A stretch of DNA of 64,000 nucleotides from a virus. This document shows, in pieces, positions 1-64,000 of this stretch (within the stretch, counting starts at the first letter, position 1; the number at the start of each line of letters is the position of its first letter). The stretch lies in IMG/VR virus record IMGVR_UViG_3300044641_002725. The stretch is one strand, 5' to 3'. The notes under the pieces were generated by a model. It was not told the DNA's origin. It did no database searches and worked only from the letters and a program-made list of their open reading frames with translations. Both the position numbers and the translations under genes were made by a program.

Positions 1-36
1 AAGAGAAACGTTTTGAACAAACTGAAAAATTTGATA

Positions 37-471
37 ATGATTAAAGAGAAATATCTTGGCGCATACATGAAGACTGCAAGAGTCTTTGCTGAATTGAGTA
101 CTTCAAAACGCAAACAAGTTGGTGCTGTTATTGTTAAAGATGATAGAATTATTTCAATCGGTTACAATGGTATGCCAAGTGGATGGGACAATGATTGTGA
201 AGTTATTACCCATACAGATTTTACTGGCACTATAGTGACAAAAACAAAACCCGAAGTTCTTCATGCAGAATCAAATGCAATTGCCAAACTAGCAAAGTCT
301 ACCGAGAGTGGTGATGGTGCAAGTATGTTCATCACTTGCTCTCCATGCATAGAATGTGCTAAAATGATATTTCAAAGCGGGATCAAAGAAGTATTTTATG
401 GCGAAGATTACCGTGATGATCGTGGTATTATTTTCCTAAATAAATGCGGTATAACAGTAAAACAAATATGA
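37..471 (+). CDS. cd: dCMP deaminase
   Basis: IISIGYNG, HAESNAI and SPCIECAK zinc-deaminase motifs. Confidence 0.93.
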   Translation: MIKEKYLGAYMKTARVFAELSTSKRKQVGAVIVKDDRIISIGYNGMPSGWDNDCEVITHTDFTGTIVTKTKPEVLHAESNAIAKLAKSTESGDGASMFITCSPCIECAKMIFQSGIKEVFYGEDYRDDRGIIFLNKCGITVKQI

Positions 472-845
472 GTGTAGATACAATGAACAAACCAAAAATT
501 GAAGAATCATCTCAATATCAAAATTTGATTGGCGAGAAAAAAGTGGCTGATAAACCTCTTTCTCTTTTAGACCACATGAATCTAGATGAAGATGAGAAAG
601 AGAAGTATTCTGACCAAGGTGAAAAAGAATGGAAGAAACTTTGGAAAGGTATGCCTGAGTTTGAACAAGAAGATAATCCGACATACAAAACACTATATGT
701 GCATTTCAGAACTGAATCGGATTACAAAGATTTTGCTAAATTAGTCAATCAAAATCTTTCAAACAAGACAAAGAGTATCTGGCATCCAGCACTTGATAGA
801 ACACAAAACTCTCTTCTTAGATGGGTAGTCGATGATTCAGAATGA
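468..845 (+). CDS. hypothetical protein (WKGMPEF motif), in putative DNA-modification locus
   Basis: ATGA overlap with cd stop; operonic with the methyltransferase and glycosyltransferase. Confidence 0.7.
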   Translation: MSVDTMNKPKIEESSQYQNLIGEKKVADKPLSLLDHMNLDEDEKEKYSDQGEKEWKKLWKGMPEFEQEDNPTYKTLYVHFRTESDYKDFAKLVNQNLSNKTKSIWHPALDRTQNSLLRWVVDDSE

Positions 846-1623
846 ATTCTTAAACGAAAAGCCGTTGATTCTTTTCGATAAATTTTTAAACGATTATGGA
901 AATATTTTTGATATTGACCATAACGAAGCTAAAAAGATGTTGAGAGATGATTCTCTTTTTCGTAGACTGACTTCTGAGTGGTATGAAAAACTAGATCAGA
1001 ACAATTTAGATGATGCATTTAAAGTGTATGATGATGATTACTATTTTGTAGATATTTTCAATTGCTATAGAACATACAGTAGAAGTTACATTAAACGATT
1101 GCTAAAGCCATCAATGGCAAATGGTGAATCTGTTTATGATTTACTTAAAAATTCTGCATCGTTTGTTGACATTGGCTGTGGAATCAGTTATAGTACATGT
1201 GCGATAAAAACTCTTTTGCCTAACGCAAAAGCATATGGCATCAATTTGAAAAACACTAAGCAATGGAAGTTATGTGAAGTCATGGCAAAGAAACATGATT
1301 TCAATCTGATTGAAAGTGTACATGAGATAGACCACAATGTAGATTTTGTTTTTGCATCTGAATACTTTGAACACATTCATAACCCGACTCAGCATGTAAA
1401 AGAAATCATTGATGCAATATCGCCAAAGTATTTTATTATTGCGAATGCATTTAACACACATTCGATTGGTCACTTCAAGACGTATGAATACGAAAACAAA
1501 ATTGTAGATCAATCAAAAATTTCTGCTATATTTAATAAGTTCTTAGTTGAAAATGGATATGAAAAAGTGTTATGCAAAATGTGGAATAACAAACCAACAA
1601 TATGGAGAAGAGTGAATGCATAA
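832..1623 (+). CDS. class I SAM-dependent methyltransferase
   Basis: FVDIGCGIS motif I; VDFVFASEYFEHIHNP motif IV-like. Confidence 0.8.
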   Translation: MIQNEFLNEKPLILFDKFLNDYGNIFDIDHNEAKKMLRDDSLFRRLTSEWYEKLDQNNLDDAFKVYDDDYYFVDIFNCYRTYSRSYIKRLLKPSMANGESVYDLLKNSASFVDIGCGISYSTCAIKTLLPNAKAYGINLKNTKQWKLCEVMAKKHDFNLIESVHEIDHNVDFVFASEYFEHIHNPTQHVKEIIDAISPKYFIIANAFNTHSIGHFKTYEYENKIVDQSKISAIFNKFLVENGYEKVLCKMWNNKPTIWRRVNA

Positions 1624-2551
1624 TCCTGAACATCCAGTTTATATCATATCAAAGGGTCGTGCTGACTCAATGATTACTTCAAGGTCTCTTTCAAGAATGA
1701 AAGTGCCTCACTATATCATCATTGAACCTCAAGATGAAATACCATATGAAAATGCACTAGACACATTCAATATTAGACCATGGGTTACATTGATTGTTGC
1801 ACCATTTTCAAATCACGGTGACGGTCCTGGTCGTGCAAGAAATTATGCTTGGGATCATTCGATATCTATTGGTGCAGAAAAACATTGGGTGATGGATGAC
1901 AACATTTCAGATTTCTATAGACTACATAAGAACCAACGAATTCGTGTAGAGTCTGGCATACTCTTCTATATCTGCGAACAGTTTATTGATAGATTTGAAA
2001 ACGTTCCTGTGTCTGGTCTGCAATATAGATTCTTCATTGCACCAAATCAAAAGTATCCACCTTTTGTGAAGAACACTCGAATCTATTCATGTCTTTTAAT
2101 TGACAATGCTTGCAAACATCGTTGGCGTGGTCGTTACAATGAAGATACAATTCTAAGTCTTGACGTTCTTAAAGATGGTGATTGTACAATTCAATTCAAT
2201 GTATTCATGCAAGGTAAAGCCGCAACTCAAACTGTCAAAGGTGGCAATACTTCAGAATTTTATCATGCTGAAGTTGGTTTTGATGATGAAACTGGTGAAG
2301 CAATTAAAGCAGATAAGTTAGTTGATGCAAAAGGCAAAAAATACAATGAAGCTGGCACAATTGCAAAATCACAAATGCTTGCCGATGTTCACTCAGACGT
2401 TTCTAGCGTTGTTTGGAGATATGATCGTTGGCACCATTACGTTGACTACTCTCAATTTAAAAGCAATCAGTTAAGATTGAAGCCAAACATAATTATACCG
2501 AATGAAACTAACAATTATGGAATGAAACTTGTTACGAACTGGCAGGGTTAA
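1616..2551 (+). CDS. TAGT/GREB1-like GT-A glycosyltransferase (candidate DNA base glycosylase-transferase)
   Basis: VYIISKGR N-terminus, GRARN, WVMDDN (DxD-like), RIYSCLLI, YNEDT, KGGN motifs. Confidence 0.72.
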   Translation: MHNPEHPVYIISKGRADSMITSRSLSRMKVPHYIIIEPQDEIPYENALDTFNIRPWVTLIVAPFSNHGDGPGRARNYAWDHSISIGAEKHWVMDDNISDFYRLHKNQRIRVESGILFYICEQFIDRFENVPVSGLQYRFFIAPNQKYPPFVKNTRIYSCLLIDNACKHRWRGRYNEDTILSLDVLKDGDCTIQFNVFMQGKAATQTVKGGNTSEFYHAEVGFDDETGEAIKADKLVDAKGKKYNEAGTIAKSQMLADVHSDVSSVVWRYDRWHHYVDYSQFKSNQLRLKPNIIIPNETNNYGMKLVTNWQG

Positions 2552-2554
2552 ATT

Positions 2555-3016
2555 ATGAAATTAAATTTATTTGGTGATTCATACGATGAACCAACTAAAA
2601 AGTGTTCCAAGTGCAAACAAGATTTGCAATTACATATGTTTGGTAAAGCAAGTGGCGGAAACTATCTTAGGGGTGAATGTAAAAAATGCAATAGAGAAAT
2701 TTACAAGTCTAGGGAAAAAGCCAAATCTACTGCCTCAGCAGTACCAACCAATCATATTTGTCCTATTTGCCTCAGAAAAGAAGATGCTGTAAAAAATAGA
2801 GGTGGCAAAAAATCAGGTACATGGTGTTGTGACCATGACCACGTTTCAGAAAAATTTAGAGGATGGTTATGCCATGATTGTAATCGAGGCATAGGTAATT
2901 TAGGTGAAGATATAGCTAGATTGCAAAGATCAATTGAGTATTTAAGTGATGCAAAAAAACATCAAGAGACTTCTAAGTTAACAGAATTTTTTATTTCAGA
3001 CCCTGTAAGTGGTTGA
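2555..3016 (+). CDS. Endonuclease VII-family HNH nuclease
   Basis: CPIC...DHDH...FRGWLCHDCNRGIG plus N-terminal CxxC zinc finger. Confidence 0.85.
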   Translation: MKLNLFGDSYDEPTKKCSKCKQDLQLHMFGKASGGNYLRGECKKCNREIYKSREKAKSTASAVPTNHICPICLRKEDAVKNRGGKKSGTWCCDHDHVSEKFRGWLCHDCNRGIGNLGEDIARLQRSIEYLSDAKKHQETSKLTEFFISDPVSG

Positions 3017-3021
3017 TTCAT

Positions 3022-3058
3022 AAGGGGTTTTTCTTCTATTTTTGAGAAAAACCCCTTT
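3022..3058. terminator. hairpin, probable intrinsic terminator
   Basis: AAGGGGTTTTT...AAAAACCCCTT inverted repeat followed by a T-rich run. Confidence 0.65.
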
Positions 3059-3072
3059 ATTTTGTACAAATG

Positions 3073-3134
3073 TGTTGTTTTGACGCTACACTACATCAAA
3101 TAATCGTTGACTTTCATTCCTGCTATGCTATACT
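3073..3134 (+). promoter_or_regulatory. sigma70-type promoter with upstream palindrome (TGTTG-N8-CTACA)
   Basis: TTGACT 3107, 16-bp spacer, TATACT 3129. Confidence 0.8.
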
Positions 3135-3165
3135 GTATACATAGATTGAGATTACAAAGGAATTT

Positions 3166-3768
3166 ATGTCACACATTGAACATCCTGCCGCATATGAAGC
3201 CGCTACCAAGCGCAACATCATAAACAATGCTACCAAAACGTTCTACAGGACATATCCCGATGCTGGCGATATCGTCCAATTCCTTGTTGACAATTCTGAG
3301 AGGAATTCTTTCTATTCAAATCTTCTAGGTTCGTTGAACACTTATGGTAAGTTGACAGAAAAACAAGTTCTTGCTGTACGCAAATCAATTACCACTCAAG
3401 CTGAACGTAAAGCACAATGGATTGCACAGGCGGCAGAGAAAAACGTAACACGTACATTCCTTGGCACCGAAAAGAAAAAGATTACTGTTACTCTTACAGT
3501 TAAAAAAACAATTGTAGTTGATCGTCCTAAATTTTACTGGGCTGATTCTGGCAGAAGTCTTCTCCGTATTTGCGAAGATGTAGATGGCAATGTAATTGTA
3601 TTCAGCGGCAATGCAGATTTTCCTGCTGAAGGTGAAACTGCAACAATTACCGCTACTGTAAAAATGCACCGCTACTATAAACAAAACGACATTGAAGTAC
3701 CACAGACAGTTATCATCCGTCCCAAGACTGTTGCCATTGTGCAACAGCCTGTTGCAGAAACCGCTTGA
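3166..3768 (+). CDS. hypothetical early protein, possible C-terminal OB fold
   Basis: 200-aa ORF, AAGGA RBS, beta-rich C-terminus. Confidence 0.7.
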   Translation: MSHIEHPAAYEAATKRNIINNATKTFYRTYPDAGDIVQFLVDNSERNSFYSNLLGSLNTYGKLTEKQVLAVRKSITTQAERKAQWIAQAAEKNVTRTFLGTEKKKITVTLTVKKTIVVDRPKFYWADSGRSLLRICEDVDGNVIVFSGNADFPAEGETATITATVKMHRYYKQNDIEVPQTVIIRPKTVAIVQQPVAETA

Positions 3769-3793
3769 CATTTTAATCCACCTGAGTTAAGAT
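3765..3793 (+). promoter_or_regulatory. sigma70-type promoter, probably leaderless transcript
   Basis: TTGACA-17-TAAGAT; ATG at 3800 lies 6 nt after the -10 box. Confidence 0.65.
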
Positions 3794-3799
3794 ACATAC

Positions 3800-6004
3800 A
3801 TGCTTAAAACACAAATTTCAAAATCCACTCTAGCAAAGTTACTTGCTACAGAGAATATTTCGGTAGAGTATCGCAAGGTGCAAACTGCATCATTCGATAT
3901 CGTGAATCGCCGTCTTACTCTTCCCATTATGAATGACACTACACCTGAAATGACAGACCTTTTGGTTGGTCATGAAGTTGGTCACGCATTAGACACACCA
4001 CAATCATACGTTGAATCAGCTAAAGCTGGCGGTTCTGCATTTTCTACATTCTTGAATGTTGTTGAGGATGCAAGGGTTGAACGTAGAATGAAGGATCGTT
4101 ATCCTGGTTTACGTAAGCCTATGGCTATTGCATATCGTCAATTTACTGAACGTGATTTCTTTGGCATCAAAGGTCAAGATGTAAATGAACTTATGTTGAT
4201 TGATAGAATCAATTTGCATTTTAAACTTGGTGCAATTGCAGGCATTAAATTCAATGCCGAAGAAATGATGTACGTTAACGAAGTTGAAACGGCAGATTCG
4301 TTTGAGCAAGTGAAAGATATCACCGAACGTTTGTATGATTTTTGCAAAGCAGAGTTAGACCAAAAACGTCAAGAGGCTAAAGAAGAATTCGAAAGACGCA
4401 AAGAGAATGGCGAATTCGATGGCGAAGATTATGATTATGATAATGACGATATTTTCGGTGATGATAACGAAGACTATGATGACGGAGATTCGAATAGTTC
4501 TGGCTCTGGTTCTGATAATGATGAAGATGACGATTATGAATCAGAAGAACGTTTTGACAATGGCTATTCTAATGAGCCGACATTCGAACAGGCAATGCCT
4601 AATGAGTTGAAGGTGTATGGCGATGAAGTTAAATCTGTAACGGATGAAAAATTTCAACAAGCATTGAAAGGTCTTGCAGAAACAAAAGAAATTAATGTTG
4701 GTAAGATCGTAAGTCAAAAGAAAATCAATTTAAAGAATTATATTGTTCCTTTCAAAGAGTTACAATTCTTTGATGAATCAATCTATGATAATGAAGAATT
4801 GAAAGGTCAAGACCGTTATGATACTAGTCTGCTGATGAAATTCGAAGCCAAGAATAAGAATCCAATTGCTTATCTTGTAAAAGAATTTGAAATGAAAAAG
4901 AAAGCGGCTGAGTTGCGCCGTGTAACAGTCTCCGATACTGGTACACTTGACACTAACAAATTGCATACTTACAAATTCAATGACGATATCTTCCGTAAGA
5001 TTGGCTCTGTTGCACAAGGTAAGAATCACGGCATTGTAATGTTCATTGACTGGTCTGGTTCAATGACAGACAATATGGCTGGTACAATCGAACAATTGAT
5101 TACAATGGCAACGTTCTGCCGCAAAGTGAATATTCCGTTTGATGTTTATGCTTTCACTACTGAGTATCACAAGTGTTTGACAAACCGGCAAGAGCGTTTC
5201 GATATAGATACCGAAGCCAATCAATTAGACATTGACCATCTTTCTTTGATGAATATTTTGTCTAGCAGTATGAAAAACCAAACGTATCGCAAATTTGCAA
5301 ATGATTTGTTGAATGTTGCTGAAGCATATCAACCTTACTTGCACTATCGTAGAAATTATAAAGCAAACTATATCAAAGAGGGCATGGGTCTCGGTGGTAC
5401 TCCGTTGAATGCAACAATTCAAGTGGCATCTAATGTTGTCAACGATTTTCGTAAACGCACTCGGTCTGAAATTGTGAATGTTATCTTTTTGACTGATGGC
5501 GAAGACAGTAGCACATTGTGGACTTCATCTGGTGAAGCATATCGTGGCACTCGCATCGGACCTTCTGACTTCCGTTCAGTATCTTATATTGAAGACAAAG
5601 ATTCCGCAAAGAATTATCGTGTAAGTGACAAAGGTGTAACACCAACGTTATTGCAAATTCTAAAAGATCGTACTGGTTGTAATTTGATTGGATTCTACAT
5701 CCTGCCAAAAAGCAAACGTTACTTCCAAAATGCAATGACACGTTTCAATATGATAATGACGGATGATGGATACAAACAATTCCGCAATGAAAAGTTTTTC
5801 TCTATCAACGGATATGGATACTCTGAGTACTTCTTAATTCCTGGTGGCAATGATTTGTCTACCGATGATGATTCGCTATCAGACATTCTTGGCGAAAGCA
5901 AAGATGTTTCTGCACGTAAGTTGAAAGGTGCATTCTTAAAGATGAACCAGAATCGTTTGACTAACCGTGTTTTACTTTCTAGAGTAATCAAGGAAATTGC
6001 TTGA
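3800..6004 (+). CDS. HExxH metallopeptidase / vWA domain protein (CobT-like partner of MoxR ATPase)
   Basis: HEVGH...NVVEDARVE; acidic linker; MIDAS DWSGS, GGTPL, LTDG. Confidence 0.85.
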   Translation: MLKTQISKSTLAKLLATENISVEYRKVQTASFDIVNRRLTLPIMNDTTPEMTDLLVGHEVGHALDTPQSYVESAKAGGSAFSTFLNVVEDARVERRMKDRYPGLRKPMAIAYRQFTERDFFGIKGQDVNELMLIDRINLHFKLGAIAGIKFNAEEMMYVNEVETADSFEQVKDITERLYDFCKAELDQKRQEAKEEFERRKENGEFDGEDYDYDNDDIFGDDNEDYDDGDSNSSGSGSDNDEDDDYESEERFDNGYSNEPTFEQAMPNELKVYGDEVKSVTDEKFQQALKGLAETKEINVGKIVSQKKINLKNYIVPFKELQFFDESIYDNEELKGQDRYDTSLLMKFEAKNKNPIAYLVKEFEMKKKAAELRRVTVSDTGTLDTNKLHTYKFNDDIFRKIGSVAQGKNHGIVMFIDWSGSMTDNMAGTIEQLITMATFCRKVNIPFDVYAFTTEYHKCLTNRQERFDIDTEANQLDIDHLSLMNILSSSMKNQTYRKFANDLLNVAEAYQPYLHYRRNYKANYIKEGMGLGGTPLNATIQVASNVVNDFRKRTRSEIVNVIFLTDGEDSSTLWTSSGEAYRGTRIGPSDFRSVSYIEDKDSAKNYRVSDKGVTPTLLQILKDRTGCNLIGFYILPKSKRYFQNAMTRFNMIMTDDGYKQFRNEKFFSINGYGYSEYFLIPGGNDLSTDDDSLSDILGESKDVSARKLKGAFLKMNQNRLTNRVLLSRVIKEIA

Positions 6005-6066
6005 TGTTGCGTAAAAACAACAGTCCAAAACAATCACTTGACTCGCCATAAATACTCTGTTAAACT
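6005..6066 (+). promoter_or_regulatory. promoter with TGTTG-N8-CAACA palindrome
   Basis: palindrome 6005-6022, TTGACT 6038, TAAACT 6061. Confidence 0.7.
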
Positions 6067-6109
6067 ACTAGTATTGAAATTGATTTTTACTTGAAAGAAC
6101 CTTTATATT

Positions 6110-7288
6110 ATGACTACCAAAGCTGAAAAGATTTTATTTGTCACCGAAGCCGCAAAACGTTTTGGTGAAGTTGTGACCCACGATCAACTGGTAACTCTAT
6201 CAGAAGAAACTGGAATGAAACGTCAAGTGTGGCTAGAGGGCAAACAATACCGAGTTGCACGTGGCAAGTACCAATTGCCTCTTCAAGAATTCAACATTAA
6301 CATGGCTGGTCTCGCATTAGTCAAATCTAAACCTATGACAATTAGTGAACCGACTGTAACGCCTGTTACAAAAGCAATTGCAAAAATGTCATCCGTTGCA
6401 CGTATGCAAGAGGGTGCAATTATTCCTAAAGTGAATTCTTTGTACGTGCCTTTCGGTTTCTTTGATAACATGAAACGCATTGTTGCATCAAAGAAATTTT
6501 ATCCAGTATTCGTTTCTGGTCTCTCTGGTAACGGCAAGACTTTCATGGTTGAGCAAGCCTGTGCCCAATTGAAGACAGAATGCCTCCGTGTAAACATTTC
6601 ACCAGAGACTGATGAAGATGATTTGATTGGTGGTTTCCGTTTGATTGACGGAGAAACAAAATGGTTTGACGGTCCAGTTGTTCAAGCAATGAAGTCTGGT
6701 GCTGTTTTGATTCTTGATGAAATTGATCGTGGTTCAAATAAACTAATGTGTCTGCAAGGTGTACTTGAAGGCAAAGGTTTGTTCGTTAAGAAGACTGGTG
6801 AATTCGTTGAGCCAGTTACGGGTTTCAACGTTATCGCTACCGCAAACACTAAAGGTAAGGGTGATGAATCTGGTCGCTACATGGCAGCCACAATTCTTGA
6901 TGATGCGTTTCTCGAACGTTTCCCAATTACAGTTGAGCAAGAATATCCTGATGTTAAAATCGAAACCAAGATTTTGACTAAGTTGTTTGCAAGTCTTGAC
7001 ATTGATGACAAAGCATTTGCAGAAAATCTTGTGAAGTGGGCTGATATCATTCGTAAGACTTTCGAAGAAGGTGCTATCGATGAATTGATTTCCACTCGCC
7101 GTCTGTCTCACATTGCCGAAGCATACACCATCTTCAACGATAAGATGGAAGCAATCAAGTACTGTATCAACCGTTTCGATGGTGAAACAAAGACTGCATT
7201 CCTTGACCTCTACAGCAAGATTGATGCTGGTATCGATCCGACTGCCGAAGTGAAGTCCGAAACAAATACGGATGAAGTTCCGTTCTAA
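6110..7288 (+). CDS. MoxR/CobS-like AAA+ ATPase
   Basis: Walker A GLSGNGKT, Walker B LILDEID, ATANT, DAFLERF. Confidence 0.9.
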   Translation: MTTKAEKILFVTEAAKRFGEVVTHDQLVTLSEETGMKRQVWLEGKQYRVARGKYQLPLQEFNINMAGLALVKSKPMTISEPTVTPVTKAIAKMSSVARMQEGAIIPKVNSLYVPFGFFDNMKRIVASKKFYPVFVSGLSGNGKTFMVEQACAQLKTECLRVNISPETDEDDLIGGFRLIDGETKWFDGPVVQAMKSGAVLILDEIDRGSNKLMCLQGVLEGKGLFVKKTGEFVEPVTGFNVIATANTKGKGDESGRYMAATILDDAFLERFPITVEQEYPDVKIETKILTKLFASLDIDDKAFAENLVKWADIIRKTFEEGAIDELISTRRLSHIAEAYTIFNDKMEAIKYCINRFDGETKTAFLDLYSKIDAGIDPTAEVKSETNTDEVPF

Positions 7289-7320
7289 ATCTCCTTGGCA
7301 TAATTGAAAATATGCCTTTA

Positions 7321-7357
7321 GAGGCCACTTGACGTGGCCTCTTTTTTTATATATAAT
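7321..7357 (+). terminator. intrinsic terminator overlapping a sigma70 promoter
   Basis: GAGGCCAC-TTGAC-GTGGCCTC-T7; loop TTGACG-17-TATAAT(7352). Confidence 0.8.
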
Positions 7358-7389
7358 AGTGTAAGATAATTTAACAACATGGAGAAAAT

Positions 7390-8241
7390 ATGCAATTTGA
7401 AATTGATATTGAAAAACTAAGAACCAAAAAACTGTTTATTGCAACACCGATGTATGGCGGACAATGCCACGGGTCTTATACTAAAGCAGTTTCTGACTTA
7501 ATGGTATTATGTACCAAATATGGAATTGAAGCGAGACTATTCTTTATCTTCAATGAATCACTAGTGCAACGTGCTAGAAATTACTTGACAGATGAATTTG
7601 TTCGAAGTGAAATGGATTACATGCTATTCATTGATAGCGATATTCATTTTGAAGCACAAGACATTTTCGTTATGATGCACCATGCAATCACTAGGGATGA
7701 CATGGATGTTATTTGTGGTCCATATCCAAAAAAAGCAATTTCTTGGGAGAAAATCAAATCAGCAGTTGACAAAGGTTTCGCAGACCAAAATCCAAATCAA
7801 TTGGAAGAGTTTGTTGGCGACTACGTTTTCAATCCAGCGGAAGACACTCAAACTTTTCGACTTGACGAGCCAGTTCAAGTGAAAGAAAGTGGCACTGGAT
7901 TTATGCTCATTAAGAGAACTGCATTGGAGAAATTCGACAAAGCATTCCCAATGCAAAGCTATAAGCCGGACCATGCACGTACAGTAAACTTTGATGGTAG
8001 CAGAGAAATCATGGCTTACTTTGATTGCGTTATTTGCCCAGATACAAAACGTTATCTCTCTGAAGACTATATGTTCTGCCAGTGGATGCGTAAAGCTGGT
8101 GGAAAAATTTGGTTGCTTCCATGGTTACGTTTGAAACATGCTGGCACTTATATCTTTGGTGGTTCGTTAGCCGCATTAGCCGCTATCAATGCGTCACCAA
8201 CGGCAGGTGAAAATGTTTCAAAAAGAGGAAACGGTGTGTAA
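7390..8241 (+). CDS. GT-A fold glycosyltransferase-like protein
   Basis: LFIATPMYGG, RARN, LFIDSD, GTGFMLIKR, YLSEDYMFC motifs. Confidence 0.75.
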   Translation: MQFEIDIEKLRTKKLFIATPMYGGQCHGSYTKAVSDLMVLCTKYGIEARLFFIFNESLVQRARNYLTDEFVRSEMDYMLFIDSDIHFEAQDIFVMMHHAITRDDMDVICGPYPKKAISWEKIKSAVDKGFADQNPNQLEEFVGDYVFNPAEDTQTFRLDEPVQVKESGTGFMLIKRTALEKFDKAFPMQSYKPDHARTVNFDGSREIMAYFDCVICPDTKRYLSEDYMFCQWMRKAGGKIWLLPWLRLKHAGTYIFGGSLAALAAINASPTAGENVSKRGNGV

Positions 8242-8549
8242 TGATAGATTATCGTTATAATGAAGATAAGACTTTGAAAGAATTGAAGTCTTATATTGAT
8301 ACAACATACAATCAACATTACTCCCGTGACAAATTTCAAGCAACAGAATTCATCATCGATGGTGGACATGGTGAAGGATTCTGTATTGGAAACGTGCTGA
8401 AATATGCACAAAGGTATGGCAAGAAAGATGGAAGAAATCGTAAAGACTTGCTAAAAATTATACACTATGCTATAATCATGTTACACGTACATGACTTAAA
8501 TGAAGGAAATGAAAATGAAATTAAGCGAATCAACAATCAATGTTCTTAA
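8241..8549 (+). CDS. DUF3310-like conserved phage protein
   Basis: HY...GFCIGNVLKYAQRYGKKDG..DLLKIIHY. Confidence 0.75.
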   Translation: MIDYRYNEDKTLKELKSYIDTTYNQHYSRDKFQATEFIIDGGHGEGFCIGNVLKYAQRYGKKDGRNRKDLLKIIHYAIIMLHVHDLNEGNENEIKRINNQCS

Positions 8550-9186
8550 AAACTTTGCTACCATCAATGCTGGTATGCAATTCAAAGAAGGCTCCGTAGT
8601 ACGAACTATCTCTAAAGGACAGAACGTGCTCGGTAAAGCTACAGTAACAGAAAACTTTGAAAAAGATTTTGTTATCTATGATCTGAATAGGTTTCTTTCT
8701 CTTTGCAGTTCTTTAACTGATCCTGAGATTGTTATCAATACTGATGCAAACAATCTTACAGTTAAATCTGGCACATCTAAAACTACATACGGACTTGCAG
8801 ATGAGTCTATGATTGTAGCACCGCCTGCAAAAGAGTTAAAGATCGAAAACTCCGAAGTGAATTTTAGACTGACAAAAGACGATATGAATCAAGTATTGAA
8901 ATTGTCTGGCATCTTGGGTCTCCCAAACATTGCAGTTGTTGGTGATGGCGCAAGCATTTCTATTTCTGCACTAGATGTTAAGAATAATGAGTCCGATAAC
9001 TTCTCAATCAAAGTTGGTGAAACTACATCTACTTTCAAAATGATTTTCAATACAGAAAATCTGAAGATGGTTCCTGGCAATTATGATGTTGCAATTTCAT
9101 CTAAAGGTATTTCACATTTCAAACATGTGACTGACCAAATTGAATATTGGATTGCTACTGAAGCTGGCTCTAAGTACGAAGGATAA
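8515..9186 (+). CDS. 45: DNA polymerase sliding clamp gp45
   Basis: MKLSESTINVLKNFATIN, IYDLNRFL, YWIATE; synteny with 44/62. Confidence 0.95.
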   Translation: MKLSESTINVLKNFATINAGMQFKEGSVVRTISKGQNVLGKATVTENFEKDFVIYDLNRFLSLCSSLTDPEIVINTDANNLTVKSGTSKTTYGLADESMIVAPPAKELKIENSEVNFRLTKDDMNQVLKLSGILGLPNIAVVGDGASISISALDVKNNESDNFSIKVGETTSTFKMIFNTENLKMVPGNYDVAISSKGISHFKHVTDQIEYWIATEAGSKYEG

Positions 9187-9190
9187 TATT

Positions 9191-9391
9191 ATGAAACAAA
9201 AAGGCTCATACAACGTAAGTCATCCCGATGGATTACTTTCTACAATCAATGTGCGGTTGCCCGAAACTGTGAATGAAGAAATTAAGAAAGTGTGTATAAA
9301 ACATGATATTTCAGTATCTGCTTTTGGTAGAAAAGCATTTATTGCATATTTGAAATTTATTAAAGAAAAGGAATCAATCTATGAGCAGTAA
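9191..9391 (+). CDS. ribbon-helix-helix-like DNA-binding protein
   Basis: TINVRLPETVNEEIKKVC...ISVSAFGRKA pattern. Confidence 0.55.
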   Translation: MKQKGSYNVSHPDGLLSTINVRLPETVNEEIKKVCIKHDISVSAFGRKAFIAYLKFIKEKESIYEQ

Positions 9392-9644
9392 TGTGATTGT
9401 TCCATCTTCTCCAGAAGATCGTAAAAAGATTCTGGATGCACTTGTCGAAATTTCAAATTCACTCACTCGCATTGAAGCAGAACGTGATTTGATTAAAGAC
9501 ATTCTTGTTTCAGTTGAAGATAAATTTGAGTTGCCTAAAAAGTACACTCGCAAACTTGCAAAGATTTATCACAAACAAAACTTCACCGAAGTTCAACAAG
9601 AACAAGATGATGTTGAATCCCTTTATGAGAGTGTGGCTAAGTAA
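9381..9644 (+). CDS. dsbA: T4 DsbA-like dsDNA-binding protein
   Basis: EISNSLTRIEAERDLIKDI...LAKIYHKQNF...LYE. Confidence 0.8.
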   Translation: MSSNVIVPSSPEDRKKILDALVEISNSLTRIEAERDLIKDILVSVEDKFELPKKYTRKLAKIYHKQNFTEVQQEQDDVESLYESVAK

Positions 9645-9709
9645 CACTCGCTTGCATTCTAACATGCAATGTGTTAGAATATATTTTTATGTTATGATAA
9701 GGTGAACAC

Positions 9710-10648
9710 ATGCTACAAGATTTCTTGTGGGTCGAAAAGTATCGACCAAAAACTGTTGAAGACACAATTCTTCCAGCAGACTTAAAGGCTACGTTCCAAC
9801 AATTCGTTGACCAAAAGAACGTTCCCAATCTAATTCTTACGGGTGGTCCTGGCGTTGGTAAAACTACTATCGCCAAGGCTATGCTCGAAGAACTTGGATG
9901 TAATTATATTGTTATTAATGGTTCGATGAACGGCAACATCGATACCTTGCGAAATGAAATTAAAAACTTTGCCTCAACTGTATCATTCTCTGGTGGTCGC
10001 AAATATGTTATTCTTGACGAGGCTGATTATCTCAATCCGCAATCTACTCAACCCGCACTCAGGAACTTCATGGAAGAGTTTTCTGCTAACTGTGGTTTTA
10101 TCCTTACTTGCAACTTTCTTAATCGTATCATCGCCCCTCTTCACAGCAGGTGCTCCGTTGTACAATTTAAGATAAACGCCGCAGACAAGCCAAAACTTGC
10201 TGGTCGTTTTATGAAACGTATGACTGGCATTCTACAAAAAGAAAATGTAGAATTTGAAGAGAAGGTTGTTGCTGAACTTATTATGAAACACTTTCCTGAT
10301 TGGAGACGTGTTCTTAATGAACTGCAACGTTACTCTGCTACAGGTAAGATTGACACTGGAATTCTTGCAAATATCTCAAGTGACAATTTCAAGTCATTAG
10401 TTGATAGATTGAAAGCAAAAGACTTCACGGGTATGCGTAAGTGGGTTGCAGAGAATCTAGACAATGAACCATCAGTATTGTTCAAACGAATCTTTGACAA
10501 TAGCAATGAATGCTTGAAGGCTGATTCTGTTCCACGTATGGTTCTATTGCTTGCTGACTATCAATACAAGTCTGCGTTTGTCGTTGACCAAGAAATTAAC
10601 TTTGTCGCTTTCTTAACTGAAGTGATGGTTGACTGTGAGTTTAAATGA
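9710..10648 (+). CDS. 44: clamp loader large subunit gp44
   Basis: LWVEKYRP, GPGVGKTT, ILDEAD, SRC. Confidence 0.96.
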   Translation: MLQDFLWVEKYRPKTVEDTILPADLKATFQQFVDQKNVPNLILTGGPGVGKTTIAKAMLEELGCNYIVINGSMNGNIDTLRNEIKNFASTVSFSGGRKYVILDEADYLNPQSTQPALRNFMEEFSANCGFILTCNFLNRIIAPLHSRCSVVQFKINAADKPKLAGRFMKRMTGILQKENVEFEEKVVAELIMKHFPDWRRVLNELQRYSATGKIDTGILANISSDNFKSLVDRLKAKDFTGMRKWVAENLDNEPSVLFKRIFDNSNECLKADSVPRMVLLLADYQYKSAFVVDQEINFVAFLTEVMVDCEFK

Positions 10649-11118
10649 TGAAAACAGTATTGACAAGAGAACAGAAAATTGAAATTTTAGGTAAGATTGG
10701 TGAGAAATATGTTGGCAACTATCTCGCTAAAAATCGAAAAGTCGAATTCTCATTAGACAACTTTGATTCTGAAAAAGATTTGATTGCTGATGGCAAGACT
10801 GTTGAAGTCAAAGTTGGCACACCATTCATTACTGAAGGTGCAATTGCATTCAAGAAAAGTCAGTTGACAAAATGTAGAAGTGTCGATGAATTTTATTTTG
10901 TTACTATTCCTGCACCCAAATATGAGTATAGATGGAGTGGTTGGCTGTTTCGTATCGAAAACAATTTCAAATGTAAAGTTAGAAACATCACACGATCAAA
11001 TGGATGGATTGATGAAATGGTATTAGTGCCCATTGAACAAGACGCAGTAATTCCAATGTTTAAAGTAGAAGATTCTGTCATTAACGAAATGATGAAATAC
11101 ACTACATCAAAGTACTAA
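10645..11118 (+). CDS. putative PD-(D/E)XK nuclease-fold protein
   Basis: GKIGE...KDLIADGKTVEVK motif. Confidence 0.5.
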   Translation: MMKTVLTREQKIEILGKIGEKYVGNYLAKNRKVEFSLDNFDSEKDLIADGKTVEVKVGTPFITEGAIAFKKSQLTKCRSVDEFYFVTIPAPKYEYRWSGWLFRIENNFKCKVRNITRSNGWIDEMVLVPIEQDAVIPMFKVEDSVINEMMKYTTSKY

Positions 11119-11119
11119 T

Positions 11120-11539
11120 ATGACACCATTTGAATATCTAAATGCTATCAATCAATCAAAAGAAAACTTGATGATTGGCACTGACAATGATGAATTAGCA
11201 GAAAAATCGTACAATGCGTACATCGTTAATAAAGGACTTTCTTACTTCTCAGACACCGTACTCTATGCAAACGAGATGAATGGTCGCCATTTACTCGAAA
11301 ATAAACCTCAATTTTTGTATTTGCTAAATACCATTAGACCACGAAAACGCTTCAGTAAGTGGTTTAAGAATGAAATAGTTGAGGACATTAATGTGATTTC
11401 AGAATTTTTTGGCTATAGTTATGCTAAAGCTAGACAAGTGCAGAATCTCATAACCTCTGACCAGCTTAAAATCATGCGAGAAAAATTAGAAAAAGGTGGC
11501 TTGAAGTCTAAGGAGAAAAAGAATGGCGGTGAACATTGA
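11120..11539 (+). CDS. 62: clamp loader small subunit gp62
   Basis: PFEYLNAIN, YANEMN, RKRFSKW; position before regA. Confidence 0.93.
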   Translation: MTPFEYLNAINQSKENLMIGTDNDELAEKSYNAYIVNKGLSYFSDTVLYANEMNGRHLLENKPQFLYLLNTIRPRKRFSKWFKNEIVEDINVISEFFGYSYAKARQVQNLITSDQLKIMREKLEKGGLKSKEKKNGGEH

Positions 11540-11957
11540 AGACTTACTTGAAGTAAGATTGAAACAAGAAGACGATTTTTTGAAAGTAAAAGAGACACTA
11601 ACCCGTATTGGCGTTGCATCACGTAAAGATAAAACCCTATACCAATCATGTCATATTCTACATAAAAAAGGTAAATATTATATTGTACATTTTAAGGAGT
11701 TATTTGCATTAGATGGCAAACCAACTGACTTTGAAGAGAACGATTTAGCGAGAAGAAACACAATTGCAAAGCTATTGGCCGAATGGGGATTAATTGAAAT
11801 TGTCCCTAAAGCAACAAATGTTGAAGAACCTGTAGCACCATTGTCTCAAATCAAAATCATATCTTATAAAGAAAAAAATGAATGGCTCTTAACTGCCAAA
11901 TATAATATTGGAACTAAAAAGAGAGAAGATGATTACCGGTCAACGTCAAGCACTTGA
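11523..11957 (+). CDS. regA: translational repressor RegA
   Basis: DDFLKVKETLTRIGVAS...LYQSCHILHKKGKYYIVHFKELF. Confidence 0.97.
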   Translation: MAVNIEDLLEVRLKQEDDFLKVKETLTRIGVASRKDKTLYQSCHILHKKGKYYIVHFKELFALDGKPTDFEENDLARRNTIAKLLAEWGLIEIVPKATNVEEPVAPLSQIKIISYKEKNEWLLTAKYNIGTKKREDDYRSTSST

Positions 11958-11991
11958 CAAACGTTATATATTATGAGATAATGTTATCTCA
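11954..11991 (+). promoter_or_regulatory. sigma70-type promoter with inverted repeat over -10
   Basis: TTGACA-17-GATAAT; TGAGATAA-tg-TTATCTCA. Confidence 0.6.
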
Positions 11992-12011
11992 AGACAAATT
12001 TAGGAAACTAT

Positions 12012-12263
12012 ATGAAATCTATTAAAGTATTGACAGCAGTAGCATTGACTACTCTCTCCCTAGTTGCCGTTGCGGCAGACAAACCAGCAGAAAAGAAACC
12101 TGCTGAAAAACCTGCAACAACAGCACCAGCACCTGCCCCTACAGCAGACTCTAAAGAGAAACCACGTCCCAAAGTGATTACTCCAAAAGAGAAAGCCGAA
12201 AGAGCAGAGGCTAAAAAAGCAGAAGCTAAACCAGCTGAAGCTAAATCAGACGCTAAGAAATAA
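12012..12263 (+). CDS. secreted Ala/Lys/Pro-rich small protein
   Basis: Sec signal peptide (..SLVAVAA|DK) then KPAE/AEAK repeats. Confidence 0.7.
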   Translation: MKSIKVLTAVALTTLSLVAVAADKPAEKKPAEKPATTAPAPAPTADSKEKPRPKVITPKEKAERAEAKKAEAKPAEAKSDAKK

Positions 12264-12305
12264 TTCTTAGTAAATTTTTTATCATTAATTGATGAGGTAT
12301 ATAAA

Positions 12306-12533
12306 ATGGCATTTGTAAATTCTAGCAAAACACAGACAGAACTCTTGGTATCGTACTTGCGTGGTACTGGTCGTGGAATCTCTGCACCACAAGCACGGTC
12401 TTTGTTTGGCGTTAAAAACCTTCGTGCCCGTATGAGCGACTTGCGCCAGTGCGGATATAAAGTTCGTACAGCAATGAACACAGAAGGTAATACAACATAT
12501 TTTGTTTCACGCAGAATGGTTGGACAGGCTTAA
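12306..12533 (+). CDS. winged-helix DNA-binding protein
   Basis: ISAPQARSLFGVKNLRARMSDLRQCGY. Confidence 0.65.
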   Translation: MAFVNSSKTQTELLVSYLRGTGRGISAPQARSLFGVKNLRARMSDLRQCGYKVRTAMNTEGNTTYFVSRRMVGQA

Positions 12534-12538
12534 TCTGT

Positions 12539-12546
12539 TATAAATA
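12539..12546 (+). promoter_or_regulatory. T4-type late promoter
   Basis: exact TATAAATA, intergenic. Confidence 0.7.
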
Positions 12547-12702
12547 AACGTATCTCAGGGATGGGAACGTTAATAATGGCTCTTCTACCTTAGGAGCGTC
12601 TAACGCTGGTACAACGTTATGGTACCCCTGTATTCAGTAAGCAGGATTAATGATACGCCTTCGGGGTATCGAATTTTTTAAACTCGCTTAATAGGAGAAA
12701 CT
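12547..12702 (+). promoter_or_regulatory. structured 5' leader ending in ROSE-like RNA thermometer
   Basis: series of hairpins; final hairpin has UCGCU opposite the AGGAG SD; upstream of the hsp20 operon. Confidence 0.55.
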
Positions 12703-12930
12703 ATGTTACATAACATTAATAGTGCTATCGATGCTTTTCAAAGCACAAAAACGCAATTCGTCAAAACATTCGTCAAGAATGAAGAACTTGCAAAACCCCT
12801 CAATACTTTCATTGAAGCGCAAACACTTTACGCAAAAGCTGTTGCAGTAGAAGTCAATAAGTTTTTTACAACTCTTGGCATGTCTGCATACACTTTTGAC
12901 GCTAAAAAAGCGTTTTCAAAAAATAAGTAA
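12703..12930 (+). CDS. hypothetical amphipathic helical protein
   Basis: 75-aa ORF with strong AGGAG RBS. Confidence 0.7.
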   Translation: MLHNINSAIDAFQSTKTQFVKTFVKNEELAKPLNTFIEAQTLYAKAVAVEVNKFFTTLGMSAYTFDAKKAFSKNK

Positions 12931-12943
12931 GAGGAGATACAAA

Positions 12944-13447
12944 ATGGGACACACACCAATTCCCGCTATCTTTGGCGGACCAGGTTTTAAAGACTTTGAT
13001 AAATTCTTTGTTGGTTTCGATGAGCAATTCAATCGTCTAGCAAAGATACATGATGACGTTACTAAAAACATTCCTAACTATCCACCTTACAACATTCGCA
13101 AGACTGGTGACAATACTTACGTCATTGAAATTGCTGTTGCTGGTTTTGGTAAACAAGAAATCGATATCACTTTTGAAGACAACAAATTAATTGTTGCTGG
13201 TAGTACAAAAGATGATGCGGATAATTTCTTGTTTAGAGGCATTGCTAATCGTGCGTTCACTCGCACATTTGCACTTGATGACCAAATCGAAATTCAAGAT
13301 GCCGCTTTGATTAATGGCATGTTGAAGATTGCTTTGGAGCGAATCATTCCAGAACACAAGAAGCCTAAGAAGATTGAAGTTAAAGATGTTGAATCTAAAA
13401 CTAAAAAATCTACTAAGCAATTTTTGACTGAGGATGATATGTTATGA
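12944..13447 (+). CDS. hsp20: small heat-shock protein Hsp20 (IbpA-like)
   Basis: NYPPYNI, IEIAVAGF, RGIANRAFTRTF, NGMLKI, KPKKIEV. Confidence 0.95.
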   Translation: MGHTPIPAIFGGPGFKDFDKFFVGFDEQFNRLAKIHDDVTKNIPNYPPYNIRKTGDNTYVIEIAVAGFGKQEIDITFEDNKLIVAGSTKDDADNFLFRGIANRAFTRTFALDDQIEIQDAALINGMLKIALERIIPEHKKPKKIEVKDVESKTKKSTKQFLTEDDML

Positions 13448-13531
13448 AATTAGTGAAACAATTCTTCTTAGCATTACTTGAAGGAATTCAAGATGCAAAG
13501 AAACACAAAGCAGAGCGTTTTAAATAACAGC

Positions 13532-13556
13532 ATGGGGGCGCAATGCCCCCATTTTT
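13532..13556 (+). terminator. intrinsic terminator
   Basis: ATGGGGGC-GCAAT-GCCCCCAT-TTTT. Confidence 0.85.
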
Positions 13557-13573
13557 AATTATGGAGATATATT

Positions 13574-13879
13574 ATGCAAAATGAACTTAGAATTTTAAAA
13601 TTAAGCACTGGTGAAGAAATTGTTGGCAACATTACAGAACGTAGTGGTGATTTAATTTCAATCGAAAATCCATGTGTGCTTGGAATCGGAATGAACTCAA
13701 GTGGTAAAGCAAGTCTTCAAATGCAACCTATGCTTATCTTTTCCGAACAGAAAAAGGTAGATATCCTTCGTTCCAATATAATATATGATGTTTCGGTTGC
13801 ACCAGAGATTGAAAACAAGTATAATGAGATATACGGCTCAGGTATAGTTATGCCTAAAAAACAATCTATTATTATTTAA
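13574..13879 (+). CDS. Sm-like conserved T4-type protein upstream of gp43
   Basis: ILKLSTGEEIVG...IENP...YNEIYGSGIV pattern. Confidence 0.65.
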   Translation: MQNELRILKLSTGEEIVGNITERSGDLISIENPCVLGIGMNSSGKASLQMQPMLIFSEQKKVDILRSNIIYDVSVAPEIENKYNEIYGSGIVMPKKQSIII

Positions 13880-16401
13880 TGAAATTTTACACACACTTCT
13901 CTAAACTTGGTAATCAAATTCTTGTTCGTGGCTACAAAGACGGCAGAAGATTTAACGAAAAGGTTGAATACAATCCAACATTGTATTTGCCTGCTGGAAC
14001 TAAAGATGCTGAGTATCGAACACTAGATGGTCAATCGCTTGCGGCAGTATCGCAGGGCACAATGCGTGATGCTACCGAGTTTATGAAACGTTATGAAGAT
14101 GTTGACAACTTCAAAGTTTATGGCTCAACAAACTTTCCTTATGTGTACATCAACGAAGCATATCCGGGCAAAGTAGATTACGATCCATCACAAATTAAGA
14201 TTGCAAATATTGACATTGAGGTTGGTTCTGAAAATGGCTTTCCTGAACCTGAGTCTGCGAGTGAACCAATTACTGCAATCACGTTCAAGATAGCTGAACA
14301 CTTCTATGTGTTTGGCTGTGGCGACTACGATAATAATCGTGATGACGTAACATATACGAAGTGTCGTGATGAAAATAATCTCATCATGCGTTTTCTCGAA
14401 ATGTGGGAACAAACATCTCCAGACATTGTGACTGGTTGGAATATTAAGTTTTTTGATATTCCATATCTGCACAATCGAATCAAACGACTTCTTGGTGAAG
14501 AAACAGTAAGGCGCCTGTCTCCTTGGAAAATGATTAGCGAAAGAATGTTGGGTAAAAATCCTGGAGGAACGACTGTTCTAAGTTTCAAAAAAGAAACGAT
14601 TTATGAATTGTCTGGTATTGCCACACTTGACTATCTTGAGTTATATAAGAAGTTTACTTACTCACAACAAGAAAGTTTTAGTCTTAATCACATTGCGTAT
14701 CTTGAACTTGGTGAAAAGAAACTAGACTACTCAGAAGTTGAAAGTCTACATCAATTGTACAAAACAAACTTTCAAAAGTTTATTGAATACAACATCCATG
14801 ACGTTGAACTTGTGGATCGTATTGATGCAAAGATGCAATTGATTGACATGGCACTGGCGCTGGCATACGATGCTAAAGTTAATTACAACGATGTGTTCAC
14901 GCAGGTGCGTATGTGGGATACTCTGATTCATAATGATTTGATTGAACAGAATATTGTTGTGCCACAAAATGCTCACACATCAAAAGATTCACAATTTGCT
15001 GGTGCTTATGTGAAAGATCCAATTGTTGGTATGCATGAATGGGTTGTCTCATTTGACTTGAACTCTTTGTATCCACACTTGATTATGCAATACAATATTT
15101 CACCAGAAACAATTGTTGAAGGTCGCCACACAAGTATCTCTATTGATAATTTGCTAGATGGTGAGTATCAGTCACAAGGTGAATATTGCATGGCAGCCAA
15201 TGGACATTACTTCAAGCGGGACAAGCAAGGCTTCTTACCTGCTATGATGCAACGCATGTATGATGATCGATCATTGTATAAAAAGAAAATGATTGAAGCG
15301 CAGAAGGCATATGAAAAAGAAACAAACAAAGAACGTAAACGTGAACTGACAAATCAGATTTCAAAGTACAAGAACTTGCAGTTGGCAAAGAAAGTACAAT
15401 TGAACTCCGCTTATGGTGCCCTTGGTAATCAATACTTTAGATTCTTTGATACTAGACAAGCAGAAGCAATTACTTTGTCTGGTCAACTTGCCATTCGCTG
15501 GATCGAAAAGAAGTTAAATGGTTATCTAAACAAACTATTGAAAACTAAGGATATTGATTATGTTATCGCATCGGATACGGACTCTGTATACGTCAATCTT
15601 GGTCCGCTGGTACATATGGTCTACGGATCGAAGAGTGAAACGAAAATTGAAACGATTGTTGATTTCGTTGACAAAGCGTGTACCGAAAAGTTTGAACCAT
15701 TCATCGACAAGTCATACCAAGAACTAGCAGACTACATGAATTCATTCGAGCAGAAAATGCAGATGAAGCGTGAAGTGATTGCCAACAAAGGTATCTGGAC
15801 TGCAAAGAAGCGTTACATTCTAAACGTGTATGATTCTGAAGGCGTTCGTTTCGCAGAACCAAAACTAAAGATGATGGGTATTGAAGCTGTCAAGTCTTCT
15901 ACACCAATGTCGTGTCGTGATAAAATTAAAGAGTCTCTGAAGATTGTGATGAATGGTAATGAAGCAGAGTTTCAAACTTTTGTTGAAGCGTTCAAACAAG
16001 AATTCAAAACTCTTCCATTTGAAGACATTGCATTCCCACGAGGTGTTAGTGATCTATCTAAATACATGAGTAGTTCGGAACTATATTCAAAGGGCACACC
16101 TATGCATGTGCGTGGTGCGATAATGTTTAATTCATTTCTGAAAAAGTATAAACTGACTAAGAAGTATCAACTTATTCAAGATGGCGATAAGACTAAATTC
16201 TGTTACATGAAAGTTCCAAATCCAGTTCAAGAAAATGTATTTTCTATTCTGACTGTCTTGCCTAAAGAATTTGGCGTAGAAAAATATATCGACTACGATA
16301 CGCAGTTTGATAAAGCATATCTTGATCCATTAAAAACAATCGTAAACACAATTGGTTGGAGAACTGAACGTGTTTCTTCATTGGAGAGTTTTTTCGCATG
16401 A
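13879..16401 (+). CDS. 43: family B DNA polymerase gp43
   Basis: DIEV exonuclease, SFDLNSLYP, KVQLNSAYG, SDTDS, C-terminal SLESFF clamp-binding motif. Confidence 0.98.
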   Translation: MKFYTHFSKLGNQILVRGYKDGRRFNEKVEYNPTLYLPAGTKDAEYRTLDGQSLAAVSQGTMRDATEFMKRYEDVDNFKVYGSTNFPYVYINEAYPGKVDYDPSQIKIANIDIEVGSENGFPEPESASEPITAITFKIAEHFYVFGCGDYDNNRDDVTYTKCRDENNLIMRFLEMWEQTSPDIVTGWNIKFFDIPYLHNRIKRLLGEETVRRLSPWKMISERMLGKNPGGTTVLSFKKETIYELSGIATLDYLELYKKFTYSQQESFSLNHIAYLELGEKKLDYSEVESLHQLYKTNFQKFIEYNIHDVELVDRIDAKMQLIDMALALAYDAKVNYNDVFTQVRMWDTLIHNDLIEQNIVVPQNAHTSKDSQFAGAYVKDPIVGMHEWVVSFDLNSLYPHLIMQYNISPETIVEGRHTSISIDNLLDGEYQSQGEYCMAANGHYFKRDKQGFLPAMMQRMYDDRSLYKKKMIEAQKAYEKETNKERKRELTNQISKYKNLQLAKKVQLNSAYGALGNQYFRFFDTRQAEAITLSGQLAIRWIEKKLNGYLNKLLKTKDIDYVIASDTDSVYVNLGPLVHMVYGSKSETKIETIVDFVDKACTEKFEPFIDKSYQELADYMNSFEQKMQMKREVIANKGIWTAKKRYILNVYDSEGVRFAEPKLKMMGIEAVKSSTPMSCRDKIKESLKIVMNGNEAEFQTFVEAFKQEFKTLPFEDIAFPRGVSDLSKYMSSSELYSKGTPMHVRGAIMFNSFLKKYKLTKKYQLIQDGDKTKFCYMKVPNPVQENVFSILTVLPKEFGVEKYIDYDTQFDKAYLDPLKTIVNTIGWRTERVSSLESFFA

Positions 16402-16808
16402 CAACAAGAAAAATACCGCAAGAGTATCTTGCATTCAGACAACAAGATGATTTTGGTTTTAGTGCAATTGATGAATCAGAAGTCAATAGAACAGTTGACC
16501 CAAGCACACTAGAAGAAACTATTATTGTACGTGAAACAATAACACAATCTTCAGAATCTCTACAAAGAGTTGAAGATAAACTAGATCAAGTGCTTGCATT
16601 ATATAATGATGGTAAACTTGGACTAGATGCAGAACGTGATAAGATGGAAGATGAAGTAAAAGAAAATCTTAAAACGTTAGAACAGTTAATTATGCCATTG
16701 CTAGTTAACTTGATGAAGAATCCCGAAAAAGAATACATCTACTGGCCCAATCGTACCGCAAAGATTCAAGAACAAATTGATAAAGTGCTGTCATTGACTA
16801 GAGGATGA
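16398..16808 (+). CDS. conserved hypothetical protein
   Basis: DDFGFSAI...PLLVNLMKNPEKEYIYWPNR; between 43 and uvsX. Confidence 0.75.
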   Translation: MTTRKIPQEYLAFRQQDDFGFSAIDESEVNRTVDPSTLEETIIVRETITQSSESLQRVEDKLDQVLALYNDGKLGLDAERDKMEDEVKENLKTLEQLIMPLLVNLMKNPEKEYIYWPNRTAKIQEQIDKVLSLTRG

Positions 16809-16822
16809 TTTTATGTTATACT
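16794..16822 (+). promoter_or_regulatory. sigma70-type promoter for uvsX
   Basis: TTGACT-17-TATACT with TG extended -10. Confidence 0.7.
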
Positions 16823-16845
16823 ATGTTTTTATGGAGAGATAATTT

Positions 16846-17916
16846 ATGAGCAATTTTTTTACAGATTTAGTTGACCAATTGAAAGATGAAGACACTAAGA
16901 TTTTATCTGATGGTGGCGCATCTGCTGAGTATAGTGGTTGTATTGATACGGGTTCGTATGCATTGAATGCTGTTCTATCGGGTAGCATCTATGGTGGTGT
17001 ACCCAATAACAAAGTGACTGCATTCGCTGGTGAATCTTCAACTGGTAAAACATTCTTTGTGCTTGGTATTGTCAAACAATTCCTTGACGCAAATCCCGAA
17101 GGCGGTGTTATCTACTTTGATACTGAAGCCGCTGTCACAAAACATATGATGGAGTCACGTGGTGTAGATACTAAACGAGTTGTTATCTCTGAGCCAGATA
17201 CGATTCAAAAGTTTCGTCATACTGCATTGCAAATCATTGAGAAGTATCAAGCACAAGCAGAATCAAAGCGTAAGCCAATGATGATGGTTCTTGATTCACT
17301 TGGTCAGTTGTCTTCTACAAAAGAAATGGAAGATACTGCTGAAGGTAAAGAAACAAAAGATATGACCAAGAGTCAAATTCTCAAAGCAACATTTCGTGTA
17401 TTAAATTTGAAACTTGCTAAGATTGGTGTGCCTTTGCTTGTAACGAATCACGTTTATGATGTTGTTGGTGCATACGTTCCAACTAAAGAAATGTCTGGTG
17501 GTTCTGGCTTGAAATACACAGCATCAACAATCGTTTACTTGTCTAAGCGTAAAGACAAAGATGGCACAGCAGTTGTCGGCAATATCGTTCGTTGCAAGTT
17601 GCAGAAGTCACGTTTGACTAAAGAGAACTCTCAAGTTGAAGTGAAGATTACGTATAGCACAGGGCTTGATAGATACTTTGGCTTGCTTGAAATTGCAGAG
17701 AAGTATGGCATCATCAAGAAAGTGTCTACACGATATGAACTTGCTAATGGCACTAAAGTATTTGGCAAGAACATCAACGAAGAGCCAGAAAAGTATTTCA
17801 CACCTGATATCTTAGCATTGATTGACGAAGCATGTAAAAAAGAATTTTTATATGGTCAAGATGCAGTTGAGGGCGTTGTCGATGAAGAAGAATTGGAGTT
17901 GGCAAGTGAAGATTGA
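16846..17916 (+). CDS. uvsX: RecA-like recombinase UvsX
   Basis: [28 protein letters not shown]. Confidence 0.96.
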
Positions 17917-18250
17917 AGAAACTTACGAAATCACCGAAAGCGATATCAGATACAAAGATAAAGATGTTGTCGCAACAATTAGAATTACTGATGGTGATTT
18001 TAAAGGAACAGTATTTCATTTTGGTGAGATTAATTTTGCCGATGAAGAAAACCCTGACGGAACCTATTCAATTGGCTTCAACTATGATATAATAAGTGAA
18101 GAACACAAAGAACTCAAAGGTAATGATGTATTTGAATCATATCTTGGTGAGGTTTTAAATGACTTGCTGAAACACGCATTAGACGAAGCAGAGAAAAGGT
18201 ATAAGAATGAACTTGGAACAAAAAATACTCAAACACCTATTACTGGATGA
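17906..18250 (+). CDS. gp40-like protein (head vertex assembly chaperone position)
   Basis: GTG start after GGAG; between uvsX and 41 as in T4. Confidence 0.55.
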
Positions 18251-19622
18251 AGAGTATACACGAAAAACATTACCATTTATTAAAGGTGAATATTTTCAAG
18301 AACCATCAGAAAAACTTTTGTTCGATGAGATTCAAACTTACGTAAACAAGTACAACTCAATGCCAACGAAAGAAGCGTTGGTCATTGAGATTGATAAGAG
18401 AGTAAACTTAACTGATGACCAACACAAGAAAACTGTTGCGCTTATCAAATCAATTACAATTGATCCTGAAGTATCAGACACTAAATGGCTGATCGATGTA
18501 ACAGAAGATTTCTGCCAAGAAAAAGCTATCTACAATGGCATCATGCAGAGTATTCAGATTCTTGATGACAAAAACAAGAACAATACAGAAAAACTTGATA
18601 AGGGTTCAATCCCTAAAATTCTAGCAGATGCGCTTTCAGTTTCTTTTGATAATCACATTGGTCACGATTTTATTGATGACGCAGAAACACGATATGACTT
18701 CTATCATAAAGTTGAAAAACGAATCCCATTCGACCTCGACTATCTGAACAGAATCACTAAAGGTGGGCTTGCAGAAAAATCTTTGAACATTGTTCTTGCT
18801 GGTACTGGTGTTGGTAAATCTTTGTTCATGTGTCATTGTGCCGCAGCCAATCTGACGATGGGTAAGAACGTTCTCTATATCACAATGGAAATGGCTGAAG
18901 AACGTATTGCAGAACGTATCGATGCTAACTTGATGAATGTTGAACTTGACAGACTGATCGGCATGCCTAAAGAAACATACTTGAAGAAAGTTGAATCTCT
19001 ACGTGAGAAGACTAAAGGCAAACTAATCATCAAAGAATATCCAACCGCTAGTGCAAACGTAAATCACTTCTCGCATTTGTTGAATGAATTAAAATTGAAA
19101 CGACAATTCATTCCCGATATCATCTACATTGACTATTTGAATATTTGTTCTTCCGCACGTATGAAGATGGGTTCTTCTATTAACTCTTACACATACATCA
19201 AAGCTATTGCAGAAGAATTGCGTGGTCTTGCAGTTGAACATAAAGTGCCTGTCGTATCAGCTACACAAACAACAAGAAGTGGTTACACAAACTCTGACGT
19301 TGGACTTGAAGATACTTCAGAATCTTTTGGTCTGCCAGCTACAGCCGACTTGATGTTTGCTTTGATTTCAACCGAAGAACTTGCAGACTTGAATCAGATT
19401 ATGGTCAAGCAGTTAAAGAATCGATACAGCGATCCAACAACAAACAAACGTTTTGTAATTGGTGTTGACAGAGCCAAAATGAAACTCTATGATGCAGAAG
19501 AGTCAGCGCAAACTAACATTTCAGACAGTGGACAGATTGAAGAGGACAAACCCGTATTTGATAAGTCTGGTTTTGGCAAACGAATGCAGAAAAACCGAGA
19601 TTTCGGTAATCTAAAGGTTTAA
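18207..19622 (+). CDS. 41: replicative helicase gp41
   Basis: AGTGVGKS, ITMEMAEE, IDYLNI, SATQTTR, KQLKNRY. Confidence 0.97.
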   Translation: MNLEQKILKHLLLDEEYTRKTLPFIKGEYFQEPSEKLLFDEIQTYVNKYNSMPTKEALVIEIDKRVNLTDDQHKKTVALIKSITIDPEVSDTKWLIDVTEDFCQEKAIYNGIMQSIQILDDKNKNNTEKLDKGSIPKILADALSVSFDNHIGHDFIDDAETRYDFYHKVEKRIPFDLDYLNRITKGGLAEKSLNIVLAGTGVGKSLFMCHCAAANLTMGKNVLYITMEMAEERIAERIDANLMNVELDRLIGMPKETYLKKVESLREKTKGKLIIKEYPTASANVNHFSHLLNELKLKRQFIPDIIYIDYLNICSSARMKMGSSINSYTYIKAIAEELRGLAVEHKVPVVSATQTTRSGYTNSDVGLEDTSESFGLPATADLMFALISTEELADLNQIMVKQLKNRYSDPTTNKRFVIGVDRAKMKLYDAEESAQTNISDSGQIEEDKPVFDKSGFGKRMQKNRDFGNLKV

Positions 19623-19662
19623 TTTCATGGTGTGAAATACCAGTCTTTTCACTAAATATGTG

Positions 19663-19691
19663 TTGACAGGATGCTATAATGGTGCTACAAT
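19663..19691 (+). promoter_or_regulatory. sigma70-type promoter
   Basis: TTGACA-17-TACAAT; ATTTCA-N5-TGAAAT palindrome upstream at 19622-19638. Confidence 0.6.
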
Positions 19692-19715
19692 AAACATAAG
19701 ATAGGAAAAGAAGCC

Positions 19716-20195
19716 ATGAAACTTATTCTCAGAGCAAAAGGGGTAGCATTAACGCCAAAAGAAAGAAAAATCTTAAAGATGGCTACGCATTTTTATGCTA
19801 GTCGTCTGATGAGTGAACGATTGTCGAATTCGTTAGAAATTGATATAAACATCATAAAAGATTTCTACACAAAAAACAAAATACTAGGCGAAGCATTTCC
19901 AAAAGATGATTGTCTTGGATTGCCTAGCAACAAAAAATTTGTAATTAATCTTGAATGGAGTAAACTTGGCAAGCGTGTTTTACAATGCCTTGCACATGAG
20001 ATGGTTCACGTAAAGCAATACGCTAAAGGTGAATTGAAATTCCATGAAAAAGGAAACATGGTAACGTTCCAGCGAGAACAATACCAAGGCGATGAATATT
20101 GGGAATCACTATGGGAGATTGAAGCATATGGACGTGAAGTCGGACTCTATCAAAAATTTAGACCTACCTTTAAACTACTTAAAAAAGAAATTTGA
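19716..20195 (+). CDS. HExxH zinc metallopeptidase-like protein
   Basis: LAHEMVHVKQY...WEIEAY. Confidence 0.75.
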   Translation: MKLILRAKGVALTPKERKILKMATHFYASRLMSERLSNSLEIDINIIKDFYTKNKILGEAFPKDDCLGLPSNKKFVINLEWSKLGKRVLQCLAHEMVHVKQYAKGELKFHEKGNMVTFQREQYQGDEYWESLWEIEAYGREVGLYQKFRPTFKLLKKEI

Positions 20196-20196
20196 A

Positions 20197-20484
20197 ATGA
20201 TAAAAGTTACAGAATGGTATAATTGGATTGTACGTCAGTTTGGAGAAATCTGCGGTTGGATTGGATTGATTCTAATTCATGGTTCTACAGTACCAGTAAC
20301 GTACTTAGCAATTCAAGGTGAACCTACCATATTACCACCATTAAGCATGGTGATTCTAATTTGGTCAGGTTTGTTGCTATTCTTCATTCGATCTGCTATA
20401 ATGAAAGATAAGTTATACATGTTATCAAACGGTATTGGATTTTTCATGCAAAGTATTATGTTAGCATTCTTGGTGTTAAAATGA
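20197..20484 (+). CDS. 3-TM membrane protein (PQ-loop/SemiSWEET-like topology)
   Basis: three hydrophobic segments. Confidence 0.6.
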   Translation: MIKVTEWYNWIVRQFGEICGWIGLILIHGSTVPVTYLAIQGEPTILPPLSMVILIWSGLLLFFIRSAIMKDKLYMLSNGIGFFMQSIMLAFLVLK

Positions 20485-20678
20485 GTGTAGACAGTATCAG
20501 AGCATACAATGATAAAATGTATAATCAGCTTCTACTCAATAAAACTGATAGAAGAATTGATGAACTACGTTTGGAAGAACGTAGAGTTAAACATCTACGT
20601 GAAGTGTCAGAACAAGCACGTATTGAAATGAATCGTAGAATGAATCGTCCTGGACAGAATGTAGATAAATTATGCTGA
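20481..20678 (+). CDS. hypothetical protein
   Basis: overlapping ORF in operon. Confidence 0.6.
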   Translation: MSVDSIRAYNDKMYNQLLLNKTDRRIDELRLEERRVKHLREVSEQARIEMNRRMNRPGQNVDKLC

Positions 20679-21010
20679 TTTACACATATCAAAAATCAAA
20701 GAAGAAAAAAACTCCTGCAAAGAAAGTTGCAGAGTATGAGACTTGGCTAAAGAATCTTCCTACCACTTCATTCTCTAAAGGCACCAAAAAGCCTAAGACA
20801 GTAGAAGCATACAAACCACCAAAAGCACACATTCGTGAAACGCCTAACTATCCTAGTTTAGCTACGGCTGGTGACAATTGCACTAAGCCTATTCATGGCA
20901 AAGTCTATACCGGCGACAAGATGATTGGCATCGGCACACTACACAAAAGCAATGCAGTTCCTATTTTCTCTGATGATGACGCAAAAGACCAGGCATTGAT
21001 GCGAAGATAA
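20672..21010 (+). CDS. conserved basic hypothetical protein
   Basis: VYTGDKMIGIGTLHKSNAVPIFS...MRR C-terminus. Confidence 0.7.
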   Translation: MLIYTYQKSKKKKTPAKKVAEYETWLKNLPTTSFSKGTKKPKTVEAYKPPKAHIRETPNYPSLATAGDNCTKPIHGKVYTGDKMIGIGTLHKSNAVPIFSDDDAKDQALMRR

Positions 21011-21011
21011 T

Positions 21012-21044
21012 TATAAATAGGTCTATAGCAACGACAGACCTATT
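21012..21044 (+). promoter_or_regulatory. T4 late promoter embedded in a translation-blocking hairpin
   Basis: TATAAATA 21012-21019; AATAGGTCT/AGACCTATT inverted repeat abutting ATG. Confidence 0.7.
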
Positions 21045-22271
21045 ATGTTTAAATTTAAAGAATATCTTATTGAGAAGAAAAACACTCACATGGAACATGC
21101 GGAAGACGATGTTCTGAATGGTGGTGTTGAAGGAACTAGAGATAGCATAAACGCACTCAGAGCGGTGCGTGATATGCTTGCTGGACATTCCAAAAACAAA
21201 GTTGACATTTCAGTCAAGTGGGATGGTGCGCCAGCAGTCTTTGCAGGACAAGACCCAACAGACGGCAAATTCTTTGTTGCGAAGAAGGGTGTCTTCAATA
21301 AAAATCCCAAAGTATACAAAACTCCAGCAGAAGTTGATGCGGACACATCTGGTGATTTAGCAGACAAACTCAAAGCATGTTTGATGTATTTGCCTAAGAT
21401 CAACATCAAAGGCGTTATTCAAGGCGACTTGCTATTCACACAAGCAGACTTGAAGACAGAAACAATCGAAGGTGAATCATACGTCACGTTTCACCCAAAC
21501 ACCCTAGTCTATGCAGTACCGTCAGAAAGTGATCTTGCTAGAGAGATAAAACGTGCTAAAATTGGAATTGTCTGGCACACATTTTACGAAGGCGATACAT
21601 TCGAAACAATGTCAGCAGTCTTCGGCAAAGACATTCTAAGTACACTCACAAAGACACCAAACGTTTGGATGACAAGTGCAGTCTATCAAGACGTATCGGG
21701 CAAAGCTACGTTGACACAATCAGAGACAGACCAAGTCACAGCAATTCTATCTGAAGCAGGAAAGATATTCAGAAAGCTAGATGCACCAACACTAAACTAC
21801 ATCAATACAGACGAAGACTTGATTGAAAGAATCAAGACATTCAACAATTCAAAAGTACGTCAGCAGTTGAAAATCACTAACGTCAAGACACACGTTGCCG
21901 AGTTGATTCAATACATAGAAGATTACTACGAGAAACAAGCTGAAGGCAAAGGTGAACGTGGTCGTGCTACTCAGATGTTGAAGAAAAGCAAAGTGCTTAA
22001 ATTCTTCTCACCAAAAAACAAATCACACTTAGAAGATATTTTCACAATGATGAATCTCTTAGCAGAAGCTAAGTTAATTTTGATTAAGAAGATGGATGAA
22101 GTCAAGACGCTGAATACTTTCTTGTTGACAAAGAAAGGTTACGAAGTGACTGGTGTTGAGGGTTATGTTGCAATTGACAAGATCAAAGGCAATGCAGTCA
22201 AGTTAGTTGACAGAATGCAATTCAGCTACGCAAACTTCTCACCAGATATTATCAAAGGCTGGCAGAGATAA
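21045..22271 (+). CDS. DUF6267-type protein, RNA-ligase-like covalent nucleotidyltransferase fold
   Basis: KNTHMEH; VKWDG (motif I), IQGDL, EGYV, VKLVDR. Confidence 0.65.
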   Translation: MFKFKEYLIEKKNTHMEHAEDDVLNGGVEGTRDSINALRAVRDMLAGHSKNKVDISVKWDGAPAVFAGQDPTDGKFFVAKKGVFNKNPKVYKTPAEVDADTSGDLADKLKACLMYLPKINIKGVIQGDLLFTQADLKTETIEGESYVTFHPNTLVYAVPSESDLAREIKRAKIGIVWHTFYEGDTFETMSAVFGKDILSTLTKTPNVWMTSAVYQDVSGKATLTQSETDQVTAILSEAGKIFRKLDAPTLNYINTDEDLIERIKTFNNSKVRQQLKITNVKTHVAELIQYIEDYYEKQAEGKGERGRATQMLKKSKVLKFFSPKNKSHLEDIFTMMNLLAEAKLILIKKMDEVKTLNTFLLTKKGYEVTGVEGYVAIDKIKGNAVKLVDRMQFSYANFSPDIIKGWQR

Positions 22272-22337
22272 CGTATAGTCTAATCTGAAACCAGACACAT
22301 TTATGTATACATTCGGTAACTGTATTTAACGGCAAAT

Positions 22338-22721
22338 ATGTCATATTCTCAAAAAGTTTTAGATCACTATGAAAATCCCAGGAATGTCGGATCTTTTGAC
22401 AAGACTGATGCTGATATTGGCACTGGTATTGTTGGCGCACCTGCTTGCGGTGATGTTATGAAACTTCAAATTAAAGTAGAAGAAGGAATAATTATAGATG
22501 CAAAATTCAAAACGTATGGATGTGGAAGTGCAATTGCAAGTTCCAGTCTTGTCACAGAGTGGGTCAAGGGCAGAACACTTGACGAAGCAGGAAAGATATC
22601 TAATTCACAAATTGCTGAAGAACTTGCCTTACCACCGGTTAAAATTCATTGTTCAATACTTGCAGAAGATGCTATAAAGGCGGCTATAAATGATTACAAT
22701 AACAGATGTTGCAAAGTCTAA
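22338..22721 (+). CDS. iscU: Fe-S cluster scaffold IscU
   Basis: YSQKVLDHYENPRNVG, APACGDVM, GCGSAIASSS, LPPVKIHCS. Confidence 0.97.
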   Translation: MSYSQKVLDHYENPRNVGSFDKTDADIGTGIVGAPACGDVMKLQIKVEEGIIIDAKFKTYGCGSAIASSSLVTEWVKGRTLDEAGKISNSQIAEELALPPVKIHCSILAEDAIKAAINDYNNRCCKV

Positions 22722-23013
22722 AATCATAGACTTGTTACGAGAAGAAAACAATCCAAACATTTCACTACGAACGTTTGTTGTGGGTGGTGGATGTTCTGGA
22801 TTTAATTACGGATTTACAATGGACGAAGTTAAGAATGAAGATGATTTTGAATTTCCTCTAGATGAATTCAGAGTCTTAGTTGATGCAATGAGTATGCAAT
22901 ATTTACAAGATGCAAACATAGACTACAAAGATGAGTTTATGCGAAAAGAATTTGTGATTACTAATCCAAATGCAAAACATACTTGCGGTTGTGGCAGTAG
23001 TTTTAGTGTATAA
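22690..23013 (+). CDS. erpA: A-type Fe-S carrier (ErpA/IscA)
   Basis: GGGCSGFNYGF...NPNAKHTCGCGSSF. Confidence 0.9.
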   Translation: MITITDVAKSKIIDLLREENNPNISLRTFVVGGGCSGFNYGFTMDEVKNEDDFEFPLDEFRVLVDAMSMQYLQDANIDYKDEFMRKEFVITNPNAKHTCGCGSSFSV

Positions 23014-23035
23014 TAATTAAAAGACGGAGAGTAAT

Positions 23036-24322
23036 ATGGCAGGTTTAAGCATTTCAGAACTTAAAAAACGTCCAGGCAGAATAGAGACTTTTGCAACAAA
23101 ATTAAAACAGGGATCAGCATTTGCCATGGCACCATCTGGTAGTATTATTGCCGAGACTGTTATCATAAATGATAAAGTTTATGATAAGAACGACACCGCA
23201 AAAATAATTAAAGCAATAGAAATGGCTAAAAAAATAGTGCTTGTTTCTAAAAAAGGCGATTCTGCGCCTATAGGTAAACTATTGAAATCTAGCGAATTTG
23301 GAGGTAGTGGCGGCTCTCCAGGAGAAACCGCTAAAGGAAATCGTGGTGATATGGCAGAGGCTATATTTGCAGCCGCAATTACGGCTAGATTTATGACTAA
23401 AAATCAAAATGTTACCCCAATTCATATTCATGCATTATTGGATAAACTCCGCACAGATAAGATGCAACAAACGCACGAATACGAAGGATTAAATATGAAT
23501 CCAAAAATTATAGATTCTGTCACATTAAAAGTGGGTTTAGCTATTTCAAATTTAGTTGCCCTTCAAGATAGAACAATTCGTGCATCATTATCGGATGTTG
23601 TAGCATCTGCAATAAAATATGCAAATGCTCCTATTGTAGTGAAGTGGGCTAAGATGTTATATGAAAATAACCAAAAAAACGCTATTGAAATTATTGCGGA
23701 TGGTATTGGCGATCAGACGGGAACAAAAGTTGACGTTAGATTAAGAATTGATAATATTGCTACAAATATTAATGTGTCGCTAAAAGCTGGAGACGTAAAG
23801 CAGTTTGGTCAAGTCAGCGGCGCTGGTTTTGACAAGCAAGAATATCTTTGGAAAACACTTGCGGGACTAAATGTCTCAGCAGTAGAAGCCGAGTACGTAA
23901 AACTTTTATCGCAAAAAAAAGCATTAAAATCCATTGAAACTTCATATGGTGAGGCGGCTGATAAATTTAATGCTGAAATTAAAACTTCTGAAAAGAATGC
24001 GTATAAAAAACTAGCATCTGGTATTAAGTTCTTTGCAACAATGGATGAAGAGAACGTTACATTAGTTCAACTTAACAAAGAAGAGGCTAAAATATATACA
24101 TTTGATGTATTATTTACTGCACTTCAAGCAAATAAAACAAAAATAACAGCTAAATTAAATACGTCAAAATCTTATCCTGAAGTTAATTTTGAGAACGATA
24201 CAGGTGAAATTCTATTGACTGTCAGAGCAAAAACAGAAAATAAGCCAAGTGGAGAACAATACATAAGAAATTATGTAGAGAAGGGTCCGTTGATGGGTAA
24301 GTTAGTTGCGACTTACGCATAA
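23036..24322 (+). CDS. hypothetical protein, possible restriction-endonuclease-like fold
   Basis: GDMAE...KVDV...NVSLK motif; 428 aa; GGAG RBS. Confidence 0.5.
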   Translation: MAGLSISELKKRPGRIETFATKLKQGSAFAMAPSGSIIAETVIINDKVYDKNDTAKIIKAIEMAKKIVLVSKKGDSAPIGKLLKSSEFGGSGGSPGETAKGNRGDMAEAIFAAAITARFMTKNQNVTPIHIHALLDKLRTDKMQQTHEYEGLNMNPKIIDSVTLKVGLAISNLVALQDRTIRASLSDVVASAIKYANAPIVVKWAKMLYENNQKNAIEIIADGIGDQTGTKVDVRLRIDNIATNINVSLKAGDVKQFGQVSGAGFDKQEYLWKTLAGLNVSAVEAEYVKLLSQKKALKSIETSYGEAADKFNAEIKTSEKNAYKKLASGIKFFATMDEENVTLVQLNKEEAKIYTFDVLFTALQANKTKITAKLNTSKSYPEVNFENDTGEILLTVRAKTENKPSGEQYIRNYVEKGPLMGKLVATYA

Positions 24323-24359
24323 GTTGCAACTGCTAAGGATATATGAAATTCATATAAAT

Positions 24360-24367
24360 TATAAATA
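24360..24367 (+). promoter_or_regulatory. T4-type late promoter
   Basis: TATAAATA. Confidence 0.75.
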
Positions 24368-24430
24368 AACTATAACGCAGTTAGGCTACGGCAAACCTGT
24401 ACAGATAAGTCTACGGAAAACTCTAAAAAC

Positions 24431-27037
24431 ATGAAAACATTCAAGGCTTCTTTAACAGAAGCAACAAAATCGCAAGTTGTAGTCTCATTTGGGCGCATGA
24501 ACCCAATGACAAATGGCCACGAAAAACTTGCCGACAAAATCAAAGCAGAAGCAAAAAAGCGTAACGCTGATGCTAAACTGTATCTATCGCACAGCACAAA
24601 TCCAAAAAAAGATCCACTAGACTTTAAGACTAAAGTTAAGTTTGCAAAGAAAGCATTTGGACCAATGGTTCAAAATTCTGTTGCAAGAACAATCATTGAA
24701 GTCGCAAAAGAACTTAGTGGCAAGTATGATGATTTAATTGTGGTTGTTGGTAGCGATAGAATTCCAGAGTTTAAGACTTTACTCAATAAGTACAATGGAA
24801 AAGATTATACTTTTAAAACTATTGAAGTTGTTTCAGCAGGCGAACGTGATCCAGATGCAGAGGGTGTTTCTGGTATGTCAGGTTCTAAGATGCGTGGATT
24901 TGTCGCATCCGACGACTTCAACAGTTTTAAGCAAGGTGTGCCATCAAAATTATCTGACTCAGATGCCAAAGCATTGTTTGATGCAGTTAAAAGGGGAATG
25001 AATTTGAAAGAAGAACTAGAACAACAAGACGAAGCAGTTCTTGGCTATGCACAGCGTAGACAAAGAGCGCAACAGTTTAGACGAATTCAAAAACGTCTAA
25101 TACGAGCAAGAGCATTTCAAGCAAAACGCTTTGCTGATCCTAAGAGATTAAAAAGAAGAGCCGCTAAAATGGCATATCAATTCTTCAGAGGGCGTCTTTC
25201 TGGTGGTAAGAACTATGCGGGCTTAAGTGCTGGAGAAAAAATCACAGTAGACACAAGATTGCAGAAGATGTTACCTGCAATTAAGAAGTTTGCAGTACGT
25301 TTAGTACCAGCCGCTAGAAGCAAAGAAGTTATGCGTAGACAAAGCATGATGATGAGAAAAGAAGATTTGAATCATATCTTTGCAGAATTCATTGTTGAGA
25401 AGCCAACTGTACCACAAGACAGAGATGTTAAAGACAGAGAGGGCACACAGCCTAAAGCCTATTATGCTGGCGTAAGCAAAGACGATAAAGACGCAAGAGC
25501 GGCACACTTTGAAAGAAATACTCCTAAGTCAGATTCTGACAAGAGTGCATATGCAGACGCACCTGGCGATAAAGAAGCTAGAGAAAAAGGTATGAAACAA
25601 TCAAAGCATACACTCAAATTCAAACAGATGTATGGTGAAGCAGTAAAAACACCAGAAGACAGAAAAGAAATTTCTAGACTAGACCAATTGGTTCGTTTGG
25701 GATTAGCAGACACAAAATCTCTTACAGTTATTAAGCGTTCAGTTGAGAAACTAAAATCTGGTGACATGTTAAATCCAGCAGAGCGTAATGTCACAAATGA
25801 TTTGTTGACAACGCTACTTGATATGGTAACATCAAGTGATGCATTGTTCAGAATGACTAAGACTCAGCTACAGAAAGAGTCTATTGATGAAGCCGCATAC
25901 AAAGGCAACATTGGTGCAATGGAAATGATGAAGTTCTTCCAAGTTGCAACGCCACAAGAAAAAGAAAAACTCAAAAAACTTATTGCAGATAAGAATCAAT
26001 CAGCCGCTTGGAAAATGATTCAAGACGTTACTGGTATGAAACTCATGGGCGAAGAAGATGAGTATGATTACGAAGAGACTGATGGTCTTTCAATGGCACA
26101 AATCGAAGTGTCTAACATGATTCAAGACGCAGAAGAATTACTTGAAATGATGGATCAACTGGATGAAGAGCCAGATGCTTGGGTATTATCTAAGATTACT
26201 AAAGCGGCTGACTACATTTCAACAGTACGTGATTACTTAGAATTCGAAGATGACTTTGATTACGAAGGTGACGAAGACGAAGAAGAAGACGATGGTGAAT
26301 TCTCTGGTGCAGAGTTGGATATGTACGCAAGCGAAATGGGACCAGATGAGTTTGGTGATGGGTATGAAGACTTCAGACCGATTCTAGAAGAAATTGAAGG
26401 CTTGAAAAAGAAATCAGAAAAATCAGGTATTGCTTATGGTATTCTCAAAGCAGTTTACGACAGAGGCATGGCCGCATGGAAAACTGGACATAGACCAGGA
26501 ACAACTGCACAGCAATGGGCATTCGCTAGAGTGAACTCATTTATTACAAAAGGCTCTGGCACGTGGGGAAAAGCTGATAGCGACTTAGCCGCTAAAGTTA
26601 GAAGCAACGAAGAGTTTTCTAAATTTGCTGAAGCGTTAGAGTACGGAACAGATGCATTGCGTAAGAAGTATGCAAAAGATACACCAGGACAATCTGAAGA
26701 AACATGTTGTGATGATTGTGAAGATGAAATCACAGAAGATGTTGATTGGGAAAAAATTGTTAACGAAGCAGAATATCAAGGTAAGTCTGTTAAGTTAAAT
26801 GATCCATTTAGAACGCCTGATGGCCCTAAGAAGTTTGGTGTCTACACTATGGGTCCAAATGGTAACGTAGTTATTGTTCGTTTCGGTGATCCCAATATGG
26901 AAATCAAGCGTGATGATCCAGACCGTAGAGCAAGTTTCAGAGCAAGACATGGTTGTGATGATGACCCAGGACCAAAGTACAAAGCAAAATACTGGTCGTG
27001 TTATCAATGGCGTGCAGGCGCTAAAGTAGATAGTTAA
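24431..27037 (+). CDS. multidomain protein: N-terminal HIGH-family (cytidylyl/nucleotidyl)transferase plus many appended small domains; probable internal head protein
   Basis: FGRMNPMTNGHEKL, VVGSDR, SAGERDPD, MSGSKMR; N-terminal MKTFKASLTE; repeated hydrophobic-x-E sites. Confidence 0.75.
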   Translation: MKTFKASLTEATKSQVVVSFGRMNPMTNGHEKLADKIKAEAKKRNADAKLYLSHSTNPKKDPLDFKTKVKFAKKAFGPMVQNSVARTIIEVAKELSGKYDDLIVVVGSDRIPEFKTLLNKYNGKDYTFKTIEVVSAGERDPDAEGVSGMSGSKMRGFVASDDFNSFKQGVPSKLSDSDAKALFDAVKRGMNLKEELEQQDEAVLGYAQRRQRAQQFRRIQKRLIRARAFQAKRFADPKRLKRRAAKMAYQFFRGRLSGGKNYAGLSAGEKITVDTRLQKMLPAIKKFAVRLVPAARSKEVMRRQSMMMRKEDLNHIFAEFIVEKPTVPQDRDVKDREGTQPKAYYAGVSKDDKDARAAHFERNTPKSDSDKSAYADAPGDKEAREKGMKQSKHTLKFKQMYGEAVKTPEDRKEISRLDQLVRLGLADTKSLTVIKRSVEKLKSGDMLNPAERNVTNDLLTTLLDMVTSSDALFRMTKTQLQKESIDEAAYKGNIGAMEMMKFFQVATPQEKEKLKKLIADKNQSAAWKMIQDVTGMKLMGEEDEYDYEETDGLSMAQIEVSNMIQDAEELLEMMDQLDEEPDAWVLSKITKAADYISTVRDYLEFEDDFDYEGDEDEEEDDGEFSGAELDMYASEMGPDEFGDGYEDFRPILEEIEGLKKKSEKSGIAYGILKAVYDRGMAAWKTGHRPGTTAQQWAFARVNSFITKGSGTWGKADSDLAAKVRSNEEFSKFAEALEYGTDALRKKYAKDTPGQSEETCCDDCEDEITEDVDWEKIVNEAEYQGKSVKLNDPFRTPDGPKKFGVYTMGPNGNVVIVRFGDPNMEIKRDDPDRRASFRARHGCDDDPGPKYKAKYWSCYQWRAGAKVDS

Positions 27038-27051
27038 TTTAGGAGATATAA

Positions 27052-29082
27052 ATGTCAGATAATATTCAAGAAGCGGAAGTTGGTTCAGGCACAAAAATTT
27101 CAGATACAAAGCAATCTGAGAAACGTGCCCAATTGACATTGAAGTCAATTCAATTACGTTTGAAGCAAGAGAAAGAACGTGCCGCACTTCAACAACAAAA
27201 GAAGTCTTTACGTGTTAAAGAAGACATTGGAGAATCATTTAGCCCATCTCAGATTGCCGCTTTGAAAGCAGAGTACTCTAAGATTAATGGCATTGATCCA
27301 GCTAGTGACACATACAAGAAATTGATTGCTATGCTTGATAGATTAGATTTGAAATCTTTGCAATCTCTTGCTGGCGCTGAAATCAAGTTCGTATCTAAAC
27401 TTGCACAGAATCGTGTTATGAGAAAGAGCATGAAGAAAGAAGCAGTTGACCCATACAGTCTTCCTAATTTTAAAGATTTAAAATCAGCAATCAAACATGC
27501 TAGTGATAAAGTTAAAACTCATCGTGACCAATTAGATGGCATTGAAATATACAAAAGCAGAGGTGGTTATGATATTAATCACACATCAAATTCAAGTGGT
27601 AGAGATACAACAAAGAAGTCTGGTGGTAAACTTTTGGGAATAGTTTATAGAAATCAAAAGAACGATGGTATAATTTATAAAAATCAATATAAAAATGTTA
27701 TTGATAAAATCAAAGAAGAAGTTGAACATATTGATGAATTGTCTACGAACAAACTAGCAGACTATAAAAAGAAAGCTAGTGACTCTGCATCAGCCGCCGA
27801 CAAAGCAGGCGACACAAAGACAGGCAACAAACGTTTCTCTGGCATTATGAAAGCAACTAGAAAACAATTTGACAATGACGCAAAGAAAAGTGTGTCAGAG
27901 GCTTCACAGAGAGTTGATTCACTTGTCACAGATGCATTAAAAATAATGCAAGGTTCAGAATTAAAAGATGCTGTGCAAGCACTAAAGACTGTACTTGGAG
28001 ATAGAGAATACAATGGTCGCCGTGGTTTTTATAATTTATATGTTAAACAACTAGTTGACATGTATGGTAAGAAAGCAAACGAAGAGTTGTCACCGAAACA
28101 AAAACAGCTTGACAAGAATAAGAACGGCAAGATCGATGGTTCGGACTTAGCAAAGTTGCGTGGTGAAGAATTATCTGCAAAACAAAAAGTACTTGATAAA
28201 AACAAGAATGGTAAGATTGATGGTTCTGATTTAGCAAAGTTACGCAAAGAAGAAACTGACTTACAAGAGAAGTCTGACTACGAAGTTTATCATAAAGACT
28301 ATTCTGGTGCAGTACAGACAGCTATCAAGCAAGCGGAGAAGCGTGGCTACGAAGTAGACATGGACGATTGGCACGACAAAGTTGCTACTGGTCCTAAGAA
28401 GCCATCATCTGGTAAAACAAATTCATTCTCAATCAATTTGATGAAAGATGGCAAACCATCTAAAAAGAAATTGCAAATGCAAGTGTACAATATGGACAAT
28501 CACAAGTATGAGTTGAACATGTACATTGAAGAAGTAGAAATTGCAGAAGCTGGTCCTGGTCTTTGGGCGAATATTCAAGCAAAGCGTGAAAGAATCAAGG
28601 CAGGATCAAACGAACGCATGAGAAAGCCTGGCGAAAAGGGCGCACCAGAATCTGACGCATTAGACAGAGCAAGAGGCAAGAATGAAGCGGCATCACCAGC
28701 ACAGCAAGCGGCTATCGCTATTGCAATGAAAAAAGATGGTAAGAAGCCAAAAATGTCTGAAAGCGTTGTTGACAAAATCAAAGCAATCAAGCGTGGTCTT
28801 GAAACAAGAGCCAAAGCATCCGATCATTTCGACAAAGCGGGTGATCCAAAGAATGCAAACGCAAGCAAAGACTTGAAGAAAGCAGTTCGCTACACCAATC
28901 TTTTAAACAAAGAAGAAACTGAAATTGTGACTGAAGCTAAAAAGAAATCTTTCAAAGACGTAAAAAAGAAAATGAAAGAAGAAGAAACGCCTAACAAGTC
29001 TTCTATTAAAAAGGGTGATATGTTGACTGGTAAAAGAGAACCAATCGAAATCAATCCTGAATTGAAAGAACCAGCGAGATAA
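27052..29082 (+). CDS. modular Lys/Glu-rich protein, probable gp21-processed internal head protein
   Basis: modules bounded by IQE, IGE, IDE, VSE, LQE, IAE, VTE; two EF-hand-like repeats. Confidence 0.65.
   Translation: MSDNIQEAEVGSGTKISDTKQSEKRAQLTLKSIQLRLKQEKERAALQQQKKSLRVKEDIGESFSPSQIAALKAEYSKINGIDPASDTYKKLIAMLDRLDLKSLQSLAGAEIKFVSKLAQNRVMRKSMKKEAVDPYSLPNFKDLKSAIKHASDKVKTHRDQLDGIEIYKSRGGYDINHTSNSSGRDTTKKSGGKLLGIVYRNQKNDGIIYKNQYKNVIDKIKEEVEHIDELSTNKLADYKKKASDSASAADKAGDTKTGNKRFSGIMKATRKQFDNDAKKSVSEASQRVDSLVTDALKIMQGSELKDAVQALKTVLGDREYNGRRGFYNLYVKQLVDMYGKKANEELSPKQKQLDKNKNGKIDGSDLAKLRGEELSAKQKVLDKNKNGKIDGSDLAKLRKEETDLQEKSDYEVYHKDYSGAVQTAIKQAEKRGYEVDMDDWHDKVATGPKKPSSGKTNSFSINLMKDGKPSKKKLQMQVYNMDNHKYELNMYIEEVEIAEAGPGLWANIQAKRERIKAGSNERMRKPGEKGAPESDALDRARGKNEAASPAQQAAIAIAMKKDGKKPKMSESVVDKIKAIKRGLETRAKASDHFDKAGDPKNANASKDLKKAVRYTNLLNKEETEIVTEAKKKSFKDVKKKMKEEETPNKSSIKKGDMLTGKREPIEINPELKEPAR
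28081..28248 (+). repeat. tandem 84-nt duplication encoding EF-hand-like DKNKNGKIDGSD modules
   Basis: EELSPKQKQLDKNKNGKIDGSDLAKLRG / EELSAKQKVLDKNKNGKIDGSDLAKLRK. Confidence 0.9.
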
Positions 29083-29083
29083 A

Positions 29084-29578
29084 ATGAATAACGAATTGCC
29101 ACAAATTTATTGTGACATGGACCAAGTGTTAGTCAACTTTATGGGCGGTGCTAATAAAGTATTGACTGCACAAGGACTAGAATCTTTTCAACATACAGAA
29201 AAGGATGTCAAATGGGAAGCACTAAGTAAAGTGCCAAAGTTTTGGGCTAACTTAGAGCCTATGCCTGACGCAATGATGTTATGGAGATATATTAAACCGC
29301 ATAACCCGTATATACTATCTACTCCATCTAAACGCATGGCGACATGTAAACCAGAAAAGATTGAATGGATTAGAAAACATTTGGGTAATGTTGAACAGAT
29401 TTATCTTGTCCCAAGAGAAGATAAACAGAAATTCGCAGTAAATAAGGACGGAACTCGCAATCTTTTGATTGATGATTATGAAAAAAACATCAAAGAGTGG
29501 GTTGCAAAGGGCGGAATTGGAATACGACATATAAATAGTATGAACACTATTTCACAATTAAGAAAACTAGGATATTAA
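29084..29578 (+). CDS. HAD-family 5'(3')-deoxyribonucleotidase-like
   Basis: IYCDMDQVL, ILST, LLIDD. Confidence 0.85.
   Translation: MNNELPQIYCDMDQVLVNFMGGANKVLTAQGLESFQHTEKDVKWEALSKVPKFWANLEPMPDAMMLWRYIKPHNPYILSTPSKRMATCKPEKIEWIRKHLGNVEQIYLVPREDKQKFAVNKDGTRNLLIDDYEKNIKEWVAKGGIGIRHINSMNTISQLRKLGY
29530..29537 (+). promoter_or_regulatory. T4-type late promoter
   Basis: TATAAATA upstream of structural gene. Confidence 0.65.
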
Positions 29579-29593
29579 TAAAAGGAGAACACC

Positions 29594-30367
29594 ATGGCAC
29601 TATGGGGAAATAAAGAAGCACTTGCCTTAACAGGTACAGTAGCAACAACAAATGGATCATCTACTGTTACTGGCAGTAGCACAGTATTTTTAGATGAAGT
29701 TGATGTTGGTGATGTTATTACAATTAACAGCACATTCGCAAAAATTGTCGGAGTCACTAGCAATACTGCATTGACGATTAGTCCAGCTTGGGGAATCGCT
29801 AATACATCAGGTGTTAGTGCTACGCTAGAACAGTCACCAAAATGGCTTGCCGCTGGTTCTGATTTAACAGTACAAAGCATTGGTAAAGTCTTTGGCGTTG
29901 ATGTTAATGAAGCTACAGCTAACAATGAAATTCCTGGATGGGTTTACACAAACGTGTATACTGACATGCATGGAAACATTCGTAGAAAATCAGAAGTTCT
30001 TTGTACACTTGCTACAATTACTACTGACGCAGAAGACACAGTATATGCAGATTACAGACTTGTTATCGACACACAACCAGCAAGCAAAACTGTTACTGCC
30101 GGTAGTGCAAATACGTTCACTATCTCTGTAACATCTGTGCCAGCAGGCGCTACGATTAACTATCGTTGGCAACGTGCTGCCAATGCAAATGCGGCATTCG
30201 TTGATTTGACAAACAGTGGCACATGGACAAACACAACAGCGGCAACCGTAAACTTTGCAAACTCAACCCTTGCAGTAAGTGGTTCTATCTATCGTGTTCA
30301 AATGAACGCTACAGGCAATACTGCCGCAAATACAATATCTGCAAACGCAGTATTGACAATCGCTTAA
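29594..30367 (+). CDS. virion structural protein with C-terminal Ig-like domain
   Basis: MALWG start, PGWV..Y.D.HG..R.KSEVL, IDTQP...YRWQ...YRV Ig pattern. Confidence 0.7.
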   Translation: MALWGNKEALALTGTVATTNGSSTVTGSSTVFLDEVDVGDVITINSTFAKIVGVTSNTALTISPAWGIANTSGVSATLEQSPKWLAAGSDLTVQSIGKVFGVDVNEATANNEIPGWVYTNVYTDMHGNIRRKSEVLCTLATITTDAEDTVYADYRLVIDTQPASKTVTAGSANTFTISVTSVPAGATINYRWQRAANANAAFVDLTNSGTWTNTTAATVNFANSTLAVSGSIYRVQMNATGNTAANTISANAVLTIA

Positions 30368-30371
30368 TACA

Positions 30372-30393
30372 TGGGGACTTAGGTCCCCATTTT
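30372..30393 (+). terminator. intrinsic terminator
   Basis: TGGGGAC-TTAG-GTCCCCA-TTTT. Confidence 0.75.
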
Positions 30394-30453
30394 GATCCGA
30401 GTCCCGGAAGTAGCATTCCCATTCAATTGGGTTTAAAAAATTAAGGAAAAGAA

Positions 30454-30990
30454 ATGGCAGATAAAAAAGTCACGCAGTTAACAGCATTGACTGCACCAGC
30501 AAACACAGATTTGCTTTTAGTTATTGATGATCCAGCAGGATCGCCAATTAGTAAAAAGATTACGATTGAAGACTTGTTTGGTAAAACAACAGGTCTAAGT
30601 GTAACAACAATCAATCTTACATCAACTGGCGATACAACATTAGCCGCAAACAATTTTACTATTGATGCAACAACAAACATCACGTTAACCCGTGGTGTAG
30701 TAATCAATGAAGATGGTGCAGATAGCGATACACGAATTGAATCTGACAATCAAGTAAACATGTTTTATGTTGATGCTTCAGCAGACAAGATTGGTGTTAT
30801 GACTAATGCACCAACAGAAGCACTTGACATTAATTCTGACGCTATTCGTATTCGAACAACTCAAACTCCAGCAAGTTCAAATAATACTGCTGTTGGTTGG
30901 GGTGTAGGTACAATTGCTTGGGATACAAGTTATTTGTATGTTGCTGTTGATGCATCGACAATCAAGCGAGTGGCACTAAGCACCTTCTAA
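30454..30990 (+). CDS. fiber/virion structural protein
   Basis: MADKKVTQLTAL N-terminus; GTIAWDTSYLYV...KRVALS C-terminal fiber motif. Confidence 0.7.
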   Translation: MADKKVTQLTALTAPANTDLLLVIDDPAGSPISKKITIEDLFGKTTGLSVTTINLTSTGDTTLAANNFTIDATTNITLTRGVVINEDGADSDTRIESDNQVNMFYVDASADKIGVMTNAPTEALDINSDAIRIRTTQTPASSNNTAVGWGVGTIAWDTSYLYVAVDASTIKRVALSTF

Positions 30991-31346
30991 TGTCTACATT
31001 AAATAATGATAACTTTGATGAGTACGCAGTAAGCAACTACCTTAATCCTAACTGTATATCAGTTTTAGAGTTTTTGGATGATTTGAAAATCATCAAGTAT
31101 ATCAAAAGACTCATAAACAAATATGTAGATAAGAATGAGTTGAAAGAGAGATTGATTTTGAATCACATAATTTCTCTTTCAAATGTGTTTGGTGTTGAAG
31201 CGGCTGTCAATATGTTAAGGTTCAAGATAGATGCAGAGCATCACGATGTGTTGAATGCATTTTTAATCTATCTTGAGTATGTTAAATTGGAAGATATAGA
31301 AATTTTGGATTTAGCATTGTATAATAAATTAAAGAAGGTCATTTGA
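30990..31346 (+). CDS. conserved T4-like hypothetical protein
   Basis: Y.NP.C...EF.DDL..IKYIKRL...RLILNHII...NVFG. Confidence 0.75.
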   Translation: MSTLNNDNFDEYAVSNYLNPNCISVLEFLDDLKIIKYIKRLINKYVDKNELKERLILNHIISLSNVFGVEAAVNMLRFKIDAEHHDVLNAFLIYLEYVKLEDIEILDLALYNKLKKVI

Positions 31347-32386
31347 TGGCAAATTTAGTAGACTTATACTTAGTGTATAGAATTTTGAGATTGTTTACTA
31401 CTCCGTTCGCAGAGTGGGAAGCAAACAAAACTGGTGTTATTGATGACGAAGGAAACATTATTGTACCTTCAGAAAAAAGAACAATAGCACAAGACGATTC
31501 ATTCACTAAGTTCGACTTATTGATTCTAAAACTTAAACGAGTTTTGGAAAAATTGCCGTTTGGTAAAACTAAACTTGCGTCTTATGCGGCCGCCTTGTTC
31601 CTTCTCAAAGAAGAAAAGAATATTAAAGAAGAAACATTAGAAGAACAGTTCTTAGACTACTACAACGGCAAGACATATTTGTCAGAAGGCATAGAAGAAG
31701 ACATTGCAAACGTGACAGGTGGTATTGCAGGACTAGACGGTAACCCTCCAGCAAGCAAATCATTCTTACGTAGATTCGCAAAGAATGATGTGTTTGTTGT
31801 TGACACAGAACGTTTCAACAAAGCCCGTGTAGGTAAAAAGAAATATCTTAAATATGAAAAGTATGTTGGCAATGATGAAGTAGGAAATGCAATTCGTAAT
31901 TACGGCAGAAAATATCCTAAGAAACCAATCATTCTACAAGATGATAAAACAGGATCTATGATATTTTTAAGACATGGTCGTAGTGGTATGTTCACAGAGC
32001 AATTCAAAAAAGAGCAATTGGTTGAAGAAGTATCCCAATCTCAATTAAAAGACTTAGAGAAATATTTAGACCAATTGTTCAAAATATTAAATGTTGATGT
32101 GTCTTTCACTAAACATTTTTTAGATAGAGTTAACGATTCACGTAATGGTAAACCTATCACAGTAGATGAATTACAGTTGTTATTTAAAAAGACAATTCAA
32201 AAGTATGGCAAAAAGATTCCTGCATTAGGACCTGATGCTGAAGCGGTATTGAATGACATGAAGACACAGATTAACTTACCATTCGTATTGAAATGGGATA
32301 GAGATTCTGAAGAGTTAGATTTGGTAGCAAAGACAGTTATGCGTAAGAAGAATTTTATGACGCATAATCAAAAATTCACAGTATAA
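31346..32386 (+). CDS. conserved T4-like hypothetical protein, probable head-associated
   Basis: DLYLVYRILRLFTTPF, LASYAAALFLLKE; LSE/LVE sites; C-terminal HFLDRVND domain. Confidence 0.7.
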   Translation: MANLVDLYLVYRILRLFTTPFAEWEANKTGVIDDEGNIIVPSEKRTIAQDDSFTKFDLLILKLKRVLEKLPFGKTKLASYAAALFLLKEEKNIKEETLEEQFLDYYNGKTYLSEGIEEDIANVTGGIAGLDGNPPASKSFLRRFAKNDVFVVDTERFNKARVGKKKYLKYEKYVGNDEVGNAIRNYGRKYPKKPIILQDDKTGSMIFLRHGRSGMFTEQFKKEQLVEEVSQSQLKDLEKYLDQLFKILNVDVSFTKHFLDRVNDSRNGKPITVDELQLLFKKTIQKYGKKIPALGPDAEAVLNDMKTQINLPFVLKWDRDSEELDLVAKTVMRKKNFMTHNQKFTV

Positions 32387-32395
32387 GGAAACGAT

Positions 32396-32515
32396 ATGTT
32401 AGAAACAATTTTTTGGATTTTAGTTGGTGCGTTTGCAGGTTGGCACTTTCCTCAACCAGAGTGGGCTAAGGCTTTAGAAACTAAAGTACGTTCACTATTC
32501 GCATCTAAAGAGTAA
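32396..32515 (+). CDS. small membrane peptide (39 aa)
   Basis: AAGGA RBS; MLETIFWILVGAFAGWHFPQPEWAK...; not in ORF track. Confidence 0.65.
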   Translation: MLETIFWILVGAFAGWHFPQPEWAKALETKVRSLFASKE

Positions 32516-32520
32516 TTGTC

Positions 32521-32985
32521 ATGTGGCAGATTATGTGGTTACTGAGTTTGATGCCCGATTGGTTTTACCATCTGATTGTTATTGTTTCATTACTAGGGTT
32601 GATTGTTGCAACCGTATTTAAGTTCATACCATATAGATTGCCTATTCAAGTTTTTGGTGCATTGCTATTACTATTCGGTATTTGGATGGAAGGCGGCATT
32701 GTGAACGAAGCTAAGTGGGAAGCAAGGGTAAAAGAGTTAGAAGAGAAAGTTAAGATAGCAGAAGAAAAATCTACAGAGAAGAATGTCGAGATACAAGAGA
32801 AAGTCGTTACCCAAACTAAAGTAGTTAGAGAAAAGGGAAGAGACATTATACAATACATCGACAGAGAAGTGGTGAAGAAGGAAGAAGTGGTTAAGTTTAT
32901 AGAGAATTGCCCAATACCCAAAGATATTATAGATGCTCACAATGCTGCCGCCACTTTAAATAAAGCGACAGAGGTGAAGAAATGA
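32521..32985 (+). CDS. i-spanin (Rz-like)
   Basis: N-terminal TM segments, coiled coil, C-terminal Cys; overlaps lipoprotein gene. Confidence 0.7.
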   Translation: MWQIMWLLSLMPDWFYHLIVIVSLLGLIVATVFKFIPYRLPIQVFGALLLLFGIWMEGGIVNEAKWEARVKELEEKVKIAEEKSTEKNVEIQEKVVTQTKVVREKGRDIIQYIDREVVKKEEVVKFIENCPIPKDIIDAHNAAATLNKATEVKK

Positions 32986-33248
32986 AAACGTTAGCATGTT
33001 TATTGCTTATATTATTAGCTGGGTGTACAACTGTCGTTCCAGTGACACAGAAGTTTCCAGCCGCAATTCCTGCATTAACTGAAAAGTGCGAAGACTTAAG
33101 AAAGATTGAAGGTAATAAAGTTGCTATTACTGACATGTTAAAAACAATCGTTGAAAACTATTCATTATACTATCAATGTTCTGCTAAGGTAGACGGATGG
33201 AATGAGTGGTATCAACAACAGAAAAAAATATATGAGGCTGTTAAATGA
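32982..33248 (+). CDS. o-spanin (Rz1-like lipoprotein)
   Basis: lipobox LAGC; Pro-rich; NYSLYYQC. Confidence 0.75.
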   Translation: MKTLACLLLILLAGCTTVVPVTQKFPAAIPALTEKCEDLRKIEGNKVAITDMLKTIVENYSLYYQCSAKVDGWNEWYQQQKKIYEAVK

Positions 33249-33508
33249 AAAATATTATTATAGTGATTGCTGGACTTTTATTAGTCGGTTGTGCTTCTAA
33301 AGATTATGCGGCATATGTTGACGCACAAAAGTCTATGTCTAAAGACGCAACATTAACAGAGACTGCAAGACTGTCTGCATTAGCAGAAATGGCAAAGAGT
33401 AATGATCCATCTGTACGTGCTACGGGCATCATGCTATTGCAACAACTGCAACAAGGTAGTAAACCTGTTGTCATTGAGCCTCCTAAGAAAAATTGGTTGG
33501 GACTATGA
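33245..33508 (+). CDS. lipoprotein
   Basis: lipobox LVGC. Confidence 0.7.
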   Translation: MKNIIIVIAGLLLVGCASKDYAAYVDAQKSMSKDATLTETARLSALAEMAKSNDPSVRATGIMLLQQLQQGSKPVVIEPPKKNWLGL

Positions 33509-33939
33509 TGGCGACAGATGCGGTAGAAATAAAAGTTGATGTGGAAGTACTTAAGAGTCAAGTATTGACAATCACACAACTTTGTGGTAAAATGGACTCA
33601 GTTATCGAGAAACTGGTGGATAACCACGACCGTATGGTCAATCAAATATATACCGACATGGAAAAAAGAAAAGCAGACACTAACGCTGATATCAAAGAAT
33701 TACATTCTAGAATTACCACTATCAGCAGAGAAGTTGCAGATAAGGTTGAATTGACAGAGCGTAGGATTATGGACGAGATTAAATCTCTCCGTGAAGATAT
33801 CGCAGAACACAATAAAAAAGAAGATGATGACTTGAGAAAAATTCTTCAGTGGAAGTGGATGGTAGCTGGTGGTGTAGTTGTCCTTGCTTGGGTAATCTCC
33901 AACGTAAACTTAGCCGCACTATCAAAAGTATTTAATTAA
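33505..33939 (+). CDS. coiled-coil protein with C-terminal TM helix
   Basis: heptad-rich, WKWMVAGGVVVLAW anchor. Confidence 0.7.
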   Translation: MMATDAVEIKVDVEVLKSQVLTITQLCGKMDSVIEKLVDNHDRMVNQIYTDMEKRKADTNADIKELHSRITTISREVADKVELTERRIMDEIKSLREDIAEHNKKEDDDLRKILQWKWMVAGGVVVLAWVISNVNLAALSKVFN

Positions 33940-33976
33940 TTGACTTCCAGTTGAATGTACGCTATAATGTACATTC
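33940..33976 (+). promoter_or_regulatory. primase promoter with inverted repeat flanking -10
   Basis: TTGACT-17-TATAAT; GAATGTAC...GTACATTC. Confidence 0.7.
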
Positions 33977-34005
33977 GATAGACTTTTTGTATATAATGAG
34001 AAAAT

Positions 34006-35028
34006 ATGAGTATTTGGATTGACCAAAAGTACATTGGTACACTCTCGGTTCGCTTGGACAAATTTGTTCGCAAAGGCGACTACACCTATAACTTCAGATG
34101 CCCTATCTGTGGTGATTCACAAACAAATCGGAACAAAGCACGTGGATACATCTTTGCACAAAAAGGTGGACTCTTCTACAAGTGCCACAATTGTGCCGTC
34201 AGCATTTCGCTGGGCAGTCTAATCAAAGCAGTTGACCCAAACCTTTACAAAGAGTATTGCTTAGAGCGATACAAAGAAGGTGAGACTGGGCGCAAAGCAC
34301 ACAAAGACCACGGATTCGTTTTTAAGCCTGTTGTATTTGGCAGTAACAAAACAGACAATCTAAAAGGCGTTTTGACTTCACTCTCTAAACTCAGCGATAC
34401 ACATGAAGCTATCGTATACGCACGTTCTAGAAAGATTCCAGAAGCTAAATTAAAGACACTCTACTACGTTGACAATGTTCAGAAGTTGAAAGTCTTTTCT
34501 CCTGAGTATGAAGACAAGATTGTAACTGAAGAACCTAGAATTGTATTGCCGTTCTATGACAAAGATGGCGAGTTGGTTGGCTTAACTGCACGTGGTATTC
34601 GTGGTGAGAAGTTACGATATATCGTGATGAAAATAAAAGATGATTCGCCCATGATTTTCAACATGAACGACATAGATATAACACAGACTATTTTTGTGAC
34701 TGAAGGTCCGATTGATAGTCTATTCTTGCCTAATGCAGTTGCAGTTGGTAATGCAAATCTGAAGTATGTACTTAATCACTTACCGAAAGATAAGTTGGTG
34801 TTGATCTACGACAATGAACCACGCAATAAAGAAATTGTAAGAGAGATTGGTGATGCAATTAATGCTGATGCAAATGTTGTGATCTGGCCTAAATCATTTA
34901 AAGAAAAAGATATAAATGATATGATACTAGCTGGAAAAGCACAGGCCGAAATCTTGAATACTATAAATAAATTCACCTTTCGTGGTCCTAAAGCACTACT
35001 TGAATTCAACATATGGAAGATGAGATGA
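34006..35028 (+). CDS. 61: DNA primase gp61
   Basis: NFRCPICGDS..KARG, CHNC, EGPIDS, DNEPRN, KDINDM. Confidence 0.96.
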   Translation: MSIWIDQKYIGTLSVRLDKFVRKGDYTYNFRCPICGDSQTNRNKARGYIFAQKGGLFYKCHNCAVSISLGSLIKAVDPNLYKEYCLERYKEGETGRKAHKDHGFVFKPVVFGSNKTDNLKGVLTSLSKLSDTHEAIVYARSRKIPEAKLKTLYYVDNVQKLKVFSPEYEDKIVTEEPRIVLPFYDKDGELVGLTARGIRGEKLRYIVMKIKDDSPMIFNMNDIDITQTIFVTEGPIDSLFLPNAVAVGNANLKYVLNHLPKDKLVLIYDNEPRNKEIVREIGDAINADANVVIWPKSFKEKDINDMILAGKAQAEILNTINKFTFRGPKALLEFNIWKMR

Positions 35029-35732
35029 ACGTAAAATTAATAAGTTATTCACAACAAGCGATTGATGCAGACAAACAAGATGAATTCGAATTCGATTTAC
35101 CCAACTTACAAGACCTTGTATCATACTGTGCAAGAGTATCTAATCCCGCCAATCAAGCTAATAGCGAGACTTCAGAGAAACTAATTAAGTATCTGATTAA
35201 GCATAAGCATTGGAGTCCACTTGAAATGGTCTCCGCATGTATTGAAGTTGAGACAACAAGAGATATCGCAAGACAACTCTTAAGGCATAGAAGTTTTTCG
35301 TTTCAAGAATTCAGTCAACGTTATGCTGATCCAACAGCCGAACTTGATGATGCATTTGTTTTACGTGAAGCAAGATTGCAAGACACAAAGAATCGTCAGA
35401 ATTCTGTAGAACTTGATATGTCTGATGAAAAACAAAGACTGTTAGCATACGATTGGGAACGGGCTCAAAAGCGAGTATTGTATGCAGTTAAAAAAGAATA
35501 TGAATGGGCCATCAAGAATGGCATTGCAAAAGAACAAGCAAGAGCAGTATTGCCAGAAGGACTTACTGTATCAAGATTGTATGTAAATGGTACACTTAGA
35601 TCATGGATTCACTATATTGATTTGAGAGATGGTAATGGAACACAAAAAGAACACGCAGAAATTGCAAGAGCATGTGCAGAAGTAATTGCAAAAGTATTTC
35701 CAATAATTAAAAGTATACGAGAAGGAACTTGA
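35025..35732 (+). CDS. thyX: flavin-dependent thymidylate synthase
   Basis: HWSPLE, RHRSFSFQEFSQRY, AR.VLP, QKEH. Confidence 0.96.
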   Translation: MNVKLISYSQQAIDADKQDEFEFDLPNLQDLVSYCARVSNPANQANSETSEKLIKYLIKHKHWSPLEMVSACIEVETTRDIARQLLRHRSFSFQEFSQRYADPTAELDDAFVLREARLQDTKNRQNSVELDMSDEKQRLLAYDWERAQKRVLYAVKKEYEWAIKNGIAKEQARAVLPEGLTVSRLYVNGTLRSWIHYIDLRDGNGTQKEHAEIARACAEVIAKVFPIIKSIREGT

Positions 35733-37514
35733 ATGACAACTGATATTGTAATCGACTATAGTAGAGATTCGCTATTCGATGAGTTGGGTATTAAAAGATT
35801 GAAAGAAAGTTATATGAGAGAAGATGAAACTTCTCCACAAGAAAGGTTTGCTTATGTCTCAGAAGCGTTTGGTAGCAATCCAGAACACGCACAGCGATTA
35901 TACGAATACAGCAGTAGGCATTGGTTGTCTTATTCTACTCCCATTCTTTCTTTTGGTCGCAGTAGTCGTGGGCTCCCTATTTCGTGTTTTCTTCCATATC
36001 TACACGATAGTGCAGAGGGTCTTGTTAACTGTCTTGCAGAAGTAAATTGGCTCAGTATGTTGGGCGGAGGAGTTGGAATTGGAATTGGAATACGTAGTTC
36101 AGATGACAAGAGCGTTGGGGTTATGCCTCATCTTAGGACTTATGACGCTAGTAGTTTGGCATACAGACAAGGGCGGACAAGGCGGGGGTCTTATGCTACT
36201 TATCTTGATATATCTCATCCCGATATTCTTTTATTTTTAGAAATGAGAAAGCCTACGGGCGATCCAAATCTGCGAACACTTAATTTACATCACGGCATCA
36301 ACATTCCAGATTCATTCATGCAAATTATTGAACGATGTATGCTAGATAAAGACGCAGATGATTCTTGGGAATTAAAAGATCCACATAGCAATGAAGTGCG
36401 TGAAGTAGTTTCAGCAAAAGATTTGTGGCAACGTATACTTGACATTCGTATGCAGACTGGTGAACCATATCTACACTTCATTGACGCAAGCAATCGTGCT
36501 ATGCCACAGTTTCAAAAAGACTTAGGGCTAAGTATCAAGCAGAGCAATCTTTGTTCTGAAATTATTTTACCTACAGATAAAGATAGAACAGCAGTATGTT
36601 GTTTGTCTTCAGTTAACTTGGAGTATTATGATGAATGGAAAAATAATCCTTTATTTCTTGCTGATATTGCTGAAATGCTTGACAATGTTCTTCAGTATTT
36701 TATTGATAATGCTCCTGCCGCCGTTGAACGTGCAAGGTTCTCTGCCATACGTGAGCGCAGTATTGGTATCGGTGCTTTGGGCTTTCATGCTTATCTACAA
36801 CGAAATAACGTGCCGTTTGAATCCGCACTCGCAGTCGGAAGAAACAAACAAATCTTCAAACACATCAGGGATGAATTAAATGTGGCGAATCTTAAATTGG
36901 GTAAAGAGCGAGGTGAGGCTCTTGATGCTGTTGGCACTGGTCAACGTTTTAGCCATCTTATGGCTGTTGCTCCAAATGCTTCTTCGTCTATCATCATGGG
37001 AAATACTAGCCCTAGTATCGAACCTTATCGTGCTAATGCTTATCGTCAGGACACTCTATCGGGCTCATCTCTAGCCAAAAACAAATGGCTTGACAGAATC
37101 ATCAAAAGTGTAGTAAAATCAGATGATGAATATCAGACAGTTTGGTCTAGCATTATCGCAAATGATGGTAGTGTACAGCACTTAGATATTCTTGATGATT
37201 GGACTAAAGATGTATTCAAGACTTCTATGGAGATTGACCAGCGTTGGCTAGTGAATCATGCCGCAGATAGACAAGAGTATATCGACCAAGCACAATCATT
37301 GAATTTGTTTTTCAGGCCTGATGTGAACATCATGTATCTACATGCAGTACACTTTCAAGCATGGAAGCAAGGTCTCAAAACATTGTACTACTGCCGTTCA
37401 GAAAAGATTGGTAAAGCAGACAAAGTTTCAAAACGTATTGAACGTGAAGTAATTAAAGAACTCGACATGAAAGCACTCATTGATGGTGATGCATGTCTCG
37501 CATGTGAAGGATAA
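35733..37514 (+). CDS. nrdA: class I ribonucleotide reductase alpha subunit (no ATP cone)
   Basis: PISCF, SNLCSEI, CCLSS, APNASSS, KTLYY, C-terminal CLACEG. Confidence 0.95.
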   Translation: MTTDIVIDYSRDSLFDELGIKRLKESYMREDETSPQERFAYVSEAFGSNPEHAQRLYEYSSRHWLSYSTPILSFGRSSRGLPISCFLPYLHDSAEGLVNCLAEVNWLSMLGGGVGIGIGIRSSDDKSVGVMPHLRTYDASSLAYRQGRTRRGSYATYLDISHPDILLFLEMRKPTGDPNLRTLNLHHGINIPDSFMQIIERCMLDKDADDSWELKDPHSNEVREVVSAKDLWQRILDIRMQTGEPYLHFIDASNRAMPQFQKDLGLSIKQSNLCSEIILPTDKDRTAVCCLSSVNLEYYDEWKNNPLFLADIAEMLDNVLQYFIDNAPAAVERARFSAIRERSIGIGALGFHAYLQRNNVPFESALAVGRNKQIFKHIRDELNVANLKLGKERGEALDAVGTGQRFSHLMAVAPNASSSIIMGNTSPSIEPYRANAYRQDTLSGSSLAKNKWLDRIIKSVVKSDDEYQTVWSSIIANDGSVQHLDILDDWTKDVFKTSMEIDQRWLVNHAADRQEYIDQAQSLNLFFRPDVNIMYLHAVHFQAWKQGLKTLYYCRSEKIGKADKVSKRIEREVIKELDMKALIDGDACLACEG

Positions 37515-37518
37515 AAAA

Positions 37519-37761
37519 ATGAAAGTACTTAGATTTACAGCATCATGGTGTCAGCCATGTAAGATGTTAGCAAAAACATTAGAAGACGTTGAGACTCAAA
37601 TTCCAATTGAAGTTATTGATATCGATGAGAATCAAGGCCTTGCAATGGACTATGGCATTCGTGGTGTTCCAACTTTAGTAATGTTAGATGGTGACATTGA
37701 AGTTAAACGAGTTTCTGGTATGCTGATGAAAAATCAATTAGCTGAATGGTTGGGTGCTTAA
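37519..37761 (+). CDS. thioredoxin
   Basis: WCQPCK, IRGVPT. Confidence 0.93.
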   Translation: MKVLRFTASWCQPCKMLAKTLEDVETQIPIEVIDIDENQGLAMDYGIRGVPTLVMLDGDIEVKRVSGMLMKNQLAEWLGA

Positions 37762-38064
37762 ATGGAATGGAATTTTGGCGTAATAGAAGTAATTTTTCTT
37801 GTCAGTTGTATCATTATCTTCATTCAGAATAGAATGAAAAGATCAGAAACTGAAATTGATAGAATACTGAGAGAAGCTGAACAAGTTAAACACACACATG
37901 CTGAAGTTATTTATATAAGAAGTGAGATTCACGATGATGAGATTTTTATTTGGGATGTTGCTGATAATACTTTTCTTTCGCAGGGAAAAACTTTTGAAGA
38001 TGCGATGACAAAATTTATGAAAAACAATCCTAATAAACAACTAAAAATTAAGGTAGTAGAATGA
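37762..38064 (+). CDS. hypothetical membrane-anchored protein
   Basis: N-terminal TM; FLSQG motif. Confidence 0.65.
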   Translation: MEWNFGVIEVIFLVSCIIIFIQNRMKRSETEIDRILREAEQVKHTHAEVIYIRSEIHDDEIFIWDVADNTFLSQGKTFEDAMTKFMKNNPNKQLKIKVVE

Positions 38065-39056
38065 GTGTAACAAAAATAAAAAGTAATTTGATGGACAGCA
38101 GAGATGCATTCAAGCCATTTAATTATCCGTGGGCATATGATGCATGGTTAAAACACGAACAGAGTCATTGGCTACATACAGAAGTGCCAATGGCTGAAGA
38201 CGTAAAAGATTGGAAGAAAAAGTTAACAACAGAAGAGAAACATTTTCTCACAAACATCTTTCGATTCTTTACTCAAGGTGACATTGACGTTGCTGGTGGT
38301 TATGTAAAAAACTATCTACCATACTTCAAACAACCAGAAGTACGTATGATGTTGCTTGGCTTTGCCGCTAGAGAAGCATTACACGTGGCTGCCTATTCAC
38401 ACTTGATTGAAACATTGGGTCTGCCAGACACAACATATAACGAATTCTTAGCATATCAAGAAATGAAAGACAAGCACGATTATGTGCTAGACATTTCAGA
38501 TAAGAATGGTGACTTGCAATCTACTGCTACACACATTGCAGTATTCTCAGCATTCACAGAAGGTATGCAGTTGTTCTCTTCATTCATTATGCTTTTGAAC
38601 TTTCCACGCACGGGTAAGATGAAAGGCATGGGACAAATTGTTACTTGGTCTATCGTAGATGAGACACAGCATTGTGAGTCTATGATTAAACTCTTTAGAA
38701 CATTCATTCAAGAGAATAACGAAATTTGGAATGATGAACTAAAATCTAAGATATATACTATTGCAGAACGAATGGTAGAACTTGAAGATAAGTTTATCGA
38801 CTTAGCTTTTGGCATTAGCGAAATGGAAGGCCTTACTGCTGAAGAAGTTAAGAAATACATTAGATACATTGCAGACAGACGCTTAATTAGTCTTGGTCTG
38901 AAAGGTATCTTTAAAGTTAAACGAAATCCACTACCATGGGTTGAAGAAATGATTAATGCGCCAACGCATACCAATTTCTTTGAGAACCGTGCTACAGATT
39001 ACGCAAAAGGTGCTACAAAAGGTGATTGGGCTGACGTTTGGGGCAAAGCCGCATGA
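38061..39056 (+). CDS. nrdB: class Ia ribonucleotide reductase beta subunit
   Basis: FFTQGD, EALHVAAY (radical Tyr), EGMQLFSSF, DETQH, NFFE..ATDY. Confidence 0.96.
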   Translation: MSVTKIKSNLMDSRDAFKPFNYPWAYDAWLKHEQSHWLHTEVPMAEDVKDWKKKLTTEEKHFLTNIFRFFTQGDIDVAGGYVKNYLPYFKQPEVRMMLLGFAAREALHVAAYSHLIETLGLPDTTYNEFLAYQEMKDKHDYVLDISDKNGDLQSTATHIAVFSAFTEGMQLFSSFIMLLNFPRTGKMKGMGQIVTWSIVDETQHCESMIKLFRTFIQENNEIWNDELKSKIYTIAERMVELEDKFIDLAFGISEMEGLTAEEVKKYIRYIADRRLISLGLKGIFKVKRNPLPWVEEMINAPTHTNFFENRATDYAKGATKGDWADVWGKAA

Positions 39057-39100
39057 TAAATAGAACATGCAATATCAAAAACCCCTATTAGGAGAAAAAA

Positions 39101-39514
39101 ATGGCAACTGTAACAAAATATCATCTAACGATTACTCAGACAAGACCAGATACCGATACCCTTTGGTATAACAGAGAAAGTAATGATGAATGGAATCGTT
39201 CGTGGAAAGCATTTAATTACTATGATGTAGAAACAAGAATAGATCAAGGTTTGCTTGAAGATCAAGAACCATACACAACAATGATTGCACATGCAAAAAT
39301 TATTGGAGTACAACCTGAAATGATCTCGGATGATATGTTGACAAAAACACGTAAATACACTAATATATCTAAAGATGTGTGCGATGAATTCATTGCTTTG
39401 TTGAACGATGATGAATCGGATCTTTCTGGCGAAAGAAGATACAATGAGGGACATGGAATTACATATGAACTTGCTACTGAAGAAGAAGTACAGGAGATTG
39501 AAGCAACACCATGA
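39101..39514 (+). CDS. hypothetical protein
   Basis: AGGAG RBS, 137 aa. Confidence 0.7.
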   Translation: MATVTKYHLTITQTRPDTDTLWYNRESNDEWNRSWKAFNYYDVETRIDQGLLEDQEPYTTMIAHAKIIGVQPEMISDDMLTKTRKYTNISKDVCDEFIALLNDDESDLSGERRYNEGHGITYELATEEEVQEIEATP

Positions 39515-39981
39515 AACGATTAACACATATATTTTTTGCCCTCGCATTGATTATTGCAGGATTTACATTTTCTGCATTGAACGCAAATGCACAAACTGGA
39601 AAACAAAAACCAGGAGTTGTCTATGACGCTAATATTACTAGGGTTATTGATGGGGATACTGTTGCGTTTGAAGCGGCTTGGTTACCAGACCCACTCAAAA
39701 AAGAACTAAGCATTCGTGTTTTTGGTGTTGACACACCAGAAAAAGGACACAGAGCGCAATGCCCAAGTGAAGCACAGCGTGGTGAAGCGGCTAGTAAATT
39801 TACAAAAGATATGATTGCCGCAAGTCAAAAGCGTCAAGTTGTTCTAATGGACTGGGACAAATATGGCGGTCGTGTTCTTGGTGACGTTATTCTAAACGGA
39901 CAAAGTTTACGTGGTATGTTAATTGCTAAAGGTTACGCTAGAGAGTACTACGGCGAGGCTAAAACATCTTGGTGTAATTGA
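39511..39981 (+). CDS. thermonuclease (SNase family) with signal peptide
   Basis: RVIDGDT, IRVFGVDTPE, DKYGGRVLG; Sec signal ending ANA. Confidence 0.9.
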   Translation: MKRLTHIFFALALIIAGFTFSALNANAQTGKQKPGVVYDANITRVIDGDTVAFEAAWLPDPLKKELSIRVFGVDTPEKGHRAQCPSEAQRGEAASKFTKDMIAASQKRQVVLMDWDKYGGRVLGDVILNGQSLRGMLIAKGYAREYYGEAKTSWCN

Positions 39982-40617
39982 ATGAGTTTTTTAATAGCTA
40001 ACTTACCTCCTGTTCATTGTTTCGTCAGAAAAGAATTTCTATACGATTTCAAAGAAGGTCACGGTGAATATGTGCCCTGTATTTGGGTCAGCATCAAATC
40101 AATTCGTGGTCAAGCATTTCGTATTGAATCATATCTTCCTGAATATGGCGCACTCTACGACAAACTACCACTGAGCGCATACGTAAGTAGGGATCATAAT
40201 TTAGAACCAGAGAAATTTGTCCCTCTAGATTATCTACAAATTTGGGACTGTCTTGGTTATAACATGGCAGTTGTTCAAAAAGTTTTTCTTAAGAATCTAA
40301 CAGGAAAATTTTACGCAAAAGATAAAAACTGGTATCAAGGCAATTACATGTTCACAGTTGACCATGCCGCACCAGATCACAACATGATTGACTTAACTTA
40401 TTCTGAGTGGCCAGAAGACCACAAGTCTTATAATTTTATTGAACTAGATAATGGACAGTATGCGGCACAACCAAACAATCGTTGTTTATTCTTTGATGCC
40501 GCAAGCAATCCTAAAGAAATGAAGTTTCCAGATTTTAAAGTTGCAACAAGAAAGTTTGTTGTAGAACACAATCCAAAATGGGCTTTAGGAGATACAGATA
40601 CAGTAATGTACGAATAA
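39982..40617 (+). CDS. conserved hypothetical protein
   Basis: ANLPP...LQIWDC...AAQPNNR. Confidence 0.75.
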   Translation: MSFLIANLPPVHCFVRKEFLYDFKEGHGEYVPCIWVSIKSIRGQAFRIESYLPEYGALYDKLPLSAYVSRDHNLEPEKFVPLDYLQIWDCLGYNMAVVQKVFLKNLTGKFYAKDKNWYQGNYMFTVDHAAPDHNMIDLTYSEWPEDHKSYNFIELDNGQYAAQPNNRCLFFDAASNPKEMKFPDFKVATRKFVVEHNPKWALGDTDTVMYE

Positions 40618-40626
40618 GGAGATAAA

Positions 40627-40842
40627 ATGACAACATATAACGTATTCTGCGATTCATGTGAGGCTGAGTATTCAGTAACTCCATTAGAAGGCGGAGACAA
40701 TACAATACCATCAAATTGCTCTTATTGTGGTTCAAAAATAACCGAAGAAGCAGTATCAGAAAAAGACGAAGAGTGGACAGATGAAGATTGGGATAATCTA
40801 ATAGAAGATGATGAATGGTCCTCTAAAGAAGACGATAGATGA
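40627..40842 (+). CDS. zinc-ribbon acidic small protein
   Basis: CDSC...CSYCG. Confidence 0.7.
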   Translation: MTTYNVFCDSCEAEYSVTPLEGGDNTIPSNCSYCGSKITEEAVSEKDEEWTDEDWDNLIEDDEWSSKEDDR

Positions 40843-41408
40843 TTATCGCAGGAGTAGATTATTCTCTAACCTGTCCTGCAATGTGTGTATTTGATGATGA
40901 AGATGGTGAGTTTAGTTTTGAAAAATGTCATTTTTATTTTCTGACACAATCTAGAAAATATGACGTTCAATTTAAAAACATAACAGGTAGATTTTTCGAT
41001 CACGAAGGAATGACTGACGTATTGCGATACGATGGTATATCAAATTTCTTCATTGATAGATTGTTAGAAAGAGATAAAGATTGCCATGTATTCTTAGAAG
41101 GATATTCTATGGGATCAAAGGGCAGAGTCTTTAACATTGCAGAGAATGCTGGCATTCTAAAGTATAGATTATGGTTGTTTGCCGTAGAGTGTACAGAAAT
41201 ACCACCAACAGTACTTAAGAAATATGCTACTGGTAAAGGTAATGCAAATAAAGAACGAATGCAAGAGGTCTTTGAAGAATTCAACGACATTCGTTTAAAA
41301 GAAGAACTACATATGACTGAGAAGCAATGGAATCCTTCTTCCGACTTGATTGATGCATATTGGCTATGCAAATATGGATTTGACAAGTTGACATCCGAAG
41401 CAAAGTAG
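40839..41408 (+). CDS. RuvC-like Holliday junction resolvase
   Basis: IAGVDYS, FLEGY, LKKYATGKGNANKE, DLIDAY. Confidence 0.85.
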   Translation: MIIAGVDYSLTCPAMCVFDDEDGEFSFEKCHFYFLTQSRKYDVQFKNITGRFFDHEGMTDVLRYDGISNFFIDRLLERDKDCHVFLEGYSMGSKGRVFNIAENAGILKYRLWLFAVECTEIPPTVLKKYATGKGNANKERMQEVFEEFNDIRLKEELHMTEKQWNPSSDLIDAYWLCKYGFDKLTSEAK

Positions 41409-41419
41409 AGTATACTCTA
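41388..41419 (+). promoter_or_regulatory. sigma70-type promoter
   Basis: TTGACA-17-TATACT; -10 inside perfect palindrome TAGAGTATACTCTA. Confidence 0.65.
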
Positions 41420-41442
41420 TATTATAATAGAAAGTGATAATT

Positions 41443-42102
41443 ATGGAAGAAGAAAAAATCAGTTCTTTGTTTGGCTTAGATGACGCTAAGAAGCCTAGAC
41501 AACCAAAGGTACTAGGGCAACTATACACGTTCTATTTGGTTGGAGAAATAACAACTCCAGACGATTACGTTGACTGGTTCGAAATTATTAGAAACGCAAC
41601 AGAGAATGATATTGTCAAAATTCATATCAATTCTCCAGGCGGTAATCTATTTACTGCTGTTCAGTTCATGCGTGTCATGGGTGAATCTCAAGCTAGAATC
41701 ATTGCATCAGTAGAAGGCGCATGTATGTCTGCGGCTACGATGGTGTTCTTATCAGCAGATGGATTTGAAATCTCAGAACATTCTATGTTTATGTTCCACA
41801 ACTATTCGGGTGGTACAATAGGCAAAGGCGGTGAGATGTACGACAACATCATGTATGAACGTAAGTGGTCAGATAAATTCATGCGAAGTATCTACGTAGA
41901 TTTCTTGACAAGCGAAGAGATTAAATCTATACTAGACAATAAAGACATTTGGATGGAACCAGAAGAAGTCTTTAAGCGTTTGAATAAGAAAGAAGAATTA
42001 ATGATTGCGGCAGCCGAAAAAGCTACTAGAAAACCTAGAGCGAAAAAAGTTGTTGCTAAACCTGTGAGAAAACCAAATGTCAGAAAACCAAAAGAGTCCT
42101 GA
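41443..42102 (+). CDS. ClpP/crotonase-family protease
   Basis: INSPGG, ACMSAAT, FMFHN. Confidence 0.85.
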   Translation: MEEEKISSLFGLDDAKKPRQPKVLGQLYTFYLVGEITTPDDYVDWFEIIRNATENDIVKIHINSPGGNLFTAVQFMRVMGESQARIIASVEGACMSAATMVFLSADGFEISEHSMFMFHNYSGGTIGKGGEMYDNIMYERKWSDKFMRSIYVDFLTSEEIKSILDNKDIWMEPEEVFKRLNKKEELMIAAAEKATRKPRAKKVVAKPVRKPNVRKPKES

Positions 42103-42805
42103 TGGATTATTTCTAGTATCTTCAGCTATACACACTAATCATGGTGTGTACAGTCCTGAACAACGACTAGAACAAACAATAAACACACTAAAGTCAATTA
42201 AAGAACGATGCGATGCAGATATCGTTCTACTTGATGGTGGCTTAAAATCTCCAACTGACGAAGAGCGAAAAGTTCTAGAAGAATATACAAAAAGCATTGT
42301 TAGTTTTTCTGACGCACCTTCTATCAAAGATATTCTAGCTATCCCAAGTCAAGACATTGTAAAGAACATGGCAGAGATTGTTATGTTTGGTTCAACGTTT
42401 CAAGACATTGGTGTTTCTGGCGACTACAAAAAATACAAACGAATCTTTAAGATGAGTGGAAGATATGTGTTGAATGATAACTTCAATTATCAAACACACA
42501 TAGATGCAAAAGATAAAATTATCATTCGTGGTCCTTTCACTAGTCAATTCACATCAGCACAAACTGGTGGAGTCATATTTCAATACATGAGTAGACTGTG
42601 GAGTTTTGATTCTGAAATGCTTCCTAACATTGCACAAGCATATGGTAGAATGTTTAAAGACATGAATATGGTTCTGACTGGCGGTGGATACATTGACATA
42701 GAGCATTTATTGTTTGTGCATTTAGATCCATCAAAAATTCAGAAGATTGCAAAAATTGGAATTGAAGGAAACATTGCTCCTAATGGAAATGGAATTTCAG
42801 AATGA
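42077..42805 (+). CDS. hypothetical, glycosyltransferase-like
   Basis: LVSSAI..RLEQT, FKMSGRY, DIEH motifs. Confidence 0.5.
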   Translation: MSENQKSPDGLFLVSSAIHTNHGVYSPEQRLEQTINTLKSIKERCDADIVLLDGGLKSPTDEERKVLEEYTKSIVSFSDAPSIKDILAIPSQDIVKNMAEIVMFGSTFQDIGVSGDYKKYKRIFKMSGRYVLNDNFNYQTHIDAKDKIIIRGPFTSQFTSAQTGGVIFQYMSRLWSFDSEMLPNIAQAYGRMFKDMNMVLTGGGYIDIEHLLFVHLDPSKIQKIAKIGIEGNIAPNGNGISE

Positions 42806-43623
42806 AGTATAAAATTTTTCAGATTTGTTTTGAACAAAATCAGATACCACAAGTTGATCCTTTGCTAACACCATTCGACAATACAAAGAATGAACGCCCT
42901 GAGTTGAGAGAGTTTCATTCGTTCAATCGTATTATTGATGAAGGCTTTGCAGATGACTTAGATGCATGGGGTGTGTTTGGTCCACGTTGGCAAGACAAGA
43001 TGCGACATTCATCACAAGTTATTGTTGATGCGATTAAAGACAATCCAGAAGCAGACGTTTGGATTTTTAATCATGCTAGAGTGCAAGATGCATTCATGTA
43101 TAACGTATGGGAACAAGGTGAATACTTTCACAAAGGAATTCGTAACGTTACTGGAACAGCACTTCACAATGGAGGCTATGATACTACTGCGCTTGAAGTT
43201 GTAATGACAGATGCTACATGCTATTGCAGTTACTTTGTCGCAAGAAAACAATTCTGGTTAGACTATATTGCTTTTGTTAAAGACGTTAAAATACATCTAG
43301 AAGCATTGACTGGACATGAAGCAGAAATTTATCATGGTAGTGCAAACTATTCTAGAGACCCAAATCTGAATATGTTTCCATTCATTGTAGAAAGATTGTT
43401 CTCAACATACTTGCACATGTTTAGAAAATACAAAATCTATAGCAGAGAATATGACTACAGCGTTTATAAGGATCAAGTAAATGATTTTTATAGAATTATT
43501 GAATCGATGAATGAGTTGAAGCGATTGACATTGACTCAAGATTCGCCAGATTTATTTCAGCATTGGAATACATTGAGAATGTATTTTGTTAAAACATATC
43601 CACAACTATTTAATTTGGATTGA
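42802..43623 (+). CDS. hypothetical, glycosyltransferase-like (DUF4422-like)
   Basis: IFQICF, DN...LRE, YCSYFVA, FIVERLF. Confidence 0.5.
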   Translation: MKYKIFQICFEQNQIPQVDPLLTPFDNTKNERPELREFHSFNRIIDEGFADDLDAWGVFGPRWQDKMRHSSQVIVDAIKDNPEADVWIFNHARVQDAFMYNVWEQGEYFHKGIRNVTGTALHNGGYDTTALEVVMTDATCYCSYFVARKQFWLDYIAFVKDVKIHLEALTGHEAEIYHGSANYSRDPNLNMFPFIVERLFSTYLHMFRKYKIYSREYDYSVYKDQVNDFYRIIESMNELKRLTLTQDSPDLFQHWNTLRMYFVKTYPQLFNLD

Positions 43624-43626
43624 TTG

Positions 43627-43920
43627 ATGAACATTGATTTGTTGCGCCCTACTATAGAATGGATTAAAGATGACTTTAAGTCTAACAGAATTCGCTTTGC
43701 TATTGAGTTGCTTGCTTGGGCTATTAGCATCGGCTGTAGCATTACTATGGCACTCACAGTCCCCACCCCTCCGCTTCTTACTCTTTATCCTATCTGGATC
43801 CTTGGCTGTGCTATGTATGCTTGGGCTTCTTGGACTAGGAAATCTTTTGGCATGTTGGCTAACTATATTCTGCTAACTACGATTGATTCCATAGGTTTGA
43901 TACGAATGCTTGCCACTTGA
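43627..43920 (+). CDS. membrane protein (3 TM)
   Basis: hydrophobic segments. Confidence 0.7.
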   Translation: MNIDLLRPTIEWIKDDFKSNRIRFAIELLAWAISIGCSITMALTVPTPPLLTLYPIWILGCAMYAWASWTRKSFGMLANYILLTTIDSIGLIRMLAT

Positions 43921-43945
43921 CTTTTCATCACACTTGAGATATAAT
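43917..43945 (+). promoter_or_regulatory. sigma70-type promoter
   Basis: TTGACT-17-TATAAT. Confidence 0.7.
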
Positions 43946-43970
43946 TACATTATCAACTTGAGGAGTAAAT

Positions 43971-44468
43971 ATGGCAAACAAGATTTGGACAGTCAATCTG
44001 GAAAAAGACCCAGAAACTGGTGATTTGATTCTTCCCCTAAATGATGATATACTAGAGCAAACTGGTTGGAAAACTGGTGATGCTATTGATTGGACTGATA
44101 ATAAAGATGGAAGCTGGACTATGAAGAAAATTGAAACACAATGGGTTCTTGTTGAAGCCGTGTCTATGTTCCGTGAACGCTACATGGTAGAAGTTCCTGT
44201 TGGCGTAGACATGTATGGTAAAGATAAAGCTGAGTGGGCACTTGATACTGTCACTATGGAAGAAGCAAAAGAATTTTCTCAACAACATCTAGGACAAACT
44301 ATCGTGTCTCATCGTGTCGTTACCAAAGAAGAAGCACTAGCATTGTGTGATAAAGATAATGACTATGCAAAAAAATGGAATGACGAATTGAAAATTAAAA
44401 CTTTCTTTACTGTTATGACTGAGCATATTGCAGACTTAGCTTCTCCTGGTGATGCTGAGTACGAGTAA
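43971..44468 (+). CDS. protein with N-terminal AbrB/MazE-like domain
   Basis: GDLILPLNDDILEQTGWKTGD. Confidence 0.6.
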   Translation: MANKIWTVNLEKDPETGDLILPLNDDILEQTGWKTGDAIDWTDNKDGSWTMKKIETQWVLVEAVSMFRERYMVEVPVGVDMYGKDKAEWALDTVTMEEAKEFSQQHLGQTIVSHRVVTKEEALALCDKDNDYAKKWNDELKIKTFFTVMTEHIADLASPGDAEYE

Positions 44469-44863
44469 TGTTTTTATACAAGACAGAAGTTCGAACAGCA
44501 ACAAATCCAAAGATGGGTTTGGGGTTGTTTGCAAAAGAACATATACCAGCAAATAGCATTGTATGGAAATACGTTGATGGTGTTGACATAAAATTTCATA
44601 TCAACAGGCTAAAAGACTTCAATGATGCACAGAAAGAATATTTTAAGAAGTATGCTTGGATAGAAAAATCTGATGATGGTGAAGATTATGTGTGTTCAAA
44701 TGCCGATTCGTCAAACTTTATCAATCATAGCAATTTTCCAAACATTATGAATATTGGTAATTTTTCAGTGGCAATTCGTGACATTGAAGTTGACGAAGAG
44801 ATTTTTATCAATTATAATAGTTTTGATACAGAGTTTGATAGTTACAAAGATGAAATGATTTGA
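44468..44863 (+). CDS. SET-domain protein (putative lysine methyltransferase)
   Basis: GLGLFAKEHI, FINHSNFPN, AIRDIEVDEEIFINY. Confidence 0.88.
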   Translation: MFLYKTEVRTATNPKMGLGLFAKEHIPANSIVWKYVDGVDIKFHINRLKDFNDAQKEYFKKYAWIEKSDDGEDYVCSNADSSNFINHSNFPNIMNIGNFSVAIRDIEVDEEIFINYNSFDTEFDSYKDEMI

Positions 44864-44873
44864 GGAACATAAG

Positions 44874-45107
44874 ATGACATTACCTGATGAAAGATATCGT
44901 GCGTTGCGTTGTGGGCATCAAATGCTTTTAGATTTGTTAAACCCTAAAGTAACGCCTAAAGTACCAAAGTACATTCGCCAACGTGCGGCAAGTATTTTAA
45001 GGCACTATCCAGATTCGTATCATTTTACAAAGATTGTAGAAAAGATGCCTGAAGATTATGCAGTCTCTAGCCAATTTGTGAGATTATCAGATGAAGAACC
45101 AAGCTGA
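44874..45107 (+). CDS. conserved hypothetical protein
   Basis: MTLPDERYRAL...LRHYP. Confidence 0.75.
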   Translation: MTLPDERYRALRCGHQMLLDLLNPKVTPKVPKYIRQRAASILRHYPDSYHFTKIVEKMPEDYAVSSQFVRLSDEEPS

Positions 45108-45261
45108 AGAAAAAGTTGTTTATTTTTTGAAAGAGTTACTTCATCCAGAAGGTTTCGCATGGGCAGTAACACCTGAGGTGCGTAAAGAAGCGCACCAACT
45201 TTTAATTATGATAGAAAGTGAAAGCAATGAGCAAGATTCAACAATTCGGCAGACCGTTTGA
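45091..45261 (+). CDS. small hypothetical protein (56 aa)
   Basis: MKNQAEEKVVYFLKELLHPEGFAWAVTPEVR; fills gap between neighbours. Confidence 0.55.
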   Translation: MKNQAEEKVVYFLKELLHPEGFAWAVTPEVRKEAHQLLIMIESESNEQDSTIRQTV

Positions 45262-45538
45262 AACGTTTGATCCCAGTAATAAAAAACACCGAAAGATTTT
45301 TCACGATGTTTTGAGATATCGCACTTGGGGTAGGTCTGCAATTTGTTTTTGGGCAGAAGATTCTTCTTCAGGAAATAACAGTTTGATGGATCAATGTGTT
45401 AAAGCAATTGGCACATACTACATGGAAAAAGAATTCGGTGAATTGATTGATGATGATCCATTTCCATCTGGCGAATCGATGCGTGACAGACCAAACCCAC
45501 ATGTGTATCAATACACACGAAAGAAAACGATCATATGA
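45227..45538 (+). CDS. hypothetical protein
   Basis: RPFETFDPSNKKHR motif. Confidence 0.65.
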   Translation: MSKIQQFGRPFETFDPSNKKHRKIFHDVLRYRTWGRSAICFWAEDSSSGNNSLMDQCVKAIGTYYMEKEFGELIDDDPFPSGESMRDRPNPHVYQYTRKKTII

Positions 45539-46206
45539 AAGTCTACATCAGCGGATATCGTAATCACTGGTTAAGCCCATATCACATCCTAGAGTTTGTT
45601 TGCTTTTGGGAAAAAAATAATGATGTGTTCTATAATCTTGAAGATAAACCTAACGCACCATACGAGAAGTGGGTCAATCGTTTAGACCCCATCTGCAAAG
45701 CGATTGCAAAGGTCTTGGATGTAATTCATCCCAAGATTGACTATGTAAAGATTGACTATTGGGACACTTGGTCTATGGACCATACTCTCGGTCAGATTGC
45801 TTTGCCTATGTTAAAGCAGTTGAAAGAAAAGAAACATGGCGCACCTTTTGTTGATGATGAAGATGTGCCAGATGAATTGAAGTCTACTTCAGCGCCAGCA
45901 AAAGAAAATGAGTGGGACACCGATGACAATCATTTCAAGCGTTGGGACTGGGCTATGGATGAAATGATTTTTGCTTTTGAACATCATCTCAATAAAGAAT
46001 GGGAAGAAGCATATCGTTCAGGCGAATTTGACCAGAAGTCAGTTGCTTGTGAGTGGTATGAAAATGGTAAGCCAAAAATGTTCAAATTAGAAGAAGGTCC
46101 GAATCACACATACAAAGCTGACTATGAAGGCATGAGAGTTGTTGAAGACAGAATCAAGAACGGATTTCGTTTGTTCGGCAAATACTATCAAGCACTTTGG
46201 GATTAA
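45535..46206 (+). CDS. conserved hypothetical protein
   Basis: DTWSMDHTL...GFRLFGKYYQALWD. Confidence 0.75.
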   Translation: MKVYISGYRNHWLSPYHILEFVCFWEKNNDVFYNLEDKPNAPYEKWVNRLDPICKAIAKVLDVIHPKIDYVKIDYWDTWSMDHTLGQIALPMLKQLKEKKHGAPFVDDEDVPDELKSTSAPAKENEWDTDDNHFKRWDWAMDEMIFAFEHHLNKEWEEAYRSGEFDQKSVACEWYENGKPKMFKLEEGPNHTYKADYEGMRVVEDRIKNGFRLFGKYYQALWD

Positions 46207-46248
46207 TTCAATGCTAAATACTTCTATATAATCATAGAGGAGACAGCA

Positions 46249-46869
46249 ATGGACTTTTTTACAGAAGATGCAGTACATCACTTAATACCAAAAGTTAAAA
46301 ACTTTGAAGAATGGTATACTAATCTAGGTGATATTTTACCTGAGTATGACATAGATACACCAAAGCGAGTTGCGGCTTTCATGGCACAATGTGGACATGA
46401 ATCTGGTGGATTTACTTTGATGCAAGAGAATTTAAATTACTCTGCTAAAGGTTTACGTGGCACATTTGGTAAGTATTTTCCTAACGATGAAGTAGCAAAA
46501 CTATACGAACGCAAACCACAAATGATTGCGAATCGTGTTTATGCTAATCGTATGGGCAATGGAGATGAAGCATCTGGAGAAGGTTGGTACTTTCGTGGTA
46601 GAGGCATTATACAAATTACAGGAAAGAATAACTACACTAAGTGTTCACAATCATTGTTTGAAAGCAATGTGCTAATTGAGAATCCTGATTTGTTATTAGA
46701 AGCAGAGTATGCTATTCATTCTGCTTGTTGGTTCTGGTCTGCGGCTAGACTAAATGAATTAGCAGATGTTGGAGATATAAAGACAATGACAAAACGAATC
46801 AATGGTGGATTCATTGGCTTAGAAGACAGAATCAATCATTACAATCATGCGATTGAAATTTTAACTTAA
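46249..46869 (+). CDS. GH19 endolysin
   Basis: FMAQCGHESGG, ENLNYSA, FRGRGIIQITG, TKRINGG. Confidence 0.92.
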   Translation: MDFFTEDAVHHLIPKVKNFEEWYTNLGDILPEYDIDTPKRVAAFMAQCGHESGGFTLMQENLNYSAKGLRGTFGKYFPNDEVAKLYERKPQMIANRVYANRMGNGDEASGEGWYFRGRGIIQITGKNNYTKCSQSLFESNVLIENPDLLLEAEYAIHSACWFWSAARLNELADVGDIKTMTKRINGGFIGLEDRINHYNHAIEILT

Positions 46870-46882
46870 AAAGGCGATAATC

Positions 46883-47176
46883 ATGTTTAATAAAATTAAA
46901 GAGTTTTTCACAGGTAGCAAACCAGTAGTAGATGCAACTCAAGAAGTTACTTTGACTGCGGCTGATGTTGCAATTAAAAATATCAAAGAAACTACTGCGG
47001 CTGTAGATGCTAAAGTTGAAGTTGCACCAGCGCCTGTTGCAGATGCAACACCAGCGCCAGCGAAAGAACAAGCATGGACTAAGAATCCTCCTCCTGCTAT
47101 TGCTAAACGTGCGCCAAGACAACAGCCAGTTAAAGCTACTACTGCGCCTAAGAAGAAAAAGCCTGCGGCTAAGTGA
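46883..47176 (+). CDS. Ala/Pro/Lys-rich hypothetical protein
   Basis: AAGG RBS, low complexity. Confidence 0.65.
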   Translation: MFNKIKEFFTGSKPVVDATQEVTLTAADVAIKNIKETTAAVDAKVEVAPAPVADATPAPAKEQAWTKNPPPAIAKRAPRQQPVKATTAPKKKKPAAK

Positions 47177-47773
47177 TTAATTGGATAGTGGATTGTCGAG
47201 TGCTTTTTTGATTTTGCTATCCACTTCAGTCCTCAATGCTCTAACTTCAGCTTGATTTTCTTTTTGATTCTTTACTAATTCTCTGTTGATATCTTTCAAT
47301 GTAGCATCAACATCACGTTTGATTTCTTTTACTGTGCCGTCAACGTCACGTTTGATCTCTTTCATGCTAGAGTCGGTTAAACGTTGGTCTGTTTTACTAG
47401 AACGTTCGATGTTTTCAACGACACCTTCTAATCTACGAACGTCACCCTTCAAATCTATCTTGATGTTATCAGTATACTCAACCATCTTGCTGGTGTTTGC
47501 ATCCAAGACTTCCATCTTTTTATAGATTTCAGTTAAGTCTGGTGACACATACTTAGCAATTTTATCTTTCATGCCTTGATAGTCTTTGTAGACTTCAAAT
47601 GCGCCATACAATCCACCAAGTAATGATGACACTAATGTGAATGCTACCATCAACTTAGCTGGTGTGAATTCGTATCCACCAATGCTGATAACTGTATCTT
47701 TACTTGCGTACTTTTTAACTGCCGCTTCTGCTTCATCAATCTTAGCGTTTACGTTTTTAATTTCTTCTGCCAT
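47177..47773 (-). CDS. single-TM coiled-coil protein
   Basis: TM ~aa 40-60, long heptads, C-terminal KALDNPLSN. Confidence 0.75.
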   Translation of the reverse strand: MAEEIKNVNAKIDEAEAAVKKYASKDTVISIGGYEFTPAKLMVAFTLVSSLLGGLYGAFEVYKDYQGMKDKIAKYVSPDLTEIYKKMEVLDANTSKMVEYTDNIKIDLKGDVRRLEGVVENIERSSKTDQRLTDSSMKEIKRDVDGTVKEIKRDVDATLKDINRELVKNQKENQAEVRALRTEVDSKIKKALDNPLSN

Positions 47774-47782
47774 TTTTCTTCC

Positions 47783-49636
47783 TTATTTGTATTGTTGATT
47801 AACCATGTCTTGATGTAACTTATCAGAACTCAATTGTCTTAATGCTCTTGCATTGTCTACTGTCTTTTGATTCTTATAAATTTCTTTTGGTGCATAGAAT
47901 GCAACATCAGGCATTATACCAAAGTATTGTGCATATCCAACTGGTTGCTTTGCGATAGAGTCGATTGTAACATTGCCAGCCGCATCATTGTTTTGTGCAT
48001 TTCTATTGACACTACTCAACTGTTGTTGTCCTTGATTCGCTTGTGGCAACATAGGTTTTGATTCCATAGCACTATCTACTGGCCCCTTATTTCCACCAAA
48101 TTTAATACCTTCTAATGTTGGCAATTCAATTTGCACTTGAGGAGAATAACGTGTTGGCGCAGATATATTATAAGATACAGATGGTGTGACCATTGATACG
48201 TTGAAGTCTTGTCTTGTATTATTCTGAAAGATATTTTGTTGTTGATTTGTTCCACCAAAATTTGAAACTTCAGATTGAATTCCCATACTGCTACTGTTGA
48301 GTGATTGTTGAAGTCTTGCTGAATTCATTGTTGCATTAGATTGTGCATTTCCTTGCATCAATGATGAACCCTGCAATTGCATAGCAGACGATTGACTTGC
48401 AGACGATTGGCTTGCAGATGATTGAGATGATCCACCAGCAGTACTGCTTTGAGATTGTACATCACCTGCAATTTTTTCAGCTTGTTGTTTAGCAGTTTCT
48501 CCAGCAGAGAATGCTTGTGCATCAGCCGCTTGAACTACAGACTTTTCCAATGCACCTGTTTTATCTTGATTAGAACTAATCATACTAAGAACAGATGATA
48601 AAGATACTGTAGACTTTGATCCGCCTCCAGATTCTGACACTTCACCAACTTTAGCTTGTGGATTATTTGCGCTAGGTTGTGATGCAGATGCCTGTTGTTG
48701 AGTGGGGCCCGGCATAGGAGGGCCCGCTGGCGCAGGGCCAGCTTGCTGTTGTGGAGGTTGTGAACTTTCGAGTGGCGGTGGGCTACCGGGTGGAGGAGGT
48801 GGCGCACCGCCATAAGTACCAACTGGTGTTATCGCAACATTATCAACGATTGCTATAGTTCCTGTTGGTGTTGTTGCCGTCTCTGATATCGCTGAAGGTG
48901 TTGTAGTCTTCGGCAGTAATTTATTTAATGCATCCAAATATCCAGGACACGTTGGACTATACATTGGATTTGTTATACATGGATCTACAGAATATTTTAG
49001 GCTGAAATTAACATTATAGATTTCTGGGCCATATGGCCCTGCCCAAAAATTATTGTCTCTACCTATGAAACCATATTGCACTTGTCCGATAGATGGAACA
49101 GAAAGCGGTGTTGTAAATGTTTTTGAATAATCAAACGTAGTCCAGTTATATTTACGAGTTAAATCATAAACATCTCCGTATAACAAATTGTTAGCACCTC
49201 TACCGCCTGTGTTATCCCAAAAACGAACAAGTGCAGTTAATTGGTCAACTCGACCATCATCCCAACCATTACCATTCTTTGCTGTGAATCCAAAGTTATA
49301 TCCATTGACTTGAAGTCCCGTAGCAGAAGGTAGCAATGTTGAAATGTGTTGTTGTTGATATAGATATGTTGAACCATAAGAGAAGTTAATGTTACCGCCT
49401 GGACGCACGATAGCATTCGGTCCACAGTATCCTGTATCGCCCTGTTGTCCCCAACAAGTTAGATTGTTTTGATAAACACCATTCACCCAAGGCGTAGGTC
49501 CACCTTGGGGAGTATTTAAAACAATATTCCCCGTAGTGTAGACTTGCGTTGGGTCTAGTGTTTGCGCTTTACTTAAAAGCGGCGTGAACAAGGACGCCAA
49601 GCAAAGAGCCAAAGCCAATGTTCTTAATAGTTTCAT
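47783..49636 (-). CDS. secreted protein: beta-rich N-domain, DPC..NP.YSP.CPGY motif, Pro- then Gln/Ser-rich tracts
   Basis: Sec signal peptide; 617-aa ORF. Confidence 0.75.
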   Translation of the reverse strand: MKLLRTLALALCLASLFTPLLSKAQTLDPTQVYTTGNIVLNTPQGGPTPWVNGVYQNNLTCWGQQGDTGYCGPNAIVRPGGNINFSYGSTYLYQQQHISTLLPSATGLQVNGYNFGFTAKNGNGWDDGRVDQLTALVRFWDNTGGRGANNLLYGDVYDLTRKYNWTTFDYSKTFTTPLSVPSIGQVQYGFIGRDNNFWAGPYGPEIYNVNFSLKYSVDPCITNPMYSPTCPGYLDALNKLLPKTTTPSAISETATTPTGTIAIVDNVAITPVGTYGGAPPPPPGSPPPLESSQPPQQQAGPAPAGPPMPGPTQQQASASQPSANNPQAKVGEVSESGGGSKSTVSLSSVLSMISSNQDKTGALEKSVVQAADAQAFSAGETAKQQAEKIAGDVQSQSSTAGGSSQSSASQSSASQSSAMQLQGSSLMQGNAQSNATMNSARLQQSLNSSSMGIQSEVSNFGGTNQQQNIFQNNTRQDFNVSMVTPSVSYNISAPTRYSPQVQIELPTLEGIKFGGNKGPVDSAMESKPMLPQANQGQQQLSSVNRNAQNNDAAGNVTIDSIAKQPVGYAQYFGIMPDVAFYAPKEIYKNQKTVDNARALRQLSSDKLHQDMVNQQYK

Positions 49637-50786
49637 GTCTATCTTCTTTATCTGGTTGTGGAATCTTATCTTTATTTTCTGCCCAAGTTAATTTGGCTTG
49701 CTCACCAATCTTACCTTCAATCGGACATGGAGTTCCAGCATCCATCATTGCCCTAAACACACGATGATCCTGACACATAGTAGCGACAGCCGCAACTTTC
49801 ATACCCATGTCATATAGAGTTTTAGATAATTTTAAACGTTCGCAGTTTAAATCACGAACAGTACCACCACCTGATACACCAAATACCTGTGTCTGAACAG
49901 AACCAGATGAACCAGTAGAACACAAATCATTATTACCGCCACTCATCATTGTAGGTGCTACAGCAGTTGGTGGTGGTTGAATAACTTTCTGAGTTATCAT
50001 AGTTTCATTTTTATTGATGTTAGTTACTTCGCCAGAATTGATGTTCTGATTAATGTTTGCATTTTGATTAACGTTTGTATTGTTACTAGTCGCTGTTGAA
50101 GTGCTGATATTGCGATTAGTCATATCACCAGTGTTCACATTGTTATTTTGATTAGTAGATGTGCTAACGTTGTTATTGTTATTGGTTGCAGTACTCACGT
50201 TGTTATTGTTGTACGTCATCGTTCCAGTATTTTCATTCTTATTAATATTGGTAGATGTGCTGACACTATTGTTATTATTGTTGAACGTTTGTGTACCGCT
50301 ATTAATATTGTGATTCGTATTAACGTTTGTGGAAGTTGATGTTGTCGTATTGATGTTACGATTAGTCATGTCACCAGTATTGACATTGTTATTATTGTAT
50401 GTCAATGTGCCAGAGTTAACGTTGTTGTTGTTAAACGTTTGCGTACCACTATTCACGTTGTTGTTTGTGTTAACGTTTGTGGATGTGCTAGTGCTTACGT
50501 TGTTATTGTTGTTTGTATTGACGCTAGTGCTATTGACAGTTGAATTGCTTGTAGCATTGCTGTTGCTTACAGCCGTACTATTACTATTGACTGTGCTAAC
50601 GCTATTGGAAGTGCTGTTGGTATCTACCAACGTTTTGCTATCGTATGTACCTTGATTAATGAGACTTGTGGTCCCTGTTGTTGTTCCACCAGTTGTGCTG
50701 GATGTTCCAGTCGTTTGGGCTGATACCGCACCAAACATCATAACAAAAAGAGCAACTACAAGGCTCTTCTTGCGTAGGTTTTTCAT
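49569..50786 (-). CDS. secreted Asn/Thr-repeat protein with Cys-containing C-terminal domain
   Basis: signal peptide ending VSA; NNNNVNSGTxTx repeats; CERLKLSK...MCQD...GTPCP. Confidence 0.8.
   Translation of the reverse strand: MKNLRKKSLVVALFVMMFGAVSAQTTGTSSTTGGTTTGTTSLINQGTYDSKTLVDTNSTSNSVSTVNSNSTAVSNSNATSNSTVNSTSVNTNNNNNVSTSTSTNVNTNNNVNSGTQTFNNNNVNSGTLTYNNNNVNTGDMTNRNINTTTSTSTNVNTNHNINSGTQTFNNNNNSVSTSTNINKNENTGTMTYNNNNVSTATNNNNNVSTSTNQNNNVNTGDMTNRNISTSTATSNNTNVNQNANINQNINSGEVTNINKNETMITQKVIQPPPTAVAPTMMSGGNNDLCSTGSSGSVQTQVFGVSGGGTVRDLNCERLKLSKTLYDMGMKVAAVATMCQDHRVFRAMMDAGTPCPIEGKIGEQAKLTWAENKDKIPQPDKEDRHETIKNIGFGSLLGVLVHAAFK
50005..50610 (-). repeat. imperfect ~12-residue Asn/Thr repeats
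   Basis: NNVNSGTQTF NNNNVNSGTLTY NNNNVNTGDMTN, recurring. Confidence 0.8.
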
Positions 50787-50853
50787 TTTTCTATTTTCCT
50801 TTTATTGTTTTATATTGACACCCTCATATTATAAAGCAATATTCGTGCTTGTG

Positions 50854-51003
50854 TTATGGTAAAAATTTACCGATTAATCCGTTGACAATTCTGTCTGATA
50901 GGTCATCAGGCAGAAATTTGAGAAACCCTAAGAAGTATAAAGCTACACTACCATACACAAATATTTTTAAACACATATCAAAGGTTTTTTGATATTCGTT
51001 CAT
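50854..51003 (-). CDS. small membrane protein (49 aa)
   Basis: MNEYQKTFDMCLKIFVYGSVALYFLGFLKFLP...; ATGA overlap with upstream gene; not in ORF track. Confidence 0.6.
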   Translation of the reverse strand: MNEYQKTFDMCLKIFVYGSVALYFLGFLKFLPDDLSDRIVNGLIGKFLP

Positions 51004-51497
51004 CTTCCACACCTAGCAGTTGTTTGGCACCATTGTATCAGTTCATAACTACCGATAGCAAATATGAATATGATAAATGCAACTGCGCCAATAATCATAG
51101 CCCATTCATTTAACTCTTCTTCTTTTTGTTTACGCTTACGTTCTTGGTCGTTGAACATTCTTAAGTCATTAGCATCGTCTGCATCCATTTCCGCTTGACG
51201 GGCTTTGATCTTGTTCCATACGTCTATCTTGCCTGTCTGCATGAACAACATTTTAAGTTCTTCTTCAAAGGCTCTAGCCTGTTCTAATGCCATTTCAATC
51301 TGAAGTGCGGTTCCCATGTTGGAACCTTTCTTAGACTTTTTAGCCTCCATTAATGCTTTAGTTGCGGTGCTTTTGGCATCGAACATCTTGCCGATTATTG
51401 GCGCAAGAGAACCTAGGTCATTAGCAACCTTAGATGCCTTTTTAACCATCGAAATAGCTGACTGTATGCCGGCTAGTGCTGTGATTGGATCAATCAT
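51000..51497 (-). CDS. membrane-anchored helical protein
   Basis: MIDPITALAG N-terminus; C-terminal TM. Confidence 0.75.
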   Translation of the reverse strand: MIDPITALAGIQSAISMVKKASKVANDLGSLAPIIGKMFDAKSTATKALMEAKKSKKGSNMGTALQIEMALEQARAFEEELKMLFMQTGKIDVWNKIKARQAEMDADDANDLRMFNDQERKRKQKEEELNEWAMIIGAVAFIIFIFAIGSYELIQWCQTTARCGR

Positions 51498-51692
51498 TTT
51501 TTTATTCCTGTTTGCAAATTTCTTTGTGTAATCTATTCGAACAGTCTTTTTTAACCCACTCTATGCAGTATACTTTTCTTTCATAAACATCACCAGACCA
51601 TCCCCAACGGACACACTTTGATGTTTCGTCTTTTTTAGTCTTTTCTGCACTTGCACTTAAAATTATTAAACATATTATAAAGACTATTAGCT

Positions 51693-52250
51693 TTATAGAA
51701 CGATTGGTAGCCAAAGCCACAGACCTTGACTCATTAGCAATGCGGCAAAAAGCCCAACGCCAATACTAGCAAAATATAATGACATGCTGACTGCTAAAAT
51801 ACTTGCAGTTAACAAAACAATTGCAATCTGAAATGCAGAACCCGCAAATGTCATCCAAGGACCAGACTTGCGAATCTGGTCACGTTCGGCCTCAAGACCT
51901 TTTGCTTTTGCCATTAATTCTTTTTTACCCTCATTTGTTGCGGGTTCAGATTCATATCTGTCAATCTTTGCTGTTAACTTTTCTGCTTTATCAAATTGTT
52001 TTCTGTCAATAGCATCATCTCTAGCCATCTCAGCAAGAGTTTGTTTAACTGATTTTGCTTGATAGAATGCCCAAGTATTGTTTGCACTAATTGTATTGTT
52101 CAAAACTTTACTGCTATTGCCACTGGCAACATACGTATTGATTGCAAGCAAAGCGGCTAAAACTGTAATTAGCCAGCCAGCTTTATCTTTAATTTGTGCT
52201 TCACGTTCACTACGTGACAATGGCTTCTTTTCTAATACTACTTCTGACAT
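51693..52250 (-). CDS. DUF4337-like membrane protein
   Basis: TM, NTWAFYQAKSVKQ, FQIAIVL..ASIL. Confidence 0.75.
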   Translation of the reverse strand: MSEVVLEKKPLSRSEREAQIKDKAGWLITVLAALLAINTYVASGNSSKVLNNTISANNTWAFYQAKSVKQTLAEMARDDAIDRKQFDKAEKLTAKIDRYESEPATNEGKKELMAKAKGLEAERDQIRKSGPWMTFAGSAFQIAIVLLTASILAVSMSLYFASIGVGLFAALLMSQGLWLWLPIVL

Positions 52251-52285
52251 GTTTAACTCCTAAAACAAAATGATTAATTCACCAT

Positions 52286-52293
52286 TATTTATG
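52286..52293 (-). promoter_or_regulatory. possible T4 late promoter for minus-strand operon
   Basis: CATAAATA on - strand upstream of AGGAG RBS. Confidence 0.5.
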
Positions 52294-52330
52294 ATAAACC
52301 GAGTTTTTGGCATTTGTCAGAGCGGGATTT

Positions 52331-52392
52331 TGTTGTTTTTTTGCGACAAAATGCAAAATAATTGTTGACTTGCGTGGTAGATGTGGTATAAT
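52331..52392 (+). promoter_or_regulatory. promoter with TGTTG-N8-CGACA palindrome
   Basis: TTGACT 52365, 16-bp spacer, TATAAT 52387. Confidence 0.8.
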
Positions 52393-52398
52393 GGATAC

Positions 52399-52716
52399 AT
52401 GACATTGAGAAAAAAACGTTCTGACAGAAACCATGTACTGTACAAAGTTACGTGCGTTGACACTGGTGATTCATATGTTGGCTTGACTGTTGCACAGGGT
52501 CAGGCCTACGTGCGTTCGGTAAAAATCCGTTGGCAAAAACATGTGAGTCGTGCTAAGTGCGAAAACAAAAACTGGGCAATGTGTACTGCATTGCGTGAGT
52601 TAGCTGGTGCCGCATGGCAATATGAAGTCCTTGAAGTGATTCGTGGACGTAAACCCGCACACCAGCGTGAAAGAGAATTGATTGCCAAATTCGAACCATC
52701 GTTAAACACGTTTTGA
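52399..52716 (+). CDS. small GIY-YIG nuclease-family protein
   Basis: VLYKVTC..TGDSYVGLT...RW..H...ERELI...LN. Confidence 0.8.
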   Translation: MTLRKKRSDRNHVLYKVTCVDTGDSYVGLTVAQGQAYVRSVKIRWQKHVSRAKCENKNWAMCTALRELAGAAWQYEVLEVIRGRKPAHQRERELIAKFEPSLNTF

Positions 52717-52741
52717 CATTCCATATATGGTGTGTTATACT
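52713..52741 (+). promoter_or_regulatory. sigma70-type promoter
   Basis: TTGACA-17-TATACT. Confidence 0.75.
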
Positions 52742-52767
52742 ATTTAAAGTAATGTATAGGAGAGTTT

Positions 52768-53136
52768 ATGAGAAATTTTAAAACCATCAGTATTGCTTTT
52801 GGTGTTTTATTTGCAGTAACAAACGCATTGGCAAATGATATTGTCAATTATCAAATTGTGCCTGTGATTAAAGTTGATCCAATTGGAAGTATGAGAGCCA
52901 TTTCAATGCCTAGAATGTCATGCACTAATGTTGAACCAGTTGAGGGTGCAGGTGCGCCTGTTCAACCACAACAACAAAAATGTGTATCGTATAGTGACAG
53001 AGAGTTTCGCTATAATGTTACTGCATTCAATGTAACATTTGAATATCAAGGACAGATTCGTACAGTTAAAATGAACTACGATCCTGGTAATGCAATCAGA
53101 ATTAAAACAGTAACGAAAGTTTATGCTGTAGAGTAA
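52768..53136 (+). CDS. secreted YcfJ-like protein
   Basis: signal peptide; VIKVDPI..C..C..FNVTFEYQGQ...MNYDPG. Confidence 0.6.
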   Translation: MRNFKTISIAFGVLFAVTNALANDIVNYQIVPVIKVDPIGSMRAISMPRMSCTNVEPVEGAGAPVQPQQQKCVSYSDREFRYNVTAFNVTFEYQGQIRTVKMNYDPGNAIRIKTVTKVYAVE

Positions 53137-53139
53137 AAT

Positions 53140-53544
53140 ATGAAAAATTCGTATGTCATACATAGTATTATAACATCTTTATTTTTGTGTAATGTCGCAC
53201 ATGGTAAAGTTGTTCTTGTAGAAGATTCGTCAATCAAAGACGGCTACTATATGGCAAAAGTTATAAATGTGAAACCTATTATAGAAAAGGTACCGTACAT
53301 GACTACGAAAAATTATTGTCAGAAAAATTATGGCACGATACACTATTCAGGACCAGGAACTAATACTCTAGTCTTGGGTGTGACACCACCGCTATCAACA
53401 CCGTCATGTAGACTTGTCAATGAACAAGCCTATCATAGCGTTGTCAAAGGATATCAAGTAACATATGATTTTAAGGGTACACTTAAAACTGCATTTTTAA
53501 ATAATGAACCAAGTGAATTTGTGCAGGTGTATAATGCTCCATGA
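53140..53544 (+). CDS. secreted YcfJ-like protein (paralog)
   Basis: signal peptide; AKVINVKPI..C..C..GYQVTYDFKG. Confidence 0.6.
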   Translation: MKNSYVIHSIITSLFLCNVAHGKVVLVEDSSIKDGYYMAKVINVKPIIEKVPYMTTKNYCQKNYGTIHYSGPGTNTLVLGVTPPLSTPSCRLVNEQAYHSVVKGYQVTYDFKGTLKTAFLNNEPSEFVQVYNAP

Positions 53545-53807
53545 CGTACTATGTTTATGGCGCAGAGGGAAGCAGGACAACTGATAAAGTTGAAACGCTG
53601 TTGACAGTCTGTAGACGACAATATAAACTATTCATATTAGGTCAAGACTATTCAATAGAGCAATTGAGGATATTAGTTCCAGAAACTAACTTTGTTCCTC
53701 ACATATACCACGATGCAAAATACATCGGCGGTATCAGAGAACTATACGATTATTTGTATAGTGAAGTAAAAATGGAAAAACAATTTCAAAACGAAACCCG
53801 AGAATAA
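53541..53807 (+). CDS. glutaredoxin-fold protein lacking CxxC
   Basis: FVPHIY...YIGGIREL. Confidence 0.6.
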   Translation: MTYYVYGAEGSRTTDKVETLLTVCRRQYKLFILGQDYSIEQLRILVPETNFVPHIYHDAKYIGGIRELYDYLYSEVKMEKQFQNETRE

Positions 53808-53810
53808 ATT

Positions 53811-54275
53811 ATGTCTGATTATGAACACGATTACAAACGATTTGATGATATCATTGTTAGTTTATTGACTACATCATGGCGAGAACCAGAAGACTTACAA
53901 ATCGGTGAAGACATTTCCGATATCTCCGAAATCAAAATCATCTTTGACGGCTATGGTGACTTAGAAGATGAAGATGAGAATGGCGAGTATCGTTATGAAG
54001 AAGGTGGCAATAAGAACATGGAATCTTATGCAATCTTTATTCACAAAGATTCTGCACAAGAAGATTTTGTATTTCCCGAACATGAAAGTTTCTCATTTAG
54101 TTTTGGTTCAATGATTCAACATCGACCGAAAGAAGAAGTTTGTATCTATGTTTGGTATGACGTAGAGAATGACAATTGGGATATTTTGCCATTGGAAGAA
54201 CGAGTAGAAGACACGGACTTGACAGTCGAGCAAGTTATGAGTATACTAGAGACATTGAACGAAAGATATTTTTAA
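53811..54275 (+). CDS. acidic hypothetical protein
   Basis: 154-aa ORF. Confidence 0.65.
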   Translation: MSDYEHDYKRFDDIIVSLLTTSWREPEDLQIGEDISDISEIKIIFDGYGDLEDEDENGEYRYEEGGNKNMESYAIFIHKDSAQEDFVFPEHESFSFSFGSMIQHRPKEEVCIYVWYDVENDNWDILPLEERVEDTDLTVEQVMSILETLNERYF

Positions 54276-54291
54276 CATGGAGAACTTTGAT

Positions 54292-54591
54292 ATGACAACT
54301 TTTAATTATTCAACAACTACACCAAAAGAGCAAAAAGCATTTCGTGACTGGCTGACTAGCCATCTCAAATACGGCCCTGTGACTGTTGACTTTCTGAAGA
54401 AAGATGGTACAATGCGTACTATGAAATGCACATTGCAAGAGTCTGCAATTCCAACATACGAAAAGAAAACCGAACGTGTTCGTACCAATTCAAGTGATGA
54501 GTCTATCTCTGTAGTTGACTTAGACAAAAACGAATGGCGTTCATTCCGTTACGATTCTATCAAGTCTGTATCATTTACATTGGGTGAATAA
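54292..54591 (+). CDS. WYL-like/Sm-like SH3 beta-barrel protein
   Basis: VDFLKKDGTMRTMKCTL...DLDKNEWRSFRYDSI. Confidence 0.75.
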   Translation: MTTFNYSTTTPKEQKAFRDWLTSHLKYGPVTVDFLKKDGTMRTMKCTLQESAIPTYEKKTERVRTNSSDESISVVDLDKNEWRSFRYDSIKSVSFTLGE

Positions 54592-54594
54592 ATT

Positions 54595-55722
54595 ATGAAA
54601 TTTTCCAAGATTAATCCTGGCGCTGAGTCCAAGTATATGGGACCAGAGCCTTCTTGGACAAATCAAGAGGAGATTCAAAACCTCAAAGTCGCAGAAATTG
54701 GTGCCTTGAATTGGTACAATTATATGTGCGATAACAAACAAGCAAAAACGTTTGTTATTGAATACATGGCTAGCATTGGTAGACCCAAAGAAGAAATTTC
54801 TTTAGTCGCATCAAGTGACGCATCTATTCCAGTACAACTTGGTTGGGTAGCACGTATGATGTGTATGGGCTATCAGCCATCCGAATCATTCAAAAACTTT
54901 TTTATCAAAGAGTTTAAGAATGTTGTCGAGTCTGCAAAGAAAACTAAAAAACCAAAAGCACCCGTTGTTGTCGCAACAACAACTGCACCAGTCGTGTCTA
55001 TTCAAGATAGAATTCGTGAAAAGGCATCCGAAGAAGCTGGTGAAATTGAGGGGCTTGTAGATGACTTTATTATTGGTGGTTGCAAGTCTGCACCAGATAT
55101 GCAATCGTATCTGAAAAGTAAAGACCTATCTTCCGTTGTACAAAAGAAAATGTGCGAAGTGTTCATTAAACGTTCTAAAGAATTCGAAGAAGTTATGAAT
55201 ACAACTGATGCTGATATCAAAGAAGGCTATTCTAATTTCAGTAAAGTGCAATTACGTAAAGTCAAAGAATTCTATGATGCGATTGTTGCAGAAACAAATC
55301 GTGGTGCAGAAAAGAAACCTACACGTAAAGCACGTAAAGTAAAAGAGAAACCCGCAAGTGTAATTGCATCTAAAGTGCAATACATGAAAGATTTCGCTGA
55401 GTTGAATTTGAAGAGTGTTCTACCAGAAAAGATCATTGGTGCAAATCAAGTGTGGTTGTACAATACCAAAACAAAATTGCTCGGCATGTACAATGCTGAC
55501 AATGCAAAGGGTCTGACAATCAAAGGTACGACAATTCAAAACTTCAATGTTGAAACATCAATTGGCAAACGATTGCGTAAACCTGAAGTGGCTGTTAAGC
55601 AGGTGCTTGATGGTGGCAAGATTGTGCTGAAAAAACTGTTAGACGGATTGACAACTAAACCTGCCGAGTTGACAGGGCGCATTAACTCTGATACAATTGT
55701 TGTTAGAGTAATAACTGGATAA
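54595..55722 (+). CDS. conserved T4-like hypothetical protein upstream of rnh
   Basis: ALNWYNY, EGYS, KRLRKP, TGRINSD. Confidence 0.75.
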   Translation: MKFSKINPGAESKYMGPEPSWTNQEEIQNLKVAEIGALNWYNYMCDNKQAKTFVIEYMASIGRPKEEISLVASSDASIPVQLGWVARMMCMGYQPSESFKNFFIKEFKNVVESAKKTKKPKAPVVVATTTAPVVSIQDRIREKASEEAGEIEGLVDDFIIGGCKSAPDMQSYLKSKDLSSVVQKKMCEVFIKRSKEFEEVMNTTDADIKEGYSNFSKVQLRKVKEFYDAIVAETNRGAEKKPTRKARKVKEKPASVIASKVQYMKDFAELNLKSVLPEKIIGANQVWLYNTKTKLLGMYNADNAKGLTIKGTTIQNFNVETSIGKRLRKPEVAVKQVLDGGKIVLKKLLDGLTTKPAELTGRINSDTIVVRVITG

Positions 55723-55727
55723 CCAAA

Positions 55728-56594
55728 ATGATTTTGATTGACTTGAATCAGGTAATGATTTCAAACCTGATGATGCAGATAAATTCAAATGCATTAAACA
55801 CAATTGATGAAAACATGGTGCGACACATGGTGCTGAATAGCATTCGCATGTACAACATGAAATTCAAAGACGGCTATGGTGATATTGTTATCTGTTGCGA
55901 TGATAAGAAATACTGGCGCAGAGACTACTTTCCTTACTACAAAGCTGGTCGTAAGAAAGACAGAGAAGCATCTCCTCTTGACTGGAATCTAATCTTTGAA
56001 ACGCTAAACAAAGTGCGTGACGAAATCAAAGAATACTTTCCGTACAAAGTGATTCAAGTTGACAAGACAGAAGCCGATGACGTTATTGCTACGTTGACAC
56101 ACAAGTTTGGTGTTCCACTTAAAAACAGTTCTACTGAAAAGATTCTGATTTTGTCTAGCGACAAAGACTTTATGCAATTGCAGAAGTTCGCAAACGTAGA
56201 ACAGTATAGTCCAATGGGTAAGAAGTTCTTACGTACCAATACGCCAGAAGCATTCTTGAAAGAACACATTATCAGAGGCGATAGAAGCGATGGCATTCCT
56301 AACTTCATGTCTTCTGATGATACATTCGTAACAGAAGCCCGTCAAAAACCTGTAACTGAGAAAAAGCTAAATAAGTGGTTAGAAGAAGAACCTGAGTCTT
56401 TTTGTGATGAAGTGATGCTGAGAAATTACAAGCGAAACGAATTGCTAATTGACCTGTCTAAAATTCCAACTGAGTATCAAGAGAAAATTCTTGAGGCTTA
56501 TGAAAATACCCCTAAACGTGGTAGGGAAAAACTACTTAACTATTTTATCCAAAACCGCATGAAGCAGTTGATGGAACATATACAGGAATTTTAA
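55728..56594 (+). CDS. rnh: T4 RNase H (5'-3' exonuclease)
   Basis: MILID, YWRRDYFPYYK, EADDVI, SSDKDF, GDRSDGIPN. Confidence 0.95.
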   Translation: MILIDLNQVMISNLMMQINSNALNTIDENMVRHMVLNSIRMYNMKFKDGYGDIVICCDDKKYWRRDYFPYYKAGRKKDREASPLDWNLIFETLNKVRDEIKEYFPYKVIQVDKTEADDVIATLTHKFGVPLKNSSTEKILILSSDKDFMQLQKFANVEQYSPMGKKFLRTNTPEAFLKEHIIRGDRSDGIPNFMSSDDTFVTEARQKPVTEKKLNKWLEEEPESFCDEVMLRNYKRNELLIDLSKIPTEYQEKILEAYENTPKRGREKLLNYFIQNRMKQLMEHIQEF

Positions 56595-56595
56595 A

Positions 56596-57039
56596 ATGGC
56601 TATTGATATTAGCAAAATGACTATACCAGAATTGCTCACGCATATTTCTGAATTACCAGCCGCAAAGAAGGTGTCTGCATTGAAACAGATTGCAGATTTG
56701 ACACCAGAATTAAAAACTGTTCTCAAGTATACATTTCATAAAAATGTGCTATTTGATTTGCCCAAAGGTGTTCCTCCTTATAAAGCTATGGAGACTCCAG
56801 AAAATTGGGGGCATAATAGACTGCCTAAAGAGTTAAGAAAGTTTCAGTATTTCTTAAAGGGAAATAATCTAAACCCTATCAAACGTGAATCAATTTTTAT
56901 TGAGGTTCTTGAAACAGTTTCACCCGAAGAGGCTAAACTTGTTTTGATGATGAAGGATAAAAAACTTACGTACAAGGGCATCACTAGAAAACTTATTGAA
57001 GAAGCGTTGCCTGAAATTTTGCAGGGAGAATCAGAGTAA
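56596..57039 (+). CDS. conserved T4-like protein (DUF6433-like)
   Basis: LPKGVPPY...KRESIFIEVLE..SPEEA. Confidence 0.75.
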   Translation: MAIDISKMTIPELLTHISELPAAKKVSALKQIADLTPELKTVLKYTFHKNVLFDLPKGVPPYKAMETPENWGHNRLPKELRKFQYFLKGNNLNPIKRESIFIEVLETVSPEEAKLVLMMKDKKLTYKGITRKLIEEALPEILQGESE

Positions 57040-57043
57040 CAAA

Positions 57044-57232
57044 ATGGCAAAGACAAAAAAGTATTCTAGTTTTCGTGACTTCTATGAAGACGAAGGTCGC
57101 AAAGGAAAACCAAAATTGAACGAATCTAAAAAACAAAAAGACAAGTTCAAGCATCAAACTAAGCTAATCGATCCTAGAAATATCAAGGATGACGATTGGG
57201 ATGACTTTGAAGAATTTGATGAATTAAAATAA
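57044..57232 (+). CDS. small charged hypothetical protein
   Basis: MAKTKKYSSFRDF... Confidence 0.6.
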   Translation: MAKTKKYSSFRDFYEDEGRKGKPKLNESKKQKDKFKHQTKLIDPRNIKDDDWDDFEEFDELK

Positions 57233-57246
57233 CTGAGTAATATATT

Positions 57247-57846
57247 ATGAAAAAAGAATTGGATGAAGCACTAGTTGCAAAGTACCCAAAGATTTTTAAA
57301 TATCGCCATGCACCGATGACACATACTGCTATGTGTTGGGGTTTCGATTGTGGTGATGGTTGGTACAATATCATTGATGTATTGTGTGAAAACATTCAAC
57401 ATCATGTGGATCAAAGACGTAGAGAACGTGCAAGAGTATTGAAATTCAATCGTGCGCTGAAACGTGCATTGGCTGGAGACACATACCCACTTCAAATGTA
57501 TTTTACATTTAGCAATAAAACAGAACCAGATGAATGGGCGATTGAAAATTCTAGCAAAGCAATCGTAAAAGCAGAGTTCAGAGAAGTTCCTGCACATATG
57601 CCACACATCACAGCAAGTCAAGTGAAAGAGAAATTCGGTGGATTGCGATTCTACATTAATGGTTATACTGATGAAGTGCGTGGAATGATTCGCATGGCTG
57701 AATCAATGTCATATCGGACATGTGAAGTGTGTGGTAATCCTGGTCGTTCAAACAATCACGGATGGATTTCAACATTGTGCGATACCCACAGATTAGAACG
57801 TGGCGAAGACTTGCCTCAAAACGAGAAATTCGAGTCTGAAAATTGA
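57247..57846 (+). CDS. conserved hypothetical phage protein
   Basis: CGDGW, QVKEKFGGLRFY, TCEVCG...TLC. Confidence 0.8.
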   Translation: MKKELDEALVAKYPKIFKYRHAPMTHTAMCWGFDCGDGWYNIIDVLCENIQHHVDQRRRERARVLKFNRALKRALAGDTYPLQMYFTFSNKTEPDEWAIENSSKAIVKAEFREVPAHMPHITASQVKEKFGGLRFYINGYTDEVRGMIRMAESMSYRTCEVCGNPGRSNNHGWISTLCDTHRLERGEDLPQNEKFESEN

Positions 57847-57872
57847 ATACAAAAGTACTAAAAACCCCCTCC

Positions 57873-57895
57873 AAGCCGTCTTTGACGGCTTTTTT
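57873..57895 (+). terminator. intrinsic terminator
   Basis: AAGCCGTC-TTT-GACGGCTT-TTTTT. Confidence 0.8.
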
Positions 57896-57956
57896 GTTGT
57901 CTTTTTACAACAAAATGCAAAATAGTTGTTGACGTACCATTCGAACCCTGTATAAT
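57895..57956 (+). promoter_or_regulatory. early promoter with TGTTG-N8-CAACA palindrome
   Basis: TTGACG 57929, 16-bp spacer, TATAAT 57951. Confidence 0.85.
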
Positions 57957-57992
57957 AGATTCTGTAGTGAGTAAGATTAATAGGAGATTTAG

Positions 57993-58073
57993 ATGCTTAC
58001 AGTTTTGATGATTTTTGCAGTAGTGATTTTGTTTGGTGCCGCAGTTAGTGGTTCTGTTAAGACCCTCGGCTGA
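57993..58073 (+). CDS. 26-aa hydrophobic peptide
   Basis: AGGAG RBS; MLTVLMIFAVVILFGAAVSGSVKTLG. Confidence 0.6.
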   Translation: MLTVLMIFAVVILFGAAVSGSVKTLG

Positions 58074-58096
58074 TTTTAATTTTTAAGGAAAAGAAA

Positions 58097-58429
58097 ATGA
58101 TTGACGGATTTAACGAATACCTCGAATGCATCAAAGCTGACTATGTTAAATGGCATGGTGACAATCCTTCTGAAATTCAAAAAGCAATGGCACAAGAATT
58201 TTGCGATTCCTTGTCCTATGAAGTTGGTCGTAGTTACATCAAAGTAATTACTGGTCGTGCCGGTAGTGGTCGTTCCGTTCATTCATTCGTGTGTTTGCGT
58301 GACATGGGCAAGTTCACAAAGGGTGACATTCTGAAAGCGGCTGGTTGGTCGGCTCCTGCGAAGAATTTTGCACGTGGTAACACAATGGCCAGGACTTTCC
58401 AGAACATTCGTTGGATGGGAGCGATGTGA
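58097..58429 (+). CDS. conserved early hypothetical protein
   Basis: YIKV...SVHSFV...GDILKAAGWSAPAKNFARGN. Confidence 0.8.
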   Translation: MIDGFNEYLECIKADYVKWHGDNPSEIQKAMAQEFCDSLSYEVGRSYIKVITGRAGSGRSVHSFVCLRDMGKFTKGDILKAAGWSAPAKNFARGNTMARTFQNIRWMGAM

Positions 58430-58443
58430 ATACGAAAGTATTC

Positions 58444-58505
58444 AGTTGCAAAAAAACAACAGAATCGAAAATAGTTGTTGACTTGGTTCTCCATTGTGGT
58501 ATAAT
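58444..58505 (+). promoter_or_regulatory. early promoter with (A)GTTG-N8-CAACA palindrome
   Basis: TTGACT 58478, 16-bp spacer, TATAAT 58500. Confidence 0.85.
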
Positions 58506-58539
58506 AGAATCTTAGACAGTAAAGAAAAGGGACTTCAAA

Positions 58540-58809
58540 ATGCGTACTAAAACCTACATTCAAGGCTTCAAAAATTCACAGAAAATTCGTGTGATGTTTG
58601 ACGGAATTGGTATCTACACCACTGTTGCTGGTGTGTCGAGTGTGTTTGCTACATACACCCATTCACAAGCGGCTAATGATGCTCTGTTGCGTTTGTCTTA
58701 CATGCGTTACATGGCACAAAAAGATGGTGCGTTGGTTCCCACAGGTGTTGGTATGACAAGTTACAATACCTCGCAAGTTGGTACGCAAGTTCAAGTTGAT
58801 TTGATTTAA
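58540..58809 (+). CDS. early hypothetical protein
   Basis: ORF directly behind promoter. Confidence 0.7.
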   Translation: MRTKTYIQGFKNSQKIRVMFDGIGIYTTVAGVSSVFATYTHSQAANDALLRLSYMRYMAQKDGALVPTGVGMTSYNTSQVGTQVQVDLI

Positions 58810-58818
58810 GGAAATAAA

Positions 58819-59055
58819 ATGACTACATTATCACATGATATATCTTACGGAATGTTTAGCGAAGTCGGTAACTTAGCCGTTCACGGTGTTGTTGTTGCCG
58901 CAGTAACAATGAACCTGACATGGCCAGAAACTTACAAGTGCCTTAACATGTTAGCTAAAAATGATTACAGCAAATTTGGTGAAGCGATGGACACTACAGT
59001 TCGGGAATGTGTCTACAATGCTTGTGGTTTTACTTCTGACTTTTATGGTGCTTAA
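58819..59055 (+). CDS. early hypothetical protein
   Basis: AAGGA RBS; YGMFS..GN..V...EAMDTTVRE. Confidence 0.7.
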   Translation: MTTLSHDISYGMFSEVGNLAVHGVVVAAVTMNLTWPETYKCLNMLAKNDYSKFGEAMDTTVRECVYNACGFTSDFYGA

Positions 59056-59056
59056 T

Positions 59057-59236
59057 ATGATTACATACAAATTTTATGTTGGTAAAGATGTTTATGAATT
59101 CGCCGCAGAGTCTAAACTGAATGCGATGGAAATGTGTAATCGTCAAGTGATTGATAAATTAGATTTGCATCCTATGGCATGGGCTGATGCTGGCCAAAAT
59201 GCATTTTCGTATCAGTCTGGCAACTTTTTTGATTAA
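59057..59236 (+). CDS. early hypothetical protein
   Basis: MITYKFYVGKDVYEF... Confidence 0.6.
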   Translation: MITYKFYVGKDVYEFAAESKLNAMEMCNRQVIDKLDLHPMAWADAGQNAFSYQSGNFFD

Positions 59237-59245
59237 GGAAACAAA

Positions 59246-59428
59246 ATGAAAATCGAAACAGCAATTGGTATTTTAAATAAAGAACGTGAATTTTTAGGTT
59301 TGGGTTTCTTGGAGTTATTGCAAGATATTCAAAGTGAAGGTAAAATGGTTTACTCTGAAAAGACTATGGAAGCATTTGAACGGTTCATGGTCGATGGTCG
59401 CAAGATGTTTGCACCTGTTGCAGAATAA
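59246..59428 (+). CDS. early hypothetical protein
   Basis: AAGGA RBS. Confidence 0.7.
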   Translation: MKIETAIGILNKEREFLGLGFLELLQDIQSEGKMVYSEKTMEAFERFMVDGRKMFAPVAE

Positions 59429-59477
59429 CAACAGATTCAAAAATAATTGTTGACACACCAAACGAACCCTGTATAAT
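59416..59477 (+). promoter_or_regulatory. early promoter with TGTTG-N8-CAACA palindrome
   Basis: TTGACA 59450, 16-bp spacer, TATAAT 59472. Confidence 0.85.
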
Positions 59478-59507
59478 TAATTCTGTTGAGTTGATAAAGG
59501 AATTGAA

Positions 59508-59762
59508 ATGAGAACAGCAAACGAACAAACCCTCTGGGAAATCCAAGCATACGGTGCTACGAAATCCGAAATTCTTGAGTCTGTACAAGATTCAATTAGT
59601 TTCCAATTTTCTGGTCCCGGTATGGTGATTTCAAGCTACCTTTCCGATGCACAGGAAGCGATGCAGTCAGGTAGTGGTCGTGGTTTGAACGATGCAAGGC
59701 AATATATTAATATTGCCAAAATGTTGATGATGGAATTTGAATTAGGTTTTAAGGAGAGATAA
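59508..59762 (+). CDS. early hypothetical protein
   Basis: AAGGA RBS. Confidence 0.7.
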   Translation: MRTANEQTLWEIQAYGATKSEILESVQDSISFQFSGPGMVISSYLSDAQEAMQSGSGRGLNDARQYINIAKMLMMEFELGFKER

Positions 59763-59763
59763 T

Positions 59764-59958
59764 ATGACTAATTTTATTAATGTTGCAGATATGATTGCCG
59801 CTTTGTCAGCCTTGCCAGCCGATGCTCGGTTGGTCGTGACACAGACTGGTTATTATGCGTATGATGACTTTGCGGATTGTTTTTTGCCACGGCCTGCTGG
59901 CGATGACAACGATGGTGCTCCATTGTTCGCAATAGGTCATTCACACCAAAATTATTAA
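59764..59958 (+). CDS. early hypothetical protein
   Basis: AAGGAG RBS. Confidence 0.65.
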   Translation: MTNFINVADMIAALSALPADARLVVTQTGYYAYDDFADCFLPRPAGDDNDGAPLFAIGHSHQNY

Positions 59959-59971
59959 AGGAATAAATAGT

Positions 59972-60316
59972 ATGATGATAGTTATCCGCACTCAGTACCA
60001 CGAAAATTATGGCGCACATGATTGGGATGGCACGGGTGAGTGTCCTCAGTATTGGAAAGCAAAAGGCGGTACCGAGTATAAGATACTTGACGTTCCCCTT
60101 AACATAGACTACAATGAGTTTGTGAAGTTCACATTGACTGGCATTGAAACGGATACGGATTATTCTAGCGAGTACATGGTCGATTGGTCTATGGAAAGTG
60201 ATGACTATCTTTCATGGTTCGAACGGTCTCAGTTGGAGTTTGATGGTGTTATCACCAGCAAAGAACCCACAATGACATATCAACAAGTTTTGGACAAACA
60301 AAAGGAACTAGCATGA
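59972..60316 (+). CDS. conserved early hypothetical protein
   Basis: TQYHENYGAHDWDGTGECPQYWKAKGG. Confidence 0.75.
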   Translation: MMIVIRTQYHENYGAHDWDGTGECPQYWKAKGGTEYKILDVPLNIDYNEFVKFTLTGIETDTDYSSEYMVDWSMESDDYLSWFERSQLEFDGVITSKEPTMTYQQVLDKQKELA

Positions 60317-60549
60317 GTAAAATGGCAGAATTGGCGATGGAGATTGAACAGTTGTATCTTCAAGGGTACAATGAATTCACAATTTCAACAATGCTTAATA
60401 TACCAGTGGAATTGGTAGACAATTTTGTTGCAAGTTTTATGGATGTAGAGTATAATGAAAACATGGACGGAGACTTTGATTCCGCTATGGCTTCAGCAGG
60501 AATGGGAACAGACGAGGATTACGGAAGTTATGGAGAGCCTGAATTTTAA
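60313..60549 (+). CDS. acidic hypothetical protein
   Basis: MDGDFDSAMASAGMGTDEDYG. Confidence 0.7.
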   Translation: MSKMAELAMEIEQLYLQGYNEFTISTMLNIPVELVDNFVASFMDVEYNENMDGDFDSAMASAGMGTDEDYGSYGEPEF

Positions 60550-60673
60550 ATTGTCGAAAACAAAACCACGTAACGTGGTAGCGAAGGACTTGCGTAGCCC
60601 TAAGTATCGTATGCGTGTGGTTGAAGACAAACGTAAGAGAGAACCTAAGCATAAGGAATCGTATGTATATTGA
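60530..60673 (+). CDS. small basic protein, ArfA-like motif
   Basis: RNVVAKDLRSPKYRMRVVEDKRK..PKHK. Confidence 0.55.
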   Translation: MESLNFKLSKTKPRNVVAKDLRSPKYRMRVVEDKRKREPKHKESYVY

Positions 60674-60965
60674 TGGTATGGGTCCGAGACAATCAATGGC
60701 TGTTGAAATTTTAGATACAGTTCGATTTGGTGGGCTAGATAAAATCAAAGGTGCAAACGGGTATTCTAAAAAAAGACTTGACAAAGGTGATGCTTATGTG
60801 ATACCATTTGGACTTAGTAAAAAATTATTTGGTGCAGTAGTAATTTCTGCTCCGAAAAGACTATATATTACATACAAGATAAACAATGTGGCTGAAACTG
60901 TGCGAATGAAGTATGCATGGGAAGTGAAGCGATTCTTAGTGAATAAATTCATTCAGAATATGTAA
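60663..60965 (+). CDS. hypothetical protein
   Basis: basic ~100-aa ORF. Confidence 0.55.
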   Translation: MYIDGMGPRQSMAVEILDTVRFGGLDKIKGANGYSKKRLDKGDAYVIPFGLSKKLFGAVVISAPKRLYITYKINNVAETVRMKYAWEVKRFLVNKFIQNM

Positions 60966-60971
60966 AGAACG

Positions 60972-61169
60972 TTTCGGGTTAGTCTCCGAATACTGTGACC
61001 CACAGGATGAGAAGTAGTGTGACAGCTACGGGTGGTAGTCTTTGAACCGAAAGGCCGCTGGCAATGCGAGAACGGAATCTGTCGGGAAGCGGGTGGAAGG
61101 TACATATGAGGGGTATGATAGCGTCATATCTTTCTGTACTATAATTACCGCCGAGATTCGCAGAGCATT
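60972..61169 (+). ncRNA. putative structured non-coding RNA, class unknown
   Basis: intergenic, GC-rich relative to flanks, nested stems, CC-GAAA-GG tetraloop. Confidence 0.6.
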
Positions 61170-61194
61170 TTATGAATTAAGAAAAGGTTAGACA

Positions 61195-61470
61195 ATGAAT
61201 GAAGTTGAAAAAGAAGTTTTACTAATTGCACAAGAAGAATGTGCCGAAGTGACACAGGCAATCAGTAAAGTTTTTAGGTTTGGTTTAGATGGTGAACACA
61301 ATGGTGCATCTAATCGTGAACGATTGACAGAAGAAGTTGGTGATTTATTTTGTATGATTCAGTTGATGATTGAAACAGGTATCATCAATATTGATGAAGT
61401 AGATAAAGCATCCGCAAACAAGAAAGCAAAACTCCAGAAATGGTCTAATATTTTTAACGAAGAAAAGTAA
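61195..61470 (+). CDS. MazG-like NTP pyrophosphohydrolase
   Basis: EECAEV...LTEEVGDL. Confidence 0.85.
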   Translation: MNEVEKEVLLIAQEECAEVTQAISKVFRFGLDGEHNGASNRERLTEEVGDLFCMIQLMIETGIINIDEVDKASANKKAKLQKWSNIFNEEK

Positions 61471-61471
61471 A

Positions 61472-61588
61472 ATGAATTCAGTATCGAAACCCTCAACAAG
61501 AAATTACATGCCATGTACGTGGCAGAATATTTCTCGCATTGAGAAATCAGATCGCCATACGCCACTGATGGGGGCTTGTTATACCTGA
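61472..61588 (+). CDS. putative attenuator leader peptide (38 aa)
   Basis: MNSVSKPSTRNYMPCTWQNISRIEKSDRHTPLMGACYT; ATG 1 nt after MazG stop; 3' end overlaps antiterminator arm. Confidence 0.5.
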   Translation: MNSVSKPSTRNYMPCTWQNISRIEKSDRHTPLMGACYT

Positions 61589-61663
61589 GGACCAAAAAAG
61601 TCCAAAAGAAAATATAAAGACAAGCCCCCTAGAGAGACAGCAAACTCTAGGGGGTTTTTCTTT
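61491..61663 (+). promoter_or_regulatory. transcription attenuator (protector / antiterminator / terminator)
   Basis: 61570-61579 GGGGGCTTGT exactly complementary to 61620-61629 ACAAGCCCCC; 61491-61500 pairs with 61575-61590. Confidence 0.65.
61625..61663 (+). terminator. intrinsic terminator
   Basis: CCCCCTAGAG-N10-CTCTAGGGGG-TTTTTCTTT. Confidence 0.9.
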
Positions 61664-61664
61664 G

Positions 61665-61726
61665 TGTTGTATACAAACAACATCTATGAAAATAGTTGTT
61701 GACAGTCTTTTTGATTGTGTTATACT
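61665..61726 (+). promoter_or_regulatory. tRNA-array promoter with TGTTG-N8-CAACA palindrome
   Basis: TTGACA 61699, 16-bp spacer, TATACT 61721. Confidence 0.85.
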
Positions 61727-61732
61727 TTGTAT

Positions 61733-61770
61733 TGAGTTGATCGTGACTCAGCAAAAAAGTTCTTTAACAA
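61733..61770 (+). promoter_or_regulatory. boxB-like hairpin plus rrn-type boxA
   Basis: TGAGTT/GACTCA hairpin then AGTTCTTTAACAA (E. coli rrn boxA TGCTCTTTAACA). Confidence 0.6.
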
Positions 61771-61792
61771 TTTGCATCCATATTTTTTATGT

Positions 61793-61866
61793 TGGGGATT
61801 AGTGTAATGGTAGCACAACGGATTTTGATTCCGTTGGCACAAGTTCGATTCTTGTATCCCCTGCCA
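61793..61866 (+). tRNA. tRNA-Gln(TTG)
   Basis: cloverleaf, ACGGA-TT-TTG-AT-TCCGT, CCA. Confidence 0.92.
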
Positions 61867-61869
61867 AAT

Positions 61870-61944
61870 GGTGACATAGCACAGCGGTAGTGCAATTGCT
61901 TCATACGCAATCGGTCGTTGGTTCAAATCCAACTGTCACCACCA
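61870..61944 (+). tRNA. tRNA-Met(CAT), elongator (Ile2 not excluded)
   Basis: ATTGC-TT-CAT-AC-GCAAT, CCA. Confidence 0.88.
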
Positions 61945-61948
61945 ATTT

Positions 61949-62023
61949 AGGGGTATAACTTAACGGCTAAAGTAGTAGGCTTTTAACCTATTAATCCGAG
62001 TTCGATTCTCGGTACCCCTACCA
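61949..62023 (+). tRNA. tRNA-Lys(TTT)
   Basis: GTAGG-CT-TTT-AA-CCTAT, CCA. Confidence 0.93.
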
Positions 62024-62118
62024 TATAAAAACACTCTAAACTGGACGCAGGTTCTGTGAAGTACGCCCTTGGATTGATCGCCAAGAAAGTATGGAGAATG
62101 AGAGTGTTTCTATATGGT
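62020..62118 (+). ncRNA. long inverted-repeat spacer element between tRNA-Lys and tRNA-His
   Basis: ACCATATA-A-AAACACTCT pairs AGAGTGTTT-C-TATATGGT (17/18 bp). Confidence 0.55.
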
Positions 62119-62190
62119 GTTGTTAGTTTAGTGGTAAAACTACGGATTGTGATTCCGTCATCAAGAGTTCAATTCTCTTACGACACCCCA
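62116..62190 (+). tRNA. tRNA-His(GTG)
   Basis: G-1/C73, ACGGA-TT-GTG-AT-TCCGT, CCA. Confidence 0.93.
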
Positions 62191-62199
62191 AAGATAATT

Positions 62200-62274
62200 G
62201 CCTTGTTAACTCAGCGGTAGAGTGTCTCCCTTACAAGGAGAAGGTCGGCAGTTCGATCCTGTCACAAGGTACCA
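62200..62274 (+). tRNA. tRNA-Val(TAC)
   Basis: TCTCC-CT-TAC-AA-GGAGA, CCA. Confidence 0.93.
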
Positions 62275-62280
62275 AGATAT

Positions 62281-62354
62281 TCCCGGATAGTTAAATGGTA
62301 TAACGTTCGCTTGATAAGCGATTATCGAAAGTTCAATTCTTTCTCTGGGAACCA
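62281..62354 (+). tRNA. tRNA-Ile(GAT)
   Basis: TCGC-TT-GAT-AA-GCGA, CCA. Confidence 0.9.
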
Positions 62355-62357
62355 AAT

Positions 62358-62434
62358 GCCCTCTTACTCCAATTGGTAGAGAGAGCGGTCTTAGAAGCCG
62401 TAAAGTCTCAGTTCGAATCTGAGAGAGGGCACCA
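62358..62434 (+). tRNA. tRNA-Leu(TAG), short variable loop
   Basis: GCGGT-CT-TAG-AA-GCCGT, CCA. Confidence 0.88.
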
Positions 62435-62444
62435 AAGTTTTTAT

Positions 62445-62519
62445 GCGCCTTTAGTAAAATGAATATTACACAACGCTACGAACGTTGAAGTGGGAGTTTG
62501 ATTCTCTCAGGGCGCACCA
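62445..62519 (+). tRNA. tRNA-Arg(ACG), atypical D/T loops
   Basis: CAACG-CT-ACG-AA-CGTTG; T loop TTTGATT; CCA. Confidence 0.85.
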
Positions 62520-62525
62520 AGTTAT

Positions 62526-62615
62526 GGAAGTGTGGTCGAGTCTGGTTTATGGCAACAGTCTTGAAAACTGTCGAACAGAAATGTTCCGTGAGTTCGAATC
62601 TCACCGCTTCCGCCA
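62526..62615 (+). tRNA. tRNA-Ser(TGA)
   Basis: ACAGT-CT-TGA-AA-ACTGT, long variable arm, GCCA. Confidence 0.94.
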
Positions 62616-62622
62616 AAATTAT

Positions 62623-62710
62623 AGAGAGTTGGGTGAGTGGTTAAACCAGCAGTTTGCTAAACTGTCATTGCGAAAGCGGTGCATGAGTTCGAATCTCATA
62701 CTCTCTGCCA
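62623..62710 (+). tRNA. tRNA-Ser(GCT)
   Basis: GCAGT-TT-GCT-AA-ACTGT, long variable arm, GCCA. Confidence 0.94.
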
Positions 62711-62771
62711 GTGATAAAAAACAACAACTACCGAAATAGTTGTTGACAAAAAATGTTTAGAGTGTTATACT
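62709..62771 (+). promoter_or_regulatory. internal tRNA-array promoter (half palindrome CAACA retained)
   Basis: AAATAGTTG-TTGACA 62743, 17-bp spacer, TATACT 62766. Confidence 0.8.
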
Positions 62772-62793
62772 CTATTCATAGATTAAAAAGTAT

Positions 62794-62868
62794 GCACGAT
62801 TCGTCTATCGGTTAGGACTCAGGGTTTTCATCCCTGCAAGAGGAGTTCGATTCTCCTATCGTGTACCA
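62794..62868 (+). tRNA. tRNA-Glu(TTC)
   Basis: CAGGG-TT-TTC-AT-CCCTG, CCA. Confidence 0.92.
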
Positions 62869-62869
62869 T

Positions 62870-62954
62870 GGAGATGCCGCCGTAATGGTATGGCAGGAGA
62901 CTGTAAATCTTCCGACTTATGTCACAACAGGTTCGATCCCTGTCATCTCCACCA
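62870..62954 (+). tRNA. tRNA-Tyr(GTA)
   Basis: GGAGA-CT-GTA-AA-TCTTC, variable arm, CCA. Confidence 0.92.
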
Positions 62955-62960
62955 AATTTA

Positions 62961-63035
62961 GGTGCGTTCGTATAGAGGTTATTACTGCGGATTGTCTATC
63001 CGCTTACGGGAGTTCGATTCTCCCACGCATCGCCA
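62961..63035 (+). tRNA. tRNA-Asp(GTC)
   Basis: GCGGA-TT-GTC-TA-TCCGC, GCCA. Confidence 0.92.
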
Positions 63036-63060
63036 AATTTTATTATACATAATAGTATGT

Positions 63061-63138
63061 CGCACGGTGGCAGAGAGGTCAAATGCAACGGTCTGCAAAA
63101 CCGTAAAGTCGTGAGTTCAAATCTCACCCGTGCGTCCA
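63061..63138 (+). tRNA. tRNA-Cys(GCA)
   Basis: ACGGT-CT-GCA-AA-ACCGT, U73-CCA. Confidence 0.92.
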
Positions 63139-63148
63139 GTTTTTCAAT

Positions 63149-63224
63149 AGCGGGTTACGTCAGTGGTCAGACTATTAGGCTCATAACCTAAAGGACGGAG
63201 GTTCGAATCCTTCACCCGCAACCA
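63149..63224 (+). tRNA. tRNA-fMet(CAT), initiator-type
   Basis: 1:72 mismatch (A:A), TTAGG-CT-CAT-AA-CCTAA, ACCA. Confidence 0.87.
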
Positions 63225-63230
63225 TTTTAT

Positions 63231-63306
63231 TCCTCAGTAGCACAGCGGTAGTTGCACTTGACTGTTAATCAAGGTGTCCGTGGTTCGATCCCACGCTGAG
63301 GAGCCA
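63231..63306 (+). tRNA. tRNA-Asn(GTT)
   Basis: CTTGA-CT-GTT-AA-TCAAG, GCCA. Confidence 0.93.
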
Positions 63307-63322
63307 CTCTATAAAGAAGTAT

Positions 63323-64000
63323 ATGAAAAGCATAATTTTGTCTATATTAATGTTTACGTGTTTGAATGTTAGTGCCGTTACAGTCTACGCATACAATATC
63401 ACCAAACAGCATCCGATTGTTGATTCTGAAATTGATACGATAAGACCTATAGCAAGTATTACAAAGTTAATGACTGCACTAGTATTGGTTGAGAGTGGAG
63501 TTCCTTTAGATGAGAAAGTTCCATACAAAGGAATGTTCTATTCACACAAGAAATTCACTAGAGAAGAATTGTTGAATTTGATGTTAGTCAAAAGTGACAA
63601 CAGAGCCGCAGAAGCGTTAGCAGAAAGCATGGGCGGTAAACTATGGACAGTTTATCAAATGAACAAACGTGCAATTGCGCTAGAGATGTACAATACAAAA
63701 TTTGATGATACATCTGGTCTGAGTGCAAAGAACACCAGCACCGCAAGAGATTTAGTTATCATGTTGACAGATGCATATAAGCATGATAAGATACGTGAGA
63801 TATCAGCATTAAGTAGATATGATTTGAAAGTTGTTGATAAGAAGAATAAAGAGAAACAGATTCCAGTCAATAACACTAACGTGAAGTTGATGAACAAATT
63901 TGATATCATTGAAGTATCTAAAACTGGCACAACGAATGCGGCTGGTAAGTGCCTTGTTATGTTAGTGCATAAGAATGGTGACCAATATGCAATTGTTATT
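63323..64000 (+). CDS. D-Ala-D-Ala peptidase, family S11 (PBP7/PbpG-like); runs off window end
   Basis: signal peptide; RPIASITKLMTA (SxxK), KSDN (SxN), DTSGL, SKTGTT (KTG); absent from ORF track because no stop in window. Confidence 0.88.
   Translation, partial: MKSIILSILMFTCLNVSAVTVYAYNITKQHPIVDSEIDTIRPIASITKLMTALVLVESGVPLDEKVPYKGMFYSHKKFTREELLNLMLVKSDNRAAEALAESMGGKLWTVYQMNKRAIALEMYNTKFDDTSGLSAKNTSTARDLVIMLTDAYKHDKIREISALSRYDLKVVDKKNKEKQIPVNNTNVKLMNKFDIIEVSKTGTTNAAGKCLVMLVHKNGDQYAIVI

Follow-up and report, generated by a model that had tools for sequence, protein, structure and literature searches.

The window analysed here, a stretch of 64,000 nt from the IMG/VR virus record IMGVR_UViG_3300044641_002725, carries among its large genes those for a family B DNA polymerase, a DnaB-like helicase and a ribonucleotide reductase, a combination that identifies the replication module of a large lake phage. 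All DNA runs that contain this stretch are lake-water metagenomes, and no deposited phage is closely related to the window. Its plus strand holds, in this order, a small ORF, a structured RNA element and a MazG-domain gene (mazG), and the tRNA array begins about 600 nt beyond the RNA (Table 1). A strong terminator-like hairpin located 3′ of mazG parts the RNA-mazG unit from the tRNA operon; it also draws weak His_leader/IhtA matches in Rfam.

Table 1. Features of the RNA element and of its surroundings in the window.
Feature	Position	Strand	Description and support
Whole element, structured RNA gene of ~205 nt	60966 to ~61172	+	CM R1 match 60966-61176, 225 bits
P1 hairpin (loop L1, 60978-85)	60973-77 with 60986-90	+	5/5 pairs with two-sided changes; 91.6% paired
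P2, CUGUG-ACC-CRCAG	60993-97 with 61001-05	+	100% pairable, never covaries
P3 hairpin	61015-18 with 61025-28	+	3/4 pairs with two-sided changes; 97.1% paired
P4 hairpin, GUCU/AGGC, 10-nt loop UURAACCNAA	61038-41 with 61052-55	+	4/4 pairs covary; 96.1% paired
P5 hairpin, CGY-UGGCAAU-RCG, 7-nt loop	61056-58 with 61066-68	+	C61058:G61066 covaries
P6, closing the 3′ domain	61075-80 with 61154-59, plus C61073:G61163	+	6/6 pairs covary; 90.7% paired
P6b, GCGG/CCGC	61089-92 with 61148-51	+	100% paired
Conserved internal loop, 5′ strand G-UGGA-R	61093-61098, facing AUAAUUA 61141-47	+	UGGA invariant in 95 sequences
P7 hairpin base (element 61099..61140)	61099-104 with 61135-40	+	5/6 basal pairs with two-sided changes; 97.7% paired
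L1:L3 loop-loop kiss	GUC 60982-84 with GAC 61021-23	+	3/3 pairs covary; 97.5% paired
Predicted pseudoknot of L2 with the post-P3 junction	ACC 60998-61000 with GGU 61031-33	+	ACCC/GGGU versus ACAC/GUGU exchange
Upstream ORF, 116 aa, no Pfam family, stop codon abutting the RNA	60615..60965	+	
Downstream MazG-domain gene, 91 aa, own ribosome-binding site	61195..61470	+	Pfam PF03819, E = 1.2e-5
Strong GC-rich terminator-like hairpin 3′ of mazG	~61616-61663		U-runs on both strands
Near-consensus promoter of the tRNA array, TTGACA-16-TATACT	61699-61726		
Array of 16 tRNA genes, own promoter, past the terminator hairpin	61793..63306	+	

A preliminary description of this DNA had placed an ORF-free, GC-rich RNA of about 200 nt at 60972-61169. 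The element is real, and its limits were refined to those in Table 1. The 5′ limit in the window falls on the base that directly follows the TAA of the upstream ORF, and other phages have this limit right behind the CCA of an upstream tRNA; the 3′ limit is set by abutting downstream tRNAs (2-8 nt past AGCA) and also by the exact absence of the element in a related genome, IMGVR_UViG_3300027708_000025. The GC content amounts to 0.46-0.475, compared with 0.33-0.38 in the flanks, which agrees with the enrichment described before. The block is not strictly free of ORFs, as mechanical ones of 49 aa (plus strand) and 50 aa (minus strand) are present, but stops break them in most homologues: at least one stop lies in the frame of the window ORF in 63 of 95 homologues on the plus strand and in 70 of 95 on the minus strand. 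Moreover, the lengths of the homologues scatter over all three residues modulo 3. A small protein gene was rejected because neither frame is kept open among the 95 homologues and their lengths fall in all three classes. ARAGORN found no tRNA or tmRNA in 60966-61172 and 16 tRNAs downstream, as expected from the earlier statement that the block is neither. The fold of the single sequence is not significant against shuffles (z = -1.41 on the plus strand and -0.25 on the minus strand), so the hairpins first proposed cannot be judged from this sequence alone, and the case for the element is built on comparative data.

We fetched IMG/VR loci first via the two flanking proteins (the upstream ORF and MazG) and found the element in them. 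The most conserved 17-mer, TACTGTGACCCRCAGGA, was the seed for a pattern scan, which matched at least 119 IMG/VR viral contigs; in the 119 matched contigs listed, nhmmer detected homologues in 113, nearly all of full length, with three cut by the contig end. After removal of duplicates, at least 94 distinct copies were obtained, plus 11 in a variant clade. The nhmmer and CM searches also recover the element in the MazG-seeded loci, and a CM search of the 69 MazG/ORF loci that had no nhmmer match yielded no further copies. A variant scan with ...GADCC... gave two chance matches only. Among 50,697 cultured or deposited phage records, blastn (word 11) with the element found no match. In 596 Gb of GTDB, comprising 185,579 bacterial and archaeal species-representative genomes, the 17-mer occurs at 26 sites, no more than expected by chance; none of these sites extends past the seed and none is a homologue. 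By this limited test the family appears confined to phages. It is, on comparative grounds, an uncatalogued RNA family carried by at least 113 contigs of uncultured freshwater or lake phages.

The homologues fold alike, and the fold covaries. Alignment A1 consists of 95 sequences and was partly seeded with the P2 motif. On it RNAalifold gave 37 pairs, 26 of them with compensatory double changes, and a mutual-information scan added two long-range features (the L1:L3 kiss, with C61073:G61163 among the scan-supported pairs). In the resulting model of 44 pairs, 96.7% of the cells of the 95 sequences are paired, versus 35-47% after a shift of the 3′ partners by 1-3 columns. Two-sided changes occur in 31 of the 44 pairs, compensatory cells number 711 as against 196 ± 14 in shuffles, and none of 500 shuffles reaches any of the measures. 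This gives a fold of eight helices with a covarying loop-loop kiss and a loop pseudoknot.

Individual pairs illustrate how the helices are maintained. In the 95 copies, the P5 pair C61058:G61066 is CG in 73 and UA in 22 and unpaired in none; 61073:61163 is CG in 78 and UA in 17; and the P6b pair 61090:61150 is CG in 74, UA in 16 and AU in 5. The three kiss pairs are GC54/AU31/GU9, UA74/CG15 and CG53/UG22/GC15/UA5. P2, in which the sole change turns U-A into U-G, sits inside the invariant 17-mer UACUGUGACCCRCAGGA; as this motif had helped to collect the sequences, its invariance is in part ascertainment. Many junction bases are invariant as well, and P2 and these junctions lie beyond the reach of covariation. 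For the pseudoknot we scanned for copies with a base other than C at 61000: all 95 ACCC copies have GGGU and all 11 ACAC variants have GUGU, with no exception in 106 sequences, so that one evolutionary event supports the predicted pairing. Within the P4 loop, ACC and AA are invariant, and the P5 loop may be read as a T-loop (pattern U....A). A second GGGUGGNAG element, besides the one in the internal loop, lies at 61030-38. The distal part of P7 varies in length and sequence by lineage and is often GNRA-capped. Some members (L012, L088, L144, L183, L136, L118, L133, L121, L071 and L153; A1 columns 74-173) have an insertion between the GGGUGG junction and P4 that consists of one or two additional hairpins (about 40-70 nt, in many cases with a GNRA cap) and is a variable peripheral domain.

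Most of the helices first drawn by eye reappear in this model: TTCGG/CCGAA as P1, GTAGT/GCTAC as P3, GAATCT/AGATTC as P6, GCGG/CCGC as P6b and GGTACA/TGTACT as P7 are all supported by covariation. CTGTG/CACAG, now P2, is conserved but never covaries, and ATATGA/TCATAT belongs to the distal part of P7 and is specific to the window's lineage. Two other proposals fell. The outer stem AATGC/GCATT is contradicted by G61066, which 22 of 95 copies replace by A with no compensating change and which pairs instead in P5 (CGC-UGGCAAU-GCG); an outer stem closing the 5′ and 3′ ends was likewise considered and dropped. The supposed CC-GAAA-GG tetraloop leaves about 30% of cells unpaired, and the helix that holds there is that of P4. 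Further pairings were tried and discarded. The helix ACCCGC/GCGGGU was dropped as 61090 covaries with 61150 instead, and the alternative GGUGGU/ACCGCC, pairable in 95-100%, has no compensatory change and competes with the covarying P6b. A K-turn at GAUGAGAAG was given up because the positions at which such a motif requires G and A show no conservation.

The genomic neighbourhood of the family is dominated by tRNA genes. They lie within 2 kb in 81 of the 94 distinct copies, and about 45 of the 94 have a tRNA gene at a distance of 0-5 nt on one side, in every case in the orientation of the RNA. Typically the upstream tRNA, with its encoded CCA, runs straight into the element, whose 3′ end lies 2-8 nt beyond an invariant AGCA, just ahead of the next tRNA. 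The identities of the abutting tRNAs vary (upstream Tyr, Asn, Arg and others; downstream Thr, Cys, Ala, Ile and others). No protein gene travels with the RNA in the 94 distinct copies, whose further surroundings, past the tRNAs, are heterogeneous. Of 77 copies collected independently of mazG, only three have that gene within 2 kb, and in two loci (L016 and L017) the RNA follows mazG at a distance of 1.6 kb. The order ORF-RNA-mazG of the window is a minority arrangement, and the element is therefore not a mazG leader. Another conserved sequence, about 110 nt in length and beginning GAAGCACATTAAAGATAGGGTCGTAGCGGTT, comes directly after the RNA in L004 (~2895-3000), L113, L132, L148 and L144; it is common to jumbo-phage arrays and to L004, one contig of the window's lineage, and it may represent a second transferred RNA.

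Four phage genomes of 320-364 kb (92-100% complete) contain exactly one copy each. These copies are 87-89% identical to that of the window, whereas the DNA polymerases of the same genomes are only 31-35% identical to the window's, a mismatch suggesting that the RNA cassette has recently moved horizontally between phages that are only distantly related. Conversely, IMGVR_UViG_3300027708_000025, a complete genome of 150 kb, has a polymerase 90% and a MazG 97% identical to those of the window and holds no copy anywhere; at its homologous site the TAA of the ORF is followed by about 24 nt and then by the ATG of mazG. This relative retains mazG with its ribosome-binding site and 24 tRNA genes beside it, so the RNA is a discrete accessory module, and both the expression of mazG and the tRNA array are independent of it. 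Judged by these genomes, the RNA is horizontally mobile and dispensable.

RNA libraries from lakes contain the element in large amounts. Cover was taken as the summed depths of assembled contigs in four freshwater metatranscriptome studies (runs X15-X18), depths that sum over related phages and are blind to strand, ends and true level. The core of the RNA (61008-61109) reached 175-236 in X15, 6,400-7,100 in X16, 21,500-25,100 in X17 and 21-24 in X18; the corresponding values are 0, 11-16, 4-12 and 0-9 for the upstream ORF and 0-4, 0-33, 12-39 and 0 for mazG. In the RNA-library contigs of the four studies, the depth of the element is thus 100-1000 times that of the flanks. The depth drops after about 61160, and one contig ends at 61163-65, where it runs straight into Illumina adapter sequence; RNA contigs of relatives continue for more than 150 nt past the 3′ end of the element. 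The region 61467-61568 is without RNA-contig cover and was given no weight. Because the contig depths are summed and strandless, we read the cover as the abundance of the family only, and take the depth drop and the adapter junction as a mere hint on the 3′ end. There is good evidence that the family is abundantly represented in lake RNA.

That the RNA belongs to no named family, as the preliminary description had it, agrees with the database searches. At the gathering threshold, cmscan found no match to the element in Rfam 15 (4227 models), and at E ≤ 10, with 901 nt, with 221 nt and with a divergent homologue, only chance matches to lncRNA or frameshift-site models appeared, at 12-14 bits. 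The models covered include T-box, Cobalamin, RNase P, tmRNA, 6S, GOLLD, ROOL, Drum and raiA, and among the ribozymes HDV-like, hammerhead, twister, hatchet, pistol and glmS. A cobalamin-like resemblance (GGGAA...GGUG) was dropped for want of model support. The literature, searched by topic and by sequence strings, gave no description of this RNA.

Several known systems nevertheless deserve comparison. First, rnaC and rnaD of phage T4 (species 1 and species 2), which are released by processing, are likewise non-tRNA stable RNAs, and their genes close a phage tRNA cluster in the orientation of the tRNAs, with only a few bases to the nearest one; co-directional embedding in a phage tRNA cluster is found in this family too, as a shared setting and not as membership. 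They differ in size (139 and 119 nt) and have no detectable homology, the best match of CM R1 in T4 68000-75000 with filters off being rnaD at 2.9 bits (E = 1.9). In addition, rnaC ends in a tRNA-like T-arm sequence, whereas this RNA is without a tRNA-like part. We know of no function for either T4 RNA. Second, HDV-like theta ribozymes are nested double pseudoknots of about 50-70 nt which, like this RNA, start immediately 3′ of a phage tRNA, but their fold is another one and the HDV-type Rfam models do not match. Third, T-box and RNase P RNAs have in common with it short motifs reminiscent of tRNA-contact elements, namely an interhelical loop with an invariant UGGN and a hairpin loop that resembles a T-loop (UG..A). 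On the other side, the RNA possesses no Stem I, specifier, antiterminator-terminator, P4-type core or regulated downstream gene; it gives no match to RF00230, has no terminator and precedes tRNAs or mazG, and of the T-box features only UGGA and GNUG-like motifs are present. We treat this resemblance as a lead only. Fourth, GOLLD (RF02032) and ROOL are phage or prophage RNAs of unknown function, often near tRNA islands, pseudoknotted and very abundant (PMC12286853). The location near tRNA islands, the complex pseudoknotted fold and the abundance are shared with the present family. GOLLD and ROOL, however, exceed 500-800 nt and form cages of 8 to 14 molecules, while this RNA has about 205 nt, and neither of their Rfam models matches the element.

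The earlier proposal of a functional ncRNA is backed by conservation, covariation, cover in RNA libraries and the absent Rfam match. The explanation that we favour, with a probability of roughly 0.55, is a mobile, dispensable and trans-acting stable RNA, encoded by an independent single-copy gene, with a compact knotted fold, which represents an uncatalogued family of freshwater phages. In these phages it is a cassette present once per genome, most often built into the tRNA operon as a further unit. Where tRNAs abut, the gene spacing suggests that its ends would be made by the host enzymes that free tRNAs, RNase P acting on the downstream tRNA and 3′ trimming on the upstream one. In the window's lineage the RNA would be cut from the ORF-RNA-mazG message instead; as it has no tRNA flanks here and lies upstream of the array promoter and the terminator, some other nuclease would have to define its ends. 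The RNA would then accumulate and act in trans by binding a partner through its conserved three-dimensional core. Its accessory and transferable character seems to fit best with a tool for host takeover or counter-defence. More specifically, it may be a decoy or inhibitor of a host protein, either a factor or a defence nuclease, that handles tRNA-like RNAs, a sub-reading which we prefer tentatively and regard as possible.

Extra stable RNAs of phage tRNA clusters have been known for fifty years, from rnaC and rnaD of T4 to the later GOLLD and ROOL, none with a known function. The family described here is smaller and simpler than GOLLD and ROOL; its natural variants number more than 100, its fold is well constrained, and it is very highly represented in lake RNA libraries. 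The relative that lacks it is a natural knockout, and its copies record a recent passage between unrelated phages, all of which makes the role of such RNAs directly testable. A complex and conserved accessory RNA that spreads horizontally could plausibly be a new, RNA-based means of taking over the host or countering its defences.

A partner of another kind would be tRNA itself. In the manner of T-box and RNase P, the two GGGUGGNAG elements would pair with NCCA 3′ ends and the T-loop-like loops L4 and L5 would stack on the elbow, so that the RNA senses, shields or sequesters tRNAs. UGGA (61094-97) and GGGUGG (61030-35) are indeed invariant in the 95 copies, the former placed in an interhelical loop, like the bulge of the T-box antiterminator, and the RNA is co-located with CCA-encoding tRNA genes. 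The L5 sequence UGGCA also fits the UG..A T-loop pattern, which forms part of a tRNA-elbow docking module (PMC3664808). Nonetheless, the likeness was drawn by eye from short motifs, and T-box and RNase P models remain unmatched at E ≤ 10. An AG..A partner T-loop and a specifier-like variable triplet are lacking, there is no covariation with the identity of the neighbouring tRNA, and the internal pseudoknot uses part of the first GGGUGG element. We hold such docking to be doubtful, and the binding of an NCCA 3′ end by UGGA/GGGUGGNAG to be speculation. The broader proposal of a new class of catalytic or tRNA-docking RNA, acting in trans during infection and seizing the CCA end and elbow of tRNA through UGGA/GGGUGG and T-loop-like loops, has in our estimate a rather small chance of being right; if true, such a class might for example shield, sense or modify tRNAs attacked by host defences.

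Catalysis could also serve processing, with a ribozyme that cleaves itself at its ends and frees the neighbouring tRNAs, as the HDV-like theta ribozymes do, or that acts on tRNA precursors. Catalytic RNAs typically have large, knotted folds in which many unpaired bases are invariant, as is the case here, and in many phages the 5′ end lies directly past the CCA of the upstream tRNA. We nevertheless consider a ribozyme unlikely. No Rfam 15 ribozyme family was found at E ≤ 10 on 221 nt, the window has no tRNA neighbours, and the RNA contigs of relatives read more than 150 nt through the 3′ end. Besides, the close relative that has no RNA keeps its array of 24 tRNA genes, so that processing of the array does not need the RNA.

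Quite improbable is a homo-oligomer made of RNA only, comparable on a smaller scale to the ROOL and GOLLD cages, in which L1 of one molecule would pair with L3 of another. The L1:L3 covariation is compatible with it, as sequence cannot separate pairing within a molecule from pairing between molecules, and GOLLD and ROOL are likewise very abundant phage RNAs by tRNA islands (PMC12286853). The RNA is, however, 3-4 times smaller than these and has no homology to their models, and an internal kiss is sterically simple because P1 and P3 are of similar length and close in sequence.

The preliminary description had also offered a cis-regulator of the MazG/leader/tRNA unit, and a leader or riboswitch of mazG or of a mazG-tRNA unit would suit the window, where the RNA ends about 20 nt before the start of mazG, as it does in some divergent copies. 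With just three of 77 unbiased copies at mazG, most of them directly preceding a tRNA or lying between tRNA genes, and heterogeneous downstream neighbours, there is no constant position in a 5′ UTR, and L016 and L017 have the reverse order. Between the RNA and mazG we found neither a terminator-like site nor a platform to sequester the ribosome-binding site, the conserved structure ending about 25 nt before the ATG, and the relative without the RNA keeps mazG, its ribosome-binding site and the 24-tRNA array. A cis-regulatory role is essentially excluded. Finally, the weak single-sequence fold (z = -1.41) and the overlapping ORFs of 49-50 aa might suggest that the block is no functional RNA but a small protein gene, the remains of a tRNA or a set of fortuitous hairpins; this can be dismissed in view of the strong covariation, the conservation across phages with polymerases 31-35% identical, the ORFs broken in most homologues and the ARAGORN result.

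Some other features of the window were recorded. Upstream of the RNA, an ORF of 72 aa (60455-60673) has a sub-threshold match to DUF7230 (24.9 bits, with a cut-off of 27) and belongs to a run of short overlapping early-type ORFs. Directly past the last tRNA, the open-ended ORF 63323-64000 matches Peptidase_S11 (D-alanyl-D-alanine carboxypeptidase, E = 1.3e-33) and is a phage-carried gene for a cell-wall enzyme. A unit composed of an AACAAC...GTTGTT hairpin that overlaps a TTGACA -35, followed by a TATACT -10, is repeated at 61664-61730, ahead of the tRNA array, and at 62722-62775, inside the array between tRNA-Ser and tRNA-Glu; the two look like a repeated promoter, possibly with an operator. 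Within the array, the 93-nt spacer between tRNA-Lys and tRNA-His (62024-62116) has a closed multi-stem fold of -25.1 kcal/mol, far more stable than that of shuffles (z = -3.1), and may be another small RNA of the array.

Follow-up and report, generated by a model that had tools for sequence, protein, structure and literature searches.

The timing and control of tRNA-array expression in phages are poorly understood, and the locus described here raises the question of whether an array of this kind could be controlled by translation of a short leader placed in front of it. The locus lies in a stretch of viral DNA of 64,000 nucleotides (IMG/VR record IMGVR_UViG_3300044641_002725), called the window below. 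Its source is an uncultured large phage with genes for a ribonucleotide reductase and a DNA polymerase of family B, and its nearest named relatives show only about 50% protein identity. The DNA runs containing the stretch are lake-water metagenomes, and neither the region nor a distant member of the family described below gave a blastn match among 50,697 cultured-phage records. A full-text search of the literature, with most subscription journals outside its scope, returned no report in which phage tRNA genes are controlled by a leader peptide.

All features of the locus are on the plus strand. A MazG-like gene (61195-61470; Pfam MazG, E 1.2e-05) is followed by a leader ORF of 38 codons (61472-61588); a single base separates the MazG stop from the leader ATG at 61472, and the leader ends in TGA at 61586-61588. 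This ORF had been pointed out in the initial annotation as encoding 19 of the 20 amino acids, Phe being the missing one, and both its coordinates and its composition were confirmed. The stop-A-ATG junction of MazG and leader is kept throughout the window's clade, and we propose that such an abutment of stop and start could provide translational coupling between the two genes. Further downstream lies an intrinsic terminator, which in the window also closes the MazG transcription unit, and then an array of 16 tRNA genes (61793-63306), the putative target of regulation. The interval between terminator and array contains a sigma-70-like promoter of the array (61699-61726), with 11/12 consensus matches, and, just 5' of the first tRNA, an rrn-type boxA-like box (61759-61774), which is conserved in all clades. 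In every clade, 13 consecutive bases of this box are identical to rrnB boxA as printed in PMC2176067. The promoters and the boxA-like box resemble those of E. coli.

Several other features were noticed in the neighbourhood. Upstream of MazG there is a GC-rich block free of ORFs (60972-61169), over which the summed depth of RNA-library contigs from three lake runs reaches about 22,000, compared with about 10 on the flanks. The block has no Rfam family match, is conserved in relatives, and is found within the tRNA array in two of them (L016 and L017); it probably represents a stable phage RNA that is abundant and belongs to no described class. Inside the array, a 93-nt spacer between tRNA-Lys and tRNA-His (62024-62116) has ends that pair and an inner hairpin, and one RNA contig skips 62018-62113, so this spacer is possibly a small RNA released during processing. 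The first tRNA block is followed by a gene for a D-Ala-D-Ala carboxypeptidase (63323-64000; Peptidase_S11, E 1.3e-33) whose N-terminus resembles a signal peptide.

Two hairpins are formed by the body of the leader. P1 (61509-61524) encloses the codon of an invariant Trp and is paired in 100% of cells in the window's clade, and P2 (61530-61546), which carries a conserved Arg codon, CGC (61535-61537), in its loop, is paired in 98% with one double change. Segment 2, the 5' strand of the antiterminator, is a G-run within codons 33-36 (61570-61580). It forms a duplex with 61619-61629, in which 61570-61579 and 61620-61629 are perfect 10-bp complements. From the start of the G-run to the leader stop codon the distance is 16 nt, and from the stop codon to the terminator arm it is 34 nt. 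Next to the stop codon there is a small hairpin in the antiterminator loop (61589-61603), kept only in the window's clade. Segment 3 (61619-61629) is, as indicated by pairing and covariation, common to the antiterminator and to the 5' arm of the terminator. The terminator itself (61622-61663) consists of a 13-bp core stem and a T-tract ending at 61663. Both the 2:3 and the 3:4 pairing had been proposed in the initial annotation; each was recovered by folding of the window and, as described below, by covariation in relatives.

The whole region is more stable than shuffled versions of it (fold z -5.6). Once segment 3 is present, the window transcript has its energy minimum in the antiterminator fold, whereas the complete terminator (-30.6 kcal/mol with its extension) outcompetes the antiterminator (-23.2 kcal/mol). 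By their predicted pairings the two structures are mutually exclusive and, since the finished terminator beats the antiterminator, the choice between them would be kinetic. Comparison with Rfam gave a score of 27.2 bits for His_leader (RF00514), which is below the gathering threshold of 49, and no match to the T-box riboswitch at E up to 1.

Relatives were collected from IMG/VR by searching with the MazG protein of the window and then with that of a distant relative, which yielded 160 loci. At 17 of these loci the intergenic element and a tRNA array come directly behind MazG, as in the window. A further dozen have the array 1-3 kb on, behind another gene and headed by a diverged form of the element with its own promoter, and a 15-base pattern taken from this diverged version retrieved 37 more loci. 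The members analysed comprise 47 loci with 38 distinct leader peptides, whose identity falls to about 20%. The initial annotation had suggested looking in relatives for a conserved short ORF accompanied by a covarying antiterminator and terminator, and it is this combination that the 47 loci display.

The ORF varies in length from 32 to 43 codons among the members, is open in all 41 distinct sequences, and is retained between clades whose peptides are only about 20% identical. Its indels are multiples of three, and the length changes within the window's clade are all of three bases. The third codon position is the most variable one, with entropy sums for the three positions of 10.8/8.4/13.6 and 24.1/24.4/30.4. 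Three start contexts occur: the junction with the MazG stop, as in the window, a Shine-Dalgarno site, and a promoter adjoining the ATG. The last of these was found in at least 19 distinct members, where a near-consensus promoter has its -10 box ending 6-7 nt before the ATG, so that the transcript would start at the start codon and be leaderless. Each of the three contexts appears fit for translation, and we infer from them, and from the behaviour of the frame, that the ORF is translated. In four members with Shine-Dalgarno starts (L104, L123, L129 and L133) a T4-type late-promoter-like box follows a sigma-70-like promoter upstream of the leader; judging by these motifs, the leader in such members may be driven both early and late in infection.

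The placing of the stop codon is equally regular. In all members it is found 11-25 nt (mode 15-18) beyond the first base of segment 2 that is paired, with 21-34 nt left between it and the terminator arm, so the siting of the stop at segment 2, to which attention had been drawn in the window, turned out to be a property of the family. As far as geometry goes, this position fits masking of the antiterminator strand by a terminating ribosome.

The alternative pairing of segments 2 and 3 is conserved as well. In every member the terminator 5' arm finds its best partner in a G-rich segment with which the ORF ends (-17.5 to -29 kcal/mol). In the alignment of the 38 distinct sequences the core 2:3 helix is paired in 96.7% of cells, and double changes occur in 11 of 22 pairs. 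Its covariation score of 0.273 compares with 0.146 +/- 0.010 in shuffles (0 of 500 as high) and with at most 0.093 in controls with slid partners; the corresponding values for the terminator are 0.206 and 0.127. When segments were swapped between members, the mean pairing energy was -18.2 kcal/mol, compared with -24.5 kcal/mol for a member's own segments, and it amounted to -6 to -16 kcal/mol for swaps across clades. As the sequences are related, shuffle controls overstate significance, and these figures are not to be read as probabilities. A stronger argument than the shuffle figures comes from several clades in which both strands of the 2:3 helix have been replaced wholesale and the pairing retained. 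The terminator hairpin of one distant clade (members L094-L280) has a conserved GAAA tetraloop and conserved flanks, which is unusual for a terminator loop.

The structures upstream of segment 2 are conserved to a varying degree. The initial annotation had described three inner hairpins closed by a 1:2 pairing, comparable to that of the trp leader. Two of these hairpins, P1 and P2, are present and conserved; the third (61547-61568) is present in the window, but paired in only 65% of cells. P1 is kept across clades with differing stem sequences (mean z -2.4, 28 distinct sequences), and a conserved C-G-C follows it by about 10-13 nt. It is a reasonable guess that P1 is a pause hairpin for RNA polymerase, for which its conservation makes it a candidate. 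As the register of the hairpins changes from clade to clade, RNAalifold found no consensus in the global alignment of leaders. The 1:2 pairing (61491-61500 with 61575-61590) is not conserved outside the window's clade: it shows only invariance or wobble within that clade and is partly broken in the L109 lineage. A search across the family likewise gave no upstream partner of segment 2 that beats shuffles (mean z +0.5). With 1:2 unsupported, an untranslated leader probably reads through, unlike that of trp.

What could such a leader sense? The full set of 20 amino acids is present in 18 of the 38 distinct leaders, another 18 have 19, and two have 18. Windows of the same length from the phage's proteins have on average 15.4-15.7 different residues; 2-3% of them reach at least 19 and 0.2-0.4% reach 20. 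With the six residues conserved in the family taken as given, the chance of at least 19 is 2-11%. Three of the 134 short ORFs of the window also reach 19 amino acids, and none reaches 20. A set of 19 is thus only mildly unusual in the window alone, and its significance rests on the relatives, where residue positions are reshuffled between clades while the near-complete set persists. Completeness kept despite reshuffling is what selection for completeness would be expected to look like, and as a pattern of sequence it supports general sensing. The leaders contain no runs of codons for one amino acid. The last 8-10 codons are read under a ribosome that already covers segment 2 and cannot signal, so the sensed set would be about 16-18 amino acids, and not 19. 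The zone capable of signalling contains 13-20 amino acids (mostly 16-18), and its enrichment per sequence is modest, mostly with P of 0.01-0.25.

A further point of the initial annotation, that the leader uses many G/C-ending codons uncommon in this genome, proved to be weak. In the window, 89% of the leader codons are readable by phage anticodons, compared with 76% genome-wide (p 0.03). The family average of 81.5% versus 75.6% does not differ significantly, that is, leader codons across the family match phage anticodons no better than those of ordinary phage genes do. We also considered whether the residue missing from a leader mirrors a missing tRNA. One close relative, G001, has 24 tRNAs for 19 amino acids without tRNA-Phe, and a leader without Phe. 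Within the window's clade there is a loose correspondence of this kind for Phe, from which two members depart, and it fails for Val and His; leaders without Val stand before arrays that carry tRNA-Val. The idea was therefore rejected.

The association of the element with tRNA genes is constant. It heads a tRNA array in every member with enough downstream DNA, and among the members retrieved by the pattern, a tRNA was found within 600 nt in all 31 for which 350 nt or more of downstream DNA was available. The promoter that lies between terminator and array in the window is a less regular feature. Four close relatives have a gap of about 70 nt at the promoter segment and no array promoter; G001, a complete 150-kb genome with terminal repeats, is one of them. 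In many members the interval from the terminator to the first tRNA lacks a promoter, and there the first tRNA block is reachable only through the terminator, so that the switch would act as a gate. In the window, the array's own strong promoter makes the switch an additional input. The earlier caveat that the element would be a booster rather than the only switch is therefore accurate for the window and fails in the close relatives that have no downstream promoter. Short palindromes overlapping the -35 region precede both array promoters of the window (61665-61704 and 62719-62750) and, from their position, are possibly operators. Two other members have about 330 nt of GC-rich DNA inserted between the attenuator terminator and tRNA-Glu (L133:5040-5368 and L135:5715-6041); an 18-nt inverted repeat flanks the insert, which has no Rfam match.

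The reading of this locus which we favour, and which we regard as probable, is that of a ribosome-dependent transcription attenuator gating read-through into the phage tRNA array. RNA polymerase would transcribe the leader ORF, and a ribosome would enter it by coupling to the MazG stop in the window, or, in relatives, at a Shine-Dalgarno site or on a leaderless transcript beginning at the AUG. A ribosome keeping pace up to the last codons or the stop would cover segment 2, the 3:4 stem would then pair, and transcription would end at 61663. If the ribosome lagged or were absent, segment 2 would pair with segment 3 as soon as the latter was made, and the terminator would be blocked. The polymerase could then pass the boxA-like site into the tRNA genes, and this site, placed downstream of the attenuator, may constitute a second layer of control. 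As nearly every amino acid occurs about once and there are no runs, delays at many codons would add up, and the leader might serve as a gauge of general decoding capacity which feeds back on tRNA supply. Responsiveness to general decoding was also the central proposal of the initial annotation, and the findings in relatives agree with it: the ORF, the position of its stop and the 2:3 alternative are conserved, the latter with covariation, and the near-complete amino-acid set is seen even at about 20% identity. Metatranscriptome contigs from one run span the terminator and those from two runs are missing over 61512-61740; such contigs may include DNA, and they are compatible with a stop at the terminator as well as with its absence.

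The favoured reading has to be weighed against three others, one of which concerns only the nature of the signal. All clades share a peptide core of Leu/Met-Pro, then the invariant Trp, then Ser/Thr-Arg, and in 26 sequences nearly all changes in its Leu, Pro, Leu and Gly codons are synonymous. Such constraint would be expected if the switch depended on the ribosome but responded to a metabolite or factor and not to general tRNA supply, the nascent peptide arresting the ribosome in a sequence-specific manner like TnaC, SpeFL or SecM. However, the core coincides with P1 and with the conserved bases after it, and constraint at the RNA level can explain much of its conservation. Moreover, an arrest mechanism would leave unexplained why 19-20 amino acids are kept in all clades with their positions reshuffled, and no known arrest motif was recognised in the leader peptides. 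An arrest peptide is a serious alternative for what is sensed, though in our estimation an unlikely one.

A second alternative is that the ORF is not translated at all, and that the choice of antiterminator or terminator is made by a structured RNA which either resembles a riboswitch or binds a tRNA or a protein. P1 and the 2:3 helix are indeed RNA features with covariation, and translation of the ORF is deduced from sequence. Against this, the frame is open in every member with indels in threes, it is preceded by three kinds of translation start, among them a promoter spaced to the AUG, and its stop codon is fixed relative to segment 2; in addition, no Rfam family was matched, the His_leader score of 27 bits against a threshold of 49 and the absence of a T-box included. 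We therefore hold a purely structural switch to be improbable. Even less probable, in our opinion, is that the ORF is an ordinary gene for a small protein, followed by its terminator, or that the 2:3 helix is for RNA processing or stability rather than attenuation. The conserved peptide core could suit such a gene, and the terminator of the window does end the MazG transcription unit. Yet segment 2 follows the terminator arm through complete replacement of sequence in several clades, and the element always heads the tRNA array, often with no other promoter present. The start contexts, the conservation of the frame and the covariation thus appear to make both these explanations less likely than attenuation governed by a ribosome.

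If attenuation of this kind operates, a bolder and more tentative proposal may be put forward, which we consider possible. Large phages could carry a self-calibrating tRNA circuit in which a leader of nearly all amino acids times the ribosome against the polymerase, and the array is switched on only when host decoding is too slow, be it by starvation, by codon mismatch or by host anticodon nucleases deployed as a defence. Translation speed would then exert negative feedback on tRNA output, and a switch based on decoding speed would explain how this output is matched to the state of the host. It would also link phage tRNAs with host tRNA-cleaving defences by a regulatory step, and extend attenuation from the sensing of single amino acids to a general gauge of translation.

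Known systems provide parallels to this arrangement. Antitermination in rrn operons likewise involves a boxA ahead of untranslated stable-RNA genes, to which the box at 61759-61774, recognised here by its sequence, corresponds; it differs in that this box lies downstream of an attenuator. The tnaC, speFL, secM and ermCL leaders resemble the element in being short, in having downstream expression controlled by the state of their translation, as is proposed here, and in a conserved core that includes Trp and Pro. They act, however, on Rho access or on translation starts and respond to a defined ligand or force, whereas the output here would be termination at an intrinsic terminator that competes with another RNA fold, and the leader peptides contain no recognised arrest motif.

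Further parallels are the pheST attenuator, with its leader pheM, and the T-box, both of which control the decoding machinery according to tRNA charging, as the element may do. The former responds to a single amino acid and acts on a tRNA synthetase, and the latter binds uncharged tRNA directly with no need of a ribosome and, as mentioned, found no match in the window.

In its architecture the element resembles the enterobacterial leaders trpL, hisL, leuL, thrL, ilvL and pheL, with which it shares a short ORF, an intrinsic terminator, an overlapping antiterminator and, as predicted here, a decision that depends on ribosome position. Sensing of more than one amino acid is known from the multivalent ilv and thr leaders. 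Unlike leaders of amino-acid operons, the present one has no run of regulatory codons and contains nearly every amino acid about once, its stop codon falls within segment 2 or directly behind it, and there is no conserved 1:2 anti-antiterminator, for which reason it should read through when untranslated. Its target would be a phage tRNA array, and many of the leaders in the family apparently belong to leaderless transcripts. From its sequence, the element is best read as a variant of classical attenuation, in which a leader of near-complete amino-acid composition stands before a phage tRNA array.
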